The notes under the pieces: generated by a model
Database searches by the model: none
What the model saw: the letters and a program-made list of their open reading frames with translations, nothing else
Told to the model about the DNA's origin: nothing
Position numbers and translations under genes: made by a program
Source: Acinetobacter sp. UBA3106
Lineage (GTDB): Bacteria > Pseudomonadota > Gammaproteobacteria > Pseudomonadales > Moraxellaceae
DNA length: 64,000 bases
NCBI RefSeq assembly: GCF_002365595.1
Contig: NZ_DFAM01000016.1
Strand: one strand, 5' to 3'
Part shown: piece by piece, positions 1-64,000 of the stretch
Numbering within the stretch: position 1 is the first letter of the stretch
Layout of the letters: each line of letters begins with the position of its first letter

Positions 1-10060: not shown

Positions 10061-11110
10061 ATGCATAATATTGAAAGAAGCGGATTCATTATTGCCTTAG
10101 GCATGGGGCTGCTGCACTGCCTGTTCGGTCTTTTCGTTGTTGTGTCCTCTATTTGGTTGTGTATGGCGTTATGGTTTCAGGAACCGTTTAGCGGTTTTGT
10201 GACCCGAGTACTGATCGGTGTGTGGGTCGTTTTTGCCTTAACTATTCTCGGCATTTTTATTACCCAATCTGTCTTTAACCGCCAGACTGATGCGCTTATT
10301 TATTTGCTGGCTTTTCTACTGGGCTTATTTTGGTATTTTGGCCTGCCAGCCAAACAGGATCGTGACTGGAATCCGGAAGTGGCCCAAATCCTCTCTTATG
10401 AAAGAGAAGGCGACCATGTCACATTACATCATGTACGTAATTTTAACTGGCATGCAGATGGCAGTTATGATGAACGTTGGGAAACCCGTCAGTTTGATTT
10501 AAACCAGATTACCGGCGTGAATATCATCACCTCCTACTGGATGGGACCACGTATCGCGCATACCCTGGTCAGTTTTGATTTTGCCAATAGCCAACCACTG
10601 ACCTTTTCGATTGAAATTCGCAAACAAAAAAATGAAGAATTTTCAACCTATGGCGGTTTTTTTAGAAAATATGAACTCAGCCTGATCGCAGCAGATGAAA
10701 AGGATCTGATTTATACCCGCAGCAATATTCGTGGTGAGCATGTCTATTTTTTCCCGGTCAATATGTCAAAAACAGAAAGACGGGCTTTGTTCGAAGAATA
10801 TCTGCGTAAAGCCGATGAATTGAAACATCAGCCGAAATGGTATAACAGCTTGACCAGTAACTGTACCACGCTGGTGTTTGATATGGTGCAAGCGATATCC
10901 AAAAGACCTTTCCCTGCAGATTATCGCCTGCTGGCTTCAGGCTATTTACCCAATTATCTGTATGACCTGAACGCCATTTCACATGACTTAACCATAAAAC
11001 AGTGGTATGAGATTGCCTACATTAACCCACGTGTCAGCAAGCTAAAGAATATTTCCAGTACCCAATATTCAGACTTGATTCGCCAAGGTATACCTAAACC
11101 AGCACCATAA
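10061..11110 (+). CDS. DUF4105-type membrane protein (Lnb N-terminal-domain family)
   Basis: N-terminal TM helices, then FSIEIRKQKNEEFS...YELSLIAADEKDLIYTRSN...WYNSLTSNCTT, which is characteristic of the DUF4105 family. Confidence 0.6.
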   Translation: MHNIERSGFIIALGMGLLHCLFGLFVVVSSIWLCMALWFQEPFSGFVTRVLIGVWVVFALTILGIFITQSVFNRQTDALIYLLAFLLGLFWYFGLPAKQDRDWNPEVAQILSYEREGDHVTLHHVRNFNWHADGSYDERWETRQFDLNQITGVNIITSYWMGPRIAHTLVSFDFANSQPLTFSIEIRKQKNEEFSTYGGFFRKYELSLIAADEKDLIYTRSNIRGEHVYFFPVNMSKTERRALFEEYLRKADELKHQPKWYNSLTSNCTTLVFDMVQAISKRPFPADYRLLASGYLPNYLYDLNAISHDLTIKQWYEIAYINPRVSKLKNISSTQYSDLIRQGIPKPAP

Positions 11111-11224
11111 AAATGACCATAATTAAAAATGTAAAAATATATAAAACATGGATTTATCCCTAGTTAAATCAGTATTTTTTTGTTTATATAGAACACAGCT
11201 TAAATCAAGAATGAGAATTCCAAT

Positions 11225-11686
11225 ATGTTAAAAAAACTATTTGCCGTTGGCATACTGGGCGCTGCGATTGCTTTTAGCGGTTGTGAAACCACTCCAAGCG
11301 CCTCTGCTACCATTGAAACTGCAAATTTAGTGCAACTGCAAAACCGTAGCTGGATTGCAACCCATATTGGCAATACTGAAATCAAAACAGCACCGACTGC
11401 ACACAATATTCCAAGTTTACAATTTGATGCGGCAACCAAACGGGTTAGCGGTGCTGATGGCTGTAACCGTATTATGGGCAGCTACGAAGCAGGTCGAGAT
11501 ACGCTCCTGCTCAGTCAAATGGCGGGAACCAAAATGGACTGTCTAGATCAGAACAATGTAGCGCCTCAATTTAATGAAGCCTTGGCTAAAGTCGCCAACT
11601 ATCAGGTGTTTGGCAAGACCCTCAAATTGCTGGATCGTCATGGCAATGTGGTACTGCAATTCATCAGCCCGGTACAACCACGATAA
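11225..11686 (+). CDS. META-domain (HslJ-like) lipoprotein
   Basis: Lipobox AFSGC. GADGCNRIMGSYE...KMDC pattern of META/HslJ domains. Confidence 0.65.
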   Translation: MLKKLFAVGILGAAIAFSGCETTPSASATIETANLVQLQNRSWIATHIGNTEIKTAPTAHNIPSLQFDAATKRVSGADGCNRIMGSYEAGRDTLLLSQMAGTKMDCLDQNNVAPQFNEALAKVANYQVFGKTLKLLDRHGNVVLQFISPVQPR

Positions 11687-11696
11687 TCGCTCAAAC

Positions 11697-11720
11697 AAAA
11701 GCCTGAAATCTCAGGCTTTT
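11697..11720 (+). terminator. Rho-independent terminator
   Basis: aaaagcctga-aatc-tcaggctttt followed by gtgttt. Confidence 0.7.
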
Positions 11721-11800
11721 GTGTTTAAAATGTATAAATTCATTGTCGCTTCATAGAAAGCCCCTATATTAAAAATAATAAACAAATACAGGATAAGATC

Positions 11801-12325
11801 ATGCAACAAGCTTTATTGGGTGGTGGATGCTTCTGGTGTGTCGAAGCCATATTCTTACAGCTTAAAGGTGTGGAAAAAGTGGTCAGTGGCTATGCTGGCG
11901 GTCACACTGTAAACCCGAGCTATGAGGATATTTGCAGTGGTGATACCAACCATGCGGAAGTCATTCTGATTGATTATGATGAAACACAAATCAGCTTTGC
12001 TCAGCTTTTGGATGTATTTTTTACTACCCATGATCCAACTACTTTAAACCGTCAAGGCAATGACGTTGGTACGCAATATCGGTCAGTGGTTTATTATCTG
12101 AATGATGAACAGCAGCAGCAGGCTCAGCAAGCCATTGATGCCCTGAAAGCGGAAGGTTTAAATATTGTGACTGAACTGAGTCCTGCACCCCGGTTCTACC
12201 CTGCCGAAGAATATCACCAGAATTTCTTTGCCCGAAATCCTGCACAAGGCTACTGTAACTTTGCCATTCCACCGAAACTGATGAAATTACGCAGCAAGTT
12301 TCAGGACTTGCTGAAGTCGGAATAG
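11801..12325 (+). CDS. msrA: Peptide methionine (S)-sulfoxide reductase
   Basis: GGGCFWC active site, HAEV and [16 protein letters not shown] motifs. Confidence 0.95.
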
Positions 12326-12349
12326 TCTAGTCCTGCCAATATTAGACAT

Positions 12350-12380
12350 AAAAAAAGCGACCATTCAGGTCGCTTTTTTT
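12350..12380. terminator. Bidirectional terminator (msrA / exbD)
   Basis: aaaaaaagcgacc-attca-ggtcgcttttttt. Confidence 0.85.
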
Positions 12381-12391
12381 ATAGCATCAGA

Positions 12392-12796
12392 TTAGTTATC
12401 GGTCGCAAAAGCAATATCACTGAGCCCGGCTTCGCTCGCACGGGACATCACTTGTGCAACAGCATCATAACGTGATTCTTTATCAGCTTTCAGCACAATG
12501 GTTGGCTGACGCTGTTCCTGACCAGCTTCGTTAAATTTTGTCTGTAATTCATCAAGCGTAAGCACCTTGCCATTCCAGGCAACATCTCCACTTGCATTAA
12601 TACTGATAGTCACATTTTTAGGTGGCAAATCAATAATATCTGCCGTTGTTTTTGGCAAGGTTAATGGAATTGATGGGTTAGCAACGGTTGCTGTCACCAA
12701 AAAGATGATCATCAATACCAACATAATATCGATCAGTGGAATGAGGTTCATCTCATTCATACCTACATCGTTGTCTTCGCCCAATTGAAAGCCCAT
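12392..12796 (-). CDS. exbD: Biopolymer transport protein ExbD
   Basis: NLIPLIDIMLVLMIIFLV TM segment plus an ExbD/TolR periplasmic domain. Its start overlaps the exbB stop (TAATG). Confidence 0.9.
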   Translation of the reverse strand: MGFQLGEDNDVGMNEMNLIPLIDIMLVLMIIFLVTATVANPSIPLTLPKTTADIIDLPPKNVTISINASGDVAWNGKVLTLDELQTKFNEAGQEQRQPTIVLKADKESRYDAVAQVMSRASEAGLSDIAFATDN

Positions 12797-13416
12797 TAAG
12801 CTTGACCTCCAACTAAATTGTTTGCTGTTTCTTTGGTCGCAACTTGAGCTGCACTGTCCTGTTGCAACATGGTGTCAATTAACAGACTGTGCGCCTGGTC
12901 TTGTAGCTCATGCGCCAGACCACGGTTAACGCGGGTACAAATATTATAGGCCAGCACTGCAGGAATCGCCACAGCCAAACCCAGACCGGTCATAATCAAG
13001 GCTTCACCTACCGGTGTCGCCACTTGGGCCAAACCTGCCTGACCACTTTTACCAACCGCAACCAGTGCGTGGAAAATACCCCAAACCGTACCAAACAAAC
13101 CTACAAACGGTGCCAGTGAAGCAATGGTACCTAACACTGCTACACCTTTTTCAGCATTGGCTTTTTCAGCAGAAATCTGACGCAATAACGCCTGTTCTAC
13201 CACAGCTTTACGTTGTTCAAAATTCAAAGCTGAAAATTTTGCTTTTAACTTGCTTAATGCTTGAGAGAGTTGAGCATAAGCTTGTTGCTTCAGTTGGCGA
13301 GTCCCCATTACACGTAAGACGAAGATGGTCCATGTCGCAATCGACATTGCCAATAACACGAAATACAGTGTTTTACTCACTGCATCAGCATGTTGCCAAT
13401 AAACTGAAAAGTTCAT
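12796..13416 (-). CDS. exbB: MotA/TolQ/ExbB proton-channel protein
   Basis: 206 aa, 3 TM, with the LGLFGTVWGI...GEALIMTGLGLAVAIPAV signature. Confidence 0.9.
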   Translation of the reverse strand: MNFSVYWQHADAVSKTLYFVLLAMSIATWTIFVLRVMGTRQLKQQAYAQLSQALSKLKAKFSALNFEQRKAVVEQALLRQISAEKANAEKGVAVLGTIASLAPFVGLFGTVWGIFHALVAVGKSGQAGLAQVATPVGEALIMTGLGLAVAIPAVLAYNICTRVNRGLAHELQDQAHSLLIDTMLQQDSAAQVATKETANNLVGGQA

Positions 13417-13436
13417 ACTCGAACTCCTAATAAATG

Positions 13437-14234
13437 TTAGCCGCGTGGATTCAAGGTCAATAGTAATGGGAGGTTAGCCTTAATAGGATAAGCCACACCA
13501 TTTTCTTTGTACGGTTTGAATTTGGAACTACGCACTGAGCGTAAAATCTTTTCATCTAAAGCAGGAACACCCGTCGAACGTACCATACGCGCCGAGGTAA
13601 TTACCCCTTTTTCATTCGCTTCAATATAGACCATGGCATTCCGCGTTTGACCTTCCAAATCGCTATTGCTATAGGACGGCTTTGGCGAACGGCTCCATTG
13701 CACTCCAGAATCACCAATCACAACATTTTTTGGTGATGGTGGCGCAGGTGGTGCTACCGGTGCCGGAGGAGCAGGCGGTGTGACTGGTGCTGGTGGTGGG
13801 GTAACCGGTGCAGGTTTCACCACTTTAGTTTCAGAAATCGTCGTGCTTACTGTCGGTTTCGGTGGTGCTTCAACCGGTTTAACCACAGGTTTTGGTGTTT
13901 CTGCTTTTTTAACTTGTTGAACCTTTTCTATCTTTTTCGGCGGTGGTGGAAGTTGTTTTTCTACAATTTCAACTTTTTTCACTTCTTTAGGTTTTGGTTG
14001 TTCTTTTTTAGGTTCCGCTTTAGGTTTCGGCGGTAATGGTTTTGGTGATTCTTGAATTTTTACAAAACGAACCTTTAACGGTTCTTTTTCAATCGGTTTG
14101 AGTTCAGGGGTTTTCATTTGCCCCACCGCCCACAACACGCCCATGTGACCGACCACAACGGCGATCAGCGCTGTGATAATTTTCTTTTTCATCGGATTGG
14201 GAGTTTGCATATTTAGAGCGGGAGATTGACTCAT
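13437..14234 (-). CDS. tonB: Energy transducer TonB
   Basis: N-terminal anchor, long Pro/Lys/Glu-rich spacer (PPKPKAEPKKEQPKPKE..., PAPVTPPAPPAPV) and a C-terminal TonB domain. It is the first gene of the tonB-exbB-exbD operon. Confidence 0.85.
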   Translation of the reverse strand: MSQSPALNMQTPNPMKKKIITALIAVVVGHMGVLWAVGQMKTPELKPIEKEPLKVRFVKIQESPKPLPPKPKAEPKKEQPKPKEVKKVEIVEKQLPPPPKKIEKVQQVKKAETPKPVVKPVEAPPKPTVSTTISETKVVKPAPVTPPPAPVTPPAPPAPVAPPAPPSPKNVVIGDSGVQWSRSPKPSYSNSDLEGQTRNAMVYIEANEKGVITSARMVRSTGVPALDEKILRSVRSSKFKPYKENGVAYPIKANLPLLLTLNPRG

Positions 14235-14396
14235 TAAAATCAGTTACCTAATTAAAGCGATTGTCGATCAATTAAGATTTCAGCAATCAAGCTCATCGGT
14301 TAGTACAATTAAAGCACCGCAATAATAAATGAGAAGTGTTTTCATTTGCAACTATTAAATCGTAAGTTTTGATGAGTTTTTTTAATCAATAAAACA

Positions 14397-14425
14397 AGAA
14401 AGGCATACTTAAAGTATGCCTTTCT
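14397..14425. terminator. Strong 13-bp hairpin between purU and the tonB operon
   Basis: agaaaggcatactt-aa-agtatgcctttct. On the minus strand it is followed by tgttttatt. Confidence 0.7.
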
Positions 14426-14447
14426 TTGAAAATTAGTCAATGTTGTT

Positions 14448-15329
14448 TTATTGGAAGACTACGGTTTTATTGCCATCGACAATAATACGATCTTCCAGAT
14501 GCCATTTTACTGCGCGGGCCAAAACATTTCGTTCCACATCTTGTCCAAGTTCACGCAGCTGATCAACGGTGAAATCATGATTCACGCGTTCAACATCCTG
14601 TTCAATGATCGGGCCCTGATCCAGATCGGCAGTCACATAATGTGCTGTTGCGCCAATCAGCTTCACGCCTTTCTCATAGGCCTGTTTATAAGGGTTTGCA
14701 CCCACGAATGCTGGCAGGAATGAATGGTGGATATTGATCACTTTCATTTCCCATTTCTGTACGAATTCCTCATCTAGAATTTGCATGTATCGCGCCAGAA
14801 TCAGTAAATCATTGCCCTGCATGAGTTCATCAATCTTGCTATAGGCTTCACGTTTGTTTTCTTTATTGACTGGCACAACTTCAAATGGAATGCCAAAGTT
14901 TTCCACCGACTCGCGTAAAGTCTCGTGATTTGAAACCACTTTAGTGATTTCACATGGTAAACCGCCGCGCGCATGACGCCATAATAGTTCAAGCAAGGCG
15001 TGATCGACTTTGGAAACCAGAATCCCGACTTTTTTCACATCACTCACCAGTGCCAGACGCCAGTGCATGTCATAGCGTTCGGCAACATTGCTGGCAAAAG
15101 TCTGAGTGATACTTTCTTTACGGCTTTGCAGATTGTCCAGTTCAAACTCAACACGCATGAAATAACGCCCGCCCTGAGCTTCAGTCGCGTATTGATCAAG
15201 TGCGGTAATATTTGCTCCCTGATGATACAAAAAGCTCGAAACAGCTTGCACGATACCTGGTTTATCTTCGCAAGTAATCAGTAAACGTGCTGTGTTAGCG
15301 GTGGTCATATTCATGTTGGTTAATATCAC
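14448..15329 (-). CDS. purU: Formyltetrahydrofolate deformylase
   Basis: N-terminal ACT domain (LLITCEDKPGIV) plus a formyl-transferase domain (INIHHSFLPAF.G..PY). The start may be one of the downstream Met codons. Confidence 0.9.
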   Translation of the reverse strand: MILTNMNMTTANTARLLITCEDKPGIVQAVSSFLYHQGANITALDQYATEAQGGRYFMRVEFELDNLQSRKESITQTFASNVAERYDMHWRLALVSDVKKVGILVSKVDHALLELLWRHARGGLPCEITKVVSNHETLRESVENFGIPFEVVPVNKENKREAYSKIDELMQGNDLLILARYMQILDEEFVQKWEMKVINIHHSFLPAFVGANPYKQAYEKGVKLIGATAHYVTADLDQGPIIEQDVERVNHDFTVDQLRELGQDVERNVLARAVKWHLEDRIIVDGNKTVVFQ

Positions 15330-15392
15330 TAATCAGTTAAATTGAAAAACAAGCCGAGTATTCTAACGCTTTTTTCATGCTTTCTAAATAGG

Positions 15393-16112
15393 CTAGTTCG
15401 CATCATGATTTTTACTTGAAGATAAACTCTCAAAAAGCTCTGAAGGACCCAGGGTTTCAAGTAAATGTTCATAAGTTTGACGGCTTTCACCACGCAAATA
15501 TGCCCCTTCCAGGAACACCATTTGACGTAACGCCTGCCAGACCCACTTTTCTTCCAGATGGTTCGAATCGGTAATATGCCCCGACATGTACAGGAAGTTG
15601 GTCCAGTTGGTCAAAACAATCCACAAGTTAATAATCAGGGCTTCAATTTCTGAATCTGTCATTTCCATTAAGCCGGCAGTCACGAAGGCTTTGTAGATTT
15701 TTTGTCCCTGCTGCATCACCTGACCGGCAAAACGTGGATACATTTTTCGAAAATCTTCATTATTTTCAACCAAATGATAAACATCACGATGCAAGAAGCG
15801 ATAGGCCCAAAGCTGGCTGCTGAGCACCTGAAAATAGCGAATTTTATCGTTGGCATCAAGTGCACGGTCATCGGGCAATGACAGCATTTCCAAAGTTTCG
15901 CTCTGGTACTGCTCCATCAACTCTTTGATGATTTCGTTTTTATTGCGAAAGTGGTAATACAAATTACCCGGACTCATATTCAGTTCAGCGGCAATATGAT
16001 TTGTTGTCACTGAACGCTCACCGCGCTCATTAAATAACTGTAAGCTGAGTTGCAAAATACGTTCTTTGGTTTTCACCGTTTTGGAGTGAGACATCCTAAA
16101 GTAACCATTCAT
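15393..16112 (-). CDS. TetR-family transcriptional regulator
   Basis: N-terminal HTH (ERSVTTNHIAAELNMSPGNLYYHF). It is divergent from the aldehyde dehydrogenase gene. An alternative start lies at 16094 (MSHSK...). Confidence 0.8.
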   Translation of the reverse strand: MNGYFRMSHSKTVKTKERILQLSLQLFNERGERSVTTNHIAAELNMSPGNLYYHFRNKNEIIKELMEQYQSETLEMLSLPDDRALDANDKIRYFQVLSSQLWAYRFLHRDVYHLVENNEDFRKMYPRFAGQVMQQGQKIYKAFVTAGLMEMTDSEIEALIINLWIVLTNWTNFLYMSGHITDSNHLEEKWVWQALRQMVFLEGAYLRGESRQTYEHLLETLGPSELFESLSSSKNHDAN

Positions 16113-16119
16113 TCAATAG

Positions 16120-16171
16120 GTTAGCGAGCTAACACATAAAGTAACTTGACTATTTAGAGCTTTTACTCTAA
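16120..16171. promoter_or_regulatory. Two palindromes in the TetR/ALDH divergent region (candidate operators) with a possible -35 TTGACT
   Basis: gttagc-ga-gctaac (16120-16133) and ttagag-ctttta-ctctaa (16154-16171). TTGACT lies at 16146-16151. The function is inferred only. Confidence 0.3.
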
Positions 16172-16210
16172 AAATTAAATTAATCGCTTTTTATTTAATG
16201 GTAGCAGGTC

Positions 16211-17659
16211 ATGAACAGTCAAACAAAAACAACTTCAATGACACCACATTCGTTTAATATTCAGCACTTACACGACGTGCTAGAACAGCAAAAGCATGCT
16301 TATCTACGTCATCCCTTACCATCGGCAAAGGAACGTATTGATCGTTTAGCACGTCTAAAGCGTATCTTAGTTAAATATCAAGATCAATTTGCCGAAGCAA
16401 TTAATCAGGACTATGGTAACCGTTCTATCAGCGAAACCAAAATCGGTGAATTACTCACCTGTCTTGAACAGATTAAATATTATAGCAAGCATTTGACCAA
16501 TTGGATGAAACCGTCCAAGCGCCATGTGGGAATTATCCATCAGCCGGCAAAAGCCTGGGTTCAATATCAACCTCTCGGTGTGGTGGGAATCATTGCGCCT
16601 TGGAACTATCCACTATTATTGTCGGTTGGTCCCCTGATTTGTGCAATCGCAGCGGGTAACCATGCCATGATTAAAATCTCCAGTGCTTCAAGCCATTTTG
16701 GCCGTGCGCTGGAAAAGGCCTTAGGCGAAGCGTTTCCAACCGAACTGGTTGCAGTAATTAATGGCGGCGGACCGGTTTCCGATGCCTTTAGTCATTTGGC
16801 CTTTGATAAAATCATTTTTACCGGTTCAACTGAAATTGGTAAAACCGTAATGGCCGCTGCTTCAGAAAACCTGGTGCCTGTGATTTTAGAATTGGGTGGA
16901 AAATCCCCTGTTCTGGTTCATCCTTCTATCGATTTGCAAGATGTTGCGCAGCGGCTGGCTGCCGGTAAACTCTGGAATTCAGGTCAAACCTGCGTGGCAC
17001 CTGACTATATGTTCCTGCCTAAAGGCAAAACGGCTGAATTTATTGAGCACTATAAGGCCTGTATTGAAGAGATGTATCCGAGTATTGAATACAATCAGGA
17101 TTACACCTCGATTATTAATGACAAACAATACAATCGTCTGCAGGGCTATCTGGAAGATGCGCGTAGTCAAGGCGCTAAAATTACTGAATTAAATCCAGCA
17201 CATGAAGACTTAAGCAAAGTCCGGAAAATTGCGCCCACTGTCGTGACCGGCGTCACCACAGAAATGCGGATTATGAAAGAGGAAATTTTTGGACCGATCC
17301 TTCCTATTCTAGAATATGATCAAATCGACGATGTGATTGACTTTATTAATAGCCGTCCGCGTCCACTTGCATTATACTATTTCGACTTTGATCAGGCGCG
17401 TGCCGACTATGTCGCACAGCATACTCATTCAGGGCATTTCGGGCAGAATATGGTACTCACCCATGTCGCACAGGATGACTTACCTTTTGGTGGAGTCGGT
17501 GCTTCAGGTATGGGCAAATATCATGGTCCAGAAGGTTTCTTCAGTTTGTCGCATGAACGGTCAGTAATGTCTAATCCAAAGCTCTATAGCTTGAAATTCA
17601 TTCTCCCACCGTTTAACAAGCCGATTCACAAGCTAATTTCGAAGACCCTTCTTCGATAA
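16211..17659 (+). CDS. NAD(P)-dependent aldehyde dehydrogenase (class-3 / coniferyl-aldehyde dehydrogenase-like)
   Basis: 482 aa with FTGST.IGK, ELGGKSP and the catalytic-Cys context NSGQTCVAPDY. Confidence 0.9.
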   Translation: MNSQTKTTSMTPHSFNIQHLHDVLEQQKHAYLRHPLPSAKERIDRLARLKRILVKYQDQFAEAINQDYGNRSISETKIGELLTCLEQIKYYSKHLTNWMKPSKRHVGIIHQPAKAWVQYQPLGVVGIIAPWNYPLLLSVGPLICAIAAGNHAMIKISSASSHFGRALEKALGEAFPTELVAVINGGGPVSDAFSHLAFDKIIFTGSTEIGKTVMAAASENLVPVILELGGKSPVLVHPSIDLQDVAQRLAAGKLWNSGQTCVAPDYMFLPKGKTAEFIEHYKACIEEMYPSIEYNQDYTSIINDKQYNRLQGYLEDARSQGAKITELNPAHEDLSKVRKIAPTVVTGVTTEMRIMKEEIFGPILPILEYDQIDDVIDFINSRPRPLALYYFDFDQARADYVAQHTHSGHFGQNMVLTHVAQDDLPFGGVGASGMGKYHGPEGFFSLSHERSVMSNPKLYSLKFILPPFNKPIHKLISKTLLR

Positions 17660-17667
17660 CTGATCAA

Positions 17668-17704
17668 GGCATGATCTATCACACCTGATCATGCCGCGTT
17701 TTTC
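17668..17704 (+). terminator. Rho-independent terminator
   Basis: ggcatgatc-(10 nt)-gatcatgcc followed by gcgtttttctt. Confidence 0.7.
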
Positions 17705-17821
17705 TTAAATTCGCTTGTCTTTTAAGCGTATTTTTGGTATAAAACGCCCCTTGAATGATTTCATCCGTTTACTTTTAATGACTAGCCGCACAATCGGTGC
17801 TGTCTAGCAATGGAGTTCACC

Positions 17822-18058
17822 ATGTCTAAGGTTTGCCAAGTTACCGGCAAGCGTCCAGTCGTTGGAAACAATGTCTCGCACGCCAATAACAAAACCAAAC
17901 GCCGGTTCGAGCCGAACCTGCATCACCACCGTTTCTGGTTAGAAAGCGAAAAACGTTTTGTACGTCTTCGTTTAACCACTAAGGGTATGCGTATTATCGA
18001 CAAATTGGGCATTGAAAAGGTTGTTGCTGACCTACGTGCTCAAGGTCAAAAGATCTAA
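17822..18058 (+). CDS. rpmB: 50S ribosomal protein L28
   Basis: [33 protein letters not shown] lies 6 nt upstream of the ATG at 17822. The ORF-track start at 17810 is judged too early. Confidence 0.95.
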
Positions 18059-18070
18059 GGAGTCTGAACC

Positions 18071-18226
18071 ATGCGTGATAAAATTCGCTTAGTTTCTTCA
18101 GCTGGTACAGGTTATTTCTATACCACCACTAAGAACAAACGTACTATGCCGGAAAAAATGGAAATCAAAAAATTTGATCCAAAAATCCGTCAACACGTAA
18201 TCTTCAAAGAAGCTAAAATTAAATAA
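18071..18226 (+). CDS. rpmG: 50S ribosomal protein L33
   Basis: Not in the ORF track because it is under 60 aa. My hand translation is [51 protein letters not shown]. It follows rpmB directly. Confidence 0.95.
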
Positions 18227-18240
18227 TTTTGACTTCTTTA

Positions 18241-18270
18241 AAAAAGCGACCCTTCGGGTCGTTTTTTTTT
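18241..18270 (+). terminator. Rho-independent terminator of rpmBG
   Basis: aaaaagcgaccc-ttc-gggtcgttttttttt. Confidence 0.85.
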
Positions 18271-18376
18271 GCATTTTTTTTGCTCGAGTTGTTACACTTC
18301 TAATTATTCTTTTTTGGCATTTTTTGTGCTTATTCTTTTTTACCCTTAACTTTGGCTCAAGCTTAAGGAGTTTTTA

Positions 18377-20095
18377 GTGCCTCATGATGTAGATCTGATT
18401 ATATTACTTGCCGTCGGCTTTGGACTGGCGCTCATTTTTGGCTATATTGCTGCGCGTATTCGTCTTCCCCCTCTAATTGGCTATTTAGTTGCGGGTATTT
18501 TAATTAGCCCGAATACCCCCGGAGTGGTAGGAGATATACATCTTGCCAATCAGTTGGCTGAACTCGGGGTGATGTTCCTGATGTTTGGTGTCGGGATGCA
18601 CTTTTCCTTAAGCGACCTGATGCAGGTACGCCGTATTGCTTTACCGGGTGCTGTTCTGCAAATTGCTGTAGCGACTTTACTCGGTATAGGCGTGACCATG
18701 ATCTGGGGCTGGAGTTTTGGTTCAGCACTGGTGTTCGGTTTAAGCCTGTCCTGTGCCAGTACGGTAGTCCTACTGAAAGCCTTGGGAGACCGAGGTCTGA
18801 TCAACTCTGTGAATGGTAAAATTGCCGTAGGCTGGTTACTGGTTGAAGATCTGGTCATGGTACTGGCTTTGGTGTTGCTTCCTGCTACAGCCGTTTTACT
18901 AGGGGGAACAGCAATTGTCGGCTCAGACCCCAATGCCAATATCTGGATGACTTTAGCTATTACGTTATTGAAAGTGGCCGGCTTTATTGCCTTTATGCTG
19001 ATCGTTGGCAAACGCCTGGTGCCATGGATTATGCAGATTGTTGCCCGCTTGGGATCGCGTGAACTGTTTACCTTAACTGTCGTTGCTGCGGCAGTATCTA
19101 TTGCATTTGGGGCGTATAAAGTTTTTGGCGTGTCGATGGCACTCGGCGCATTCTTTGCCGGAATGGTGGTTAAAGAGTCTGATTTCAGTCACCGCGCAGA
19201 AGAAGAAACCCTACCCTTACGTGAAATTTTTTCCATTTTATTCTTTGTGTCGGTAGGGATGCTGTTTGATCCGATGATTTTGGTACAGCAGCCTTGGCAG
19301 GTTCTTGCTGTGGTTGCCATTATCATGATTGGTAAAACGATCGCTGCGATGGCACTGGTACTGTTCTTTCGTTATCCTATTAATACGGCTTTAACCGTCG
19401 GTGCCAGTCTTGCACAAATTGGTGAATTTTCATTTATTCTGGCGACCTTAGGGGTCTCACTGCATCTGTTGTCTTTAGATGGTCAAAACCTGATTTTAGC
19501 CGGCGCACTCATCTCCATTACCTTAAACTCATTCGTGTTCTCTGCCATTGAACCGGTACAAAACTGGATTCGTGAACGCTCGAACTTGGCCCGTTTACTG
19601 GAACGTAGCGGTGACCCGCTGTCCATGTTGCCAGATGAAGTCTCACAAGAGTACTTGCGTGATCAGGTGGTGATTGTCGGTCATGGTGAAGTCGGTCGTC
19701 GTATTACCAAGTCATTAATGGCACAAGACATTAAGGTGGTGATTGCTGAAGAAAACCGTGAGATTGTTGAAAGTCTGCGTGCCAAAGGCATTGCTGCGGT
19801 GTCGGGGCATGCGACCGAAGCCGGTGTACTTATTCAGGCACATATTCAACATGCACGCCTGTTGGTGCTTTCTCCTATGGATATTCTGGATATTCATAAA
19901 ATTGTCGATATTGCCAAAACATTGAATCCGCAAATTCAGGTTTTGGTCTGTGCCGAAAGCAAGGAAGAAGCTGAAGTGATCCGTCGCGATAATATTGGTC
20001 AGGTTTATTTTGCCAAAGAAGAAATGGCCATCAACATGACCAATCATATTTTAAATCAGATTCAGATTGCGCATCATCAAGCACCCACACACTAA
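18377..20095 (+). CDS. Kef-type monovalent cation:proton antiporter (CPA2) with C-terminal TrkA-N/KTN domain (YbaL-like)
   Basis: About 12 TM helices, then VVIVGHGEVGRRI Rossmann motif. GTG start. Confidence 0.85.
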   Translation: MPHDVDLIILLAVGFGLALIFGYIAARIRLPPLIGYLVAGILISPNTPGVVGDIHLANQLAELGVMFLMFGVGMHFSLSDLMQVRRIALPGAVLQIAVATLLGIGVTMIWGWSFGSALVFGLSLSCASTVVLLKALGDRGLINSVNGKIAVGWLLVEDLVMVLALVLLPATAVLLGGTAIVGSDPNANIWMTLAITLLKVAGFIAFMLIVGKRLVPWIMQIVARLGSRELFTLTVVAAAVSIAFGAYKVFGVSMALGAFFAGMVVKESDFSHRAEEETLPLREIFSILFFVSVGMLFDPMILVQQPWQVLAVVAIIMIGKTIAAMALVLFFRYPINTALTVGASLAQIGEFSFILATLGVSLHLLSLDGQNLILAGALISITLNSFVFSAIEPVQNWIRERSNLARLLERSGDPLSMLPDEVSQEYLRDQVVIVGHGEVGRRITKSLMAQDIKVVIAEENREIVESLRAKGIAAVSGHATEAGVLIQAHIQHARLLVLSPMDILDIHKIVDIAKTLNPQIQVLVCAESKEEAEVIRRDNIGQVYFAKEEMAINMTNHILNQIQIAHHQAPTH

Positions 20096-20107
20096 TTTTC
20101 AGCCCAT

Positions 20108-20137
20108 AAAAAAAGCGCACTTCAGTGCGCTTTTTTT
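20108..20137. terminator. Bidirectional terminator
   Basis: aaaaaaagcgcac-ttca-gtgcgcttttttt. Confidence 0.85.
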
Positions 20138-20151
20138 AGGTTTAAATAAGC

Positions 20152-20430
20152 TTAGCTCATGTACTTTGGCTGTTCATCCACGATTTCAGCCTGCCATTCA
20201 TTGACCTGCTTTTCCATCATCGCGAACAAAGCCGCCTGCACCATATGCTGGGCAATTACTGGTGTCTGGTCACCAAGTAACGCTTTGACTTCATCATTAA
20301 ACTGAATTTTGACGAGCGGTTCTTTTTCAGAGCCTGCATTTCGCAATGCTAACTCACCACCTTCAAGTTGAACAAGTTCCAAAATCGCTTCTTGATTACC
20401 AAATAATTCTTTCAAATGTTCTATAGACAT
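20152..20430 (-). CDS. Hypothetical acidic protein (92 aa)
   Basis: The start at 20430 (MSIEHLKELF...) was chosen because GGAGGA lies 5 nt upstream. No recognisable domain. Confidence 0.5.
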   Translation of the reverse strand: MSIEHLKELFGNQEAILELVQLEGGELALRNAGSEKEPLVKIQFNDEVKALLGDQTPVIAQHMVQAALFAMMEKQVNEWQAEIVDEQPKYMS

Positions 20431-20539
20431 ATATCCTCCATGTTCAACATGGTGGCAAAGTGCTGTGTGCACTTTGCATTGCTTAGACTATTGTATATAA
20501 GGTCTGTGGCAGAAACTTCAAGAGCATTGGTCGTAAAGT

Positions 20540-21043
20540 TTAAAATTCAACCATCTCATTGCGAAAGCCATCAATTAATTGAGTCAAATCGCGATGCCAT
20601 TCACGCAGGATTTTGGTATCTGGCAACCAGGCTTGAGGAGTCTGAGTCACCTTAATAATCAGGTTGGAAGATGTTTCATCTTCAGGTTCCGGTGCACTCG
20701 GTTCCGGCGCATATTGGCACATACGGTAGGCACGTTTTAGCTCGGCAATAAACCCCTGTTTTGCCAACTGCTGCATTACGGTCACTTCAGGCGAGATTTG
20801 CCCTTTGTCTGCCATGTGTTCTTCAATCGACTTCAGGGTCGGTGCAAAGTCATTTAAACGGTAGTAACGAACCAGTTCCTGCAAAAATGCCAATACTGCA
20901 CCGTGCAAATGAAATACTGCCGCTTCACGGTGTGCTTGCGCCTGCTGAACATGATCTGTTTGCTCAGCGAGTTGACATGCAAGACGTGCAAAATACAATT
21001 TTTGATTGGTACGATCCGCATGAAAGCGCGCAACACGAGACAT
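20540..21043 (-). CDS. Conserved hypothetical helical protein (167 aa)
   Basis: Long ORF with coding-like composition. No motif I can name with confidence. Confidence 0.55.
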   Translation of the reverse strand: MSRVARFHADRTNQKLYFARLACQLAEQTDHVQQAQAHREAAVFHLHGAVLAFLQELVRYYRLNDFAPTLKSIEEHMADKGQISPEVTVMQQLAKQGFIAELKRAYRMCQYAPEPSAPEPEDETSSNLIIKVTQTPQAWLPDTKILREWHRDLTQLIDGFRNEMVEF

Positions 21044-21479
21044 GGTGATTTCCTAAATTCTGGCGTGAGTTACATCACTAAGAGTAAACTTAATTTTACT
21101 CGATGCACAATAAAAAATTATGCACGATTCATTTTAATTAAATAGATTTTGCGCTTTGCCTGTACAGCAATTGGTGAGTCGATAGGCATACATTGTTATC
21201 ACCAAGGCAATAACCTGCTGTCCAGTATGTAGCACTGCTGCAATTCCATTTTCTTGTCAGGGATGAACTGACTCCATAGCCACTCTTTTGACTACAAAAA
21301 CTTGCACTTGATGACCCGCATTGGTCCGGCAAGTTTTATTTACTACATTCCACCAATCTTGCACATTTAACAGTTTGGATTGCTTAAGACGTATTTCTAA
21401 TTCATTTTGTTCTTGAGCAATTTACCGTCCAGCAGCTGCTACTCTAAAAACTGGAAAACGCCATTTCTTTTCCATGCAT

Positions 21480-21503
21480 AAAAAAAGGAGCATCGCTCCT
21501 TTT
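21480..21503 (-). terminator. Rho-independent terminator of the RRM-protein gene
   Basis: Minus-strand RNA reads ggagc-gau-gcucc followed by UUUUUUU. Confidence 0.75.
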
Positions 21504-21508
21504 ATTGT

Positions 21509-21763
21509 TTATTCTGCTGCCGGCTTGTCTTCAGCCTGCTTGACGCGAATACCCTGTCCATGCAAACGCAAAGTATTTAAGCCTTTAATCGCTTTCACTG
21601 CTTCACGACCATGCGGCATTTCCACAAAAGCAAAGCCTTTTGATTTACCTGTTGCAGCATCTAAAACCAAAGTGCATGAATCTACTGTGCCATATTGCTT
21701 GAACAATTCAAGCAATTCAGCTTCTGTCACTGTACGTTCTAAATTACGAACTAAAATTTTCAT
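21509..21763 (-). CDS. RRM-type (RNP-1) RNA-binding protein
   Basis: 84 aa with MKILVRNL (RNP-2) and KGFAFVEM (RNP-1) motifs. Confidence 0.85.
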   Translation of the reverse strand: MKILVRNLERTVTEAELLELFKQYGTVDSCTLVLDAATGKSKGFAFVEMPHGREAVKAIKGLNTLRLHGQGIRVKQAEDKPAAE

Positions 21764-21840
21764 CTGATGACCTTAAAATAGGCTAAAAAAACCAAAAAGC
21801 ACTCGCCTACTTACTTTTTGCACTTCAATATTGAGATAGT

Positions 21841-23832
21841 TTAATCGAGATCGATACCAAAATCTAAATTAATCGATTGCCGTTCAATTAAGGCACTTTT
21901 TACCGTTTGTTGACGCTGCTTGTAATGGGTTTCAGTCGTACAGAGGTTGCGGGTCAAGTCATTGAGGAAATAACTTTCAACTTTACGCCCCTGTTCATCG
22001 ACCTGATCCCGTGCCCACAGATTCAGGTTCTGTTTGGTTAGGATCAGTTCATCCTTGGCACGGGTTAAAGCCACATACAAGACCCGGCGTTCCTCTTCGA
22101 CGTCGTCGAAATTGCCCGAAGCTCGTGCATGTGGATACTGTCCCGCAGAAACATTCGCGACATAGCAAATCTTCTGCTCTGTGCCTTTGGCAGAATGAAT
22201 GGTGATGAGGGTTACAACATCATCTTCAGACTGGCGTTCTATTTCACTGATTGATACCGGATCGAGCACATATTCTTCCAAAAACTCACTCAGCTGATCA
22301 TGTTTGGTGGCCAGCTGTTTGACCAGGTCAAAATCGCCCATCCGTTTCGACCAGTCTTTCTTGGCGTAGTTTTCTTCCAACTGTTCGACCAAGGCTTCTA
22401 TCCCTAAAGTGACACAAGCTTGCACCTGATCTTTTAATACCGACATTTGCTTCATAATCAGCAAGGTCTTTTCAGGAATACGGCCAAATTTTTCCAGTTT
22501 GTCAAAAATCAGTTCGACATCGTCTTGCTGCAGTAGCTGCTGCGCCAGTTTACTGGCACCGACATCACCCACTCCGTTCCACAGGGTCAGAAAACGCATC
22601 CAGGCAATATCATCCAAAGGATTAGCAATGACCCGTAATAAACTGAGCAGGTCTTTGACATGCGCTGTTTCTAGCAGTTTCATGCCGCCAATAAAGCGGT
22701 AAGGCACATTAGCCTGAATAAAGGCCGCCTCAATGTGACGCGCAGCAAAACTGGAACGCACCAGCACCATATGGTCATGCCATGGCGTGCCTTCCAGAAA
22801 ATGCCGCTCTTTAATATCAATGGCAATCCATTTGGCTTCATCAAACTCGTTCGGGAAAATATGCAGTTTGGGTTTAATGCCCTCTCCACGATGTGCATCC
22901 AGACGTTTGTCATATTTGATCGGACTTTGATCGAGCAGCCAGTTAGACAGATCTAGAATTTGCTGTGTTGAACGGTAATTTTGTTCCAGTTTAAAAATCT
23001 GCGCATCCGGTACGCGTTCTTTAAAATAGTGGATATTTTCAAAGTCCGCACCACGAAAGCCATAAATGGATTGGGCATCATCACCAACACAGAACAGACT
23101 GACTTTATCTTTTAACGGTTCCAGCAAAGCCCATTGCAGCGGATTGGTATCCTGCATTTCATCCACCAGCATGTGCTGACAAATCGAGGCTACATAATCA
23201 CAGAGACCTTCAGATTGCGCCAGTGCTGATGCGACCACCGCCAAAATATCGTCATAGTCCAGAAAGCTACGGGCACGTTTTCGTGTTTCGTATTCTTTCA
23301 TGATATCGGCGATTTGATCTTTATATTCCAAAAATTCAGGATGCTGTTTTTCTAGGGAAATACTGAGTTTTTGTCGGGTATTGCGGGCAAAAGAATACAG
23401 GTCACACAGCTGCTGCGGCTTAGGCAAGGCATTGGGATTTTTTTTATCATCCTTTCCGCGAATCAGACGGAACATCATCAACTGATCATCACGATCAATA
23501 ATCGAGAATTGCTCTAAGCCAAATGCTTTCGGAATACGGCGCAGCAGATACATGCAGAAGGTATGAAAAGTCGAAGCTCGCAAGCCTTTAGCCTGCTCGC
23601 CCAAAGCCAATTCGACCCGTGCCACAATTTCACTGGCTGAACGTCGGGTAAAGGTTAAAATTTGAATTTGATTGGCCGGCACACCTTGATCAATCAGGTA
23701 AGCCGCACGTGCCACAATGGTTTTGGTTTTGCCACAGCCCGCCCCTGCAAGTACCAGACTATGCTTTGCCTCGGTCGTGGCAGCCTGTTTTTGTTGCGGA
23801 TTTAATTCATTAATCAGGGTGGCTAAACTCAT
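21841..23832 (-). CDS. UvrD/Rep-type SF1 DNA helicase, divergent paralogue
   Basis: Walker A AGAGCGKT, motif Ia TFTRRSA (canonical UvrD/Rep has TFTNKAA), DEMQD, and the C-terminal TIHSAKGTE...VALTRAK. Confidence 0.8.
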   Translation of the reverse strand: MSLATLINELNPQQKQAATTEAKHSLVLAGAGCGKTKTIVARAAYLIDQGVPANQIQILTFTRRSASEIVARVELALGEQAKGLRASTFHTFCMYLLRRIPKAFGLEQFSIIDRDDQLMMFRLIRGKDDKKNPNALPKPQQLCDLYSFARNTRQKLSISLEKQHPEFLEYKDQIADIMKEYETRKRARSFLDYDDILAVVASALAQSEGLCDYVASICQHMLVDEMQDTNPLQWALLEPLKDKVSLFCVGDDAQSIYGFRGADFENIHYFKERVPDAQIFKLEQNYRSTQQILDLSNWLLDQSPIKYDKRLDAHRGEGIKPKLHIFPNEFDEAKWIAIDIKERHFLEGTPWHDHMVLVRSSFAARHIEAAFIQANVPYRFIGGMKLLETAHVKDLLSLLRVIANPLDDIAWMRFLTLWNGVGDVGASKLAQQLLQQDDVELIFDKLEKFGRIPEKTLLIMKQMSVLKDQVQACVTLGIEALVEQLEENYAKKDWSKRMGDFDLVKQLATKHDQLSEFLEEYVLDPVSISEIERQSEDDVVTLITIHSAKGTEQKICYVANVSAGQYPHARASGNFDDVEEERRVLYVALTRAKDELILTKQNLNLWARDQVDEQGRKVESYFLNDLTRNLCTTETHYKQRQQTVKSALIERQSINLDFGIDLD

Positions 23833-23936
23833 GGTGTCTCATCGTGCTAGATAGATGAATAGTTTAACAGAGCTGACCATAAATCTGAGATTGATCAACT
23901 TAAAAATTGAATCTATCCCTATATTTTGCCATCCAG

Positions 23937-24031
23937 AAAGGCGACATGGATGTCGCCTGTTGAACTGTGAAACATGGATGTTGAATCAGTTCAACAAAGG
24001 ATTTTTGTTACTTTTCATCCTTGAAAAGTAA
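23937..24031 (+). repeat. Structured ~95-nt repeat, copy A (three stem-loops, two with C[AUGGAU]G hexaloops)
   Basis: ggcgac[atggat]gtcgcc spans 23940-23957. gttgaactg..aac[atggat]gtt..cagttcaac spans 23959-23995. ttacttttca[tcct]tgaaaagtaa spans 24008-24031. It is homologous to 34212-34306. Confidence 0.75.
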
Positions 24032-24108
24032 ATTTGCCTACCCAAAAACCCATGCTAAAGCTATTCATTGGAGGCCATGACACTCTCTACTTTTAGAATT
24101 CAGCATAA

Positions 24109-25254
24109 TCACTTTTCAAGTTTGCTTAACACCCCAACTACCACATCCTCCAAGTGCATTTCTGCATTTTGCATTGCATCTTCTAAATCAAAATTAGGTG
24201 GATTAATCCCTACAATTTGAGTAAAGCCCAAGTCATATAACTCATCAATGCCATCGCCAACTAGACCCGCAAAAGCAATCACAGGCTTATTCAATCGCTT
24301 GGCGACCTGCGCCACACCAAACGGCGTTTTGCCAAATTTAGTCTGGAAATCAATCTTGCCTTCACCAGTAAATACATAATCCGCCTGAGCAATTTTCTCT
24401 GCCAATTTGGTCTGTTCAATTACAAGCTCGACACCTGAACGAATCTTGGCACCTGCAAATGCCATCAAACCAAAACCCAAGCCACCTGCTGCCCCTGCAC
24501 CCGCAATCTCCCGATAATTTATTCCAAGTTGCTGCTCCACGACATCAGCAAAATGATTTAAGTTATTATCCAGAATTTTCACCATTTCAGCTGTAGCGCC
24601 TTTTTGTGGCCCAAAAACATACGATGCGCCGTTTATTCCAGTCAGAGGATTATTCACATCACTAGCAATGAGGATTTCTGTGTGCTTTAAACGTGAATCC
24701 AAACCTGTAGTATCAATCATTCTGATTTGATCAAGTTGCCCGCCACCTACTGCAACTTCGGTATTGTGTGCATCTAAAAATTTCACCCCTAAAGCTTGTA
24801 CCATACCTGCACCTGCATCATTGGTCACACTGCCACCCAAACCGATAATAATTTTAGAAACGCCTAAATCCAGTGCTGCTTTGATCATCTCTCCTGTGCC
24901 CAAAGTGGTGGTGAGCAAAGGATTACGCTGGGCAAATTCAATCAGATGAATGCCATTGGCTTTCGCCATTTCAATAACTGCTGTTTTGCCTTCATCCACC
25001 AAGCCAAAATAAGTTTTTACTTTTTTTACAAGCAAAGGTCCTGTAACTTCACATGCAATTTTTTGTCCCTTTAAACTTGAGACTAATGCATCGACTGTGC
25101 CCTCGCCGCCATCTGCCATAGTAACTGAAATGCAAATCGCATCTGTACATAACTTTTCAATACCACGTTGCATGGCCTGACAAGCCTGTTCAGTAGTCAT
25201 GCTTTCTTTAAAGGAATCGGGTGCAAGGACAAAAGTTTTAGGCATGATGTTCAA
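24109..25254 (-). CDS. Glycerate kinase
   Basis: 381 aa with APDSFKES...ADGGEGT...GGSVTNDAGAGM motifs of the glycerate kinase family. Confidence 0.9.
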   Translation of the reverse strand: MNIMPKTFVLAPDSFKESMTTEQACQAMQRGIEKLCTDAICISVTMADGGEGTVDALVSSLKGQKIACEVTGPLLVKKVKTYFGLVDEGKTAVIEMAKANGIHLIEFAQRNPLLTTTLGTGEMIKAALDLGVSKIIIGLGGSVTNDAGAGMVQALGVKFLDAHNTEVAVGGGQLDQIRMIDTTGLDSRLKHTEILIASDVNNPLTGINGASYVFGPQKGATAEMVKILDNNLNHFADVVEQQLGINYREIAGAGAAGGLGFGLMAFAGAKIRSGVELVIEQTKLAEKIAQADYVFTGEGKIDFQTKFGKTPFGVAQVAKRLNKPVIAFAGLVGDGIDELYDLGFTQIVGINPPNFDLEDAMQNAEMHLEDVVVGVLSKLEK

Positions 25255-25418
25255 AAAATGAAATGAATAAATCTTTTATACAATAAAATAAATTCCCTAG
25301 AGCACTCTTTAACTAAATTGGATTTAAATATCGGCAGAATTTTTGAGTACTTCATGTTCGAGATAGGAAGCTAAAGTGAGATAGGGAATCTTAAAACTTT
25401 CAACCTTATCTACAGCTT

Positions 25419-26177
25419 TTATTTTTTCCAACCGAGTTCAAGCGCACTTATTTCATTGATTAATGTCTGCTGCAAAGTGTCAGGCATCTTGCTTTTATCA
25501 TTTGACACAGGAATGTGCCCTGCCATTAACTCTGCTTTGGCTTGAGGAAATAAAGGCTGTTGATTCGGATAAGCATAACCTATCGGATACAGCGGCTGTC
25601 CTGTTGCTAAATCATATTTATCGGTCGCACCAAAGGCATGGAGTAATTCATGAACCAGCACAATCTTGTTTTGTTCTGACTGTTTTTTAGAAGCAAACAA
25701 ATTGACTGAACCAATACGGCCTTTTTGCAAGGCAGTAGAATGTTTTAATTCTTTCATTATTTCAGGATCATAATAATTTAAAAATAATGTCACTGTAGGT
25801 GAACCATCGATACTTTCATGCTGTTTCCAGGCATAAAAGCGAAACTTTAAGCTCCATAAAATGGTATCCAGTATCGTTGCCTGTGCAGGCACTTTGGGAG
25901 GTAATCTGTTGAGTTCACGACCCAACTGAAAATAAATCGCGATCGGCTGTCCACGATACTGTGCCGACATCTGCTGGAGATATTCTTGCGCCCCTTTTAA
26001 CTCAGAGAGATTTAGGGATTGAATATAGTTTTGTGTGGCAGCCCGTCCATCTGCATTGATGGGATGTAACATGACAATAATGGGCTTGGACCAATCCTGA
26101 TTTTGGTCACGGTAAGCATTGACTGCCACAATCAATAAAATGATGAGTAAACACAGTATCCGAATATTTTTCCACAT
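25419..26177 (-). CDS. Membrane-anchored hypothetical protein with an HExxH zinc-metallopeptidase-like motif
   Basis: N-terminal TM (ILCLLIILLIVAV). VLVHELLHAFGATDKY contains HELLH. Any peptidase function is inferred only. Confidence 0.5.
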   Translation of the reverse strand: MWKNIRILCLLIILLIVAVNAYRDQNQDWSKPIIVMLHPINADGRAATQNYIQSLNLSELKGAQEYLQQMSAQYRGQPIAIYFQLGRELNRLPPKVPAQATILDTILWSLKFRFYAWKQHESIDGSPTVTLFLNYYDPEIMKELKHSTALQKGRIGSVNLFASKKQSEQNKIVLVHELLHAFGATDKYDLATGQPLYPIGYAYPNQQPLFPQAKAELMAGHIPVSNDKSKMPDTLQQTLINEISALELGWKK

Positions 26178-26280
26178 TTCCTCAACATCTCAATCTTTTG
26201 TATTTATTTTCAACGATCATTAAAACATATAAGTATAGCGGAGTCTTTCCATTCAACCATGAATAGTGGGAGCTCATTCA

Positions 26281-26304
26281 GTACTTTTTGCCGTCAAAAA
26301 GTAC
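26281..26304 (+). repeat. Degenerate fragment related to stem-loop 3 of the 95-nt repeat
   Basis: Compare gtactttttgccgtcaaaaagtac with ttacttttgccgaaacaaaagtaa at 34283-34306. The upstream part (26243-26280) has lost the GGA loops. Confidence 0.35.
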
Positions 26305-26471
26305 CCAAAAACTGTGTCATGTACAAAACTCGGTAACTTCCGTCTTTTATCTATTTTAGCGCTGAAACAGTATTTTACCGATGTAGTCCTGTCTCGAACA
26401 ATTGTGCATGACCTTGCCACGTGTTCAAATAATTTTTGACAAATCATGCTCAATTCAATTTATAAAACAAT

Positions 26472-26499
26472 AAAAATGCCGACTTTCGTCAGCATTTTT
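26472..26499 (-). terminator. Rho-independent terminator of topA
   Basis: Minus-strand RNA reads augcugac-gaaa-gucggcau followed by UUUUU. Confidence 0.7.
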
Positions 26500-26512
26500 C
26501 AGAACTTAAAAC

Positions 26513-29152
26513 TTAAGCTTCAATCCATTTTCCATCCTGGAATACCAGACTCCACTTGGTCTGCTTACCTTCAGCATTTTCAGAACCGATATATTGTGCT
26601 TGATTCTTACGGCTGAATTTTACCAAGGTTGGATTCCCTTCAGGATCTGCATCCGGCGCTTGCAAAATAAACTGATATTTTGGATCCAGCTGCTCGGCGA
26701 CACTACGCAGTTCAGCCACTTTCGGTGCACGGGTTTCGCGCACTTTAGGAAACTTGCTCGCTGCCAGGAATAAACCTGCCGCGCCATCACGAAGCACAAA
26801 GTAGTCATCATGCTTGGTAGAACGCAAGTGTTCCATTTTAATTGGATCTACGCGCGGAGGTGCAGGCTGACCATTCTTTAGCACTTTACGGGTATTGTCA
26901 CAGCTGGTGCAGGCAAAATAAGGACCAAAGCGGCCAGTTTTGAGCTGCATTTCACCATCACACTTGTCACATGGAATGGTTGGACCATCATAACCTTTGA
27001 TTTTGAACTCACCTTCTTCAAGTTCAAAACCGGCACAATCCGGGTTATTCCCACAGATATGCAACTTGCGACCACCATCAATCACATAACTGTCCATTGC
27101 CGTTTCACAAATCGGGCAACGTTTTTTCGACATCAAGTCAGCTGTTTCTGCCGCATCATCATCAGACAATGCCGCCAAGGATTCGACCGGCGTTAAATTC
27201 AGAGTCCCTTTACAACGCTCTTTAGGCGGCAGGTTATAGCCAGAACATCCCAGGAATACACCCGTCGTTCCAGTACGAATCTGCATCGGACGAGAACATT
27301 CAGGGCAATGTACTGCTTCCACTTCAACTGGCAGATTACGGCGCATACCGTGGTCGCCTTGGGCTGTGGTTAAGCGTTTCTTAAAGTCGCCGTAGAAATT
27401 ATCCAGCAACTCTTTCCAGTTCCGCTGACCATCAGCGACTTTATCCAGCTGACCTTCAAGATCTGCGGTAAAGTCATAGTTCATCAGATTATTGAAACTT
27501 TCATCGAGACGGTCTGTCACGATTTCTCCCATCTTCTCTGCAAAGAGACGACGGTTTTCCAGTTTCACATAACCACGATCCTGAATGGTGGAAATAATGG
27601 CTGCATAGGTCGAAGGACGGCCAATGCCACGTTTTTCCAGTTCTTTTACCAGCGATGCTTCAGTGAAACGTGCAGGCGGTTTGGTAAAATGCTGAGAAGG
27701 ATCAAGTTTTTCCAGTTTCAGGATTTCACCCACTTTAACGGCAGGTAGCAAAATATCATCATCAGCTTTATTTGCACCACGAACTTTGGTAAAGCCATCA
27801 AAGACCAAGGTACGGCCTTTCGCTTTAAGTTCCACACCATTGGCATCAACTAAAATGGTCGATGATAAATATTCTGCGGGTGTCATCTGACAGGCTACAA
27901 ACTGGCGCCAGATCAGGTCATACAGACGCTGAGCATCACGTTCTACACCCGCTAGACTATCGCCTTTCAGTGCCACATTGGAAGGACGAATCGCTTCATG
28001 GGCTTCTTGCGCACCCGCCTTGTTACCATAGCGGTTTGGCTTGGCAGGTAAGTATTTAGTACCAAACTCGGACTCAATATGACCACGCACCATATTGACC
28101 GCATCATCACTCAGGAATGTCGAGTCGGTACGCATATAGGTGATGAAACCCGCTTCATACAGGCGCTGCGCCAGCATCATGGTTTTCTTCACAGAAAAAC
28201 CTAAACGTGTGCTTGCAGCCTGTTGCAGGGTTGAGGTGATATACGGTGCACTTGGGTTGACCTTGGTCGGTTTATCTTCACGACTGGCAACTTTATATTC
28301 AGCATCTTTAATCAGGTTGAGTAAAGCATCGGTCTCGGCTTTATTGTGCAGTTTGAGCGTCTTGCCACCCTGCTTTACTGCTTCAAGACGGATATCGTCT
28401 TTTTGCGATTTGGTATCTGCAAAAACTTGCCAGTATTCTTCAGGGATGAAAGCACGAATTTCACGTTCACGTTCAACCACCAGTTTTACTGCAACCGACT
28501 GTACACGACCAGCCGATAAACCACGGGCGATTTTTTCCCAAAGCAATGGCGAAATCATGAAACCCACAACACGGTCCAAGAAACGACGGGCTTGCTGTGC
28601 ATTGACCTTGTCGATATCTAAACGTGCCGGCTGTTTAAACGCTTCCTGAATGGCATTTTTAGTAATTTCGTTAAACACCACACGCTGGTAACGTGAATCA
28701 TCGCCACCAATCACTTCTTTTAAATGCCAGGCAATGGCTTCCCCTTCACGGTCCAAATCCGTTGCGAGATAGACTTCATCAACTTGCGATGCCAGTTTTT
28801 TCAGTTCAGCAACGACATTTTCTTTGCCTGGCAGCACTTCATAATGTGCTTTCCAGCCGTGTTCAGGATCAACGCCCATACGGTTGACCAAAGCTAATTG
28901 TGCTTTTTCCGCTTTTTGTTCATCGGTCAGTTTGGCACGTGATACAGGCTTTTTTTCTGTACTTTTAGATCCGCCAGTCGGCAAGTCACGAACATGGCCC
29001 ACCGATGATTTTACGATGTAATTTGGACCCAGATATTTGTTGATTGTTTTCGCTTTTGCAGGCGACTCCACAATCACTAAGGCACGCTTGTTCGCAGCAC
29101 TCGGAGATTTTGCTGTGGTACTTTTAGATGTGGACCGAGGAGCGTTCGCCAT
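26513..29152 (-). CDS. topA: DNA topoisomerase I
   Basis: 879 aa with a TOPRIM domain ([13 protein letters not shown]), the active-site region [10 protein letters not shown], and C-terminal Cys4 zinc ribbons. Confidence 0.95.
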
Positions 29153-29187
29153 AGTTAACCGTTAATCCTGTTTGATTGGTTGATAAA

Positions 29188-29637
29188 TTAAAGTTCAGCC
29201 AAAGATGTTAAATAAGCTTTAATGTCTTCTAACTGTGTTGCTCGAAGGTCTGATTCTTCATCCCAATAGAGTCCTACACAGTTTGCCTGCATATCAATAG
29301 CATAAATGCCCTTTAATGCAATGGGCAAATCGTTAAACTTGTCATCGCCTTGCACAATTTTCAGCTTTTGATCTTCTACCCGAGCACGCATCAGTGGCAG
29401 TCGGGCATCTGGAATTAGAACACTGTAATAAGCCACCATACTGGCACGGTTTTCTGTTGCCATTGGAACTTTGGTCCAATCGGGAGCTGCGACTAAACGC
29501 GGATGTAAAGCCATCTTGCGCGCTTTTTCACGCATCAGGCCTAATGCTTTTTCTCTTGGGCTGACACGTAGCCCAAAAATTGAGCCAAGCACAAACAGCA
29601 CAATGAAGACTGTAATCCAAATTCCAGTATTTTCCAT
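29188..29637 (-). CDS. Hypothetical single-pass membrane protein (149 aa)
   Basis: N-terminal TM IWITVFIVLFVLGSIF followed by a soluble domain. It lies 35 nt upstream of topA on the same strand. Confidence 0.55.
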   Translation of the reverse strand: MENTGIWITVFIVLFVLGSIFGLRVSPREKALGLMREKARKMALHPRLVAAPDWTKVPMATENRASMVAYYSVLIPDARLPLMRARVEDQKLKIVQGDDKFNDLPIALKGIYAIDMQANCVGLYWDEESDLRATQLEDIKAYLTSLAEL

Positions 29638-29707
29638 AGTACAACCTTATTATTCCTTTATTAGAGTTGCATAAGCTGAATGTAAAACGCAAGTTACAGC
29701 GATGAAA

Positions 29708-30709
29708 TTAATTCAAGAACAGCTCATGACTATATAATATTTCACTACCATTCCAGTAAACATATCCCTTTTCAATCAATTCTTTAAGTAATAACCGAAC
29801 ATCCGATTTGGGAAACATTTGTTCCAGCAAATCGCGCAGGGCATAAATGTCTTTGGGCTTGTCGGATTTTAATTCGCGTAATTTTTGCGCCACAATCACC
29901 TGAACAGGATCAATTTTGGAAAAGTTTTTAAATAACTCTTTTTGTGCATGATGCAGCGTATTGGCCTGTTCTACCTTTACTTCTGGTGAAGAATCTTCAG
30001 TGGATAATTCCGCAAAAACAGAGGACATATTTGGGGCTTTTTCTACAAATATTTTCTGCTCCAAGTCGAGCTGCATCCATTGCTTAATGACTTTTTTACG
30101 GAAGCTGATTTGCTCATCAAAGCGTTTTACAATTTTTAAATTAATCAATAAACCCGTGAAATGCTGAAGCTGATCATTTGGCAGTTGCAAAATATTCGCC
30201 AGCGAGTTCTTCAACTTCTCCAGCGTATTCGGTTTACCCTTCATTTTCCCTAAAGCATCACAATACTTTTTCACCAACAGCAAGTCCGGTTTTTGCAGAA
30301 TAGTCTCAACACTGGGAATTTTATATTTTGAATTTAAAACTGGTCGTTCAGCCTGAATCTGAATCAGACTACAGTTCAGGTTTGAAGATTGCATCATGTC
30401 GAGCAAAATTTCACTGCTTGGCATGGCAGAGATTAGCTCAATTGGCGTTTCGGTATCTAGCAGTGCAATCAGTTGTCCTACGACTACCGCATATTCAAAT
30501 TCTTTGTGCTCAACTTCTGCGGTTTCTAAAATAACCACCTGTCCACTGCTGACCCAACTTGAAAACTCAGTTAAATCTTCCAGAGAATATTCAAATTTTC
30601 CTTGGCAATTAAACAGGTAAATTGCAGCATAATGCGGAATAATGTTACGCAGCAATTGCGCAGTCGGCATATTATTTTCAAGATCAAGAAGAACGACTTT
30701 ATCACTCAT
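29708..30709 (-). CDS. Hypothetical protein (333 aa), possibly a degenerate NYN/PIN-like N-terminal fold with a helical C-terminal region
   Basis: Long ORF, somewhat AT-richer than its neighbours. The N-terminus VVLLDLENN...VVILE...ELISAMPSS has the beta-alpha pattern of LabA/NYN domains but lacks a clear acidic catalytic set. Confidence 0.5.
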   Translation of the reverse strand: MSDKVVLLDLENNMPTAQLLRNIIPHYAAIYLFNCQGKFEYSLEDLTEFSSWVSSGQVVILETAEVEHKEFEYAVVVGQLIALLDTETPIELISAMPSSEILLDMMQSSNLNCSLIQIQAERPVLNSKYKIPSVETILQKPDLLLVKKYCDALGKMKGKPNTLEKLKNSLANILQLPNDQLQHFTGLLINLKIVKRFDEQISFRKKVIKQWMQLDLEQKIFVEKAPNMSSVFAELSTEDSSPEVKVEQANTLHHAQKELFKNFSKIDPVQVIVAQKLRELKSDKPKDIYALRDLLEQMFPKSDVRLLLKELIEKGYVYWNGSEILYSHELFLN

Positions 30710-30883
30710 ATCTTCAAATAAACAGTTCAGCTAGGCAGATGCCGTGCATTAGAACGGGAACCAGGATAAAGGTCAAATATTTTTCTGCTTTTGGCTTTTA
30801 TTCAATGTCATGACTCATGCTGAATGCTTTACCCGTAAATGATTAATATCAAAGTGAAGGAAAGGTTAAATTCTTTTTTCAGT

Positions 30884-30912
30884 AAAAAGCCCAAGTATAA
30901 GACCCGGGCTTT
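30884..30912 (-). terminator. Terminator of slyX
   Basis: Minus-strand RNA reads aaagccc-(13 nt)-gggcuuuuu. Confidence 0.5.
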
Positions 30913-30932
30913 AATTTATATCTTGATCAAGC

Positions 30933-31178
30933 TTAATAATGCGGTGGTCGATCAGCCAGAGGATCAAAAGCAGCAATCCCTTCAGATAAATCTGAAGATT
31001 CCACACGCTGATAAAGCAGCTGCATTTGCTTCTTTAAATCCGTAATTTCAATATTTTGACGGGTTACTTGCTCATTTAATTGTTCAACTAAATCATCTAA
31101 AAATGTAATTCGAACTTGCAAATCTTCCAAGTGTGCGGAAAATGACGCCTGATCATTAAGATTTTTTTGTTTAGTCAT
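30933..31178 (-). CDS. slyX: SlyX-family coiled-coil protein
   Basis: 81 aa. LEDLQVRITFLDDLVEQLNEQVTRQNIEITDLKKQMQLL is typical of SlyX. GAGGA ribosome-binding site. Confidence 0.75.
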   Translation of the reverse strand: MTKQKNLNDQASFSAHLEDLQVRITFLDDLVEQLNEQVTRQNIEITDLKKQMQLLYQRVESSDLSEGIAAFDPLADRPPHY

Positions 31179-31211
31179 TTTAAGTCCTCATTTTGGATTT
31201 CAGGAAACAGT

Positions 31212-33119
31212 ATGGCCTATATTACGTTAAGGGATGTCCAACTCGCGTTTGGCGGACCGTCCCTGCTCGACGGCGCGAACTTCAATTTGGAACGCGGTGA
31301 ACGAGTTTGTTTGATTGGCCGTAACGGTGAAGGTAAGTCTACTTTACTTAAACTCATTGAGGGAAGTTTACTGCCAGATCGTGGTGAAGTTTCTATACAA
31401 AATGGCATCACCATTTCCATGCTGGCTCAAGATGTACCGATGGATTCCGGTAAAGTTGCAGATATCGTGGCCGATGGTGCAGGTGAAGCGGCAGCGGTAC
31501 TCAAAGCCTATCACGAAGCCAGTGATGCTTGTGTACTCGGTGATATGGAAGCCTGCGACCGCATGGGTAACCTACAGCACAAGCTCGATCAGGTCGATGG
31601 CTGGGCTTTGGAAACCAAAGTCAATTCTATTTTAAGCAAAATGGGTTTAGACCCGGATGCAGATTTAGCCGATTTATCGGGTGGTCGTAAACGTCGGGTG
31701 CTATTAGCACGTGCGCTACTTACTCAACCCGATGTACTTTTACTTGACGAACCAACCAACCACTTGGACGTTGAAAGTATTGAATGGTTAGAAAAATTCC
31801 TGCTCGATCAAAATAATTTGACCTTATTATTTATTTCGCATGACCGTTCATTTGTCGACAGCATTGCAACGCGTATTGTCGAACTCGATCGTGGTACTTT
31901 GCGTAGCTATGAAGGTAACTATTCACGTTACCTTGACCTGAAAGCGCAGCAAATGGAAGCGGAAGAAAAGCAAAATGCATTGTTCGACAAACGTTTAGCT
32001 GAAGAAGAAGTCTGGATTCGCCAAGGAATTAAAGCACGTCGTACCCGTAATGAAGGTCGTGTACGTGCCTTAAAAGCGCTACGTGAAGAATCAAAAGCAC
32101 GTCGCTCACAGCAAGGCAAAGTCAGCATGGCAACTCAGGAAGCCAATCGTTCTGGCAAGCTGGTCTTTGATATTGAACATTTAAGTGTTGCTTTCGGCAA
32201 TCAAGAACCGATTATCAAAGATTTCTCTGCTTTGGTGCTTCGTGGCGACCGTATTGGCTTGGTGGGTGATAATGGTGTCGGTAAAACAACACTTATTAAA
32301 GCTATTCTGGGTGAGATCGAACATACTGGTACAGTAAAAACCGGTACCCAGCTTGAAGTCGCTTATTTCGATCAGCTACGTAATGCACTCGATTTAGAAA
32401 AATCAGTTAAAGACAACGTTTCGGAAGGTTCGGACTTTGTCGATGTTAACGGTGGCCGTCGTCATATCTACAGTTATCTTCAAGATTTTCTGTTCTCTCC
32501 GGAACGTGCCCGTACGCCGGTAAAAGCATTGTCTGGTGGTGAACGTAACCGTATTCTGTTGGCAAAACTGTTACTTAAACCATCCAATTTAATTGTCATG
32601 GATGAGCCAACCAATGACTTGGATATGGTGACCCTTGAACTATTGGAAGAAATGCTCGGTGGTTATAAAGGTACCTTGTTATTGATCTCGCATGACCGTG
32701 CCTTCATGGACAATGTGGTCACGTCGACTTGGGTATTTGATGGTAAAGGTCATATTGACGAATACATCGGTGGTTATCAGGATTATCTGGAACAGCGCCC
32801 AGATCAAACAGCCGTAGATCAGAAAAGTGATGTGAAAAAAGCCCTGGCCAAAGCCGAAGCAGCGGCTGCCGCAGCAGCACCGAAAAAAGTGAAGCTGAGC
32901 TATAAAGATCAGCGTGCATTAGAACAACTGCCTGCTGAAATGGAAGCGCTTGAAAAAGAGCAAGCTGAAATTAATGCTCAACTTGCAGATGGTTCACTGT
33001 TTGTGACCGATGCGGACAAAGCTATGAAACTGTCTAATCGCCTCACGGAAATTGACGAGCAATTGCTTGAAAAATTAGAACGTTGGGAAGAATTAGAGAA
33101 TCTCAGCAAAGGCGATTAA
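31212..33119 (+). CDS. uup: ABC-F family ATPase (Uup-like), two ABC domains and a C-terminal coiled coil
   Basis: Two Walker A sites (GRNGEGKST, GDNGVGKTT) and two LSGG signatures. The start MAYITLRD at 31212 was chosen because AGGAAA lies upstream of it. Confidence 0.85.
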   Translation: MAYITLRDVQLAFGGPSLLDGANFNLERGERVCLIGRNGEGKSTLLKLIEGSLLPDRGEVSIQNGITISMLAQDVPMDSGKVADIVADGAGEAAAVLKAYHEASDACVLGDMEACDRMGNLQHKLDQVDGWALETKVNSILSKMGLDPDADLADLSGGRKRRVLLARALLTQPDVLLLDEPTNHLDVESIEWLEKFLLDQNNLTLLFISHDRSFVDSIATRIVELDRGTLRSYEGNYSRYLDLKAQQMEAEEKQNALFDKRLAEEEVWIRQGIKARRTRNEGRVRALKALREESKARRSQQGKVSMATQEANRSGKLVFDIEHLSVAFGNQEPIIKDFSALVLRGDRIGLVGDNGVGKTTLIKAILGEIEHTGTVKTGTQLEVAYFDQLRNALDLEKSVKDNVSEGSDFVDVNGGRRHIYSYLQDFLFSPERARTPVKALSGGERNRILLAKLLLKPSNLIVMDEPTNDLDMVTLELLEEMLGGYKGTLLLISHDRAFMDNVVTSTWVFDGKGHIDEYIGGYQDYLEQRPDQTAVDQKSDVKKALAKAEAAAAAAAPKKVKLSYKDQRALEQLPAEMEALEKEQAEINAQLADGSLFVTDADKAMKLSNRLTEIDEQLLEKLERWEELENLSKGD

Positions 33120-33133
33120 TTTAGCCGTGTTAC

Positions 33134-33169
33134 AAAAGCACCTGTAAAGTATTTTGCAGGTGCTTTTTT
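33134..33169 (+). terminator. Rho-independent terminator of uup
   Basis: aaaagcacctg-(loop)-caggtgctttttt. Confidence 0.8.
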
Positions 33170-33225
33170 ATTTAAAAAATAACTTCATGTTAAACTGCAG
33201 ATAATTTTTGGTATAAACGGTCATT

Positions 33226-34161
33226 ATGAGTAAACAGCCAGACTACAAACCCGGAGAATTCCAATGGTCATTTCTTTTACCTCAATATTGGGGTATCTGG
33301 ATTGGTATTGTATTTCTGATGATTCTGGCGATTTTACCGTGGGCCATTCAACACCGTTTAGCCACTTTTATTGGCAATCTGGCATTTGACAAACTGAAAT
33401 CTCGCCGTAAAACCACAGTACGTAATCTGGAAGTCTGTTTTCCTGAATGGACGCCTGAACAGGTACAAGTACATGCACGTCAGGTTTTTGTTGACCAGAT
33501 GATTGGGATCTTTGAAACCTTAAATGCCTGGTACTGCCCGCAATGGTTTAAAGGCCGTGTCACGATTGAAGGCTTGGAACACATTCAAAATGCCCAAGCC
33601 GCAGGAAAAGGTGTTTTACTGTTAGGTACGCATTCAACATTACTCGATGCCGGCGGTTATTTGTGTGCTCAATATTTTGAGCCAGATGTGGTTTATCGTC
33701 CGCAAAATAATCCCCTGCTCGACATGCTGATTTATCGCTGTCGTGCCACTATTTATGCCAATCAAATTGACCATGATGACATGCGTGGTCTCATCCGTAA
33801 CCTGAAAGAGGGTCATGCCATCTGGTATAGTCCGGATCAGGATTTTGGTTTAAAACAGGGCGTGATGGCACCATTTTTCGGTACCCCTGCTGCCACAGTC
33901 ACTGCACATCGTCGTTTACTGAAAATCTCCAAAGCCGTCCCGATTCCGTTATATTTTTATCGCACCGGTGATTTAAAAGATCCGCGTTATCATGTGCTGA
34001 TTGAACCGGTTGTAGATAATCTGCCTAGTGAAGATGAAGTGGATGATGCTACACGTGTCAATCAGATTATTGAACGTCAGCTGCGTATTGCCCCGACCCA
34101 ATATATGTGGTTCCATCGTCGCTTTAAAACTCGTCCGGAAGGCTTTGAGAAAATCTATTAA
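33226..34161 (+). CDS. lpxL: Lipid A biosynthesis lauroyl acyltransferase (LpxL/HtrB family)
   Basis: Collinear with E. coli LpxL. It has the HX4D motif (THSTLLD), YRPQNNPLLD and WYSPDQD. Confidence 0.85.
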   Translation: MSKQPDYKPGEFQWSFLLPQYWGIWIGIVFLMILAILPWAIQHRLATFIGNLAFDKLKSRRKTTVRNLEVCFPEWTPEQVQVHARQVFVDQMIGIFETLNAWYCPQWFKGRVTIEGLEHIQNAQAAGKGVLLLGTHSTLLDAGGYLCAQYFEPDVVYRPQNNPLLDMLIYRCRATIYANQIDHDDMRGLIRNLKEGHAIWYSPDQDFGLKQGVMAPFFGTPAATVTAHRRLLKISKAVPIPLYFYRTGDLKDPRYHVLIEPVVDNLPSEDEVDDATRVNQIIERQLRIAPTQYMWFHRRFKTRPEGFEKIY

Positions 34162-34211
34162 TAAGATAATTAAGATAACTAAGAAACCTCGCACAGAATC
34201 TACTATCGTGT

Positions 34212-34306
34212 AAAGGCGACAAGGATGTCGCCCGTTGGACTGCGATATCATGGATGTATCGTCAGTCCAACAGATGGTTTTTTTACTTTTGCCGAAACAA
34301 AAGTAA
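34212..34306 (+). repeat. Structured ~95-nt repeat, copy B
   Basis: ggcgac[aaggat]gtcgcc spans 34215-34232. gttggactg..c[atggat]g..cagtccaac spans 34234-34271. ttacttttg[ccgaaa]caaaagtaa spans 34283-34306. Stem changes are compensatory relative to copy A. Confidence 0.75.
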
Positions 34307-34378
34307 AGAATAAACTCCAAATATTGGATAAATGAACGGTAAAACTCCGCTTTGCGACAACCCTAAAGGCAAAAAACC

Positions 34379-35479
34379 ATGAAAGTGATGCAACTTCTTC
34401 CTGAACTGAATAGCGGTGGCGTAGAACGCGGTACTTTAGAAATCGCCCGTGCCTTGGTTGCAGAAGGTCATGAATCTTTTGTGGTATCCAATGGTGGCCG
34501 GTTGGTGGCACAGCTTGAAGCGGAAGGTTCAACACATTTGACGTTAGCCATTCATAAAAAAGCCCTGTCGAGCTTATGGCAAATTCGTCCGTTGCGTCAG
34601 CTGATTGAACAGCACCAACCCGACATTGTGCATGTACGTTCCCGTGTCCCTGCCTGGCTGACCCATTTTGCTTTAAAAGGCATTCCTGCAGAACGTCGTC
34701 CACATTTAATCAGTACCGTACATGGCTTCTATTCAATTAACCGTTATAGCCAAATTATGACCCAGGCTGAAAAAGTCATTGCGGTGTCCGACAGTGTGGT
34801 CAAATACATTACCGATAACTACAAAAATTGCCCCACTCAAGATATTGTGCGGATTTACCGTGGCATAGACCCTACCGCTTTCCCGCATGGTTATCAGCCT
34901 TCTGTACAGTGGTTGAATCAAACTTTTAAAGATTTTCCCGAGCTGGAAAACAAGTTTTTACTCTGTCTTCCAGGTCGAATTACCCGCTTAAAAGGTCATG
35001 AAACTTTAATTAAGTTAATGGAACAGCTGCAAAACCAGTATCCCAACCTGCATGCGGTGGTGGTTGGCGGGGCTGATCCGAAAAAGGCTGCTTATCTCAA
35101 AGAAATGCAGGACAATATTCAAAGCAAAGGTCTGAGCGACAAAATCACTTTTGTGGGGCATCGTTCGGATATTCGTGAATGGCTGGCTTTTAGTGATGTG
35201 GTGCTTTCATTGTCCAATCAGGCAGAGACTTTCGGTCGTACTGTTTTAGAGGCCTTATCCGTGGGTACGCCAGTGATTGGCTGGAACCGGGGCGGTGTGG
35301 CAGAGATTTTATCGCAGCTGTATCCACAAGGTTTAATTGACGTAGATGATCAGGTGGCACTTTTAAATGCTGTTCAACAGCATATTGATGAGTCCCAGCA
35401 AGTTAAGCCCGTCACAACATTTAGTTTAAAAGAAATGTGTGATCAGACACTTCATTTATATAAACAAGTTTTGAAATAA
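34379..35479 (+). CDS. GT4-family (group 1) glycosyltransferase, probably LOS core synthesis
   Basis: N-terminal GGVERGTLE and the C-terminal E..G....EA motif region (ETFGRTVLEALSVGTPVI). It is next to lpxL. It may correspond to Acinetobacter lpsB, but that is unverified. Confidence 0.8.
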   Translation: MKVMQLLPELNSGGVERGTLEIARALVAEGHESFVVSNGGRLVAQLEAEGSTHLTLAIHKKALSSLWQIRPLRQLIEQHQPDIVHVRSRVPAWLTHFALKGIPAERRPHLISTVHGFYSINRYSQIMTQAEKVIAVSDSVVKYITDNYKNCPTQDIVRIYRGIDPTAFPHGYQPSVQWLNQTFKDFPELENKFLLCLPGRITRLKGHETLIKLMEQLQNQYPNLHAVVVGGADPKKAAYLKEMQDNIQSKGLSDKITFVGHRSDIREWLAFSDVVLSLSNQAETFGRTVLEALSVGTPVIGWNRGGVAEILSQLYPQGLIDVDDQVALLNAVQQHIDESQQVKPVTTFSLKEMCDQTLHLYKQVLK

Positions 35480-35567
35480 ATTTAAAACGATTTATCCCAG
35501 TCTCTTGAGAATCTTTATTACAGATAAAAGTAGACTGGGCTAAAGATAGGATTCAATACAGATATTA

Positions 35568-35975
35568 TCAATGTTCCGTGCCTGCATAAATCCACATCGG
35601 TTCAGTTTGTCCTGCCCGAACAAAACCCATGGATTGATAAAATTTTATGGCTTGATGTTCAGCAACCAATATTTTTTGATGAAAATCCTTATATTTAAAT
35701 AGCATTGCTTGCATCATTAATCGACCAACGCCCAAATGCTGAAAATCGGGATGTACCAGCAAATGTGGAAAATACACCACCAAGTGTCCATCAGAGATCG
35801 CATTTCCCAAACCAATAAGTTGCCCTTCCTGTCTGGCTGTCACCAGACTATGTGAATGTTGTAATGCTGCCAACAGCTGAACCGGCTTTTGCGCTGATGA
35901 CCAATGATTCGCTTGATAGATTTTTAATACTTCTGCTTCATGAACCTGATCATGCATTGAGATATCGAAAGTCAT
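35568..35975 (-). CDS. GNAT-family N-acetyltransferase
   Basis: 135 aa with the acetyl-CoA binding region HLLVHPDFQHLGVGRLMM. Confidence 0.8.
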   Translation of the reverse strand: MTFDISMHDQVHEAEVLKIYQANHWSSAQKPVQLLAALQHSHSLVTARQEGQLIGLGNAISDGHLVVYFPHLLVHPDFQHLGVGRLMMQAMLFKYKDFHQKILVAEHQAIKFYQSMGFVRAGQTEPMWIYAGTEH

Positions 35976-35982
35976 AGCGTCA

Positions 35983-36375
35983 TTAGCCTTTCCACACTCG
36001 AAATCGAGCCATTAACCAAATAACCAACGGCCAGAAAATGGTGTTGATGATATCGTGCAGACTGGCCCCAATGTGCCAATACCCATAATTGATTAAATCA
36101 TCATGGGCATCAAACAGCTCTGCAACAACTGCAGCAATTAGCACAGCCCCTATTGCCCATTTCGATTTCAATTGATGATGGTGAAAAAAGGCCACAATAA
36201 AGAATAGCGTCAGCCCTGCATAAATATGTAAAGCATCACGTGATAATTCAGTAAAATTAGTGATATCAATTTTAAGTTCTTGAAATTTTGACAAATACAT
36301 GGCTGAAATTTTATTTTTAGGATGTTCTATTAAAGCATAAACCCGAGTTCTGCATCCTGCAAAACTCGGGTACAT
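35983..36375 (-). CDS. Small hydrophobic membrane protein (start uncertain: 36375 or 36300)
   Basis: 2-3 TM helices. The ATG at 36375 has a GGAAG about 9 nt upstream, but a 9-bp hairpin (36341-36371) begins right after it. The ATG at 36300 has no SD. Confidence 0.5.
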   Translation of the reverse strand: MYPSFAGCRTRVYALIEHPKNKISAMYLSKFQELKIDITNFTELSRDALHIYAGLTLFFIVAFFHHHQLKSKWAIGAVLIAAVVAELFDAHDDLINYGYWHIGASLHDIINTIFWPLVIWLMARFRVWKG

Positions 36376-36595
36376 GAGGTTGTGCTTCCAAATATTATTT
36401 TTATTTTGTTATTGCTATCCATTGCTGCATCATATCCATGATGATTTTCTCTCAGCCACCTGTTTCGTCTTCCTTAATGGGATTTTCCTTTCCCGGCTCC
36501 TTGGCTGATGAGTCTAGATTAAGGCAGTTAATAAAAAAGAACCATTCGCAATTGACCTAAATCAATGTAAGCCATTTCGTACACTTTTCTATTAT

Positions 36596-37726
36596 TTAAT
36601 CCGCCTGCTTGATCCCATTTTTATAGGACTGGGTAATTTTATCTGTAACTAATTTTTCTTCTTTTTCAGCCTTTTCAATACCTTCTTGTATATTCTCTTG
36701 AGCTTCCTGTTCATCGGCATCTGTTTGCTCCAGCTCTTCTTGTAGCTGATCGAAAACCCTTCCCGTCTGTAAAACCACATATACTGGAAAATGATCTGAC
36801 CCCATATGAGGTAATCTTTTCATGCGAACCAGGGCAAAGTCGGTACTGTGAAAAACATGATCCAGTGACCAACGCAATAAGGGATAATCGGCATGGAAGG
36901 TATTGACAAAATGCCGCCCCACACGTGGATCGAGCAAACCACTAATCCGCTGAAACAGTCGGGTTGTTCGCGACCAGGCCACATCATTCAGATCCCCCAT
37001 CACAATACAGCTTGCATCCAGGTCCTTGATCTGATCACCTACAATTAACAGCTCGGCATCGCGCAGCGTCGAATCTTTGGCTTCAGTTGGACTAGGCGGT
37101 TTAGGATGTAAACAATAAAGCTGCACCAGTTGACCGGAGCGTAAAATTACCGTGGTATGAATGGAAGGTATCTCATCACTTAAAATAAACTTGACCTCGG
37201 TATCTTTTAACTCTAAACGACTATATAGATGCATGCCGTATAAATTATCCAGAGGTACGGGCACCCGGTAGGGATAATCTTTTTCAATCACCGAAAGTGC
37301 TTTTTGCCACATTCGATCTGATTCCAAAGTTAATACCAAATCAGGTTGATATTTTTGAATCTGCTCAATCAGTAAATGATATTTATTATTTGGCGTCAGT
37401 ACATTGGAGATAATCAAAGAGATTTGCTTATCCGGGTTAAGCTGATGTTTGCGAACATGCTTAACCTGTTTCTTCCATAAAAAAGTATAAGGAAGCACCA
37501 TTTTGAGCTGGTATGCCAGTGCGGCAATCAGGGCAATAACAATAATTTCCCGGCTTAAATTCCACGGCTGATCCCAAACCAGCAGTAAAATTAAAGCAAT
37601 AAATCCCAAAACCAAAATTTGCAAGCGTGGAAAATCAGCACCTCGAATCCACCATTCATCTCGTGGAATTAATGACCAGAATGTCAGCCAAATGACAAAA
37701 ACTGTAACGATTTCCACCCAAATCAT
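36596..37726 (-). CDS. Endonuclease/exonuclease/phosphatase (EEP) family membrane protein
   Basis: N-terminal TM helices, then EEP motifs (LTLESD..., GDLNDVAWS, SDHFPV). Confidence 0.75.
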   Translation of the reverse strand: MIWVEIVTVFVIWLTFWSLIPRDEWWIRGADFPRLQILVLGFIALILLLVWDQPWNLSREIIVIALIAALAYQLKMVLPYTFLWKKQVKHVRKHQLNPDKQISLIISNVLTPNNKYHLLIEQIQKYQPDLVLTLESDRMWQKALSVIEKDYPYRVPVPLDNLYGMHLYSRLELKDTEVKFILSDEIPSIHTTVILRSGQLVQLYCLHPKPPSPTEAKDSTLRDAELLIVGDQIKDLDASCIVMGDLNDVAWSRTTRLFQRISGLLDPRVGRHFVNTFHADYPLLRWSLDHVFHSTDFALVRMKRLPHMGSDHFPVYVVLQTGRVFDQLQEELEQTDADEQEAQENIQEGIEKAEKEEKLVTDKITQSYKNGIKQAD

Positions 37727-37916
37727 AAGCCTCTACTCTTTTTTATCTTTTTTAATTCAATCTGCAGTTAAAAAACTTTATCAATTTTGTATGTAACATA
37801 AACAAGATATTCCGCTCAATAATATTGATGTTTTCATTGTGTAGTACTTGCAGTTGTGGGCACTTTTGATACACTCAAACCCCCTTTTATTTTTTAACGC
37901 ACCGAGGCAAAGTGAC

Positions 37917-39035
37917 ATGAAAGTAGGTCTGGTCGGTTGGCGCGGGATGGTTGGTTCTGTCCTTATGCAACGTATGGTTGAAGAGAATGATTTTGCTCAT
38001 TTTGAGCCATTCTATTTTTCTACCAGTAATGCCGGTGGTGAAGCACCTGCGTTTGGCGGTAAAACCGCCCCAGCACTTATGGATGCATCAGACATTAGCA
38101 GTCTGAAGCAAATGGATGTCATTATTACCTGTCAAGGCGGCGACTATACCTCCGAGATTTTTCCTAAGCTAAAAGCTGAAGGCTGGAATGGTTACTGGAT
38201 TGATGCTGCATCTACCTTACGTATGGCGGATGAAGCGATTATCGTACTTGATCCGGTCAACATGAACGTGATCAAAGATGGCTTGGTGAATGGCACTAAA
38301 ACATTTGTGGGTGGTAACTGCACAGTTTCATTGATGCTGATGGGCTTAGGCGGTCTATTCCAGAACAATCTGGTGGAATGGGCAACCTCAATGACTTATC
38401 AGGCAGCTTCTGGTGCAGGCGCGCAAAACATGCGTGAACTGATCACTGGTATGGGCTACCTGTACAACAACACTAAAGATTTGTTAGACGACCCACGCTC
38501 TCCTATTTTAGACATTGATTCTAAAATTGCTCAATTACAGCGCGGTGAAGGCTTCCCTTCAGCCAACTTTGGTGTGCCTTTAGCAGGTTCACTCATTCCT
38601 TATATCGACAAACAGCTGGAAAGCGGTCAGTCTAAAGAAGAATGGAAAGGCCAGGTTGAAACCAACAAGATCCTCGGTAACCAACAAATTGTTCCTATTG
38701 ATGGTCACTGTGTGCGTATTGGGGCAATGCGTTGTCACTCACAAGCATTGACCTTGAAACTTCGTAAAGATGTTCCATTAGATGAAATCGAAGATATCAT
38801 CGCCAATGCAAATGACTGGTCTAAAGTGGTACCTAATACACGTGAAGCATCAATGACTGATCTTACACCTGTAGCAGTAACAGGTACCCTGTCTGTTCCA
38901 GTCGGCCGTTTACGTAAACTGAACATGGGTAAAGAATACTTGGGCGCGTTCACTGTCGGTGACCAGTTGCTTTGGGGTGCTGCGGAACCTTTACGTCGTA
39001 TGCTACGTATCCTGATTGATTACAAAAATACTTAA
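37917..39035 (+). CDS. asd: Aspartate-semialdehyde dehydrogenase
   Basis: [20 protein letters not shown]..., GGNCTVS active site and QAASGAG. The start at 37917 has a GAGG upstream. Confidence 0.95.
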
Positions 39036-39056
39036 TGGCTCATTGAAAGAAAAAAA

Positions 39057-39088
39057 TAAAAGTCGGTCATAATTGATCGGCTTTTTTT
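39057..39088 (+). terminator. Rho-independent terminator of asd
   Basis: aaagtcggtca-taat-tgatcggcttttttt (two G.U pairs). Confidence 0.7.
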
Positions 39089-39182
39089 ATGTATCCTTTA
39101 TGTTAAATGTTTTACAATTATTCAACACCTCGCTAATCTATAACTTTCGCAATGCGATAAAAAAACCGAGCTAAAGATTAAG

Positions 39183-40622
39183 ATGACCGTATATAACAAA
39201 TTAAAGATAGCCATTTTAGCCATTATTGCTTCGCAGAATATTCATGCGATTACTATTGATCCTATTCAAGTTCAATCTGCGGCAGGTGAACTCTTATATG
39301 CGGAAATGAATTTTCGCAATGCTGATCCTCAGGCACAAATCCAGGCCAGCCTGGCGGATGTCGAAGATATCGCAACTTTAGGCGTTGTCTATCAACCTCC
39401 CGGACATCTTAATTTTTTTACCCGTCGCGATAGCTCGGGCAATGGTGTGATTACCATTACTTCTTCACGCCCCTTAACTGAATCTGAACTGAACATTATT
39501 ATTAAAATTCAGGAAGGTAATGCCACCCGTTTACAGCATATCAAAACACCTTTGCAACGCAGCCAGGTAAAGGCACAGGCACGGGTTTCAGGTAATGAAA
39601 AACCGTTAACGCCTATCACGATTGTCAGTGAAAAAGATATCGCCTTACAACTGCCTGAAAGCACGCAATATCGGATTGAAAAACCACAAACGGCATTACA
39701 GACCTCATTTGAAGCGCCATTAAAGCTCAATAAAGCGGCCCCACCGAGTTTAAATAATAACTCTACTGCACCTGTGGTCATTTCAGCAATGGTGATCCCA
39801 TCTGCGCAGCCGGCCCCCCTTCCCCAAAATGCTCCAGCTGACCCAAAGAGTGCAATACCGGCACAAATTGCCACAAAAAATGAAGTAAGAATTCCAAACA
39901 ATTCAAATAGCTCTACCTCATCAGACCCTTTAGTCAGACAATATGCAGCATCGGCACAACAAACACTGGCTAAACCGAAGGTGGTAGCAGAACCCGTAGC
40001 AGCAGCTGCGCCAAAAACCAGACCAGAAACGGCGCCTACCCCCTCGCCTCAGCCTGCAGTTACAGCTCAGACCAGTACGCATGTAGTGAAATCTAATGAA
40101 TCACTCTGGGCAATTGCATCACGTGTGGCTACTGAACAAAATCGTCCAATTGGCGAAGTCATGAAACAAATCAAGGCCAATAATGAACATGCCTTCATTC
40201 AAGGGGACGTGAATCGTTTACGCCGTGGAGCTGCCCTGAATTTAAATACTGCCGGCGCCGCTAAGGAAGAGCAGAAAGCAAAAGTTGCCCATTTAGCCCA
40301 AGCGCCAGCCAAACATTCCAATCAGTCAGCTAAGGCCAAATACCGCTTGAATCAGGCTGAAATGAGCCTGGTTGCAGAGAAAGAACAAGATTCAGCCAGC
40401 GGTTCTGCTAAAAAGAACACGAAAAAAAATCAAACTTCAAACGAGTTGTCATTAAAAGTTATGACATCGCGTAAAAAAACCGTTAAATTACAGAGAAACG
40501 TAACACAGTTAGATTTGGCATTGCGTCAAAAGGATCACAGAATTCAATTATTAAATACTCGTCTTGCTCAACTGCAACAGCAATTGAAAGCACAACAAGT
40601 ACAGAAAAAGCCAACACACTAA
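39183..40622 (+). CDS. fimV: FimV/HubP-like protein, periplasmic half (signal peptide, FimV N-domain, LysM, coiled coil)
   Basis: Signal peptide ...ASQNIHA. LysM-like HVVKSNESLWAIASRV...GDVNRLRRGAALNL. The asd-fimV-truA neighbourhood matches Pseudomonas. Confidence 0.7.
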   Translation: MTVYNKLKIAILAIIASQNIHAITIDPIQVQSAAGELLYAEMNFRNADPQAQIQASLADVEDIATLGVVYQPPGHLNFFTRRDSSGNGVITITSSRPLTESELNIIIKIQEGNATRLQHIKTPLQRSQVKAQARVSGNEKPLTPITIVSEKDIALQLPESTQYRIEKPQTALQTSFEAPLKLNKAAPPSLNNNSTAPVVISAMVIPSAQPAPLPQNAPADPKSAIPAQIATKNEVRIPNNSNSSTSSDPLVRQYAASAQQTLAKPKVVAEPVAAAAPKTRPETAPTPSPQPAVTAQTSTHVVKSNESLWAIASRVATEQNRPIGEVMKQIKANNEHAFIQGDVNRLRRGAALNLNTAGAAKEEQKAKVAHLAQAPAKHSNQSAKAKYRLNQAEMSLVAEKEQDSASGSAKKNTKKNQTSNELSLKVMTSRKKTVKLQRNVTQLDLALRQKDHRIQLLNTRLAQLQQQLKAQQVQKKPTH

Positions 40623-40692
40623 GGTGTTATACAATTTGATTTTTTAGGATAGGGTTCATTGATAACAACTCAATCCTGTAAGGGGTAACAAC

Positions 40693-41994
40693 ATGCTGCT
40701 TTATGTGATTCCGTTTATATTGTTATTAGTGATCGCAATTGTATTTAAAAAGCGCGAAGCAAGTAAACAAGCAGAACAAACATCGAAGGCGAAAACCAAA
40801 AAAGCCACTTCAACCAAAAAGTCACCACAGAAAACTCAAATTGTGGAAAATTCGGTTGTTACGAAGAAAAAAACCACCCCTTTAGCTACCGATGTACGTA
40901 ATAAAATTGAAGGGCTGATTCGCGAGAATAATTTTTTCTCAGCTGAGGCACAGATTAATCAGGCTTTAAATAAAGACAATTCACAGCATGAGTTGTATTT
41001 ACTATTGCTGGATATTCATATCTTGCAGAAAGATGAATTTGCAATCAGCCAGCTCATTAATCATCTACGTTCATTAGAACTGGACGATTTTCTAGAACAG
41101 GCCTTGGCTAAAAAAGAAGCCCATGAAAAACAAACGGGAAGCTCTAGAGATAGCATTGATTTCAAACCTGAATCATTTATCGCTCCCGCGGCTGAACCGG
41201 TGGTTGCTGAAAGCAAGAAGAATACGGCAGATTTTGATGCTTTAATGAATGATGCTGCTGCAACAAATGATCTTGCTTTTGATCAGTTACAGCAAAATCA
41301 GCTGGCTCCGCAAACTGCAGTTGTTGACGAAATTAAACCGCTTGATTTCAGCAGCCTTTCACTGGATTCAACGGCAGAAGTAGCAACCGCACCCGTTCAA
41401 GAAATCAAGCCTTTAGATTTTAATACCCTTAATCTTGATCCTGCACCTATAACAGAAACTAAGCCAGAAGCTGCCCCAGTTCAGGAAATTCAGCCTTTAG
41501 ATTTCTCATTCAGTTTAGACACTGTAACAAATCAACAAGCAGAAACTGAGAAAGCTGCAAGTATTGAACCTGTTGTAGCAGAAAGACCTGAGTTTAATTT
41601 TGACTTTTCCGTTGCAGAAACTCCAGCAGCCGAAGCAAAAGTTGCAGTTGAACAGACTATCCCAAGCTTAGACCTAGACTTTAATTTAGAGCCAGCGACT
41701 ACAATTGAAGAGCCAACTGTTGAAGTAGCTCCAGCGAAAGCGTCAGGTGTAAGTTTTGATATTAGCAATATCAGCTCATCTGCAGCCAAAGCAGATAAAA
41801 ATGATCCATTGGTTCAATCATTTCCGGAACTGATGGAAGTGGATGAAATTAACCTGAATCTGGAACTGGCACAGCAATATATCCAACTCGGTGCTTATGA
41901 ATCAGCACGTGAATTATTGGCAGAGCAAGAGGCTAGCTATACCTCTGACCAGCGCCAACAAGCGGATCTTTTACGCAATCAAATAGCATCTTAA
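40693..41994 (+). CDS. FimV-like protein, membrane-anchored cytoplasmic half (acidic repeats and FimV C-terminal TPR-like motif)
   Basis: N-terminal TM LLYVIPFILLLVIAIVF. Repeats are EIKPLDFSSLSLD, EIKPLDFNTLNLD and EIQPLDFSFSLD. The C-terminus is NLNLELAQQYIQLGAYESARELL. It has its own SD (AAGGGG). Confidence 0.65.
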   Translation: MLLYVIPFILLLVIAIVFKKREASKQAEQTSKAKTKKATSTKKSPQKTQIVENSVVTKKKTTPLATDVRNKIEGLIRENNFFSAEAQINQALNKDNSQHELYLLLLDIHILQKDEFAISQLINHLRSLELDDFLEQALAKKEAHEKQTGSSRDSIDFKPESFIAPAAEPVVAESKKNTADFDALMNDAAATNDLAFDQLQQNQLAPQTAVVDEIKPLDFSSLSLDSTAEVATAPVQEIKPLDFNTLNLDPAPITETKPEAAPVQEIQPLDFSFSLDTVTNQQAETEKAASIEPVVAERPEFNFDFSVAETPAAEAKVAVEQTIPSLDLDFNLEPATTIEEPTVEVAPAKASGVSFDISNISSSAAKADKNDPLVQSFPELMEVDEINLNLELAQQYIQLGAYESARELLAEQEASYTSDQRQQADLLRNQIAS

Positions 41995-42012
41995 GCGATT
42001 TCGATCTACTAT

Positions 42013-42040
42013 AAAGCAGTCATCCTTGGCTGCTTTTTTT
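42013..42040 (+). terminator. Terminator-like hairpin and T7 run ending exactly at the next start codon
   Basis: aaagcagtc-atcctt-ggctgcttttttt. The ATG of the next ORF is at 42041. Confidence 0.55.
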
Positions 42041-43015
42041 ATGATGAAAAAAATAGCGTTAATTTATATGGGCGGTACATTTGGCTGTATTGGTGATCCA
42101 CTCAGCCCGATGCCAGCTGAACAATTTATTCCGAAACTGCAACATATTCTCCCCCTAGATCAGCAGATCGAATGTTTTGTTGCACCAGTTATTCAAGACA
42201 GTAGCGCCTGCACAGCCACAGACTGGCTGAAACTGGTTCAGTATATTCAACAGCTTCAGCTACAGCAGTTTCAGCATTTTGTCATTATTCATGGCACCGA
42301 TACCCTAAGTTATGCCAGTGCCGTGCTGTCACGCTTTTTAGGTCAATCTGCGCATGTGGTGATGACCGGTAGCCAGTATCCCCTGTTAAATGCTGCGGGA
42401 GACAATAGCCGTGAATTTACCGATGCTATTGATAATTTAAACTTTGCTCTGGACTGCGTGATTAAATATCCGGTTGGGGTCTATTTGGCCTTTCATCATC
42501 AATTGATTCATGCCCAGACAGCGTTAAAAATCCATACCACAGAACTGGATGCCTTTGGCGGTATCAATGCAGCACAGCCAATCGCTCTCTCCAGCCAGCA
42601 TCAGCATATTGTGCATGAGGATGATATCAACAAGGCGGCAACCTTCAACTGTTTAAGTCTGATGATGCAGCCGCTGGATTTGGCTCAGCAAGTGGCAAAT
42701 TTGCAAACCATTTGCCAAGCACCGCCAAATTGCCTGATCCTGCAAGGGTTCGGTAGCGGTAATCTGGCAGTAAATAGCGCCTTCATTAACTGGCTTCAAA
42801 AACTGCAACAAGCAGGCTGTGTCGTCATTCTTACCACTCAAGTTCCTTTTGGTGGCATCAATCAACGTTATGCGATTAGTCAGTGGATACAACAAGCCAA
42901 TATCATCCTGAATGATTGTCTAGGACATGCAGATCTTTATGCAAAAGCACTGAAAATGTATTTACAATACGACACTGTAGACCAATGGCAGTCACATTGG
43001 CATGATCACGTGTAA
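42041..43015 (+). CDS. L-asparaginase-family protein (type I-like)
   Basis: MMKKIALIYMGGTFGC (catalytic Thr context GGT) and HGTDTL. The start is uncertain (ATG 42041, or the upstream start at 42026 used by the ORF track) and there is no obvious SD. Confidence 0.75.
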   Translation: MMKKIALIYMGGTFGCIGDPLSPMPAEQFIPKLQHILPLDQQIECFVAPVIQDSSACTATDWLKLVQYIQQLQLQQFQHFVIIHGTDTLSYASAVLSRFLGQSAHVVMTGSQYPLLNAAGDNSREFTDAIDNLNFALDCVIKYPVGVYLAFHHQLIHAQTALKIHTTELDAFGGINAAQPIALSSQHQHIVHEDDINKAATFNCLSLMMQPLDLAQQVANLQTICQAPPNCLILQGFGSGNLAVNSAFINWLQKLQQAGCVVILTTQVPFGGINQRYAISQWIQQANIILNDCLGHADLYAKALKMYLQYDTVDQWQSHWHDHV

Positions 43016-43027
43016 TTTGAGGTAAAT

Positions 43028-43825
43028 ATGCAACGTTTTGCAGTCGGTATTGAGTTTTGTGGCATTCGATATAGAGGTTGGCAAACTCAACAACCTGGCG
43101 TACCAAGCGTGCAGGAAACCATTGAAAAAGTGCTCAGTAAAATTGCCGATGAACCGATTATTTTGCACGGTGCCGGCCGTACCGATGCCGGTGTCCATGC
43201 CACCAATATGGTTGCCCATTTTGATACCCATGCCATTCGCCCGATTCGTGGCTGGCTGATGGGGGCAAACAGTCAACTTCCTAAAGATATCGCCTTCCAG
43301 TGGATCAAGGAAATGGATCACGATTTCCATGCCCGTTTTAAAGCTCAGGCGCGTCGCTATCGCTATGTGGTCTACAACAACCCGCAGCGCCCTGCACTTC
43401 TCCATAAACAGGTTACCCATGCCTACTATCCACTGGATGTAGAGAAGATGATTGCAGCGGCGAAAAAATTTGAAGGCACACATAATTTTGAAAGCTTCCG
43501 TGCTGCAGCCTGCCAGTCCAATCAACCAGTTCGTCATGTCAAACATTGTCGCCTGATTCAGCATGGTTGTTATCTGGTGTTAGATATTCAAGCAGATGGC
43601 TTCCTGCATCACATGGTACGCAACATCATGGGCTGTTTACTGGAAATTGGTCAGGGCATGTATGAGGTTGACCATATTGACAATATTTTTGCCGCTGAAG
43701 ACCGTAAAGCAGCAGGCATCACTGCCCCACCGGATGGCTTGTATTTCATCCATGCCGATTATCCGGAGCAATTTGAGCTGCCTAAAATGCCATTAGGCCC
43801 GCACTGGCTCAATATGCCTGAATAA
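43028..43825 (+). CDS. truA: tRNA pseudouridine(38-40) synthase
   Basis: GAGRTDAGVHA catalytic Asp motif. 265 aa. Confidence 0.95.
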   Translation: MQRFAVGIEFCGIRYRGWQTQQPGVPSVQETIEKVLSKIADEPIILHGAGRTDAGVHATNMVAHFDTHAIRPIRGWLMGANSQLPKDIAFQWIKEMDHDFHARFKAQARRYRYVVYNNPQRPALLHKQVTHAYYPLDVEKMIAAAKKFEGTHNFESFRAAACQSNQPVRHVKHCRLIQHGCYLVLDIQADGFLHHMVRNIMGCLLEIGQGMYEVDHIDNIFAAEDRKAAGITAPPDGLYFIHADYPEQFELPKMPLGPHWLNMPE

Positions 43826-43844
43826 CTTATTTTAATGATATTTA

Positions 43845-43915
43845 CCTCCCCCTCACCCCTTCTTAACGGAGGGGGAAAGTTCCTCCCTTTTTCAAAGGGA
43901 GGCTAGGAGGGATCT
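43845..43915. repeat. REP-like palindrome pair between convergent truA and the AraC gene
   Basis: tccccctc-(14 nt)-gaggggga spans 43847-43876. cctccctttttcaaagggagg spans 43882-43902, with tail ctaggagggat. It is near-identical in design to 696-727. Confidence 0.75.
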
Positions 43916-43916
43916 T

Positions 43917-44924
43917 TTAACGCTGCTTCCTTTTTCTATATTCCACTGGCGTCTCATTGGTCCAGCGCTTAAAAGCACGGTAAAACGTACTCGGCTCGGA
44001 AAACCCAGTGAGGTACACAATCCGCTCAACACTTTCCGCAGTATTGGCCAATAATTTCTTTGCCAAACGACAGCGATAGTCGGACAGAATTTGCTGAAAA
44101 CTGGTATTGGCTTCACTCAGCTGGGTACGTAAACGGCGCGGCGTGATATTCAAATGCGTGGCTACAGTTTCCAAAGTGGTTTCACCACTTTCTAAAGTCG
44201 AACCAATCGCGCGGCGCACTTCACCAACCAGATCATAACGCGCTAGCTCTTGCAGCTTTTCAATCGCTAATTGCTCATGCAATTGCAGCAATTCAGGTTC
44301 AGCCTGCCATAACTGATAATCTAAAATCGCGGGATCGAAATATAAACGGGTTTCTTTTTGCCCTAAGCTGACCGGACACTCATAGACACGGAAATATTCA
44401 TCATCAGGTGCGCCCTGACTAAAGTTAAAATCGATATAGATCGGCTGAAAACGACCTTCAGTAATAAATTTAAAGAAACGTAATACGCCTGATAATGCAC
44501 ATTCCGAAAAATGCCGATTGACGATATTTTCACCCCAAGGCTGCTCACCATTGGTTAAATAGCAGCGATCATCTTCAATCACCAGTTTGGCATGAAAGGC
44601 ATCACTGATCAGGCGCTGATAGGCCAGTGCACGCTTTAGCCCTTCCCCAAAATTTTCACTGGAAATGAACAGGTGTTCGATCACCTGACCACGGTATAAA
44701 GGCAGGTGCTCACCCAAATGCAAACCAATATCGGGATCCTTACTGACCTCTTCCGCAGCCACCCAAAACGCATATTGAGCACTGAGCGGGGTACGATCAT
44801 TGGTTTCGACCTGATTTAAGGCCACACCAGCTTTCATTAAAATTTCTTCAGTTGGCAAACCTGCACGACGAATGGCTTGATAACCCAATCGTAAAACAAC
44901 TGATGCATCAGTTAGCTGACCCAC
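43917..44924 (-). CDS. AraC-family transcriptional regulator
   Basis: 335 aa. The C-terminal double HTH (VERIVYLTGFSEPSTFYRAFKRWT) follows an AraC-type ligand-binding domain. Confidence 0.8.
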   Translation of the reverse strand: MGQLTDASVVLRLGYQAIRRAGLPTEEILMKAGVALNQVETNDRTPLSAQYAFWVAAEEVSKDPDIGLHLGEHLPLYRGQVIEHLFISSENFGEGLKRALAYQRLISDAFHAKLVIEDDRCYLTNGEQPWGENIVNRHFSECALSGVLRFFKFITEGRFQPIYIDFNFSQGAPDDEYFRVYECPVSLGQKETRLYFDPAILDYQLWQAEPELLQLHEQLAIEKLQELARYDLVGEVRRAIGSTLESGETTLETVATHLNITPRRLRTQLSEANTSFQQILSDYRCRLAKKLLANTAESVERIVYLTGFSEPSTFYRAFKRWTNETPVEYRKRKQR

Positions 44925-45092
44925 GCAAAGACCTTCCTTGTATGTTCTTCATTTATACTTAAAAAGATTGATTTTAGATTAACTGCGATTGACCAAACTG
45001 ACAACAGAACAATGCGCTTTTTTACAGAAAATCTTTATACGGAGAGTTCGCTTATTTAACTGACAGATGAACCAGCAAAGCCGCATTGTGCC

Positions 45093-45121
45093 TTGTTTTA
45101 TGCAAAAAAATTGACTATAAT
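45093..45121 (+). promoter_or_regulatory. Candidate sigma-70 promoter of infA
   Basis: TTGTTT (45093-45098), a 17-nt spacer, then TATAAT (45116-45121), 34 nt upstream of the infA ATG. Confidence 0.45.
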
Positions 45122-45155
45122 TTGCGCCTTTCCAATTTATTCATTCAGGTAGGCT

Positions 45156-45377
45156 ATGGCCAATAAAGAGGAACTCATCGAGTTCGAAGGCGTTGTCACC
45201 GAGACGCTTCCTAATACTATGTTCCGTGTACGTTTAGAGAACGGTCACGAAGTGATTGCCCACATCTCTGGTAAAATGCGTAAACACTATATTCGTATTT
45301 TGACTGGCGACAGTGTGAAAGTAGAAATGACCCCTTATGATTTGACCAAGGGTCGTATTACTTATCGTGCACGCTAA
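45156..45377 (+). CDS. infA: Translation initiation factor IF-1
   Basis: [49 protein letters not shown]... is near-identical to bacterial IF-1. Confidence 0.97.
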
Positions 45378-45391
45378 GTTTTAGCGTAAGC

Positions 45392-45418
45392 AAAAGCCAC
45401 TTAAACAGTGGCTTTTTT
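45392..45418 (+). terminator. Rho-independent terminator of infA
   Basis: aaaagccac-ttaaaca-gtggctttttt. Confidence 0.8.
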
Positions 45419-45511
45419 ATTGGGTTTATACTTACTGACCGTGTATCAAATCACAACGTTCATTCAAATTTCTCTGTTTAAAATAAGGTTTTATGCAACA
45501 GAGAAAAGGTC

Positions 45512-45913
45512 ATGTCATTTCTTCATTCTCTCGGTCTTTTTGCAATTCTGGGCTTGTTGTATGGCTGTACCACATCCCCCCTAACCAGCGCACAACAACG
45601 TGATGCCTATTTACAGCAATTCATCGGGCAAACCAGTCAAAACATTCAAGCTAAACTCGATTTGAACAGCATAGGTTACCAGCAGGTGTTGGCGCCTGTT
45701 GCAAATCAACAGACACTCACTTATACAGTGATGCGTCCTGTCACCATTCCGGTACCGATGGCACAGAATCCTGCCGATATCGATGCTGGCAATATTCCCA
45801 TACCCGTGACACCTCGAGCCCAAAGTTATGATGTCGATTTGCAATGTAAAATTATCTATCGTTTAGAAAACAACATAGCTAAATCGGTTTATTACACGGG
45901 TCGTACCTGTTAA
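45512..45913 (+). CDS. Hypothetical lipoprotein (133 aa)
   Basis: Signal peptide with lipobox LLYGC. No recognisable domain. Confidence 0.55.
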   Translation: MSFLHSLGLFAILGLLYGCTTSPLTSAQQRDAYLQQFIGQTSQNIQAKLDLNSIGYQQVLAPVANQQTLTYTVMRPVTIPVPMAQNPADIDAGNIPIPVTPRAQSYDVDLQCKIIYRLENNIAKSVYYTGRTC

Positions 45914-45931
45914 AGCCTTGTGAAAAGCAAT

Positions 45932-45960
45932 AAAAAAACGCAGCTCAAGGCTGCGTTTTT
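45932..45960. terminator. Bidirectional terminator (lipoprotein gene / leuB)
   Basis: aaaaaaacgcagc-tcaag-gctgcgttttt. Confidence 0.85.
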
Positions 45961-45974
45961 ACGATTTAGTGAAA

Positions 45975-47054
45975 TTAGTTCAATGCTGTTACCACAGCTT
46001 GACCCATTTCCACAGTGCCTACCTGAGTATTCCCTTCTGACATGATGTCGCCAGTACGTAAACCTTGATCCAGTACCTGACCTACAGCATCTTCAATGGC
46101 TTGTGCTGCTGCTTCTTCACGGAAGGTATAACGCAGCATCATTGCCACAGAAAGAATGGTAGCCAATGGATTGGCAATGTTTTGGCCTGCGATGTCTGGC
46201 GCTGAACCATGACATGGTTCATACATGCCTTTACCATTTTCATCCAGTGATGCAGATGGCAACATGCCAATAGAGCCTGTAAGCATTGCTGCTTCATCAG
46301 ACAGGATGTCACCGAACAGGTTACCGGTCACAATCACGTCAAACTGCTTAGGCGCGCGTACAAGCTGCATTGCCGCATTGTCGACATACATGTGTGACAG
46401 GTTGATCTCTGGATATTGCTCTTCTTTCAGTGCAGTCACTGTCTGTTTCCAAAGCTCAGTCACTTCAAGAACATTGGCTTTATCCACTGAACAGACCTTA
46501 CCGCCACGAAGACCAGCAAGTTCAAATGCAACTTTGGCAATACGTTTAATTTCAGATTCTGAATAAACGTCGGTATTGAAACCTTGCTTTTCACCATTTT
46601 CCAGTTCACGGATACCACGTGGCTGACCGAAGTAAATACCACCGGTGAGTTCACGCACAATCAAAATATCCAGGCCAGAAACGATTTCAGGTTTTAAGCT
46701 TGAAGCCCCAGCAAGTTGCGGGTAAAGAATCGCAGGACGCAAGTTTGCAAACAAATTTAATTCAGAACGGATTTTTAATAAACCACGTTCAGGACGAATT
46801 GAACGTTCAATCGTATCCCATTTTGGACCGCCAACAGCACCCAACAAAATTGCATCAGCAGTTTTTGCCTGTGCTGCTGTCACTGCAGGGTACGGTTCAC
46901 CATGCGCATCAATCGCAGCACCACCCAATAAACCCTGTTCCCAAGTCAAACCCAGATTAAATTTTTCATTCACGCGTGCAAGCACTTGTTCAGCTGCTTT
47001 TACGATTTCAGGACCAATACCATCACCTGGTAAAATCAAAATGTGTTTTGACAT
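45975..47054 (-). CDS. leuB: 3-isopropylmalate dehydrogenase
   Basis: [17 protein letters not shown]..., [10 protein letters not shown]. The ORF track extends 4 codons further, to 47066. Confidence 0.95.
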
Positions 47055-47098
47055 GAGTGTTTCCATTTATGAAGTCGATGCATTACATCAACGGGATT

Positions 47099-47662
47099 TT
47101 AAATTTTCTTTTCTACAAACTCACCCAGACCGGTTAAGGCATTATAGGGTCTGCAGAAACGTCGGATTGTCTTCTGGTCTTGTAGCAGATCTACACACAG
47201 CGGTTCAGGTGCAGATACATTTAACAAGCTGCCCTGCTGTTTATTGCGTTCACGATACATTTTAAATGTGTAATGCTGTTTCGCCTTAAACTGATGGAAA
47301 ACATGAAGCGTTTCCGCACGATCTTTGGAAATCGGATAAAAACGGATGACCAGTTCATGTTGCCCAGCTGGGACTGAAAGATATAACGCATTCGGCTGAC
47401 TTAAGGAGTTCGCCTGTAAACGTAAAATACCCGATTCAACTGCAGCGCTATTTACACGGCGCTGTACTGCATCAATAATTTGAATTTGATCTAAACGTTC
47501 AAATTCACAGTTTGCCGTACCGGAGCAGTAAATTAAGGCATTCGTTTTTGTACTTTCAGTTTCTTTTACATGTTTGATACGTACTGTATCAATGCCTTGG
47601 CATGCACTTAAGAATGCAACCATAAGGCCAATTACAACAAGCTGACTGTAAACCTTTGTCAT
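47099..47662 (-). CDS. Hypothetical lipoprotein between leuD and leuB
   Basis: MTKVYSQLVVIGLMVAFLSAC lipobox from the Met at 47662. The ORF track starts at 47695. Confidence 0.55.
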   Translation of the reverse strand: MTKVYSQLVVIGLMVAFLSACQGIDTVRIKHVKETESTKTNALIYCSGTANCEFERLDQIQIIDAVQRRVNSAAVESGILRLQANSLSQPNALYLSVPAGQHELVIRFYPISKDRAETLHVFHQFKAKQHYTFKMYRERNKQQGSLLNVSAPEPLCVDLLQDQKTIRRFCRPYNALTGLGEFVEKKI

Positions 47663-47767
47663 TGTTCGAGCCCAACCCTCACCAATTAAAGCCAACTAAA
47701 TATTTTTATGGATCCGATATTAGCAAGAGTTAGGCTTGGATACTACTAGCGCTGAAAATTCAAGTAA

Positions 47768-48418
47768 TTAACTGTGGATTTCCTGAAACACCCAAGGGCG
47801 TGATTGCTGGGTTTTTTCTTCATAAGCACGAATATCATCAGCAGCTTGTAAAGTTAAGCCAATATCATCCAAACCATTTAACAAGCAGTGTTTACGGAAC
47901 GGATCAACTTCAAATTTAAAGCTCTCACCCGATGGTGTACGTACTTCCTGCGCTTCCAGATCGATGGTTAACTGGTAACCTTCAGTGGCCGCACATTCTT
48001 TGAATAACTGATCGACGATCTCTTCCGACAGACTCACCGGCAACATGCCATTTTTAAAGCTGTTATTGAAGAAAATGTCGGCATAGCTTGGAGCAATTAC
48101 GGTACGGAAACCGTATTCATTCAAAGCCCATGGCGCATGCTCTCGGCTTGAACCACAACCAAAGTTGGCACGTGAAATTAAGACGGTGGCACCTTGATAA
48201 CGCGGCTGATTCAAAACGAAATCAGGATTTTTAGGACGTTTTGAGTTGTCCTGACCCGGATAGCCTTCATCCAAATAACGCAATTCATCAAATAAGTTGT
48301 CGCCAAAACCGGTACGTTTGATCGATTTCAAAAACTGTTTTGGAATAATTAAATCTGTATCGACATTGGCACGGTCTAATGGTGCAACGATACCTTGTTC
48401 AACGGCATATTTTTTCAT
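47768..48418 (-). CDS. leuD: 3-isopropylmalate dehydratase small subunit
   Basis: 216 aa with [12 protein letters not shown] and [15 protein letters not shown]. Confidence 0.95.
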
Positions 48419-48439
48419 TTTTTGCTCCCCTTAGCCCAA

Positions 48440-49873
48440 TTAGAATGAACGAACATCAACAAAGTGACCGGCGATGGCTGCGGCAGCTGCCATGGCTGGA
48501 CTCACCAAGTGAGTACGACCGCCATTGCCCTGACGACCTTCGAAGTTACGGTTAGAAGTTGAGGCACAGTGCTCGCCTGGCTGCAATTTATCGGCATTCA
48601 TCGCCAAACACATTGAGCAACCTGGCTCGCGCCATTCAAAGCCAGCTTCCAAGAATACTTGATCCAAGCCTTCAGCTTCAGCCTGCTGTTTCACCAAACC
48701 GGAACCCGGAACCACCATTGCCTGTTTAATTGAAGCAGCCACTTTACGGCCTTTAATCACTTCAGCAGCAGCACGAATATCTTCAATACGCGAATTGGTG
48801 CATGAACCGATAAATACGCGGTCTAACTGAATGTCTGCCAATGCCTGACCTGCATTTAAACCCATATATTGATAAGCACGGGTCCAGTCGTTACGTTGTA
48901 CGTCGTCTTTGGCCTGTTCCAAAGTCGGCACTGCTTCAGACACTGGAATCACCATCTCTGGCGATGTCCCCCAAGACACTTGCGGTTCGATCTCTTCGCC
49001 TTGCAATACCACAACGGTATCGAAATGTGCGCCTTCATCAGAGTGCAAGGTATTCCAGTAGGCTACAGCGGCATCCCACTGCTCACCTTTCGGTGCATAA
49101 TTACGGCCTTTGACATATTCAATGGTTTTGCCATCCACAGCCACCATACCGACACGTGCACCGGCTTCAATCGCCATGTTACATACGGTCATACGGCCTT
49201 CAATCGACATGTCACGAAATACTTGACCACCGAATTCAATCGCGTGACCCGTACCGCCCGCAGTACCAATTTTACCAATGATCGCTAAAACCACGTCTTT
49301 TGGTGTTACGCCCTGACCCAATTTACCGTCAACACGTACCAACATGTTTTTCATTTTCTTTTGAACCAAGCATTGGGTTGCCAATACATGTTCAACTTCT
49401 GAAGTCCCAATACCGTGCGCCAAACAGCCAAAGGCACCATGAGTTGCGGTATGCGAGTCACCACATACCACGGTCATGCCCGGCAAGGTTAAACCCTGCT
49501 CAGGACCGACCACATGGGCAATGCCTTGACGGATATCATTGATATCAAATTCAACAATATTGAAGGTTTTACAGTTGTCATCCAAGGTTTGCACCTGAAT
49601 ACGTGAAGTTGGATCTTCAATACCAGCAATACCCTGTTCACGTTCAGTTTTTGAAGTAGGCACGTTATGGTCTGGCGTTGCCACATTGGCACTTAAACGC
49701 CAAGGTTTACGGCCTGCAAGTTGCAAACCCTCAAAAGCTTGTGGTGAGGTTACTTCATGTAATAAATGACGATCGATATAAAGCAAGGCTGAACCATCAT
49801 CGCGTTGTTTTACTAAATGGTCATCCCACAATTTATCGTATAAAGTCTTTGCTTTTGGGGTATTGCCTGCCAT
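48440..49873 (-). CDS. leuC: 3-isopropylmalate dehydratase large subunit
   Basis: [11 protein letters not shown]..., with the Fe-S cluster Cys contexts CGDSHT, GSCTN and CSMCLAMN. The start chosen is MAGNTPKAK at 49873. Confidence 0.95.
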
Positions 49874-50122
49874 GTCGACGCGCTCCATAGAACTGGGTAA
49901 TGCTTACATTAACTTCGATTATAACCACCTATTAACATAAATCTAATTTATCATTTTTATTAGTTTAAAAACTTTTTGGAATTAATTTTAACGCTATAAC
50001 ACCCTGTATTTTGGCAAAATCCCCTCTCTTCTGCTCTTAAGGCAGACAGCATTCTCCTTATGATCAGGCTGGTTAAATCAAAGTCTCTAGAATGCTTGAG
50101 CAGGAAATTCAAAATTCCGAAT

Positions 50123-50314
50123 TTAGCCTGATGGATTTTCTTTCGCGGCTATAAGCTGTTCAATCGCCCGGATGAGTTCTGCTTTCGCTGCGCCGCATTC
50201 AGCCGCTGCATGATTTTCATCATCTTCATCATCGGCAATTTCATAGACCTGACTGCGTTTTTCCACCGCTTCCTCAAAAATATCAAGAAGGTATTTAATG
50301 TGTTTAATATCCAT
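50123..50314 (-). CDS. Small acidic hypothetical protein (63 aa)
   Basis: ATG at 50314 (MDIKHIKYL...) with AGGGTG 7 nt upstream. The ORF track uses the GTG at 50323. No homology is recognised. Confidence 0.4.
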   Translation of the reverse strand: MDIKHIKYLLDIFEEAVEKRSQVYEIADDEDDENHAAAECGAAKAELIRAIEQLIAAKENPSG

Positions 50315-50512
50315 AATGTTCACCCTGTTAGAAAAGTATCTCTAGAAAATAGCTCTAAGCGATACCATTCCCCTGTTGTTTATGAATTATGAGGTTTAAC
50401 CAGCCAATAATTCATAAAACCGATTAAAAATATAAAAATGTTCGTTTTTACAAATCAAATAAGACTGATTATCATTTAACCATATCCCGAGGCAAAGATT
50501 GAGGAACAACCC

Positions 50513-50755
50513 ATGGCTCATATTCAAAAATTTGTTGATAACAACCAGCGTATGTTTAAAAAAACCTTTAGCTATTACATTATGCACATCACCATTGCCA
50601 TGTTGGTCGGTTATTTCGTGACAGGAAGTATCTGGATGGCAGTGACCTTGAGTTTGCTTGAACCGACGATTCAGGCGATCGCTTTCTTCTTTCATGAAAA
50701 AATCTGGGAAGCCAAACCGGCGAAAGTGCAAAACAGCAATAACGCAGCCATCTAA
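50513..50755 (+). CDS. DUF2061-family small membrane protein
   Basis: Two TM helices and the C-terminal FFFHEKIWE (family motif HER.W). GAGGAA SD. It is preferred over the antisense 111-aa ORF. Confidence 0.65.
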   Translation: MAHIQKFVDNNQRMFKKTFSYYIMHITIAMLVGYFVTGSIWMAVTLSLLEPTIQAIAFFFHEKIWEAKPAKVQNSNNAAI

Positions 50756-50808
50756 ATATTTGCCAAGCTAGAAAAATATCATGGGTTCCGGTTTTTCACT
50801 TTACAAGG

Positions 50809-50838
50809 ATCACTTCATTCACATGAGGTGATTTTTTT
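50809..50838 (+). terminator. Rho-independent terminator
   Basis: atcacttcat-tcac-atgaggtgat followed by ttttttt. Confidence 0.75.
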
Positions 50839-50958
50839 ATTTCCTGCTTTAAGTTCACATCCGTATACATTTTTTAAGGTCTTTTTAAAGATTAAGCCCC
50901 CATTTAATATAAAAATATTTTATAATTATTTGAATTTCATATAACCAGATATCTCCTT

Positions 50959-51831
50959 ATGAATCTTGCTGCCTTTGAAGCCTTTATTAAAGTCATGGAA
51001 ACAGGTTCTATTTCTATGGCCGCTGATCTATTGTTTATTACCCAGCCTGCTGTGACCAAAAGGATTCATAGTCTGGAAGAATATTTTGGCGTGAAACTGT
51101 TTGAGTCGGCCGGTCGTGGTGTTCAGGCCACCCATGCAGCACACTCTTTATTGCCAAAAGTGAAAAACTGGTTAAATGAACTGGGCGATATTCATCATAC
51201 CCTCAGTCACGAACAGGAACAGGTGCAAGGCAAGCTGAAAATTGGCACCAGTCACCATATTGGTTTGCATCATCTACCCCAGCACCTGCGCAATTATGTA
51301 CAAAAATTCCCGGATGTGACTTTAGATGTACATTTTGTTGACTCGGAACAGGCGCATGAGCAGGTACTGGCCGGTGACCTGGAGCTGGCATTTCTGACCC
51401 TTCCGCCGCAAGGTGATGAACGCCTGAGTTACGTGACCATCTGGAATGATCCGCTGGTGTTTGTGGCAGCACCTTTTCATCCGCTGGCGCAAAAAAAACA
51501 TTTGAGTCTGGAAGATCTGGTCCAGTACCCGAGCTTATTGCCAGCATCACAAACCTATACCACGCAAATCACCTTGGCCGAGTTTGAAAAGCAAGGGGTG
51601 AAACCGAAAATTACCATGAGCAATAATCCACTGGAATCAATCCGCATGCTGGTTTCGATTGGCCTGGGATGGTCGGTATTACCAAAAACCTTGCTGAATC
51701 AGGAACTGCAACTGCTGGATATTAATGTGCAAATGAACCGTCAACTCGGCATGGTTTGGCATCCGGGTCGTACCCAGTCACGTGCGGTACAAGAACTGGT
51801 GGCCATGATGAGAAACGCCCATCCCTACTAA
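50959..51831 (+). CDS. LysR-family transcriptional regulator
   Basis: N-terminal HTH (FIKVMETGSISMAADLLFITQPAVTKRIHSLE) plus a LysR substrate-binding domain. Confidence 0.85.
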   Translation: MNLAAFEAFIKVMETGSISMAADLLFITQPAVTKRIHSLEEYFGVKLFESAGRGVQATHAAHSLLPKVKNWLNELGDIHHTLSHEQEQVQGKLKIGTSHHIGLHHLPQHLRNYVQKFPDVTLDVHFVDSEQAHEQVLAGDLELAFLTLPPQGDERLSYVTIWNDPLVFVAAPFHPLAQKKHLSLEDLVQYPSLLPASQTYTTQITLAEFEKQGVKPKITMSNNPLESIRMLVSIGLGWSVLPKTLLNQELQLLDINVQMNRQLGMVWHPGRTQSRAVQELVAMMRNAHPY

Positions 51832-51842
51832 AATCTGCTTTA

Positions 51843-51873
51843 GTGCTGCATCTGCCTGGATGCAGCATTTTGT
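51843..51873 (+). terminator. Terminator between the LysR gene and ovoA
   Basis: tgctgcatc-tgcctg-gatgcagca followed by ttttgtt. Confidence 0.65.
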
Positions 51874-51963
51874 TACCTAAATCCTCAGTACAGGGGCATG
51901 GCTTTCGAGTACTTTTAAATAAAACACATAAAACATGATGTTTTAAATGTGTAAAAGAAATCG

Positions 51964-54165
51964 ATGGAGTGTGACCCTATGTTGAGGGATTCATTATCTG
52001 TACTATCTCAAAAAGACCAATCTGTAGCTTCTACTCATCATTCCGGCGTGTGGCAAAATGCGAAAATTACGTTGCTGCCGACTCCTCATTTAAATTTTCC
52101 TGACGAAGCAACTGCACGACATACTTTGCGTGATTATTTCCTCAATACGTTCGACAGCTATGAACGGCTGTTTGACTGTCTAAAAAATGATGAAGCCTAT
52201 TACCTCCAGTCCATTTCCTTACGCCATCCGCTGATTTTTTATTTTGGTCATACGGCGACCTTTTTTATCAATAAACTGCTTCTGAGCAAACTGATTCGTG
52301 AACGTTTGAACCCGCAGCTGGAAAGTATTTTTGCTGTCGGGGTCGATGAAATGAGCTGGGATGACTTGAATGAGCAGCATTATGACTGGCCGAGTGTAGA
52401 CGAAGTCCGTGCTTATCGTACGCAGGTACGGACACTGGTACTGAATCTGCTTGAACATGCGCCTCTTACTTTACCGCTGGACTGGAACCATCCGTGGTGG
52501 TCGATCATCATGGGGATTGAACATGAGCGGATTCATCTTGAAACATCATCAGTGCTGATTCGCCAGCACCAGCTGGACTATGTCTACAATCATCCGCAGT
52601 GGCGTGCCAAGGTTATGACTGGAGTTGCTCCAGAAAATGTCCTGCTTGCTGTGCCTGCAGGACAAGTCCGTCTGAACAAAAATTTCAACAGTAGCTTTTA
52701 TGGCTGGGACAATGAATATGGCCTGCATCAGGTGGATGTTCCCGCTTTTGAGGCTTCACAACATCTGGTGTCCAATCAGGCATTCTTGAGTTTTGTCGAA
52801 GATGGCGGGTATGCAACCGATCGTTACTGGACCGCAGAAGGACAAGCTTGGCTGAAATTTTCGCAAGCTGTGCATCCCAGTTTTTGGCGAAAAACCCCGG
52901 AAGGCTGGTTACTGCGTATTATGCTGGAAGAAATTTCCATGCCTTGGGACTGGCCGGTCGAAGTGAATTATCTTGAAGCCAAAGCTTTTTGTCAGTGGAA
53001 AGCCGAAAAAACCGGTCAAAACATTCGCTTGCCCACAGAAGATGAGTGGTATCGGCTTTACGACGTGGCAGGTTTAGATCCTGAGCTACCTAGTCCTGAA
53101 CAGGCCAATATCGAACTGAAATATGGCACCAGTCCCTGCCCGGTCAATCATTTTCAGCAAGGCGATTTCTTTGATATTCAGGGCAATGTCTGGCAATGGA
53201 CTGAAACTCCGATTTACCCTTTTGACGGTTTTCAGGTGCATCCGATCTATGATGATTTCAGCACCCCAACTTTTGACGGGCAACATAATTTAATCAAAGG
53301 TGGTTCCTGGATTTCGGCTGGCAATGAAGCTTTGCATAGTTCACGTTATGCCTTCCGCCGGCATTTCTTCCAGCATGCTGGATTCCGCTATGTTGCCGCC
53401 TCCCAAGAGCTGAAGCAGTTTCAATCGCAGTATGAAACTGACCAGATGATCTCGCAATATTTGGAATTTCAGTACGGTGCAGAATATTTTAATGTCCCCA
53501 ATTTTGCCCAAAGCCTGATTCACCTTGCACGGCCTTATTTTAAGGATATTGCGACCGAGAAGGCATTAGATATCGGATGTGCCACAGGTCGTGCCAGCTT
53601 TGAACTGGCAGCTTATTTTAATCAGGTCACAGGACTAGATTTTTCCGCACGCTTTATTCAGCAAGCGGCACAACTGGCGCAAGGCGAAACGCTACGTTAT
53701 ACCCTGCCTGTTGAAGGTGAACTGGTCGAATATCAAGCCTGCAACTTAAAAGAACTGGGGCTGGATGCACATGCGAATCGAGTGGAGTTTTTTCAGGCCG
53801 ATGCCTGCAATTTAAAACCGCACTTTAGCAATTACAATTTTATTCTGGCTGCCAATTTGATTGACCGCCTGCATCATCCGAAAGATTTTTTAGCCTCTAT
53901 TCATCAACGCTTAACTCTGGGCGGCATTTTAATGCTGACCTCCCCTTATACCTGGCTAGAAGAACATACGGCGCGCCATGAATGGCTCGGCGGTTTTAAA
54001 AAAGATGGCGAAAACTTCACTACGCTGGAGGGCATGACTGAACTGTTACAAGCGCATTTTGAAATGCTCGCTGAACCTCAGGATGTCGCCTTTGTCATAC
54101 GTGAAACCGCGCGTAAGTATCAGCATACCTTGTCTCAAGTAACACTATGGAAACGGGTGAGATAA
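51964..54165 (+). CDS. ovoA: OvoA-type 5-histidylcysteine sulfoxide synthase fused to a SAM-dependent methyltransferase (ovothiol biosynthesis)
   Basis: DinB-like N-domain (RHPLIFYFGHTATFFINK), iron motif HX3HXE (EHERIHLE), FGE-sulfatase/EgtB-like GNVWQWTETP, and a C-terminal methyltransferase motif I (LDIGCATGRAS). At 733 aa it is the size I recall for OvoA. Confidence 0.8.
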   Translation: MECDPMLRDSLSVLSQKDQSVASTHHSGVWQNAKITLLPTPHLNFPDEATARHTLRDYFLNTFDSYERLFDCLKNDEAYYLQSISLRHPLIFYFGHTATFFINKLLLSKLIRERLNPQLESIFAVGVDEMSWDDLNEQHYDWPSVDEVRAYRTQVRTLVLNLLEHAPLTLPLDWNHPWWSIIMGIEHERIHLETSSVLIRQHQLDYVYNHPQWRAKVMTGVAPENVLLAVPAGQVRLNKNFNSSFYGWDNEYGLHQVDVPAFEASQHLVSNQAFLSFVEDGGYATDRYWTAEGQAWLKFSQAVHPSFWRKTPEGWLLRIMLEEISMPWDWPVEVNYLEAKAFCQWKAEKTGQNIRLPTEDEWYRLYDVAGLDPELPSPEQANIELKYGTSPCPVNHFQQGDFFDIQGNVWQWTETPIYPFDGFQVHPIYDDFSTPTFDGQHNLIKGGSWISAGNEALHSSRYAFRRHFFQHAGFRYVAASQELKQFQSQYETDQMISQYLEFQYGAEYFNVPNFAQSLIHLARPYFKDIATEKALDIGCATGRASFELAAYFNQVTGLDFSARFIQQAAQLAQGETLRYTLPVEGELVEYQACNLKELGLDAHANRVEFFQADACNLKPHFSNYNFILAANLIDRLHHPKDFLASIHQRLTLGGILMLTSPYTWLEEHTARHEWLGGFKKDGENFTTLEGMTELLQAHFEMLAEPQDVAFVIRETARKYQHTLSQVTLWKRVR

Positions 54166-54175
54166 AGCACTTTCC

Positions 54176-54207
54176 AAAAAAAAAGCCAATCTGCTGATTG
54201 GCTTTTT
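54176..54207. terminator. Bidirectional terminator (ovoA / DUF2789 gene)
   Basis: aaaaaaaaagccaatc-tgct-gattggcttttt. Confidence 0.85.
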
Positions 54208-54219
54208 CGGTTTTAATCT

Positions 54220-54465
54220 TTATTGAGTCACTGAATCTTCATGCAAAGATTCATTCAGCTGGTCGACAATAATCGCCCATGAGCCATCGGACTTTAGCTT
54301 TTCTGCTAAAAACTGGCGCTGTGCATCAGTCCAAAATTCTGCTTCAGTAATTTTGGTATGAGCATTCAGTTGATGTGTGGCAATAAACAGGGCGATCGCT
54401 TCTTCACTGGAGTCTAGTCCCAGCTGCTCAAAAAGATTGGTCATTCTTGGACGTGTTTGGCTCAT
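54220..54465 (-). CDS. DUF2789-family small protein
   Basis: NLFEQLGLDSSEEAIALFIATHQL...FWTDAQRQFLAE...WAIIVDQLN matches the DUF2789 pattern as I recall it. Confidence 0.6.
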   Translation of the reverse strand: MSQTRPRMTNLFEQLGLDSSEEAIALFIATHQLNAHTKITEAEFWTDAQRQFLAEKLKSDGSWAIIVDQLNESLHEDSVTQ

Positions 54466-54744
54466 TTTGATCTCCCGTTCTTCCCGCTAAAGTTTAATTT
54501 TTTATCAGTACCAGCCATGATTTTCATTTCTAATATACGACAAAGGCATAATGATAGTAAGGGTTATTTTATGCTTGCATAGTCGGTATCAAACATGCAA
54601 CCCGGTTCAGCAAATCGGTTGCAATCTCCCTGAAAAATGGAAGAATTTCAGCACAGTTTTATTTTTCTTTTTTTTATTTTTAACGTCTAAAATAGGCAGA
54701 GCCACGATATTCCTCACGACTCTGCCCTCACTCAAAAAAACAGG

Positions 54745-55395
54745 CTAAATCGACCAGTCCTGAATTTCCCAGTTTTGCGCTTTGGCTAAAGTCTCTAGAC
54801 GCTCGTCCGGATTGACCGCAATGGCATGATCGGCATATTCCAATAAGAAACGGTCATTGAATGAATCTGAGTATGCCCATGATTCATCAATATTACGGCC
54901 TTCAAGCCATTGTTCCAAGCGAATCAATTTACCTTTTTGATAGCACGCGGTATTGATGACTTTACCGGTATATTTACCATTTACCATTTCTGCATTGGTG
55001 GCAATAATTTCAGTAATGCCAAACTCGTGAAAAATAGGCGCAGTAATAAAATCAGACGTTGCAGTAATCCCGACCAGCTCATGTCCGGCATCGCGGTGCT
55101 TTTCAATGGCAGCAAAACCTTCAGGGCGCATTTGTGGACGAATCACTTTTTTCATGAACAATTCATGTAATTCGGTCAAATATTGATTGTCATGCTGGGT
55201 TAAAAACTCAAATACAAATTCGTTATAGGCAATCGGGTCAAGTTGCCCTGCTTTATAGTCCTCATAAAATTTGTCATTCATTTGACGATGTCGGATTGGA
55301 TCGACTAAACCTTCGTTTACTAAAAACTCACCCCATGAATAATCTGAATCGGTATTGAGTAGGGTGTGGTCGAGGTCAAATAAAGCCAATTTCAT
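54745..55395 (-). CDS. HAD-IB family hydrolase (SerB-like phosphatase)
   Basis: Motif I is LFDLDHTL. The fold is HAD with a cap domain. Motif IV is SDSFND. Confidence 0.8.
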   Translation of the reverse strand: MKLALFDLDHTLLNTDSDYSWGEFLVNEGLVDPIRHRQMNDKFYEDYKAGQLDPIAYNEFVFEFLTQHDNQYLTELHELFMKKVIRPQMRPEGFAAIEKHRDAGHELVGITATSDFITAPIFHEFGITEIIATNAEMVNGKYTGKVINTACYQKGKLIRLEQWLEGRNIDESWAYSDSFNDRFLLEYADHAIAVNPDERLETLAKAQNWEIQDWSI

Positions 55396-55577
55396 GAAAA
55401 TACTCGTAAAAACTGCAATTTAAGAAAAAAATTGTAAATCTATCTCCGCTAGTCGATAGAAATTCGTTAAGATCATAGCAATTTTTAACATTTAAGCTGT
55501 GCTTTTTTTCGAGATGGATATAGAAATAACAATCCCCGTAGAAAAAGTCATACATTACACAAAATTTAGGTAGCCAA

Positions 55578-56060
55578 ATGATCGACTCAGAAGGTTTCCG
55601 ACCGAATGTCGGGATCATTTTGGCAAACGACATTGGACAAGTTTTATGGGCAAAACGCATTGGACACAATGCTTGGCAATTTCCACAAGGAGGGATCCAG
55701 TATGGAGAATCCCCCGAACAGGCACTTTACCGTGAGCTGAGAGAAGAAGTTGGTTTATTGCCCGAACATGTTCAAATTGTAGCGCAAACAAAAGGTTGGC
55801 TGCGTTATCGTTTGCCGCAACGGTATATACGCTCGGATTCAGACCCGGTGTGTATTGGTCAAAAACAGAAGTGGTTTTTACTGAAGCTGACAGCACCAGC
55901 AAAAAATATTCAGCTGGATTTGTCTGACCCACCTGAGTTTGACCAGTGGCAATGGGTAAGTTATTGGTACCCATTAGGCCAGGTCGTGAATTTTAAACGC
56001 GATGTATACCGAAAGGCGATGGTAGAACTGTGTCATCAGTTACCTTCCATCCAGGTATAA
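55578..56060 (+). CDS. rppH: RNA pyrophosphohydrolase (Nudix)
   Basis: [15 protein letters not shown]... with Nudix box [23 protein letters not shown]. It lies upstream of ptsP, as in other Gammaproteobacteria. Confidence 0.9.
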
Positions 56061-56142
56061 AAAATTGCATGAAAAGGCAGATTTTTTAGTAGCAAGTTGT
56101 TATAAATAAAAACAGTTTTAAACTTATTGTGGAGCAGATTTT

Positions 56143-58440
56143 ATGTCGAATATGCAACTGGACACCTTAAGACGCATTGTGCAGGAAATCAATGCGTCCA
56201 CCAGTTTGCATGAATCACTCGACATCATGGTCAATCAGGTTGCTGAAGCCATGCATGTAGATGTCTGCTCCATTTACCTGCTTGATGAACGTAACCAGCG
56301 TTATCTGCTCATGGCGTCTAAAGGATTAAATCCTGAAGCTGTCGGGCACGTTTCTTTACATACTAGTGAAGGTCTGGTCGGACTGGTAGGTCAACGCGAA
56401 GAAATCGTCAATCTGGACAATGCACCGAAGCATGAACGCTTTATGTACCTGCCTGAAACCGGGGAAGAAATTTATAATTCTTTTCTTGGCGTTCCTGTCA
56501 TGTACCGCCGTAAAGTGATGGGCGTTCTGGTGGTACAAAATAAAGAATCTCAAGATTTTAGTGAAGCTGCCGAATCGTTCCTGGTCACGCTGTGTGCCCA
56601 GCTTTCCGGTGTAATTGCCCATGCTCATGCGGTCGGCAATATCGATGTATTCCGCAAGCCAAGCAACCTTCCCGCTTATAAAACCTTCCAGGGTGTTTCA
56701 GGTTCAGGCGGCATTGCCTTAGGGCGTGCCGTCATTCTCTATCCGCCTGCAGATTTGGCGGCTGTACCTGACCGTGAAGCGGATGACATCAGTGAAGAAC
56801 TGGAACTGCTTGATCATGCGCTGAATGCGGTGCGTCAGGAAATTCAATCCCTTGATGAAAAAATGCAAGATGCCTTAATGGCAGAAGAACGCGCCCTATT
56901 TAGCGTGTTCTTGCGCATGCTGGATGAAAATGCTTTACCTTCTGAAATTAAAGCTGAAATCCGCGATGGTAACTGGGCACAAGGTGCAGTCAGAAATGTC
57001 ATTGATAATCACATTGCCCTGTTTGCACAAATGGAAGACGATTATCTACGCGAACGTGTTTCCGACCTGAAAGATCTCGGACGTCGCATTCTGGCATTTT
57101 TACAGGAAGCCGATGCCAGCCATCGCGAACTGACTGATGAAAGTATTCTGATTGGGGAAGAAATTTCAACGGCAGCCCTGGTTGAATTACCGGTCGATAA
57201 AATTGCTGCGATTGTCACCACCGAAGGTGCCATGAACTCGCATATGGTGATTGTGGCACGTGCGCTGGGCATTCCTACTGTGGTTGGTGTCACTGAACTG
57301 CCGATTAATACCTTGGATGATGTCGAGATGATTGTCGATGCTCATCAGGGACGTGTGTTTATTAATCCGCCTCGCCGTTTGCGTAGCCGTTATAAAGAAA
57401 TTCAGAAAGAAGAAGAACAGCTTGCTAAAGACTTAAAGCAATACGAGACCAAAGATGCGATTACGCCGGATGGAGTTGCCGTTAAACTGTTTGTGAACAC
57501 GGGCTTGATGATTGATGTGGTACGTGGGGTACAACGTGGCGCTAAAGGCGTAGGTTTATATCGTTCTGAAATTCCGTTTATGCTACGTGACCGCTTCCCC
57601 GGCGAAGAAGAACAGCGTGCCATTTACCGCCAGCAGCTCAGTCACTTTGCCAATAAACCTGTGGTGATGCGGACTCTCGACATTGGTGCAGATAAGGATT
57701 TACCTTATTTCTCCATTGAAGAAGAAAACTCGGCGCTGGGCTGGCGCGGCATCCGTTTTACTTTAGATCATCCTGAAATTTTTTCTGCACAAATTCGTGC
57801 CATGCTCAAAGCCAGTATTGGTCTGAATAACTTGCACATTTTACTGCCAATGATCACCAGTGTCAGTGAAGTAGAAGAAGCTTTATATCTACTGGATCGA
57901 GACTGGGCCGCAGTTCAGGAAGAAGAACAAGTTAAAATTACCAAGCCAAAAATCGGCATTATGGTTGAAGTACCGAGTGTGCTGTTACAGATTGAAGAGT
58001 TTTCTGAGCTGGTGGATTTCTTCTCGGTCGGTTCCAATGACTTGACCCAGTATTTACTGGCAGTCGACCGTAATAATCCTCGAGTTGCCAATGTGTATTC
58101 GCATTTCCATCCTGCGGTTTTACGCGCCTTGACCCGTCTGGTTCAGGAATGTCATAAATATGATAAACCGATTAGTATTTGTGGAGAAATGGCTGGCGAC
58201 CCATTGGCGGCTGTACTGCTGATGGCGATGGGCTTTAATACCCTGTCGATGAGTTCTAGCAATATTTTGCGGGTGCGTAAAGCGATTTGTCATGTTCCAA
58301 TGACCGATGCGCAGGAACAGCTGGAACGTGTATTAAAAATGAGTAATCCACTGATGGTGAAAAGCTGGATGGAGTATTACTTCAAGACCCATGGCCTGGG
58401 GGATATGGTGAAATCTGCAACCCGTATTGTAGGCGCTTAA
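56143..58440 (+). CDS. ptsP: Phosphoenolpyruvate-protein phosphotransferase PtsP (EI-Ntr) with an N-terminal GAF domain
   Basis: 765 aa. It has a GAF domain, the phospho-His region TTEGAMNSHMVIVARALGIP, and the C-terminal PEP-utilising domain (FFSVGSNDLTQY). Confidence 0.9.
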   Translation: MSNMQLDTLRRIVQEINASTSLHESLDIMVNQVAEAMHVDVCSIYLLDERNQRYLLMASKGLNPEAVGHVSLHTSEGLVGLVGQREEIVNLDNAPKHERFMYLPETGEEIYNSFLGVPVMYRRKVMGVLVVQNKESQDFSEAAESFLVTLCAQLSGVIAHAHAVGNIDVFRKPSNLPAYKTFQGVSGSGGIALGRAVILYPPADLAAVPDREADDISEELELLDHALNAVRQEIQSLDEKMQDALMAEERALFSVFLRMLDENALPSEIKAEIRDGNWAQGAVRNVIDNHIALFAQMEDDYLRERVSDLKDLGRRILAFLQEADASHRELTDESILIGEEISTAALVELPVDKIAAIVTTEGAMNSHMVIVARALGIPTVVGVTELPINTLDDVEMIVDAHQGRVFINPPRRLRSRYKEIQKEEEQLAKDLKQYETKDAITPDGVAVKLFVNTGLMIDVVRGVQRGAKGVGLYRSEIPFMLRDRFPGEEEQRAIYRQQLSHFANKPVVMRTLDIGADKDLPYFSIEEENSALGWRGIRFTLDHPEIFSAQIRAMLKASIGLNNLHILLPMITSVSEVEEALYLLDRDWAAVQEEEQVKITKPKIGIMVEVPSVLLQIEEFSELVDFFSVGSNDLTQYLLAVDRNNPRVANVYSHFHPAVLRALTRLVQECHKYDKPISICGEMAGDPLAAVLLMAMGFNTLSMSSSNILRVRKAICHVPMTDAQEQLERVLKMSNPLMVKSWMEYYFKTHGLGDMVKSATRIVGA

Positions 58441-58452
58441 TTCTATTCAGAT

Positions 58453-58647
58453 CTAAGAAAATACAGTGAAATAAAAAGAGAGATAGTCATTTGAGTATCT
58501 CCCTTTTTTGTGCTTATCATAGCCACGTTTTGCATTTTTCTTGCGGTCCACAAAGACTTGGCTTTTGTTGACCTCATGCATGTGTTTTGCCACAAAGTTG
58601 TGAACCACAACCTCTGGCAATCCTTTTTTCTTTGCCATTTTACTCAC
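58453..58647 (-). CDS. arfA: Candidate alternative ribosome-rescue factor ArfA
   Basis: 64 codons. The basic core VFVDRKKNAKRGYDKHKKG resembles the ArfA signature (E. coli [23 protein letters not shown]). It has a hydrophobic tail, and a terminator hairpin lies inside the ORF before the stop. Confidence 0.5.
   Translation of the reverse strand: MSKMAKKKGLPEVVVHNFVAKHMHEVNKSQVFVDRKKNAKRGYDKHKKGRYSNDYLSFYFTVFS
58473..58508. terminator. Bidirectional terminator hairpin located inside the 3' end of the arfA-like ORF
   Basis: A 13-bp stem pairs 58473-58485 with 58496-58508. The single A.C mismatch on the plus strand becomes G.U in the minus-strand RNA. Minus-strand RNA reads GGGAGAUAC..UAUCUCUCUUUUU. 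On the plus strand it follows ptsP. Confidence 0.7.
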
Positions 58648-58801
58648 CTGTTTTCATTCACTATCCAGATTGGACAGTAAGCTGATATTACGCTTTTTTG
58701 CACAGAATTCAAGCGGTTTTTACCGTGCGATACAGTTTATATAAAAAATAATAATTTCAAATACTTAATCTATTATTCTTAGTCTTTAGATCAACCAGTT
58801 C

Positions 58802-59200
58802 TTACAATGTATGCATATTGAAAAAATGCATGGCCAAATAGCAGAGCAAGAGCAACCAGATTAAAATGATCACGCCTGCCGCCCAGCGATTGACAGGCCG
58901 TTCCGCCAATAGCGAGGCACGAATTCTGCAATCGTCTATAATTTCTTTTGGCGTAAGCTTAATCACCAATAGCAGCCCCAAGGGCACAATAATAAGATCA
59001 TCCAGATAGCCCAGCACTGGAATAAAATCGGGAATCAGATCAATCGGTGATAGCGCATATGCCGCAATCATCAGTGCCAGTAGTTTGATCCAGACAGGTG
59101 TTCGCTCATGTTTAGCTACCAGCCAAACGACCACAATCTCTTTTTTAAGTGCTTTGGCCCATTGTTTAATTTGTTGATACATACAGGTAGTGATCATCAA
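58802..59200 (-). CDS. DUF1232 (YkvA-like) membrane protein
   Basis: AAYALSPIDLIPDFIPVLGYLDDLIIVP is the DUF1232 signature. Confidence 0.7.
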   Translation of the reverse strand: MMITTCMYQQIKQWAKALKKEIVVVWLVAKHERTPVWIKLLALMIAAYALSPIDLIPDFIPVLGYLDDLIIVPLGLLLVIKLTPKEIIDDCRIRASLLAERPVNRWAAGVIILIWLLLLCYLAMHFFNMHTL

Positions 59201-59424
59201 AAATTTCTAAAACATATTAAATAAATTTTCTTAAATGAATATAAATTTTCCAGTTTCAAGCTTATGTTCGTGTAAGTAGCTGAAGCTCTACTTTCCTTGA
59301 TCATCACAATAAAAAATAAATTTATGAAAGGGTTTTTCTCATTTCAAAAATTCACAAAATATATTTTAAGTACTCAAGTGAGAGACTTTTAATTAATATT
59401 TTCATCCCCTGCCCTCATCCCACG

Positions 59425-59459
59425 CCTTCTCCCTGAGCCATAGATGGCGCAAGAGAAGG
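59425..59459. repeat. GC-rich imperfect palindrome downstream of the acyl-CoA dehydrogenase gene
   Basis: ccttctc-(21 nt containing gccat..atggc)-gagaagg. It is a different sequence family from the CTCCCTTTTT units and is a likely terminator or REP. Confidence 0.5.
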
Positions 59460-59477
59460 ACTTTTATCATGACAATA

Positions 59478-61157
59478 TCAGTTAACGTGAGCTAAAACCC
59501 GCTCTAGCAATCTTTCCACATCTACCTGCTTCGCTTCAATCATACCGACCACTCGGCCATGAAATTCGCTATAACGCGTTTGAATAAAAGCATCGGCCAC
59601 GTAATCCGGGGCATAACGTTTCAACAACACTGCTTGCGCTAAAATCACCAGACGACTGACCAGACTGCGCCCCATAAACTGCAGTTCTTCAGGCGATTTT
59701 TGGAATAGTTTAAACAGGTTTTGTAATTCATTTTTCAGCGTTTCATCTTGCATCACAGTCGATGCCAAATCTTTAAACAGCACTTCAATGGATTCAGGTT
59801 CTCGTGCAATTGCACGCAGTACATCCAGACACATGACATTACCCGACCCTTCCCAAATGGTATTCACCGGAGCTTCTTTGAATATGCGTGCCATGATACC
59901 GTTATCGACATAACCATTGCCGCCAAAGACTTCCATCATCTCACCGGTCAGCTCAACTGCACGTTTGCAAATCCAAAACTTGGAAGCAGGTGTCATGATT
60001 CTTTTCCATGCCAGAGACAGAGCATCATCCGATTCATAACAATGTGCCAGATGGAAACTGAGTTGCATCGCAGCTTCTGTTTCCAAAGCTAAATCTGCCA
60101 ACACAGCACGCATCAAAGGCTGTTCGGCCAAGTGTTTTCCAAAAGCCTTACGCTGACGAGTATAGGCAATACATTGCACTAGAGCCTGACGCAGCATCGC
60201 GCTACTGCCGACCGAACAGGTTAAGCGGGTGTAGTTCGCCATTTCAATAATGGTCGGAATGCCGCGTCCTGCTTCGCCAATCATGATGCCCCAGGCATCC
60301 TTAAATTCGACTTCGGAACTAGAGTTGCTGCGGTTACCGACTTTCTCTTTTAGACGCTGCACATGAATATTGTTTTTCGTGCCATCTTCCAGCCAGCGCG
60401 GCACAAAGAAACAGGCCAAGCCATCTTGCTCGGTTTTCGCTACCACCAAATGTGCATCACACATCGGCGCAGAAAAAAACCATTTATGTCCAGTCAGTAA
60501 ATAAGCCTTGCCACGACCTGACTCAGCGACAGGTACAGCCAGTGTCTCATTGGCACGCACATCCGAACCGCCCTGCTTTTCGGTCATGCCCATCCCGAGC
60601 CAAATCGATTTCTTCTGGGCTATTGGCAGGTCACGTTCATCGTATTCGGTAGATAGCAGTTTCTCGCCTATTTTTGCCCATAGTTCAGGTTCACGCTGAA
60701 TCAGCGGAATACTGCCAAGCGTCATCGAAGTCGGGCATAAACTGCCAGATTCCACCTGTCCGCTTAAGTAAAAACGTGCTGCCCACTCCACCCATTTGGC
60801 AGATGATTCTGTATGATTAAATGGATGAGCATGGCTGTCAAATTTGCGGTTTAAAGCCATCCATTGATGCCATGCAGGATGAAATTCAATATAGTCTTTA
60901 CGGCGACCGCGCGCATCGAAGGCATGCAAAATGGGGGTGTGTTTATTGGCTAAATCGGCATATTGATAATACTCGGCTGATCCCACCACTTTCCCCATCT
61001 GCGACAAGGTGGCCTGATCCTGACTGCCGTAACGGTGCAAAATTTCTTTTAATACGGTGTCTGTTTCAAACAGGTTGTAGTCTTGCAGTTCGTCAAACTG
61101 GTTGCTGATCTGATGGGTCATCCATGTCTGATTTGATAACTGGTTCGATGTATTCAT
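59478..61157 (-). CDS. AidB-like acyl-CoA dehydrogenase
   Basis: 559 aa. The N-terminal extension plus ACAD domains (GMTEKQGGSDVR, WFFSAP, and the C-terminal helical domain) are as in AidB. Confidence 0.85.
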   Translation of the reverse strand: MNTSNQLSNQTWMTHQISNQFDELQDYNLFETDTVLKEILHRYGSQDQATLSQMGKVVGSAEYYQYADLANKHTPILHAFDARGRRKDYIEFHPAWHQWMALNRKFDSHAHPFNHTESSAKWVEWAARFYLSGQVESGSLCPTSMTLGSIPLIQREPELWAKIGEKLLSTEYDERDLPIAQKKSIWLGMGMTEKQGGSDVRANETLAVPVAESGRGKAYLLTGHKWFFSAPMCDAHLVVAKTEQDGLACFFVPRWLEDGTKNNIHVQRLKEKVGNRSNSSSEVEFKDAWGIMIGEAGRGIPTIIEMANYTRLTCSVGSSAMLRQALVQCIAYTRQRKAFGKHLAEQPLMRAVLADLALETEAAMQLSFHLAHCYESDDALSLAWKRIMTPASKFWICKRAVELTGEMMEVFGGNGYVDNGIMARIFKEAPVNTIWEGSGNVMCLDVLRAIAREPESIEVLFKDLASTVMQDETLKNELQNLFKLFQKSPEELQFMGRSLVSRLVILAQAVLLKRYAPDYVADAFIQTRYSEFHGRVVGMIEAKQVDVERLLERVLAHVN

Positions 61158-61236
61158 CGTCTATATTTCCTGCTTGTTGTTCTGGGCTTTTCATTCCAGT
61201 ATAGAGAAAAAATAGCCACAGCATGTTCGGCTTTGT

Positions 61237-61887
61237 TTGATCAAGAGTTTTATGAAAAATCCACAGATTCAAGTACGGCGTAAGCCGCGTCAGTCCAGAG
61301 CCAAGCTGACTCAGGAAGCCTTGCAGGACAGTTTTGTTCGGCTTTTGCATGAGCGTGCTGCACATGACATTACCATTCGCGAGATTACCGATTTGGCCGG
61401 TGTAGGCTTGGGCACGTTCTATGAATATTTTTCCAAGAAAGAAGATTTGGTTGCGCTGACCATTCACCGACATGTGAAAAACAATGCTGAGGACTTAAAA
61501 ACTTATGCACAAAGCCTGATCAAGTTATCCACAGATATGGCTCTGGATGATTATTTAAGACAGGTGATTCATTTTCAGCTTGAGCAGATTCAAGCACAGC
61601 AGTTTCTATGGGCACAGACCTTTTTGCTGGAACGTCAAATTTCCAATATTGAGAGTTACCGTAAGAGTTACAAAATGATGATGCAAATGTGGCAAAACAT
61701 TCTTGCACCTTTTATTCAGGATGCTGGACAGCTCAAACGGATGAGTTTAAATGTGCAACGGGTCTGCTATGGCTTTGTGTCGCAGACGTTGTTGATGGAG
61801 CCTGAGTTTGTCGAGTGGGATGAGTTGGAGAACGATATTATTCAAACTTCAATTAACTTAATTTTTAATAAAAATGTTTTTTTTTGA
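61237..61887 (+). CDS. TetR-family transcriptional regulator
   Basis: HTH is ITIREITDLAGVGLGTFYEYF. It is divergent from the acyl-CoA dehydrogenase gene. Confidence 0.8.
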   Translation: MIKSFMKNPQIQVRRKPRQSRAKLTQEALQDSFVRLLHERAAHDITIREITDLAGVGLGTFYEYFSKKEDLVALTIHRHVKNNAEDLKTYAQSLIKLSTDMALDDYLRQVIHFQLEQIQAQQFLWAQTFLLERQISNIESYRKSYKMMMQMWQNILAPFIQDAGQLKRMSLNVQRVCYGFVSQTLLMEPEFVEWDELENDIIQTSINLIFNKNVFF

Positions 61888-62107
61888 AGTTAAAGATCCA
61901 TTTTTGGTTGGCAAAACATATCAAAGCCGCTCATAAAAAAAGCCGACTTGTTTCCAACCTGGATTTTTCGCATTTTTGTGTTGTGGTAATAATTTTAAAT
62001 ATTTGATTTTTAAATTAATGTACACGTGCAGTTTGTATAAAGACCATTATATTAAATAAAGCATCAAAATTAATCATGAAATTTTCAAGAAAAAATCATA
62101 AATATTT

Positions 62108-62135
62108 TTGACAAACAAAAAAAATCATGTATTAT
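62108..62135 (+). promoter_or_regulatory. Near-consensus sigma-70 promoter in front of the low-GC gene cluster
   Basis: TTGACA (62108-62113), a 16-nt spacer, then TATTAT (62130-62135), 41 nt upstream of the ATG at 62177. Confidence 0.5.
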
Positions 62136-62176
62136 TCCAATTATTAAATTTGTGATTTTTTCTGGAAAAAAACATT

Positions 62177-63109
62177 ATGTTATTAAGTTGTTTTGAATTA
62201 GATAATAAAATTATAAGCTTAGAGTCTTATTTATCGAATATATTTGAGGCTTCATATCTTCATCAGATTATTACGGAAAATTATTCAGATGATTATCTAA
62301 AAGGGAGCACAGATAAACTATTTGGTTTACCTCCAGAATCCTCTGAAATTATACATCAACCTAGTTTGTACAGTCTTGATGAAGAACTACAAAAAGTTGC
62401 GAAGCAGACTTTTATGAATACATTTATTTGTAATGCATGTCTAACTCTATATGAATATGCGGTAAATGGTATTCCGACTTCTGAACATTGGAGTGATATT
62501 GTTGAAGATGTAAATATCTATCTTCAACATATTCATAGCGACTTTTCACCTATTTCTCCTAATACACGCGTAATTGTAGATCTCGCACTTTTAAGATTTG
62601 GAATAGATGGTGAACAGGATTCAAATCATTTTATTTGTGATTTGGATAAATTCAAAGTTATTGCACTCATGGCTGATCTAGATGAGCGAACTGTAAAAAA
62701 TGCTCATTCACAAGGTTTTTTTAATGGTGATTCAGGAGATTTTGATTTTAATGCCATTAAATTATGGTTAAGCACAAAACGAGGTTTTATACCTACCAAA
62801 GGCTTAATCAAAAAGAATAGTCAATCCTTAAATGAAGTGAAAACAGCCCCAGAATTTGGTTACTTTTTAAAAGAAAAGAGAGAAAGTTTAGGGGCTTTAT
62901 TCGATCTGAAAGTATTTCAAACTAAACACTATCTTTTTGATAAAAAAACAGTTGTTGAATTAGAAAATGGTTTTTTTGATTTGCCATTAAACACAGTATC
63001 TATTCTTGCAAATGCTTATTACATAGATGAAAACGAATTTTTAAATTGTGTTATGAGAGTGTTTTTTTCTTCGGAGTTAGAAAAAATTAGAGGAATGAAA
63101 GATGCATAG
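62177..63109 (+). CDS. Hypothetical protein (310 aa) with an unknown N-terminal domain and a C-terminal XRE-like helix-turn-helix
   Basis: Very AT-rich ORF. The C-terminal segment FGYFLKEKRESLG...KKTVVELENG...LPLNTVSILANAYYIDENEF has the HTH_XRE pattern. Its stop overlaps the next ORF. Confidence 0.6.
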   Translation: MLLSCFELDNKIISLESYLSNIFEASYLHQIITENYSDDYLKGSTDKLFGLPPESSEIIHQPSLYSLDEELQKVAKQTFMNTFICNACLTLYEYAVNGIPTSEHWSDIVEDVNIYLQHIHSDFSPISPNTRVIVDLALLRFGIDGEQDSNHFICDLDKFKVIALMADLDERTVKNAHSQGFFNGDSGDFDFNAIKLWLSTKRGFIPTKGLIKKNSQSLNEVKTAPEFGYFLKEKRESLGALFDLKVFQTKHYLFDKKTVVELENGFFDLPLNTVSILANAYYIDENEFLNCVMRVFFSSELEKIRGMKDA

Positions 63110-63392
63110 TTTCAATACAACTCGCCATAGTAATAAGCGGATGAAGCAACGCGGCATTACTAAAGATATGATTGATTTTACTATTCTTTTTGGTGAAATA
63201 GATGGTGATAAATATTTTACAAATCAAAAGAATATAAAGGATGAAATATCAATGATTGATCTGAAAATTATGCAATTACGGAAATTAAGGAAGACAGCAT
63301 TAAAAGTTTTAGACAAAGGTGGGGTAACTGTTGTTGCTGATAATGGAAATATTATTTCTACTTATAATTTCAATAGTTATTTAAGTTACTAA
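63102..63392 (+). CDS. DUF4258-like small protein (toxin-type fold)
   Basis: 96 aa. TTRHSNKRMKQRGITKDMIDFTI... and ...VTVVADNGNIISTY resemble DUF4258 (H..R..eRgI ... ivTvy). There is an 8-nt overlap, ATGCATAG, with the upstream ORF. Confidence 0.55.
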   Translation: MHSFNTTRHSNKRMKQRGITKDMIDFTILFGEIDGDKYFTNQKNIKDEISMIDLKIMQLRKLRKTALKVLDKGGVTVVADNGNIISTYNFNSYLSY

Positions 63393-63433
63393 CTAAAGCT
63401 AAATCCATTCAATAAATTATTTACGAGGAATAT

Positions 63434-64000
63434 ATGGGTACTAAATCTTACTCAGAGATGGCTTCTGCCTTAAAAAAAGTTGTTATAAAATCTGATACAA
63501 CATTGGAACAGTTAGAATCTTTGAGAATTGCGAAAGATGGAGCTGTAGAAAGCTATTACATCCCGTTTGACTATCTTACACCGAACGCCAAAGTTGTTTT
63601 AGTTGGAATAACACCTGGTAAAACGCAATTATTGAATGCTCTTATTTCAGTAGAAAATTCTATTAAAAAAGGGCTTTCCACTAATGAAATTTTAAAAAAT
63701 GCTAAAGTAGAAGGAGCTTTTAGCGGAACATTAAGAAAAAACCTAGTGCAATTATTAGATTATATTGGTCTAGATAAAAAACTTGGTATTAAAAGTACAG
63801 ATTCTTTATTTAATACAAATGCACATTTAGTTCATACAACTTCTGTTTTACGTCATCCAGTTTTTGTAGATGGGCAAGATTATAGTGGTTCTACCCCTAA
63901 TATGATAAAACATCCCCTTATGGTCGATTTAATTGATAAGTATTTAAAAGAAGAAATTCGTCAATTACCTAATGCATTATATATTCCGCTAGGTCCAAAA
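63434..64000 (+). CDS. Uracil-DNA-glycosylase-superfamily-like protein, N-terminal 189 codons (3' end outside the window)
   Basis: Not in the ORF track because there is no stop before the window edge. I translated it by hand as MGTKSYSEM...VVLVGITPGKTQ...AFSGTLRKNLVQLLDYIGL...HTTSVLRHP...YIPLGPK. GAGGAA SD at 63425-63430. Confidence 0.55.
   Translation, partial: MGTKSYSEMASALKKVVIKSDTTLEQLESLRIAKDGAVESYYIPFDYLTPNAKVVLVGITPGKTQLLNALISVENSIKKGLSTNEILKNAKVEGAFSGTLRKNLVQLLDYIGLDKKLGIKSTDSLFNTNAHLVHTTSVLRHPVFVDGQDYSGSTPNMIKHPLMVDLIDKYLKEEIRQLPNALYIPLGPK

Follow-up and report, generated by a model that had tools for sequence, protein, structure and literature searches.

In the 64,000-nt stretch of Acinetobacter sp. 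UBA3106 DNA analysed here (the window), base composition falls sharply after a TetR gene, and three genes follow up to the right edge. An earlier note, made from the sequence alone, read this as the start of an accessory, possibly defence-type segment. The question was whether the segment is foreign, where it begins and ends, and what its genes may do.

Composition and boundaries of the insert

The compositional break was confirmed. Hand counts of G+C in the earlier note (11/60 at 62161, 15/60 at 63001, and 24/60 in ptsP at 57001) were identical on recount. GC content was 0.283 and 0.297 in the 1-kb windows 62001-63000 and 63001-64000, and 0.35-0.50 in all others of the window. Segment 62025-64000 has a GC content of 0.292 (0.43 for the window), with z = -6.4 relative to 240 two-kb windows (mean 0.432, sd 0.022, minimum 0.374). 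GC3 was 0.18 in ORF1, 0.23 in ORF2 and 0.17 in ORF3, compared with 0.47 in TetR and AidB. The remaining GC dips of the window, at 8-9 kb and 50-51 kb, are ordinary intergenic DNA.

The right end was read from contig L003, which is identical to window positions 61001-64000 (3000/3000 nt). Native sequence returns at window-equivalent 64209-64213 and the ORF3 stop lies at 64216, giving a foreign insert of ~2.18 kb from 62025 to ~64210. It contains exactly ORF1, ORF2 and ORF3. Most of the segment had been expected beyond 64000; only ~210 nt more of ORF3 were found there, followed by ordinary core genes, and a large island past the window edge was thereby ruled out. Features of the region are as follows (two dots separate first and last position; + is the strand shown).

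61888..62024, +: native AT-rich intergenic DNA distal to TetR, outside the insert by alignment with island-free relatives
62025..62058, no strand: left junction zone of the insert, between the ends of homology to L016 (62024) and to L025 (62058)
62077..62098, +: operator-like palindrome 1, TGAAATTTTCAAGAAAAAATCA, upstream of the -35 element and within the 31-nt inverted repeat I1
62108..62135, +: predicted sigma-70-type promoter of the operon, TTGACA-16-TATTAT, 11/12 consensus matches
62153..62174, +: operator-like palindrome 2, TGATTTTTTCTGGAAAAAAACA, between the -10 element and the ORF1 start, 3 mismatches
62177..63109, +: ORF1, 310 aa, putative regulator and/or antitoxin with a C-protein-like XRE HTH domain
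63102..63392, +: ORF2, 96 aa, DUF4258 toxin-like protein, 8-nt overlap with ORF1
63434..64000, + (189/260 codons, running past the edge): ORF3, divergent UDG-superfamily protein and putative DNA glycosylase effector (Pfam, AF2)

The three tightly packed same-strand reading frames thus stand as first described, and the left boundary was moved. GC does drop at the TetR stop (61887), but foreign DNA begins only at ~62025-62059. The intervening 137 nt (61888-62024; GC 0.29) align at 77-87% identity with island-free L016 (strain ANC 4862), L025 and L017, the alignments reaching 62024, 62019-62058 and 61954, respectively. The bulged hairpin at 61896-61964, with the T-run after it, folds as described (MFE -21 kcal/mol, z = -2.3, 5/200 shuffles as good) and is probably the TetR terminator. 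It had been taken for the island junction; it is native TetR-distal sequence, kept in ANC 4862, ANC 3781 and a related MAG, and this conservation in island-free relatives also ruled it out as an att site. A further terminator lies 3′ of ORF3 in the native flank (-17.3 kcal/mol, z = -5.2) and had been overlooked by the terminator scan.

Scans bore out the statement that integrase, tRNA, IS element and direct repeats are missing. There was no tRNA in 21 kb and no Rfam family, and none of the called genes belongs to an integrase or IS element. Flanking repeats, direct or inverted, amounted to weak AT-rich pairs at chance level, and a target-site duplication was absent. Like classical genomic or defence islands, the insert has deviant, foreign composition, is strain- or species-specific and absent from relatives, and occupies a site that holds defence genes in a sister species; unlike them it is 2.18 kb long with three genes, and integrase, tRNA, IS element, att site and direct repeats were not found.

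The locus in Acinetobacter

The insert lies between the 3′ ends of two genes, TetR and a decayed katG. At the homologous locus of 14 other Acinetobacter species both flanks align and the three genes are missing, so that they are not core genes of the relatives and the segment is a horizontally acquired, non-housekeeping one. The cassette is present in 17/17 contigs with an identical TetR, with no empty site among them, and appears fixed in this uncultured species. The TetR-katG interval carries different cargo in each species and is a cargo-swap hotspot. In ANC 4862, of the closest sister species, the same site holds two type IV restriction-like genes (GmrSD_N) together with an IS-like transposase and a group II intron. 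A clean join of left and right flank was not seen among the 14 species, each of which has other cargo or a catalase gene. Acquisition through homologous recombination via the conserved flanks is most likely, given that searches for an integrase, an IS element, a tRNA and a target duplication found none; the coincidence of the boundaries with the conserved flanks likewise suggests replacement by homologous recombination.

A regional, non-horizontal cause of the low GC, or an annotation artefact, would fit the native, AT-rich 137 nt after TetR (GC 0.29) and the intergenic position of the other GC dips. This reading was refuted and is hardly credible: the low GC extends over 2.2 kb of densely packed coding sequence with GC3 of 0.17-0.23, the genes are missing at the orthologous site in 14 species with both flanks aligning, and their proteins have conserved homologs elsewhere. 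Nor do equally GC-poor housekeeping genes follow, since GC returns to 0.38-0.57 immediately downstream (katG remnant, DCC1-like, DoxX, metallo-beta-lactamase-fold and cation efflux genes).

ORF3 belongs to a divergent UDG-fold family

ORF3 comes from a large and divergent family of UDG-fold proteins in which both catalytic motifs are kept. Full-length ORF3 scored 26.5 bits against Pfam UDG (PF03167; gathering score 24.3, E = 7.8e-6); the 189 aa inside the window alone scored 16.8 bits, below threshold. The AF2 model has a pLDDT of 94.2 and a pTM of 0.90. The top 23 Foldseek matches in the PDB were all of the UDG superfamily (family 4, SMUG1, UdgX, the family-1 UNG BdiUNG, and TDG), with E. coli MUG at rank 32; probabilities reached 1.00, but the matches are weak by E value (2.7e-3) and TM score (0.38-0.49). 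The best matches in a viral structure library were again UDG-superfamily enzymes. Searches of PDB sequences with the single sequence and with a profile gave no match to solved UDGs or to Brig structures.

In 24 ORF3-family sequences, down to 45% identity, motif A (VGITPGxTQ) has invariant I59, P61 and G62, and at least 90% of the sequences keep G58 and T60. P213-H214-P215-S216-G217 of motif B (PHPSGAN) and F96-S97-G98 are likewise invariant. ORF3 shares with canonical UDGs the alpha/beta fold, the motif A loop and a motif B with invariant His. Motif A reads GITPG in ORF3 and GINPG in MUG, GMNPG in SMUG and GEAPG in family 4; motif B reads HPSG as against HPSP. Unlike canonical UDGs, ORF3 has an extra N-terminal ~45 aa, helical insertions and no detectable sequence similarity to the solved enzymes, and its gene is accessory and foreign where theirs are housekeeping genes. 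The catalytic position of motif A is Asp in UNG and Asn in MUG/SMUG; in ORF3 it is Thr, so that catalytic competence is not guaranteed, and the protein is a putative DNA glycosylase.

The family comprises at least 1460 clusters at 50% identity and occurs on 35 plasmids. Pfam found no fused domain besides UDG in its long members. A phage origin of ORF3 was rejected, with 0 matches in 50,697 phage genomes.

ORF2, ORF1 and the operon promoter

ORF2 is toxin-like by sequence and may be toxic. Its match to Pfam PF14076 (DUF4258) is marginal (25.4 bits, cutoff 25, E = 1.8e-5) and spans only residues 7-38, the N-terminal third of the protein, and positions 2-33 of the 71 in the profile. An H-x3-R-x2-QRGI motif is common to ORF2 and the ~90-aa proteins of other trio loci, and at no fewer than 14 further loci such a homolog has the ORF1-like gene on one side and the UDG gene on the other. 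Against PADLOC-DB v2.0.0 the only match of ORF2 was a non-significant one to PtuB (E = 0.016). We know of no DUF4258 toxin characterised so far. The family is described as BECR-fold RNases, colicin-like/Ntox49 (PMC11980606; bioRxiv 10.64898/2026.08.28.747851), and is tabled as a RelE/ParE-superfamily or colicin-like toxin with A/T order and target ‘unknown’ (PMC11980606).

ORF1 had no match in Pfam, NCBIfam or PADLOC; no model of PADLOC-DB v2.0.0 matched either ORF1 or full-length ORF3. Sequence relatives of ORF1 numbered only 6 among 5.8e9 proteins. In its AF2 model (pLDDT 79), the sole credible fold match of the C-terminal ~67 aa was to C.AhdI, C.BclI and lambda cI (probability 0.96, TMt 0.63), C.AhdI being the best with 27% identity over 67 aa. 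Relatives are 213-464 aa long, and a short form of 221-233 aa, consisting of the family core (as defined from alignment A6), occurs at 8 loci. Judged from the model, ORF1 would be a DNA-binding regulator of a hitherto unannotated family.

The near-consensus promoter reported earlier is the best promoter site of the region (L003 9932-9959, offset +52176). Palindromes 1 and 2 together make an inverted repeat. The palindrome TGAAATTTTCWRGAAAAAATCA has 2 matches in the 64-kb window, where 0.01 are expected, and these bracket the promoter. In the L096 cassette, whose ORF1 is 41% identical, an exact copy of TGAAATTTTCAAGAAAAAATCA stands before ORF1, at the same place and with a similarly arranged TTGACA promoter, in an upstream region that is otherwise unalignable. 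A dimer of ORF1 could bind the two palindromes and autoregulate the operon, as restriction-modification C-proteins or type II antitoxins do.

The likeness to C.AhdI and C.BclI extends from the C-terminal fold to the position of the palindromes, upstream of -35 and downstream of -10, which resembles a C-box arrangement. After horizontal transfer, C-protein circuits with C-boxes set the time at which a potentially self-toxic effector is expressed. Unlike C proteins, ORF1 is four times larger, and the cassette has neither methyltransferase nor restriction endonuclease. Type II toxin-antitoxin (TA) systems with DUF4258 toxins also resemble the first two genes: the small DUF4258 gene directly follows the larger HTH gene on the same strand and overlaps it by 8 nt, and palindromes, at which binding is presumed, bracket the promoter. 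With 310 aa, including a large unknown domain, ORF1 is atypically large for an antitoxin (about 70-130 aa), as are its relatives of 213-464 aa, and unlike a TA antitoxin it is linked equally tightly to a third gene.

The gene trio elsewhere

In other Acinetobacter genomes the trio occurs in a different, IS-flanked context, with ORF3 72%, ORF1 41% and ORF2 54% identical and the 8-nt overlap kept. Distant metagenomic loci were considered where at least 1.5 kb lay upstream of the ORF3-family gene (48 loci). An ORF1-like gene was directly upstream in 20/48, with DUF4258 between the two in 9/20. A reverse test gave the same order: downstream of 3/3 ORF1-like proteins taken from a profile search came a DUF4258-like gene and then one of 259 aa, the latter confirmed as ORF3 family in 2/3. 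Assignment of the L199 third gene to the ORF3 family was not supported (hhalign probability 1.7%). Across many distant metagenomic loci the trio, or the ORF1-like gene with the UDG gene, is kept as an operon, with the layout ORF1-like HTH protein, optional small DUF4258 protein, divergent UDG-fold enzyme.

These counts bear on whether the cassette carries two independent passengers, ORF1-ORF2 as a self-contained type II TA pair and ORF3 as unrelated cargo. The antitoxin-then-toxin order with an 8-nt overlap is classic for type II TA, and the literature lists DUF4258 among toxin families, with A/T order (PMC11980606). At 31% identity (L118) an ORF1-like gene is still paired with a DUF4258-like one. 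ORF3 homologs are often alone: neither partner was present at 28/48 loci, and P0012, P0094 and P0097 are solitary as well, so that the glycosylase appears able to stand alone. Against this, 11/20 ORF1-positive loci have no DUF4258, 8 loci have core-only ORF1, and, where the flank was long enough, DUF4258 was never next to a UDG gene without an ORF1-like gene. ORF1 is therefore tied to the glycosylase at least as tightly as to the toxin. The trio is also syntenic where ORF3 identity is just 42-52%. Two unrelated passengers are thus considered unlikely.

ORF3 homologs adjoin Zorya I with GmrSD and a restriction enzyme, HsdR, a 2092-aa DEAD/MZB helicase, DruH/DruE (Druantia), HEC-05 and PDC-S35. 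In the A. baumannii complex, homologs adjoin Zorya and GmrSD, and others lie on plasmids or beside IS elements, integrases and type I R-M genes. The single ORF1 match on plasmids, a distant one (Caballeronia), is upstream of Shedu SduA. Among 105 neighbour proteins of 53 ORF3-family loci, ~8-10 match defence models, as a raw count, and the defence association of the whole family is only moderate. Signalling proteins of the GGDEF/EAL/PAS kind are more frequent than any other neighbour, which probably reflects conserved synteny within one lineage.

An accessory DNA-repair module, likewise of horizontal origin, in which ORF3 would repair deaminated, oxidised or alkylated pyrimidines under a stress-responsive HTH regulator and have no phage role, was weighed against the same data and is improbable, a little more so than two unrelated passengers. 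Every characterised fold relative is a repair enzyme (family 4 UDG, SMUG1, UdgX, MUG/TDG), NCBI labels the homologs ‘uracil-DNA glycosylase family protein’, many homologs have non-defence neighbourhoods, and the cassette is fixed beside oxidative-stress genes (katG remnant, AidB-like). A repair role sits poorly with the strongly foreign composition, the absence of the gene in sister species, the patchy, plasmid- and IS-associated distribution, and the lack of sequence-level similarity to PDB repair UDGs even by profile. Linkage to a toxin-like gene, repeated proximity to Zorya, GmrSD, Druantia, R-M and Shedu genes, and type IV restriction-like genes at the same site in a sister species also argue against it. 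Fixation in the species fits domestication as well as defence.

A proposed role in defence

Glycosylase-based immunity against modified-DNA phages was recognised only in 2024, and to our knowledge the cases so far are single-gene effectors (Brig1, Brig2 and Dag families) or Brig3-BapA. Brig1, Brig2 and Brig3 are UDG-fold glycosylases shown by experiment to be anti-phage effectors, and Brig2 homologs are reported to favour AT-rich, mobile contexts (PMC11078745; bioRxiv 10.1101/2025.10.29.685425; 10.64898/2026.02.25.707755). By fold and description they would be the closest analogues of the cassette. They share with ORF3 the superfamily fold and the accessory AT-rich, mobile or defence-island contexts, and the best structural match of both Brig1 and ORF3 is the family-4 UDG of Sulfolobus tokodaii. 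As far as the Brig2 material compared extends, its homologs and the ORF3 family are alike in distribution (mostly Proteobacteria with some Firmicutes, in Vibrionaceae, hundreds to thousands of homologs). Of six ORF3-family accessions, none occurred in the compared part of the Brig2 supplement. Brig1 and Brig2 act as single genes and Brig3 pairs with the glucosyl-hydrolase BapA; unlike these, the ORF3 gene shares a conserved operon with the genes of a so far unannotated HTH protein and of a toxin-like DUF4258 protein. No report of an HTH-DUF4258-UDG system was found in the literature searched, which comprised papers outside subscription.

On balance we favour, with slightly better than even confidence, the reading that the insert is a horizontally acquired three-gene operon of a widespread, unannotated module with ORF3 as anti-phage effector. 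The defence-type system suggested earlier thus remains the best reading, given homologs near Zorya, GmrSD, type I R-M and Druantia genes and on plasmids, and the trio probably has an anti-phage role. Like Brig1/2/3, ORF3 would flip out and excise from phage DNA a non-canonical base, probably a modified pyrimidine, leaving abasic sites at which replication of the phage would be blocked; unmodified host DNA would be unharmed. ORF2 would be a BECR-fold RNase-type toxin kept in check by ORF1, and could either add a second layer, of abortive infection, or stabilise the cassette as an addiction module.

A tighter coupling, in which the trio forms one integrated and undescribed immune system, is doubtful. 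The UDG-fold protein would then be the sensor for a modified base specific to phage, which it would recognise and perhaps also excise; via ORF1, this would release or induce the DUF4258 RNase. This would amount to glycosylase-triggered abortive infection in place of a Brig-type effector that acts by itself next to a passenger TA pair, and the ORF1-like core would be a new family of defence adaptors or regulators also wired to other effectors (Shedu, Caballeronia).

Should the favoured defence reading be true, a UDG-fold family of at least 1460 clusters (50% identity) would be a further family of defence glycosylases, with ~40% of its members wired to an HTH protein that is still wholly without annotation, and ~20% also to a BECR-type toxin. 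A new substrate specificity could then be sought, relevant for phage-therapy design against Acinetobacter. DUF4258 would gain its first functional context, and the new regulator family would extend to Shedu loci. In addition, the locus is an example of a compact Acinetobacter hotspot for cargo swaps that has no integrase, and in it unrelated cargo genes end at the identical base.

Extent and composition of the insert

Exact-protein look-ups returned more than 20 public contigs with the same locus. Because contig L003 (NCBI MAG GCA_031992345.1, 'unclassified Acinetobacter') matched the final 3000 bases of the window exactly, it was used as an extension beyond the window (window coordinate = L003 coordinate + 52176). 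The following features were assigned.

62177-63109, + strand: ORF1, 310 aa
63102-63392, + strand: ORF2, 96 aa, overlapping ORF1 by 8 nt
63434 to window-equivalent 64216 (stop), + strand: ORF3 (WP_291355567.1), 260 aa, end taken from L003
L003 12120-12147: strong bidirectional terminator after ORF3 (-17.3 kcal/mol, z = -5.2)
L003 12167-12442 (window-equivalent 64343-64618), - strand: katG remnant ORF, 91 aa, outside the window

GC content in 1-kb windows was 0.283 and 0.297 over 62001-64000 and 0.35-0.50 in the rest of the window. The foreign part (62025-64000) had a GC content of 0.292. The 240 two-kb windows averaged 0.432 ± 0.022 (minimum 0.374), which places this part 6.4 standard deviations under their mean. 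GC3 was 0.18 (ORF1), 0.23 (ORF2) and 0.17 (ORF3), and 0.47 in the flanking TetR and AidB-like genes. The compositional break described in the earlier note was borne out as a strong one; its three hand counts of G+C were exact on recount, and its three packed same-strand ORFs were recovered, with the third running beyond 64000. GC also dips at 8001-9000 (0.348) and 50001-51000 (0.368), but both stretches are ordinary intergenic DNA and were ruled out as islands; one follows a 173-aa ORF and precedes thyA, and the other separates leuC from a LysR-type regulator.

Most of the segment had been expected to lie beyond 64000. This was wrong: in L003, ORF3 stops and normal-GC genes follow, and the island is therefore limited to the three ORFs. 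A purely regional, non-horizontal cause of the low GC, with low-GC housekeeping genes continuing downstream, is counted as refuted and regarded as extremely improbable; GC is 0.38-0.57 again from about L003 12150 on. Right of the katG remnant the order is DCC1-like, DoxX, metallo-beta-lactamase-fold, cation-efflux and EamA genes and an aromatic-ring dioxygenase cluster.

Nucleotide homology with island-free relatives continued on the left past the TetR stop, to 62024 (strain ANC 4862) or 62058 (a related MAG), and restarted on the right at window-equivalent 64209-64213, where ORF3 ends (final codon and stop), giving an insert of ~2.15-2.18 kb. The segment had been said to begin right after TetR. 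The DNA is AT-rich from there, but the first 137 nt past TetR, being homologous in island-free relatives, are native. They include the hairpin at 61896-61964, whose fold was confirmed (-21 kcal/mol, z = -2.3) and which had been taken for the junction; these 137 nt are probably the TetR terminator.

Insertion site in relatives

The source is an uncultured Acinetobacter, and its nearest species representatives were ANC 4862 (AidB 92% identical), ANC 3781, A. terrestris, A. bouvetii and A. celticus. All three ORFs were absent by tblastn from 14/14 Acinetobacter species loci, so they are not core genes in relatives. As 17/17 contigs bearing the identical TetR carried the cassette, it appears fixed in this species. 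Comparison of loci L016-L029 showed that the interval between the TetR and catalase 3' ends is a cargo-swap hotspot.

Cargo at the hotspot in Acinetobacter
ANC 4862, closest species (L016 373-9096): IS-like transposase, two GmrSD_N proteins, group II intron
ANC 3781 (L017): Sel1-repeat gene
A. bouvetii (L020): ALTTAQ-repeat gene
Another species: alcohol dehydrogenase (Zn-ADH)
A further species: Rrf2 regulator and membrane protein
A MAG: ORF-less DNA, GC 0.25

In ANC 4862 the transposase contained HTH and rve_3 domains and the intron reverse transcriptase an HNH domain. The GmrSD_N/DUF262 (type IV restriction-like) proteins were 671 and 779 aa long; the former matched the PADLOC HEC-06 and SspE-like models and the latter had no PADLOC match. 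Three of the cargo genes, ORF3 and the Sel1 and ALTTAQ genes, are mutually unrelated, yet all end on one and the same base of the conserved right flank ATTTAATAAT..CTAAAATTAACA; they may use a common terminator, or the position may mark a site of recombination. Searches located no Rfam family and, in agreement with the first reading, no tRNA, integrase or IS element at the island and no convincing flanking repeat. Given this lack of a recombinase and repeats, the simplest route of acquisition would be homologous recombination through the flanks. Acinetobacter is naturally transformable.

The katG remnant lacks the first ~430 codons, and its residues 9-51 and 49-91 match sites ~740 nt apart in full-length katG of relatives. 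Certain strains of this species carry a shorter version (78-82 aa) or have none called. At another locus (L117, 1370-3076), ORF1-like (50% identity) and ORF3-like (63%) genes adjoin DUF7230/ptsP, an insertion site ~3 kb further left than that in the window; a run of N (scaffold gap) between the two genes would mask any ORF2.

Promoter and encoded proteins

The near-consensus promoter noted earlier was confirmed as TTGACA-16-TATTAT (62108-62135, 11/12 matches). A 22-nt palindrome, TGAAATTTTCWRGAAAAAATCA, was located upstream of the -35 (62077-62098) and between the -10 and the ORF1 start (62153-62174), with 2 matches in the window against 0.01 expected. An exact copy directly precedes ORF1 of a second Acinetobacter cassette, whose upstream DNA cannot otherwise be aligned but shares the TTGACA promoter, with inverted copies on either side of it. 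We infer from this layout, which is similar to that of C-protein circuits, an autoregulated operator pair that ORF1 would bind.

ORF1 had no Pfam, NCBIfam or PADLOC match and just six sequence relatives among 5.8 billion proteins; on these sequence comparisons it is placed outside every described family. In its model (pLDDT 79), only the C-terminal ~67 residues matched known structures, as an XRE-type HTH nearest to the restriction-modification controllers C.AhdI and C.BclI and to lambda repressor. ORF2 matched DUF4258 marginally. DUF4258 is classed as a BECR-fold RNase toxin family with no tested member (PMC11980606; bioRxiv 10.64898/2026.08.28.747851), in which the gene order is antitoxin-toxin (PMC11980606).

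Full-length ORF3 matched Pfam UDG at 26.5 bits (gathering score 24.3). It had ~2500 close homologs, and in a library of 1.8 billion proteins its family fell into 1460 clusters at 50% identity. Motif A is V-G-I-T-P-G-x-T-Q (P61 and G62 invariant, T60 kept by 90% or more of the sequences), motif B is P-H-P-S-G-A-N (P213-G217 invariant), and an additional F-S-G is invariant. The AlphaFold2 model (pLDDT 94.2, pTM 0.90) had its best PDB matches all within the UDG superfamily (S. tokodaii family 4, SMUG1, UdgX, MUG/TDG), at weak scores (E = 2.7e-3, TM 0.38-0.49), and no PDB sequence was matched by the ORF3 sequence or family profile. From the Pfam, motif and model support together with the weak structural scores and missing PDB sequence match, ORF3 is a genuine, very divergent UDG-fold family.

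Conservation of the three-gene unit

In other Acinetobacter genomes, a 72%-identical ORF3 was preceded by ORF1 (41%) and ORF2 (54%) with the same 8-nt overlap, in IS-rich surroundings different from those in the window. This second cassette (L096-L098, 6009-10783) was always followed by a 991-aa protein, weakly matching Phage_integrase, and an unannotated 739-aa protein on the opposite strand, with which it may form a larger mobile element; its left side varied (IS21, IS3 or IS6-type elements, or a resolvase).

When metagenomes were scanned with the profile of the ORF3 family, 80 loci were recovered. Neighbour genes were typed by HMMs built from the first examples and counted in the 48 loci that came from other organisms and extended 1.5 kb or more upstream. 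An ORF1-like gene lay directly upstream of the ORF3-family gene in 20/48, with a ~90-aa DUF4258-like gene in between in 9 of those 20; neither partner was present in 28/48. Eight loci had a short, core-only ORF1-like form (221-233 aa). The ORF1-family core consists of Y[DE]YA..G, AR..LD, the HTH 'IALLAxMxERSVRNA' and 'RxWLxxRRGFxPT'. In the reverse test, each of three ORF1-like proteins drawn from a profile search had a DUF4258-like gene and then a 259-aa gene downstream; two of these 259-aa genes were confirmed as members of the ORF3 family. By these counts, the link of ORF1 to the glycosylase-like gene is no looser than its link to the toxin-like gene. An independent TA pair formed by ORF1 and ORF2, with ORF3 as a passenger, is weakened because the ORF1-UDG pairing also occurs without DUF4258, and we consider it unlikely.

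The third 259-aa gene (L199, 6266-7045) was not supported as an ORF3-family member (hhalign probability 1.7%, no significant similarity). It bears the motif-like strings VLVLGFSKGPTQ and HVEHFASQGA, and could encode a UDG fold that has diverged very far or else represent a swapped effector. Two distant trio loci (L129 8765-9190 and L201 6111-6518) shared an extra XRE-type protein (135-141 aa, 43% identical) in different positions: in one locus its gene follows the UDG gene, and in the other it separates the ORF1-like gene from the DUF4258 gene.

Defence context and proposed function

PADLOC v2 had no match for any of the three components. An ORF3 homolog in the A. calcoaceticus/baumannii complex adjoins Zorya type I, GmrSD and a restriction enzyme; others adjoin type I HsdR and a T4SS, or a 2092-aa DEAD/YjiV_N/MZB helicase. 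Among 105 neighbour proteins from 53 metagenomic loci, matches were to DruH (2), DruE, ZorA, HEC-05, PDC-S35 and RtcR (3) (raw counts); the commonest neighbours there were GGDEF/EAL/PAS proteins, likely one syntenic lineage. The ORF3 family was present on 35 plasmids, every copy annotated as hypothetical, and in 0 of 50,697 phage genomes. The association with defence is suggestive, not overwhelming. In Caballeronia sp. M1242 (L116, NZ_CP071130.1, 4956-8134), a 304-aa ORF1 relative (26% identity) and a 149-aa ORF precede a Shedu nuclease (PADLOC SduA, E = 4e-166), which suggests that different defence effectors share the ORF1-like family as their regulator or adaptor.

All functions given here are predictions from sequence, structure prediction and gene context. 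We lean towards a compact mobile defence-type operon, in which ORF1 would autoregulate the operon, ORF3 would be a Brig-like effector cutting a non-canonical, probably pyrimidine, base out of invading DNA, and ORF2 would be a toxin restrained by ORF1, as a second layer or addiction function. The UDG-fold antiviral glycosylases Brig1, Brig2 and Brig3 provide experimental precedent, and Brig2 homologs are reported to be biased towards AT-rich, mobile contexts (PMC11078745; bioRxiv 10.1101/2025.10.29.685425; 10.64898/2026.02.25.707755); ORF3 resembles them as a UDG-fold glycosylase-like protein in such a setting. That ORF3 is instead an accessory repair enzyme seems rather improbable; its foreign composition, its patchy distribution on mobile DNA and the defence genes near it weaken this reading. 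It also seems rather improbable that the three proteins form one integrated circuit, with the UDG-fold protein as a sensor of modified phage DNA that acts through ORF1 to release the BECR toxin. A literature search found no description of an HTH-DUF4258-UDG operon. Should ORF3 belong to the Brig2 family, it would be a further member of a known family, and the novelty would lie in the conserved partner genes.

Many ORF3-family members (P0129-P0264, 370-600 aa) are extended N- or C-terminally by 100-340 aa, and Pfam identified no domain in these extensions. P0014, a close ORF3 homolog of 382 aa, carries PF20118.

Follow-up and report, generated by a model that had tools for sequence, protein, structure and literature searches.

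A diverged uracil-DNA-glycosylase-fold gene in a low-GC Acinetobacter island, probably an undescribed relative of the Brig defence glycosylases

The 64,000-nucleotide stretch of DNA analysed here (the window), from contig NZ_DFAM01000016.1 of Acinetobacter sp. UBA3106, ends inside an open reading frame that sits in AT-rich DNA behind two other genes. What does this truncated gene encode, and does its product serve DNA repair, a toxin module or defence against phages? A preliminary description made from the sequence alone had read it as a diverged member of the uracil-DNA glycosylase (UDG) superfamily and, possibly, as a variant of the anti-phage glycosylase Brig1. We recovered the complete protein and examined its fold, its motifs, its operon and the genomic neighbourhoods of its relatives.

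The truncated gene and its fold

The frame is free of stop codons over the 189 codons that lie in the window, begins with an ATG preceded by a GAGGAA ribosome-binding site and, at this length in DNA of 29 to 31% GC, does not represent a chance occurrence. A database search with the fragment yielded 142 homologues (E ≤ 0.001), among them a protein (P0001; 260 amino acids [aa]) that is 100% identical over the whole window fragment. Moreover, window positions 62177 to 64000 recur base for base at positions 8744 to 10567 of a second locus, L003, which supplied the remaining 71 codons. The full-length protein, referred to below as the glycosylase, has 260 residues and a single cysteine, C191; as first described, only its N-terminal part is visible in the window. 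All of the strings quoted in that description were found, namely, VVLVGITPG at residues 54 to 62, AFSGTLRKNLVQLLDYIGL at 95 to 113, HTTSVLRHP at 134 to 142, and YIPLGP at 183 to 188. Members of the family carry the NCBI name "uracil-DNA glycosylase family protein."

At full length, P0001 scored 26.5 bits against Pfam model PF03167 (cut-off, 24.3 bits; E = 7.8e-6; residues 45 to 222), while the window fragment alone reached only 16.8 bits. The AF2 model of the glycosylase (pLDDT, 95.1; pTM, 0.91) was searched against the PDB with Foldseek, and ranks 1 to 28 were all occupied by UDG-superfamily structures (probability, 0.87 to 1.00; TM, 0.33 to 0.49). Human SMUG1 (9ggs; E = 6e-4) came first, followed by the Sulfolobus tokodaii family 4 enzyme, SMUG2, UdgX, and TDG; these structural E values are modest (6e-4 to 1e-2, at a TM of 0.35 to 0.49). 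The top BFVD matches of the model were all viral UDGs. The fold assignment rests on Pfam and Foldseek because sequence searches of the PDB, using the fragment and an 88-sequence family profile, returned no match at E ≤ 10. The proposed superfamily membership was thus borne out by both profile and structure searches, neither of which pointed to an unrelated fold, and we conclude that the truncated gene encodes a diverged uracil-DNA-glycosylase-fold protein. The family of the glycosylase also carries two additions: an N-terminal extension of about 45 residues and, separating motif 1 from the F-x-G motif, an insertion of two helices that is about 30 residues long.

Active-site motifs of the family

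The glycosylase belongs to a family that falls into about 2,000 clusters when grouped at 50% identity and is patchily distributed over at least 578 species among the 185,579 scanned. The family signature is GITPGxxQ, FSGxxR, HPSGANxxR. In the Acinetobacter protein, these elements are motif 1 (G58-I-T60-P-G62..Q65), the stacking motif (F96-S-G98..R101), and motif 2 (H214-P-S-G-A-N219..R222), the last of which lies past the window end; the strand L132-V-H-T-T136-S stands between the second and the third. Across 88 diverse members, little or no variation is seen at G58, P61, G62, Q65, F96, G98, R101, H214, P215, S216, N219, and R222. Threonine in place of the motif 1 asparagine, pointed out in the preliminary description, is the rule in the family: position 60 is Thr in 83 of the 88 members, Ser in 4, and Ala in 1.

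GITPG is indeed the positional equivalent of GINPG in MUG, given that hhalign paired KVVLVGITPG with RVVFCGINPG of the Escherichia coli enzyme. Motif 1 corresponds residue for residue to that of the family 2 (MUG/TDG) enzymes (VVLVGITPG versus VVFCGINPG), except that their catalytic Asn is Thr here. The suggested likeness to MUG does not extend beyond this motif. Motif 2 of MUG reads NPSGLS, whereas motif 2 of the glycosylase is of the His-type HPS form found in UNG, SMUG, and family 4; its PHPSGANAER, which includes the invariant His, aligned with PHPSPLSAHR of UNG. On the grounds of this His-type motif 2 and an hhalign probability of 17.6% over only 21 residues, assignment to UDG family 2 was rejected. 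SMUG1 (family 3) is the best structural match and shares the His-type motif 2 with an Asn five residues on (HPSGAN in the glycosylase). The SMUG1 motifs are GMNPG, with the catalytic Asn, and HPSPRN. Unlike SMUG1, the glycosylase has Thr at the motif 1 Asn and carries the N-terminal extension and the insertion described above, and neither its sequence nor the family profile matched SMUG1 chains in the PDB. Family 4 (UDGa) enzymes have a GE(A/G)PG motif 1 and an Asn-initiated motif 3 (PMC9796141), and 4ZBY carries an Fe-S cluster (PMC11078745). Family 4, with its four cysteines for a 4Fe-4S cluster, was also rejected: the glycosylase has GITPG, Thr/Ser at the motif 3 Asn (by eye), and one cysteine. 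Judged by these sequence comparisons, in which Brig2 and Brig3 were considered by description only, the glycosylases appear to be a separate family within the UDG superfamily, as yet without a name.

The substitutions bear on function. Thr takes the place of the motif 1 Asn/Asp and, when aligned by eye, Thr/Ser that of the uracil-reading Asn of motif 3, so catalysis is not guaranteed. The UDG fold might thus serve only to bind DNA or a nucleotide, without catalysis, as in a regulator or an inhibitor decoy, and UDG-fold proteins with noncanonical chemistry do exist (UdgX was among the Foldseek matches). However, family 4 and 5 UDGs such as DR0022 and Tth UDGa are active without Asn/Asp at the motif 1 position (PMC9796141), and no variation is seen in the leaving-group His214, the stacking F96, or the HPSGAN loop among the roughly 2,000 clusters, a conserved active-site pattern; we therefore give an inert protein very little credence. 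The combination of Thr for the water-activating Asn/Asp, an invariant Gln five residues on, and a His-type motif 2 predicts a non-uracil substrate.

The island, the operon and its two other products

The glycosylase gene lies in DNA of 29.2% GC, compared with 43.2 ± 2.1% in the rest of the window (2.1-kb windows; minimum, 37.9%), in agreement with the low-GC cluster of the preliminary description. The features of this region are collected in Table 1. The island extends about 0.8 kb past the window end, where it includes the rest of the glycosylase gene and a katG remnant; the corresponding low-GC stretch of L003 spans positions ~8450 to 11400. The same island is found between the same flanking genes in L001 to L006. 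We conclude that this ~3-kb island was horizontally acquired, most likely in an Acinetobacter chromosome. No further defence gene was found near the window's own island.

Table 1. Features at the end of the window (positions are those of the window)
Feature	Position	Strand	Basis or remark
Low-GC island	61888-64000	.	29.2% GC
Repeated/inverted AAAAAATCAT / TGATTTTTT motifs around promoter	62065-62178	.	Direct repeats D1-D3, inverted repeats I1-I5
Candidate sigma-70-type promoter, TTGACA-16 nt-TATTAT	62108-62135	+	11/12 consensus matches; L003 8675-8702
310-aa HTH partner protein	62177-63109	+	AF2 model, family linkage and fusions
96-aa DUF4258 (BECR-fold, Ntox49/colicin-like) putative RNase toxin	63102-63392	+	Pfam PF14076
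UDG-superfamily protein, first 189/260 codons	63434-64000	+	Translation, homologues, Pfam, AF2 model, Foldseek, alignments

Both upstream genes are present as previously described, encoding proteins of 310 and 96 aa. They overlap by 8 nt, and the second ends 41 nt ahead of the glycosylase start. A candidate promoter, identified by consensus match only, ends 42 nt upstream of the first gene, and a scan of L003 revealed no terminator-like sites between the three operon genes. Repeated and inverted copies of AAAAAATCAT and TGATTTTTT around the promoter are candidate operators for the HTH protein, with chance matches being plausible in DNA this rich in A and T. Two of the three genes, those of the partner and the glycosylase, are each represented in part by identical short metatranscriptome contigs.

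The 96-aa protein matched the DUF4258 family (PF14076; E = 1.8e-5; 25.4 bits against a cut-off of 25), the classification of which has been described (PMC11980606; bioRxiv 10.64898/2026.08.28.747851). It retains the family residues H9, R13, Q16, R17, and G31, and H9, R13, Q16, and R17 are kept in 24 to 31 of the 31 linked toxin homologues. In PADLOC-DB v2, it gave only a chance-level PtuB match (E = 0.016), and neither the glycosylase nor the 310-aa protein matched any system component. No NCBIfam, PADLOC, or PHROGs model matching any of the three proteins was found. For the 310-aa protein, the search of Pfam was likewise negative. Its AF2 model has a pLDDT of 82, and when the model was compared with PDB structures, only the last ~65 aa matched, namely, XRE HTH domains and the restriction-modification (R-M) controller C.AhdI, whereas the N-terminal ~200 aa had no structural match.

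The linkage of the three families was assessed in 90 loci. The partner family adjoins the glycosylase gene in 42, the toxin family does so in 37, and both are present in 35, leaving seven loci with partner and glycosylase but without the toxin; linked loci span Alpha-, Beta-, and Gammaproteobacteria, and the gene order varies. P0193, P0189, and P0216 combine the partner and the glycosylase domain in one protein (Rosetta-stone fusions), and the gene of the Vibrio homologue L079 encodes a fusion of 445 aa. We considered whether L079 belongs to an integron cassette array and rejected this, as no attC-like direct repeats were found. Other fusions also occur: C-terminal domains joined to the glycosylase in other species had no Pfam match, and one N-terminal fusion is to a GGACT/AIG2 domain (Pfam). 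These results show that the 310-aa family is a dedicated partner of the glycosylase family, tied to the glycosylase rather than to the toxin.

The "toxin-antitoxin-like pair" of the preliminary description therefore held only in part. A toxin gene does stand beside an HTH gene, but the 310-aa gene encodes more than an antitoxin: members of its family also occur without the toxin and fused to the glycosylase. With type II modules of the DUF4258 class (PF14076; BECR/Ntox49-like), the pair shares a small toxin (conserved N-terminal motif, H..R..QR) and an overlapping HTH gene ahead of it, in antitoxin-toxin order. Unlike in those modules, however, the upstream gene is far bigger, carries an extra domain of unknown fold, and is evolutionarily tied to the downstream glycosylase.

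The three genes could also make up a tripartite system of the toxin-antitoxin or abortive-infection type, with the UDG-fold protein in a role other than that of direct antiviral effector. It would sense modified or damaged (phage) DNA and then free the DUF4258 RNase from its HTH antitoxin, or it would be a second toxin, directed at normal bases of host DNA once the partner is lost. Consistent with this, the three genes overlap or are closely spaced behind one candidate promoter, an antitoxin-like HTH gene followed by a BECR toxin gene is the order typical for DUF4258, and the partner-glycosylase fusions imply physical coupling. A partner that accompanies the glycosylase alone, as in seven loci, is expected if it neutralizes or controls that protein, and in one genome the toxin gene has been knocked out by an insertion sequence. 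However, the toxin is missing from the two-gene and fused forms and is thus not the core of the system. In addition, solo glycosylase genes, which lack the partner, make up about half of the loci and have the same invariant residues as the module-linked genes; an intrinsically toxic enzyme would not be expected to be tolerated in this way. We consider a tripartite system of this kind quite unlikely.

Neighbourhoods of relatives, proposed function and comparison with defence glycosylases

Relatives of the glycosylase, close ones included, often lie among defence genes. A homologue in Acinetobacter sp. BSP-28 (71% identity) has a type I restriction enzyme on one side and ZorA/B/C on the other, and PADLOC identified these defence neighbours with E values down to 1e-254. 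In the A. baumannii complex, a homologue (67% identity) is directly upstream of zorABCD, with GmrSD, methylases, and a ResIII enzyme adjacent. A 71%-identical three-gene copy has insertion sequences on both flanks, and relatives in Planococcus and in metagenomes adjoin R-M genes and PDDEXK nucleases. Overall, PADLOC defence proteins account for about 10 of 150 immediate neighbours, an approximate figure obtained from family counts per batch and without a matched background. The family is not a phage gene family, a possibility rejected on finding only 9 relatives in 2.9 million viral contigs, some of them prophage-region calls. The view that this is not a housekeeping setting was upheld: the surrounding DNA is a low-GC island, a DUF4258 toxin gene belongs to the same operon, and relatives occur in defence islands and mobile elements.

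Other neighbourhoods are less specific. Several loci lie in ordinary metabolic surroundings, and some relatives are found in ICE-like regions beside a family-4-type UDG, an SRAP abasic-site protein, and a DinG-like helicase, which fit a DNA-maintenance role for the mobile element equally well. The glycosylase might accordingly be a mobile-element-borne repair or maintenance enzyme that clears deaminated or oxidised bases, such as U, hmU, or hypoxanthine-type lesions, from element or host DNA, with the HTH protein as a regulator and the DUF4258 pair as an unrelated, hitch-hiking addiction module. These two kinds of locus argue for such an enzyme, as do the closest structural matches, all repair enzymes (SMUG1, family 4 UDG, UdgX, and TDG), the invariance of the UNG-type motif 2 His, and the NCBI family name. 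Against it stand the patchy distribution among the scanned species, the low-GC island around the window copy, the presence of close relatives inside restriction and Zorya islands, and the replacement of the activating and uracil-reading residues of motifs 1 and 3. A tightly linked, even fused, partner is also unlike ordinary repair glycosylases. We regard a repair role as unlikely.

From the genomic context, we infer an anti-phage role instead and propose, with about even confidence, that the gene encodes a 260-aa monofunctional, Brig-like DNA glycosylase that excises a modified phage pyrimidine and is the last product of a three-gene operon. The enzyme would flip a noncanonical pyrimidine, the base modification of some phages, into a pocket formed by motif 1 (GITPG and Q65), F96/R101, and the H134-T-T-S strand. 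His214 of motif 2 would stabilize the leaving base, the HPSGAN loop would plug the gap in the helix, and the resulting abasic sites would stop phage DNA replication, as for Brig1 and Brig3. The 310-aa protein would be both DNA-binding partner and controller, probably repressing the operon through its XRE HTH domain and working physically with the glycosylase; in the three-gene form, it may also be the antitoxin to the DUF4258 RNase, which would add addiction or an abortive-infection back-up. Precedent exists in Brig1, Brig2, and Brig3, UDG-superfamily defence glycosylases of which Brig3 has an operon partner, BapA (PMC11078745; bioRxiv 10.1101/2025.10.29.685425; bioRxiv 10.64898/2026.02.25.707755).

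A further, decidedly speculative possibility is that the three products (the glycosylase, its all-helical HTH partner, and the BECR RNase) act as a single, integrated defence system of an undescribed kind. In it, the partner would tether the glycosylase to DNA and hold the toxin, and the RNase would be set free once the glycosylase engages modified phage DNA or the abasic sites that it produces. If true, direct attack on DNA would be coupled to abortive infection, and the family would count as a new UDG family, with a substrate class of its own, that comes with a new kind of glycosylase-triggered toxin-antitoxin switch.

Base-excision defence is a recent field, with Brig1 dating from 2024 and Brig2, the Dag enzymes, and Brig3 from 2025-26. 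To our knowledge, only a handful of defence glycosylase families have been tested so far, and we know of no report of a Brig enzyme with a DNA-binding partner, sometimes fused, and a frequent RNase toxin. The family described here is large, unnamed, and without a PADLOC-DB v2 model. If active, it would provide a new base-specific glycosylase as a reagent for mapping phage DNA modification and a case in which to study the regulation of base-excision effectors and their combination with toxin modules; for Acinetobacter, one more of the barriers relevant to phage host range would be mapped.

The glycosylase is probably an undescribed relative of the Brig enzymes. Brig1 is an alpha-glucosyl-5hmC DNA glycosylase of the UDG superfamily (Hossain et al. 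2024, PMC11078745). It shares with the glycosylase the fold, the form of a single ~260-aa protein, and an association with defence islands, as well as the proposed mode of action, in which a modified phage base is excised and abasic sites block replication. The idea of a Brig1-type variant nevertheless found no support at the level of sequence homology: the family profile gave an hhalign probability of 0.16% and BLASTP gave E = 16 against the Brig1 sequence, which was taken from the PMC11078745 supplement as a machine-read PDF and may contain small errors. The authors of that study defined the Brig1 family by PSI-BLAST (PMC11078745). In the supplement sequence, Brig1 has a GLNPG motif 1, with Asn, and no HPS motif 2. 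Moreover, Brig1 acts alone, whereas the glycosylase is linked to a dedicated HTH partner and often also to a toxin. Brig2 is UDG-like and defends against phages containing 5-(2-aminoethyl)uridine (Getz et al. 2025, bioRxiv 10.1101/2025.10.29.685425). By description, it has in common with the glycosylase the UDG-like fold; its homologues number in the hundreds, the majority from Pseudomonadota and Bacillota, in A/T-rich neighbourhoods associated with mobile elements, and the family described here is similarly broadly distributed. Brig3-BapA consists of a 5hmC glycosylase and an accessory hydrolase (bioRxiv 10.64898/2026.02.25.707755). The Brig3 structure was absent among the PDB matches of the glycosylase, and Brig3 has an N-P-S motif where T-P-G is found here. 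Matched by residue numbers only, its N50-P51, E55, and late-loop N225 correspond to T60-P61, Q65, and N219. BapA is a glucose-removing enzyme, unlike the partner described here, which is an all-helical, predicted DNA-binding protein; what the two systems share is a UDG-superfamily defence glycosylase, here a putative one, in an operon with a dedicated partner gene.

Reading frame, island and predicted operon

The glycosylase gene begins with an ATG preceded by a GAGGAA ribosome-binding site, and on translation it gave 189 sense codons, open to the window end. All the motif strings listed in the preliminary description were present: VVLVGITPG (aa 54-62), AFSGTLRKNLVQLLDYIGL (95-113), HTTSVLRHP (134-142) and YIPLGP (183-188). 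A search of 5.8 billion proteins with this fragment returned 142 homologues at E ≤ 0.001, including P0001, a 260-aa protein that matched the entire fragment at 100% and is encoded on six long contigs (L001-L006). Window 62177-64000 is identical, base for base, to the sequence of contig L003, which therefore supplied the missing 71 codons; via P0001 and L003 we thus recovered the complete 260-aa protein, known previously from its N-terminal part. The reading frame is real.

The low-GC island reported earlier was also borne out, with 29.2% GC against 43.2 ± 2.1% elsewhere in the window. In L003 the low-GC stretch spans about 3 kb and stops right after the glycosylase gene, at a 91-aa ORF that matches residues 443-482 and 685-725 of E. 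coli KatG, its final 41 aa being 71% identical. The island thus abuts, or has replaced, a decayed katG. No other genes are present in the window's island; a TetR gene lies on one side and the decayed katG fragment on the other, with ordinary metabolic genes nearby. The flanking genes are themselves ordinary, and their order is kept in all six island-carrying contigs.

The 310-aa and 96-aa genes overlap by 8 nt, and 41 nt separate the end of the latter from the glycosylase start. A predicted promoter lies upstream of all three genes, and no terminator-like sites were found between them. Around the promoter, and overlapping it, are three copies of AAAAAATCAT and an inverted TGATTTTTT; they are possible operator sites, although in such AT-rich DNA the matches could well arise by chance. 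In an rRNA-depleted phyllosphere metatranscriptome (run X24), contigs were 100% identical to parts of the partner (window 62484-62673) and glycosylase (63449-64000) genes, which is weak evidence of expression, DNA carry-over being possible. Identical sequence occurs in DNA metagenomes from soil, dairy, wastewater, manure, freshwater and leaf surfaces.

Features of the island and its surroundings
Feature	Coordinates	Strand	Remarks
Flanking genes	window 55578-61887		NUDIX hydrolase (rppH-like), GAF/PEP-utilising ptsP-like, DUF1232 protein, AidB-like acyl-CoA dehydrogenase, TetR regulator
Low-GC island	window 61888-64000		
Repeats	window 62065-62178		three copies of AAAAAATCAT, inverted TGATTTTTT
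Predicted promoter	window 62108-62135		TTGACA-16-TATTAT, near-consensus
310-aa partner gene	window 62177-63109		
96-aa DUF4258 gene	window 63102-63392		
Glycosylase gene, first 189 codons	window 63434-64000	+	
katG remnant	L003 10910-11185	-	internally deleted; some 130 nt beyond the stop codon of the glycosylase gene, just outside the window

Fold, motifs and spread of the glycosylase family

Against the Pfam UDG model the fragment alone scored 16.8 bits, under the threshold, while the full protein reached 26.5 versus 24.3 bits over residues 45-222. An AlphaFold2 model built from 88 diverse homologues (pLDDT 95.1, pTM 0.91) was compared with the PDB by Foldseek, and the UDG fold proposed from sequence was confirmed: places 1-28 were all taken by UDG-superfamily enzymes, among them human and Xenopus SMUG1, the family 4 enzymes of S. 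tokodaii and T. thermophilus, SMUG2, UdgX and TDG (E-values 6e-4 to about 2e-2; TM-scores 0.33-0.49). SMUG1 was the closest in shape, and the best matches among viral models were again UDGs throughout. By sequence, neither the fragment nor the family profile found any PDB chain, and the family is therefore distant from every solved family. The glycosylase is a member of the UDG superfamily. Relative to other UDGs, its AlphaFold2 model is extended N-terminally by about 45 residues and has two helices inserted between motif 1 and F-x-G.

Profile-to-sequence alignment paired motif 1, KVVLVGITPG, with RVVFCGINPG of E. coli MUG, and motif 2, GLPHPSGANAER, with APHPSPLSAHR of E. coli UNG, in which the His is the leaving-group catalyst. 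Thr60 occupies the site of the water-activating Asp/Asn of families 1-3 (for the roles of the three UDG motifs, see PMC9796141). The preliminary description was right in seeing UDG hallmarks in which Thr replaces Asn. The MUG likeness suggested there holds for motif 1 and ends beyond it, because motif 2 is of the His type; membership of family 2 was rejected on that ground. Family 4 was rejected as well, and the protein, having a single cysteine, lacks the family-4 Fe-S cluster. In a by-eye alignment to the family-4 strand, Thr136 stands in for the motif-3 Asn that reads uracil N3/O4.

Fifteen positions (Y42, P44, A52, I59, P61, G62, Q65, G98, R101, F126, P155, G187, G211, H214 and S216) were invariant in 88 members, and G58, T60, F96, N219 and R222 almost so, giving the signature GITPGxxQ ... 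FSGxxR ... (H/Q)xTS ... PLG ... HPSGANxxR. Position 60 was Thr in 42 of 42 partner-linked genes; among 45 solo genes the commonest residues were Thr (26), Ala (9) and Ser (6). That the fold is inert, a reading to be weighed against these invariant positions, seems highly improbable.

When 1.84 billion representatives were searched exhaustively with HMMER, 2,031 clusters (50% identity) passed E ≤ 1e-3, of which 735 passed E ≤ 1e-30. In a scan that represented each species by one genome, at least 578 of 185,579 species had relatives. The best 80 loci belonged almost throughout to Alpha-, Beta- or Gammaproteobacteria, and Bacillota, among them Planococcus and Fictibacillus, came in through the protein search. 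The distribution is patchy, and only 9 relatives were present among 2.9 million viral contigs. Source annotations read "uracil-DNA glycosylase family protein" or "hypothetical", and no NCBIfam, PADLOC or PHROGs model matched family proteins. In other organisms the UDG-like domain has C-terminal fusion partners, at least six different unknown domains of 110-190 aa without a Pfam match (P0155, P0157, P0167, P0172, P0181, P0183; L079 425-1762), and once an N-terminal GGACT/AIG2-like one, GGACT being the only Pfam match among the fused parts.

The 310-aa partner and the DUF4258 protein

No Pfam domain matched the 310-aa protein, whose relatives are all annotated as "hypothetical". Its model is all-helical (pLDDT 82), and only the last ~65 residues matched the PDB, as an XRE-type HTH (e.g., the restriction-modification controller C.AhdI and lambda cI). 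Judged from the family alignment, a conserved central segment (L..E.A.LA...E+.VRNA ... WL..RRGF.PT) resembles a second HTH, of the excisionase type. The 96-aa protein belongs to DUF4258 (25.4 versus 25 bits) and keeps the conserved H9, R13, Q16, R17 and G31; members of DUF4258 are putative RNase toxins with a BECR fold, Ntox49/colicin-like, and their genes usually lie 3' of the antitoxin gene (PMC11980606; bioRxiv 10.64898/2026.08.28.747851).

We grouped the ORFs surrounding 90 family members of other genomes into clusters and searched them with HMMs. Within ~1.1 kb of the glycosylase gene, the 310-aa family was present in 42 of the 90 loci, DUF4258 in 37 and both together in 35. Linked loci came from Acinetobacter, Pseudomonas, Burkholderiales, Nitrosomonadales, Methylobacter, Bradyrhizobium, Rhodopseudomonas, Roseovarius, Maricaulis and others, typically in the order partner-toxin-glycosylase; some Alphaproteobacteria have the partner gene 3' of the glycosylase gene. 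In at least six clusters (P0193, P0189, P0216 and others) the N-terminal ~220 residues of the partner, including the central HTH, are truly fused to the glycosylase domain. Partner and glycosylase occur without the toxin in seven loci, four of them Pseudomonas. We conclude that the glycosylase family has a dedicated partner in the 310-aa protein, which is not merely an antitoxin, and that the DUF4258 toxin is a frequent but dispensable third component. A tripartite toxin/sensor system, which the toxin-free loci speak against, is unlikely. Partner-linked and solo glycosylases interleave in similarity clustering (nearest-neighbour concordance 71%) and have their invariant residues in common.

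In one Acinetobacter chromosome an IS (rve-family transposase) splits the DUF4258 gene and leaves the other two module genes intact (L100 6374-7976); the gene is uninterrupted in sister genomes. Beside restriction-modification genes, a DUF4357 protein is encoded 27 bp (L109 7057-7974) or ~2.8 kb (L105 4392-5246) 5' of solo UDG-like genes and is a possible alternative partner in two unrelated contexts. In ICE-like regions it is a conserved winged-helix-like protein of 115-117 aa, in place of the 310-aa partner, that precedes the UDG-like gene (L110 43-390; L112 7633-7986).

Genomic context and proposed function

In Acinetobacter sp. BSP-28 a 71%-identical protein has a DUF262-like gene and a type I restriction subunit on one side and a complete type I Zorya on the other (PADLOC: REase_I 1e-36, ZorA 4e-254, ZorB 8e-106, ZorC 2e-231). 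In the A. calcoaceticus/baumannii complex a 67%-identical protein is encoded 114 bp 5' of zorABCD; what lies on its left takes three different forms, two of which contain two DNA methylases, GmrSD and a ResIII/RE enzyme. At four Acinetobacter loci (L007 9968-18386; L102-L104 8001-16323), whatever lies to the left, a solo UDG-like gene and a complete type I zorABCD, 114-165 bp 3' of it, share one orientation; instead of being a chance neighbour, the gene could be an accessory of Zorya. Several Acinetobacter chromosomes carry a three-gene copy, 71% identical, that is flanked on both sides by IS elements and large unknown genes. A Planococcus member is preceded by two PDDEXK_4 genes, with an N6_Mtase/Methylase_S gene in the region, and one metagenomic member adjoins an MvaI/BcnI-type restriction-modification system with Vsr.

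About 10 of 150 immediate neighbours of ~80 loci matched PADLOC defence models at E ≤ 1e-10 (type I, II and IIG restriction-modification, ZorA, DruH, MkoA, HEC-05, PDC-S52); Pfam also identified transposases and integrases. Two members lie in plain metabolic regions and two in ICE-like regions with TraX, DUF1173, PAPS reductase, a DinG-like helicase, SRAP and a family-4-type UDG; L112 encodes the last together with the abasic-site-binding SRAP protein (8995-9594, 12265-12903). This mixed pattern is typical of mobile conflict genes and is suggestive, not proof, of a defence role. A repair glycosylase of mobile elements, for which the ICE-like regions might speak and the defence neighbours do not, is unlikely.

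Three UDG-superfamily enzymes are known to protect bacteria through the excision of modified phage bases: Brig1 targets alpha-glucosyl-hmC (PMC11078745), Brig2 targets phages whose DNA carries aminoethyl-uridine or related thymidine modifications (bioRxiv 10.1101/2025.10.29.685425), and Brig3 targets 5hmC, aided by its operon partner BapA (bioRxiv 10.64898/2026.02.25.707755). The present family has the UDG fold, the invariant leaving-group His typical of pyrimidine-excising UDGs and a stacking Phe, and has lost the uracil-specific Asn residues; by residue numbers only, its invariant Gln five residues after motif 1 compares with the Brig3 Glu that reads the 5-substituent. On these features and the Brig precedents we propose modified-pyrimidine excision. 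The glycosylase would excise a modified pyrimidine from invading DNA, and the resulting abasic sites would block its replication; the 310-aa partner may be a DNA-binding controller or adaptor and also the antitoxin for the RNase, which would act as an addiction or abortive back-up. We hold this reading with about even confidence.

The Brig1-type identity raised in the preliminary description did not find support in sequence: the family profile gave an hhalign probability of 0.16% against Brig1 (paper supplement) and BLASTP an E-value of 16, and Brig1-family membership was rejected. Brig2, compared by description only, has homologues of similar taxonomic spread, and novelty is therefore qualified chiefly by possible identity with the Brig2 family. 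In the Brig1-Brig3 reports no Brig enzyme is described as having a linked HTH partner, such fusions or a BECR toxin.
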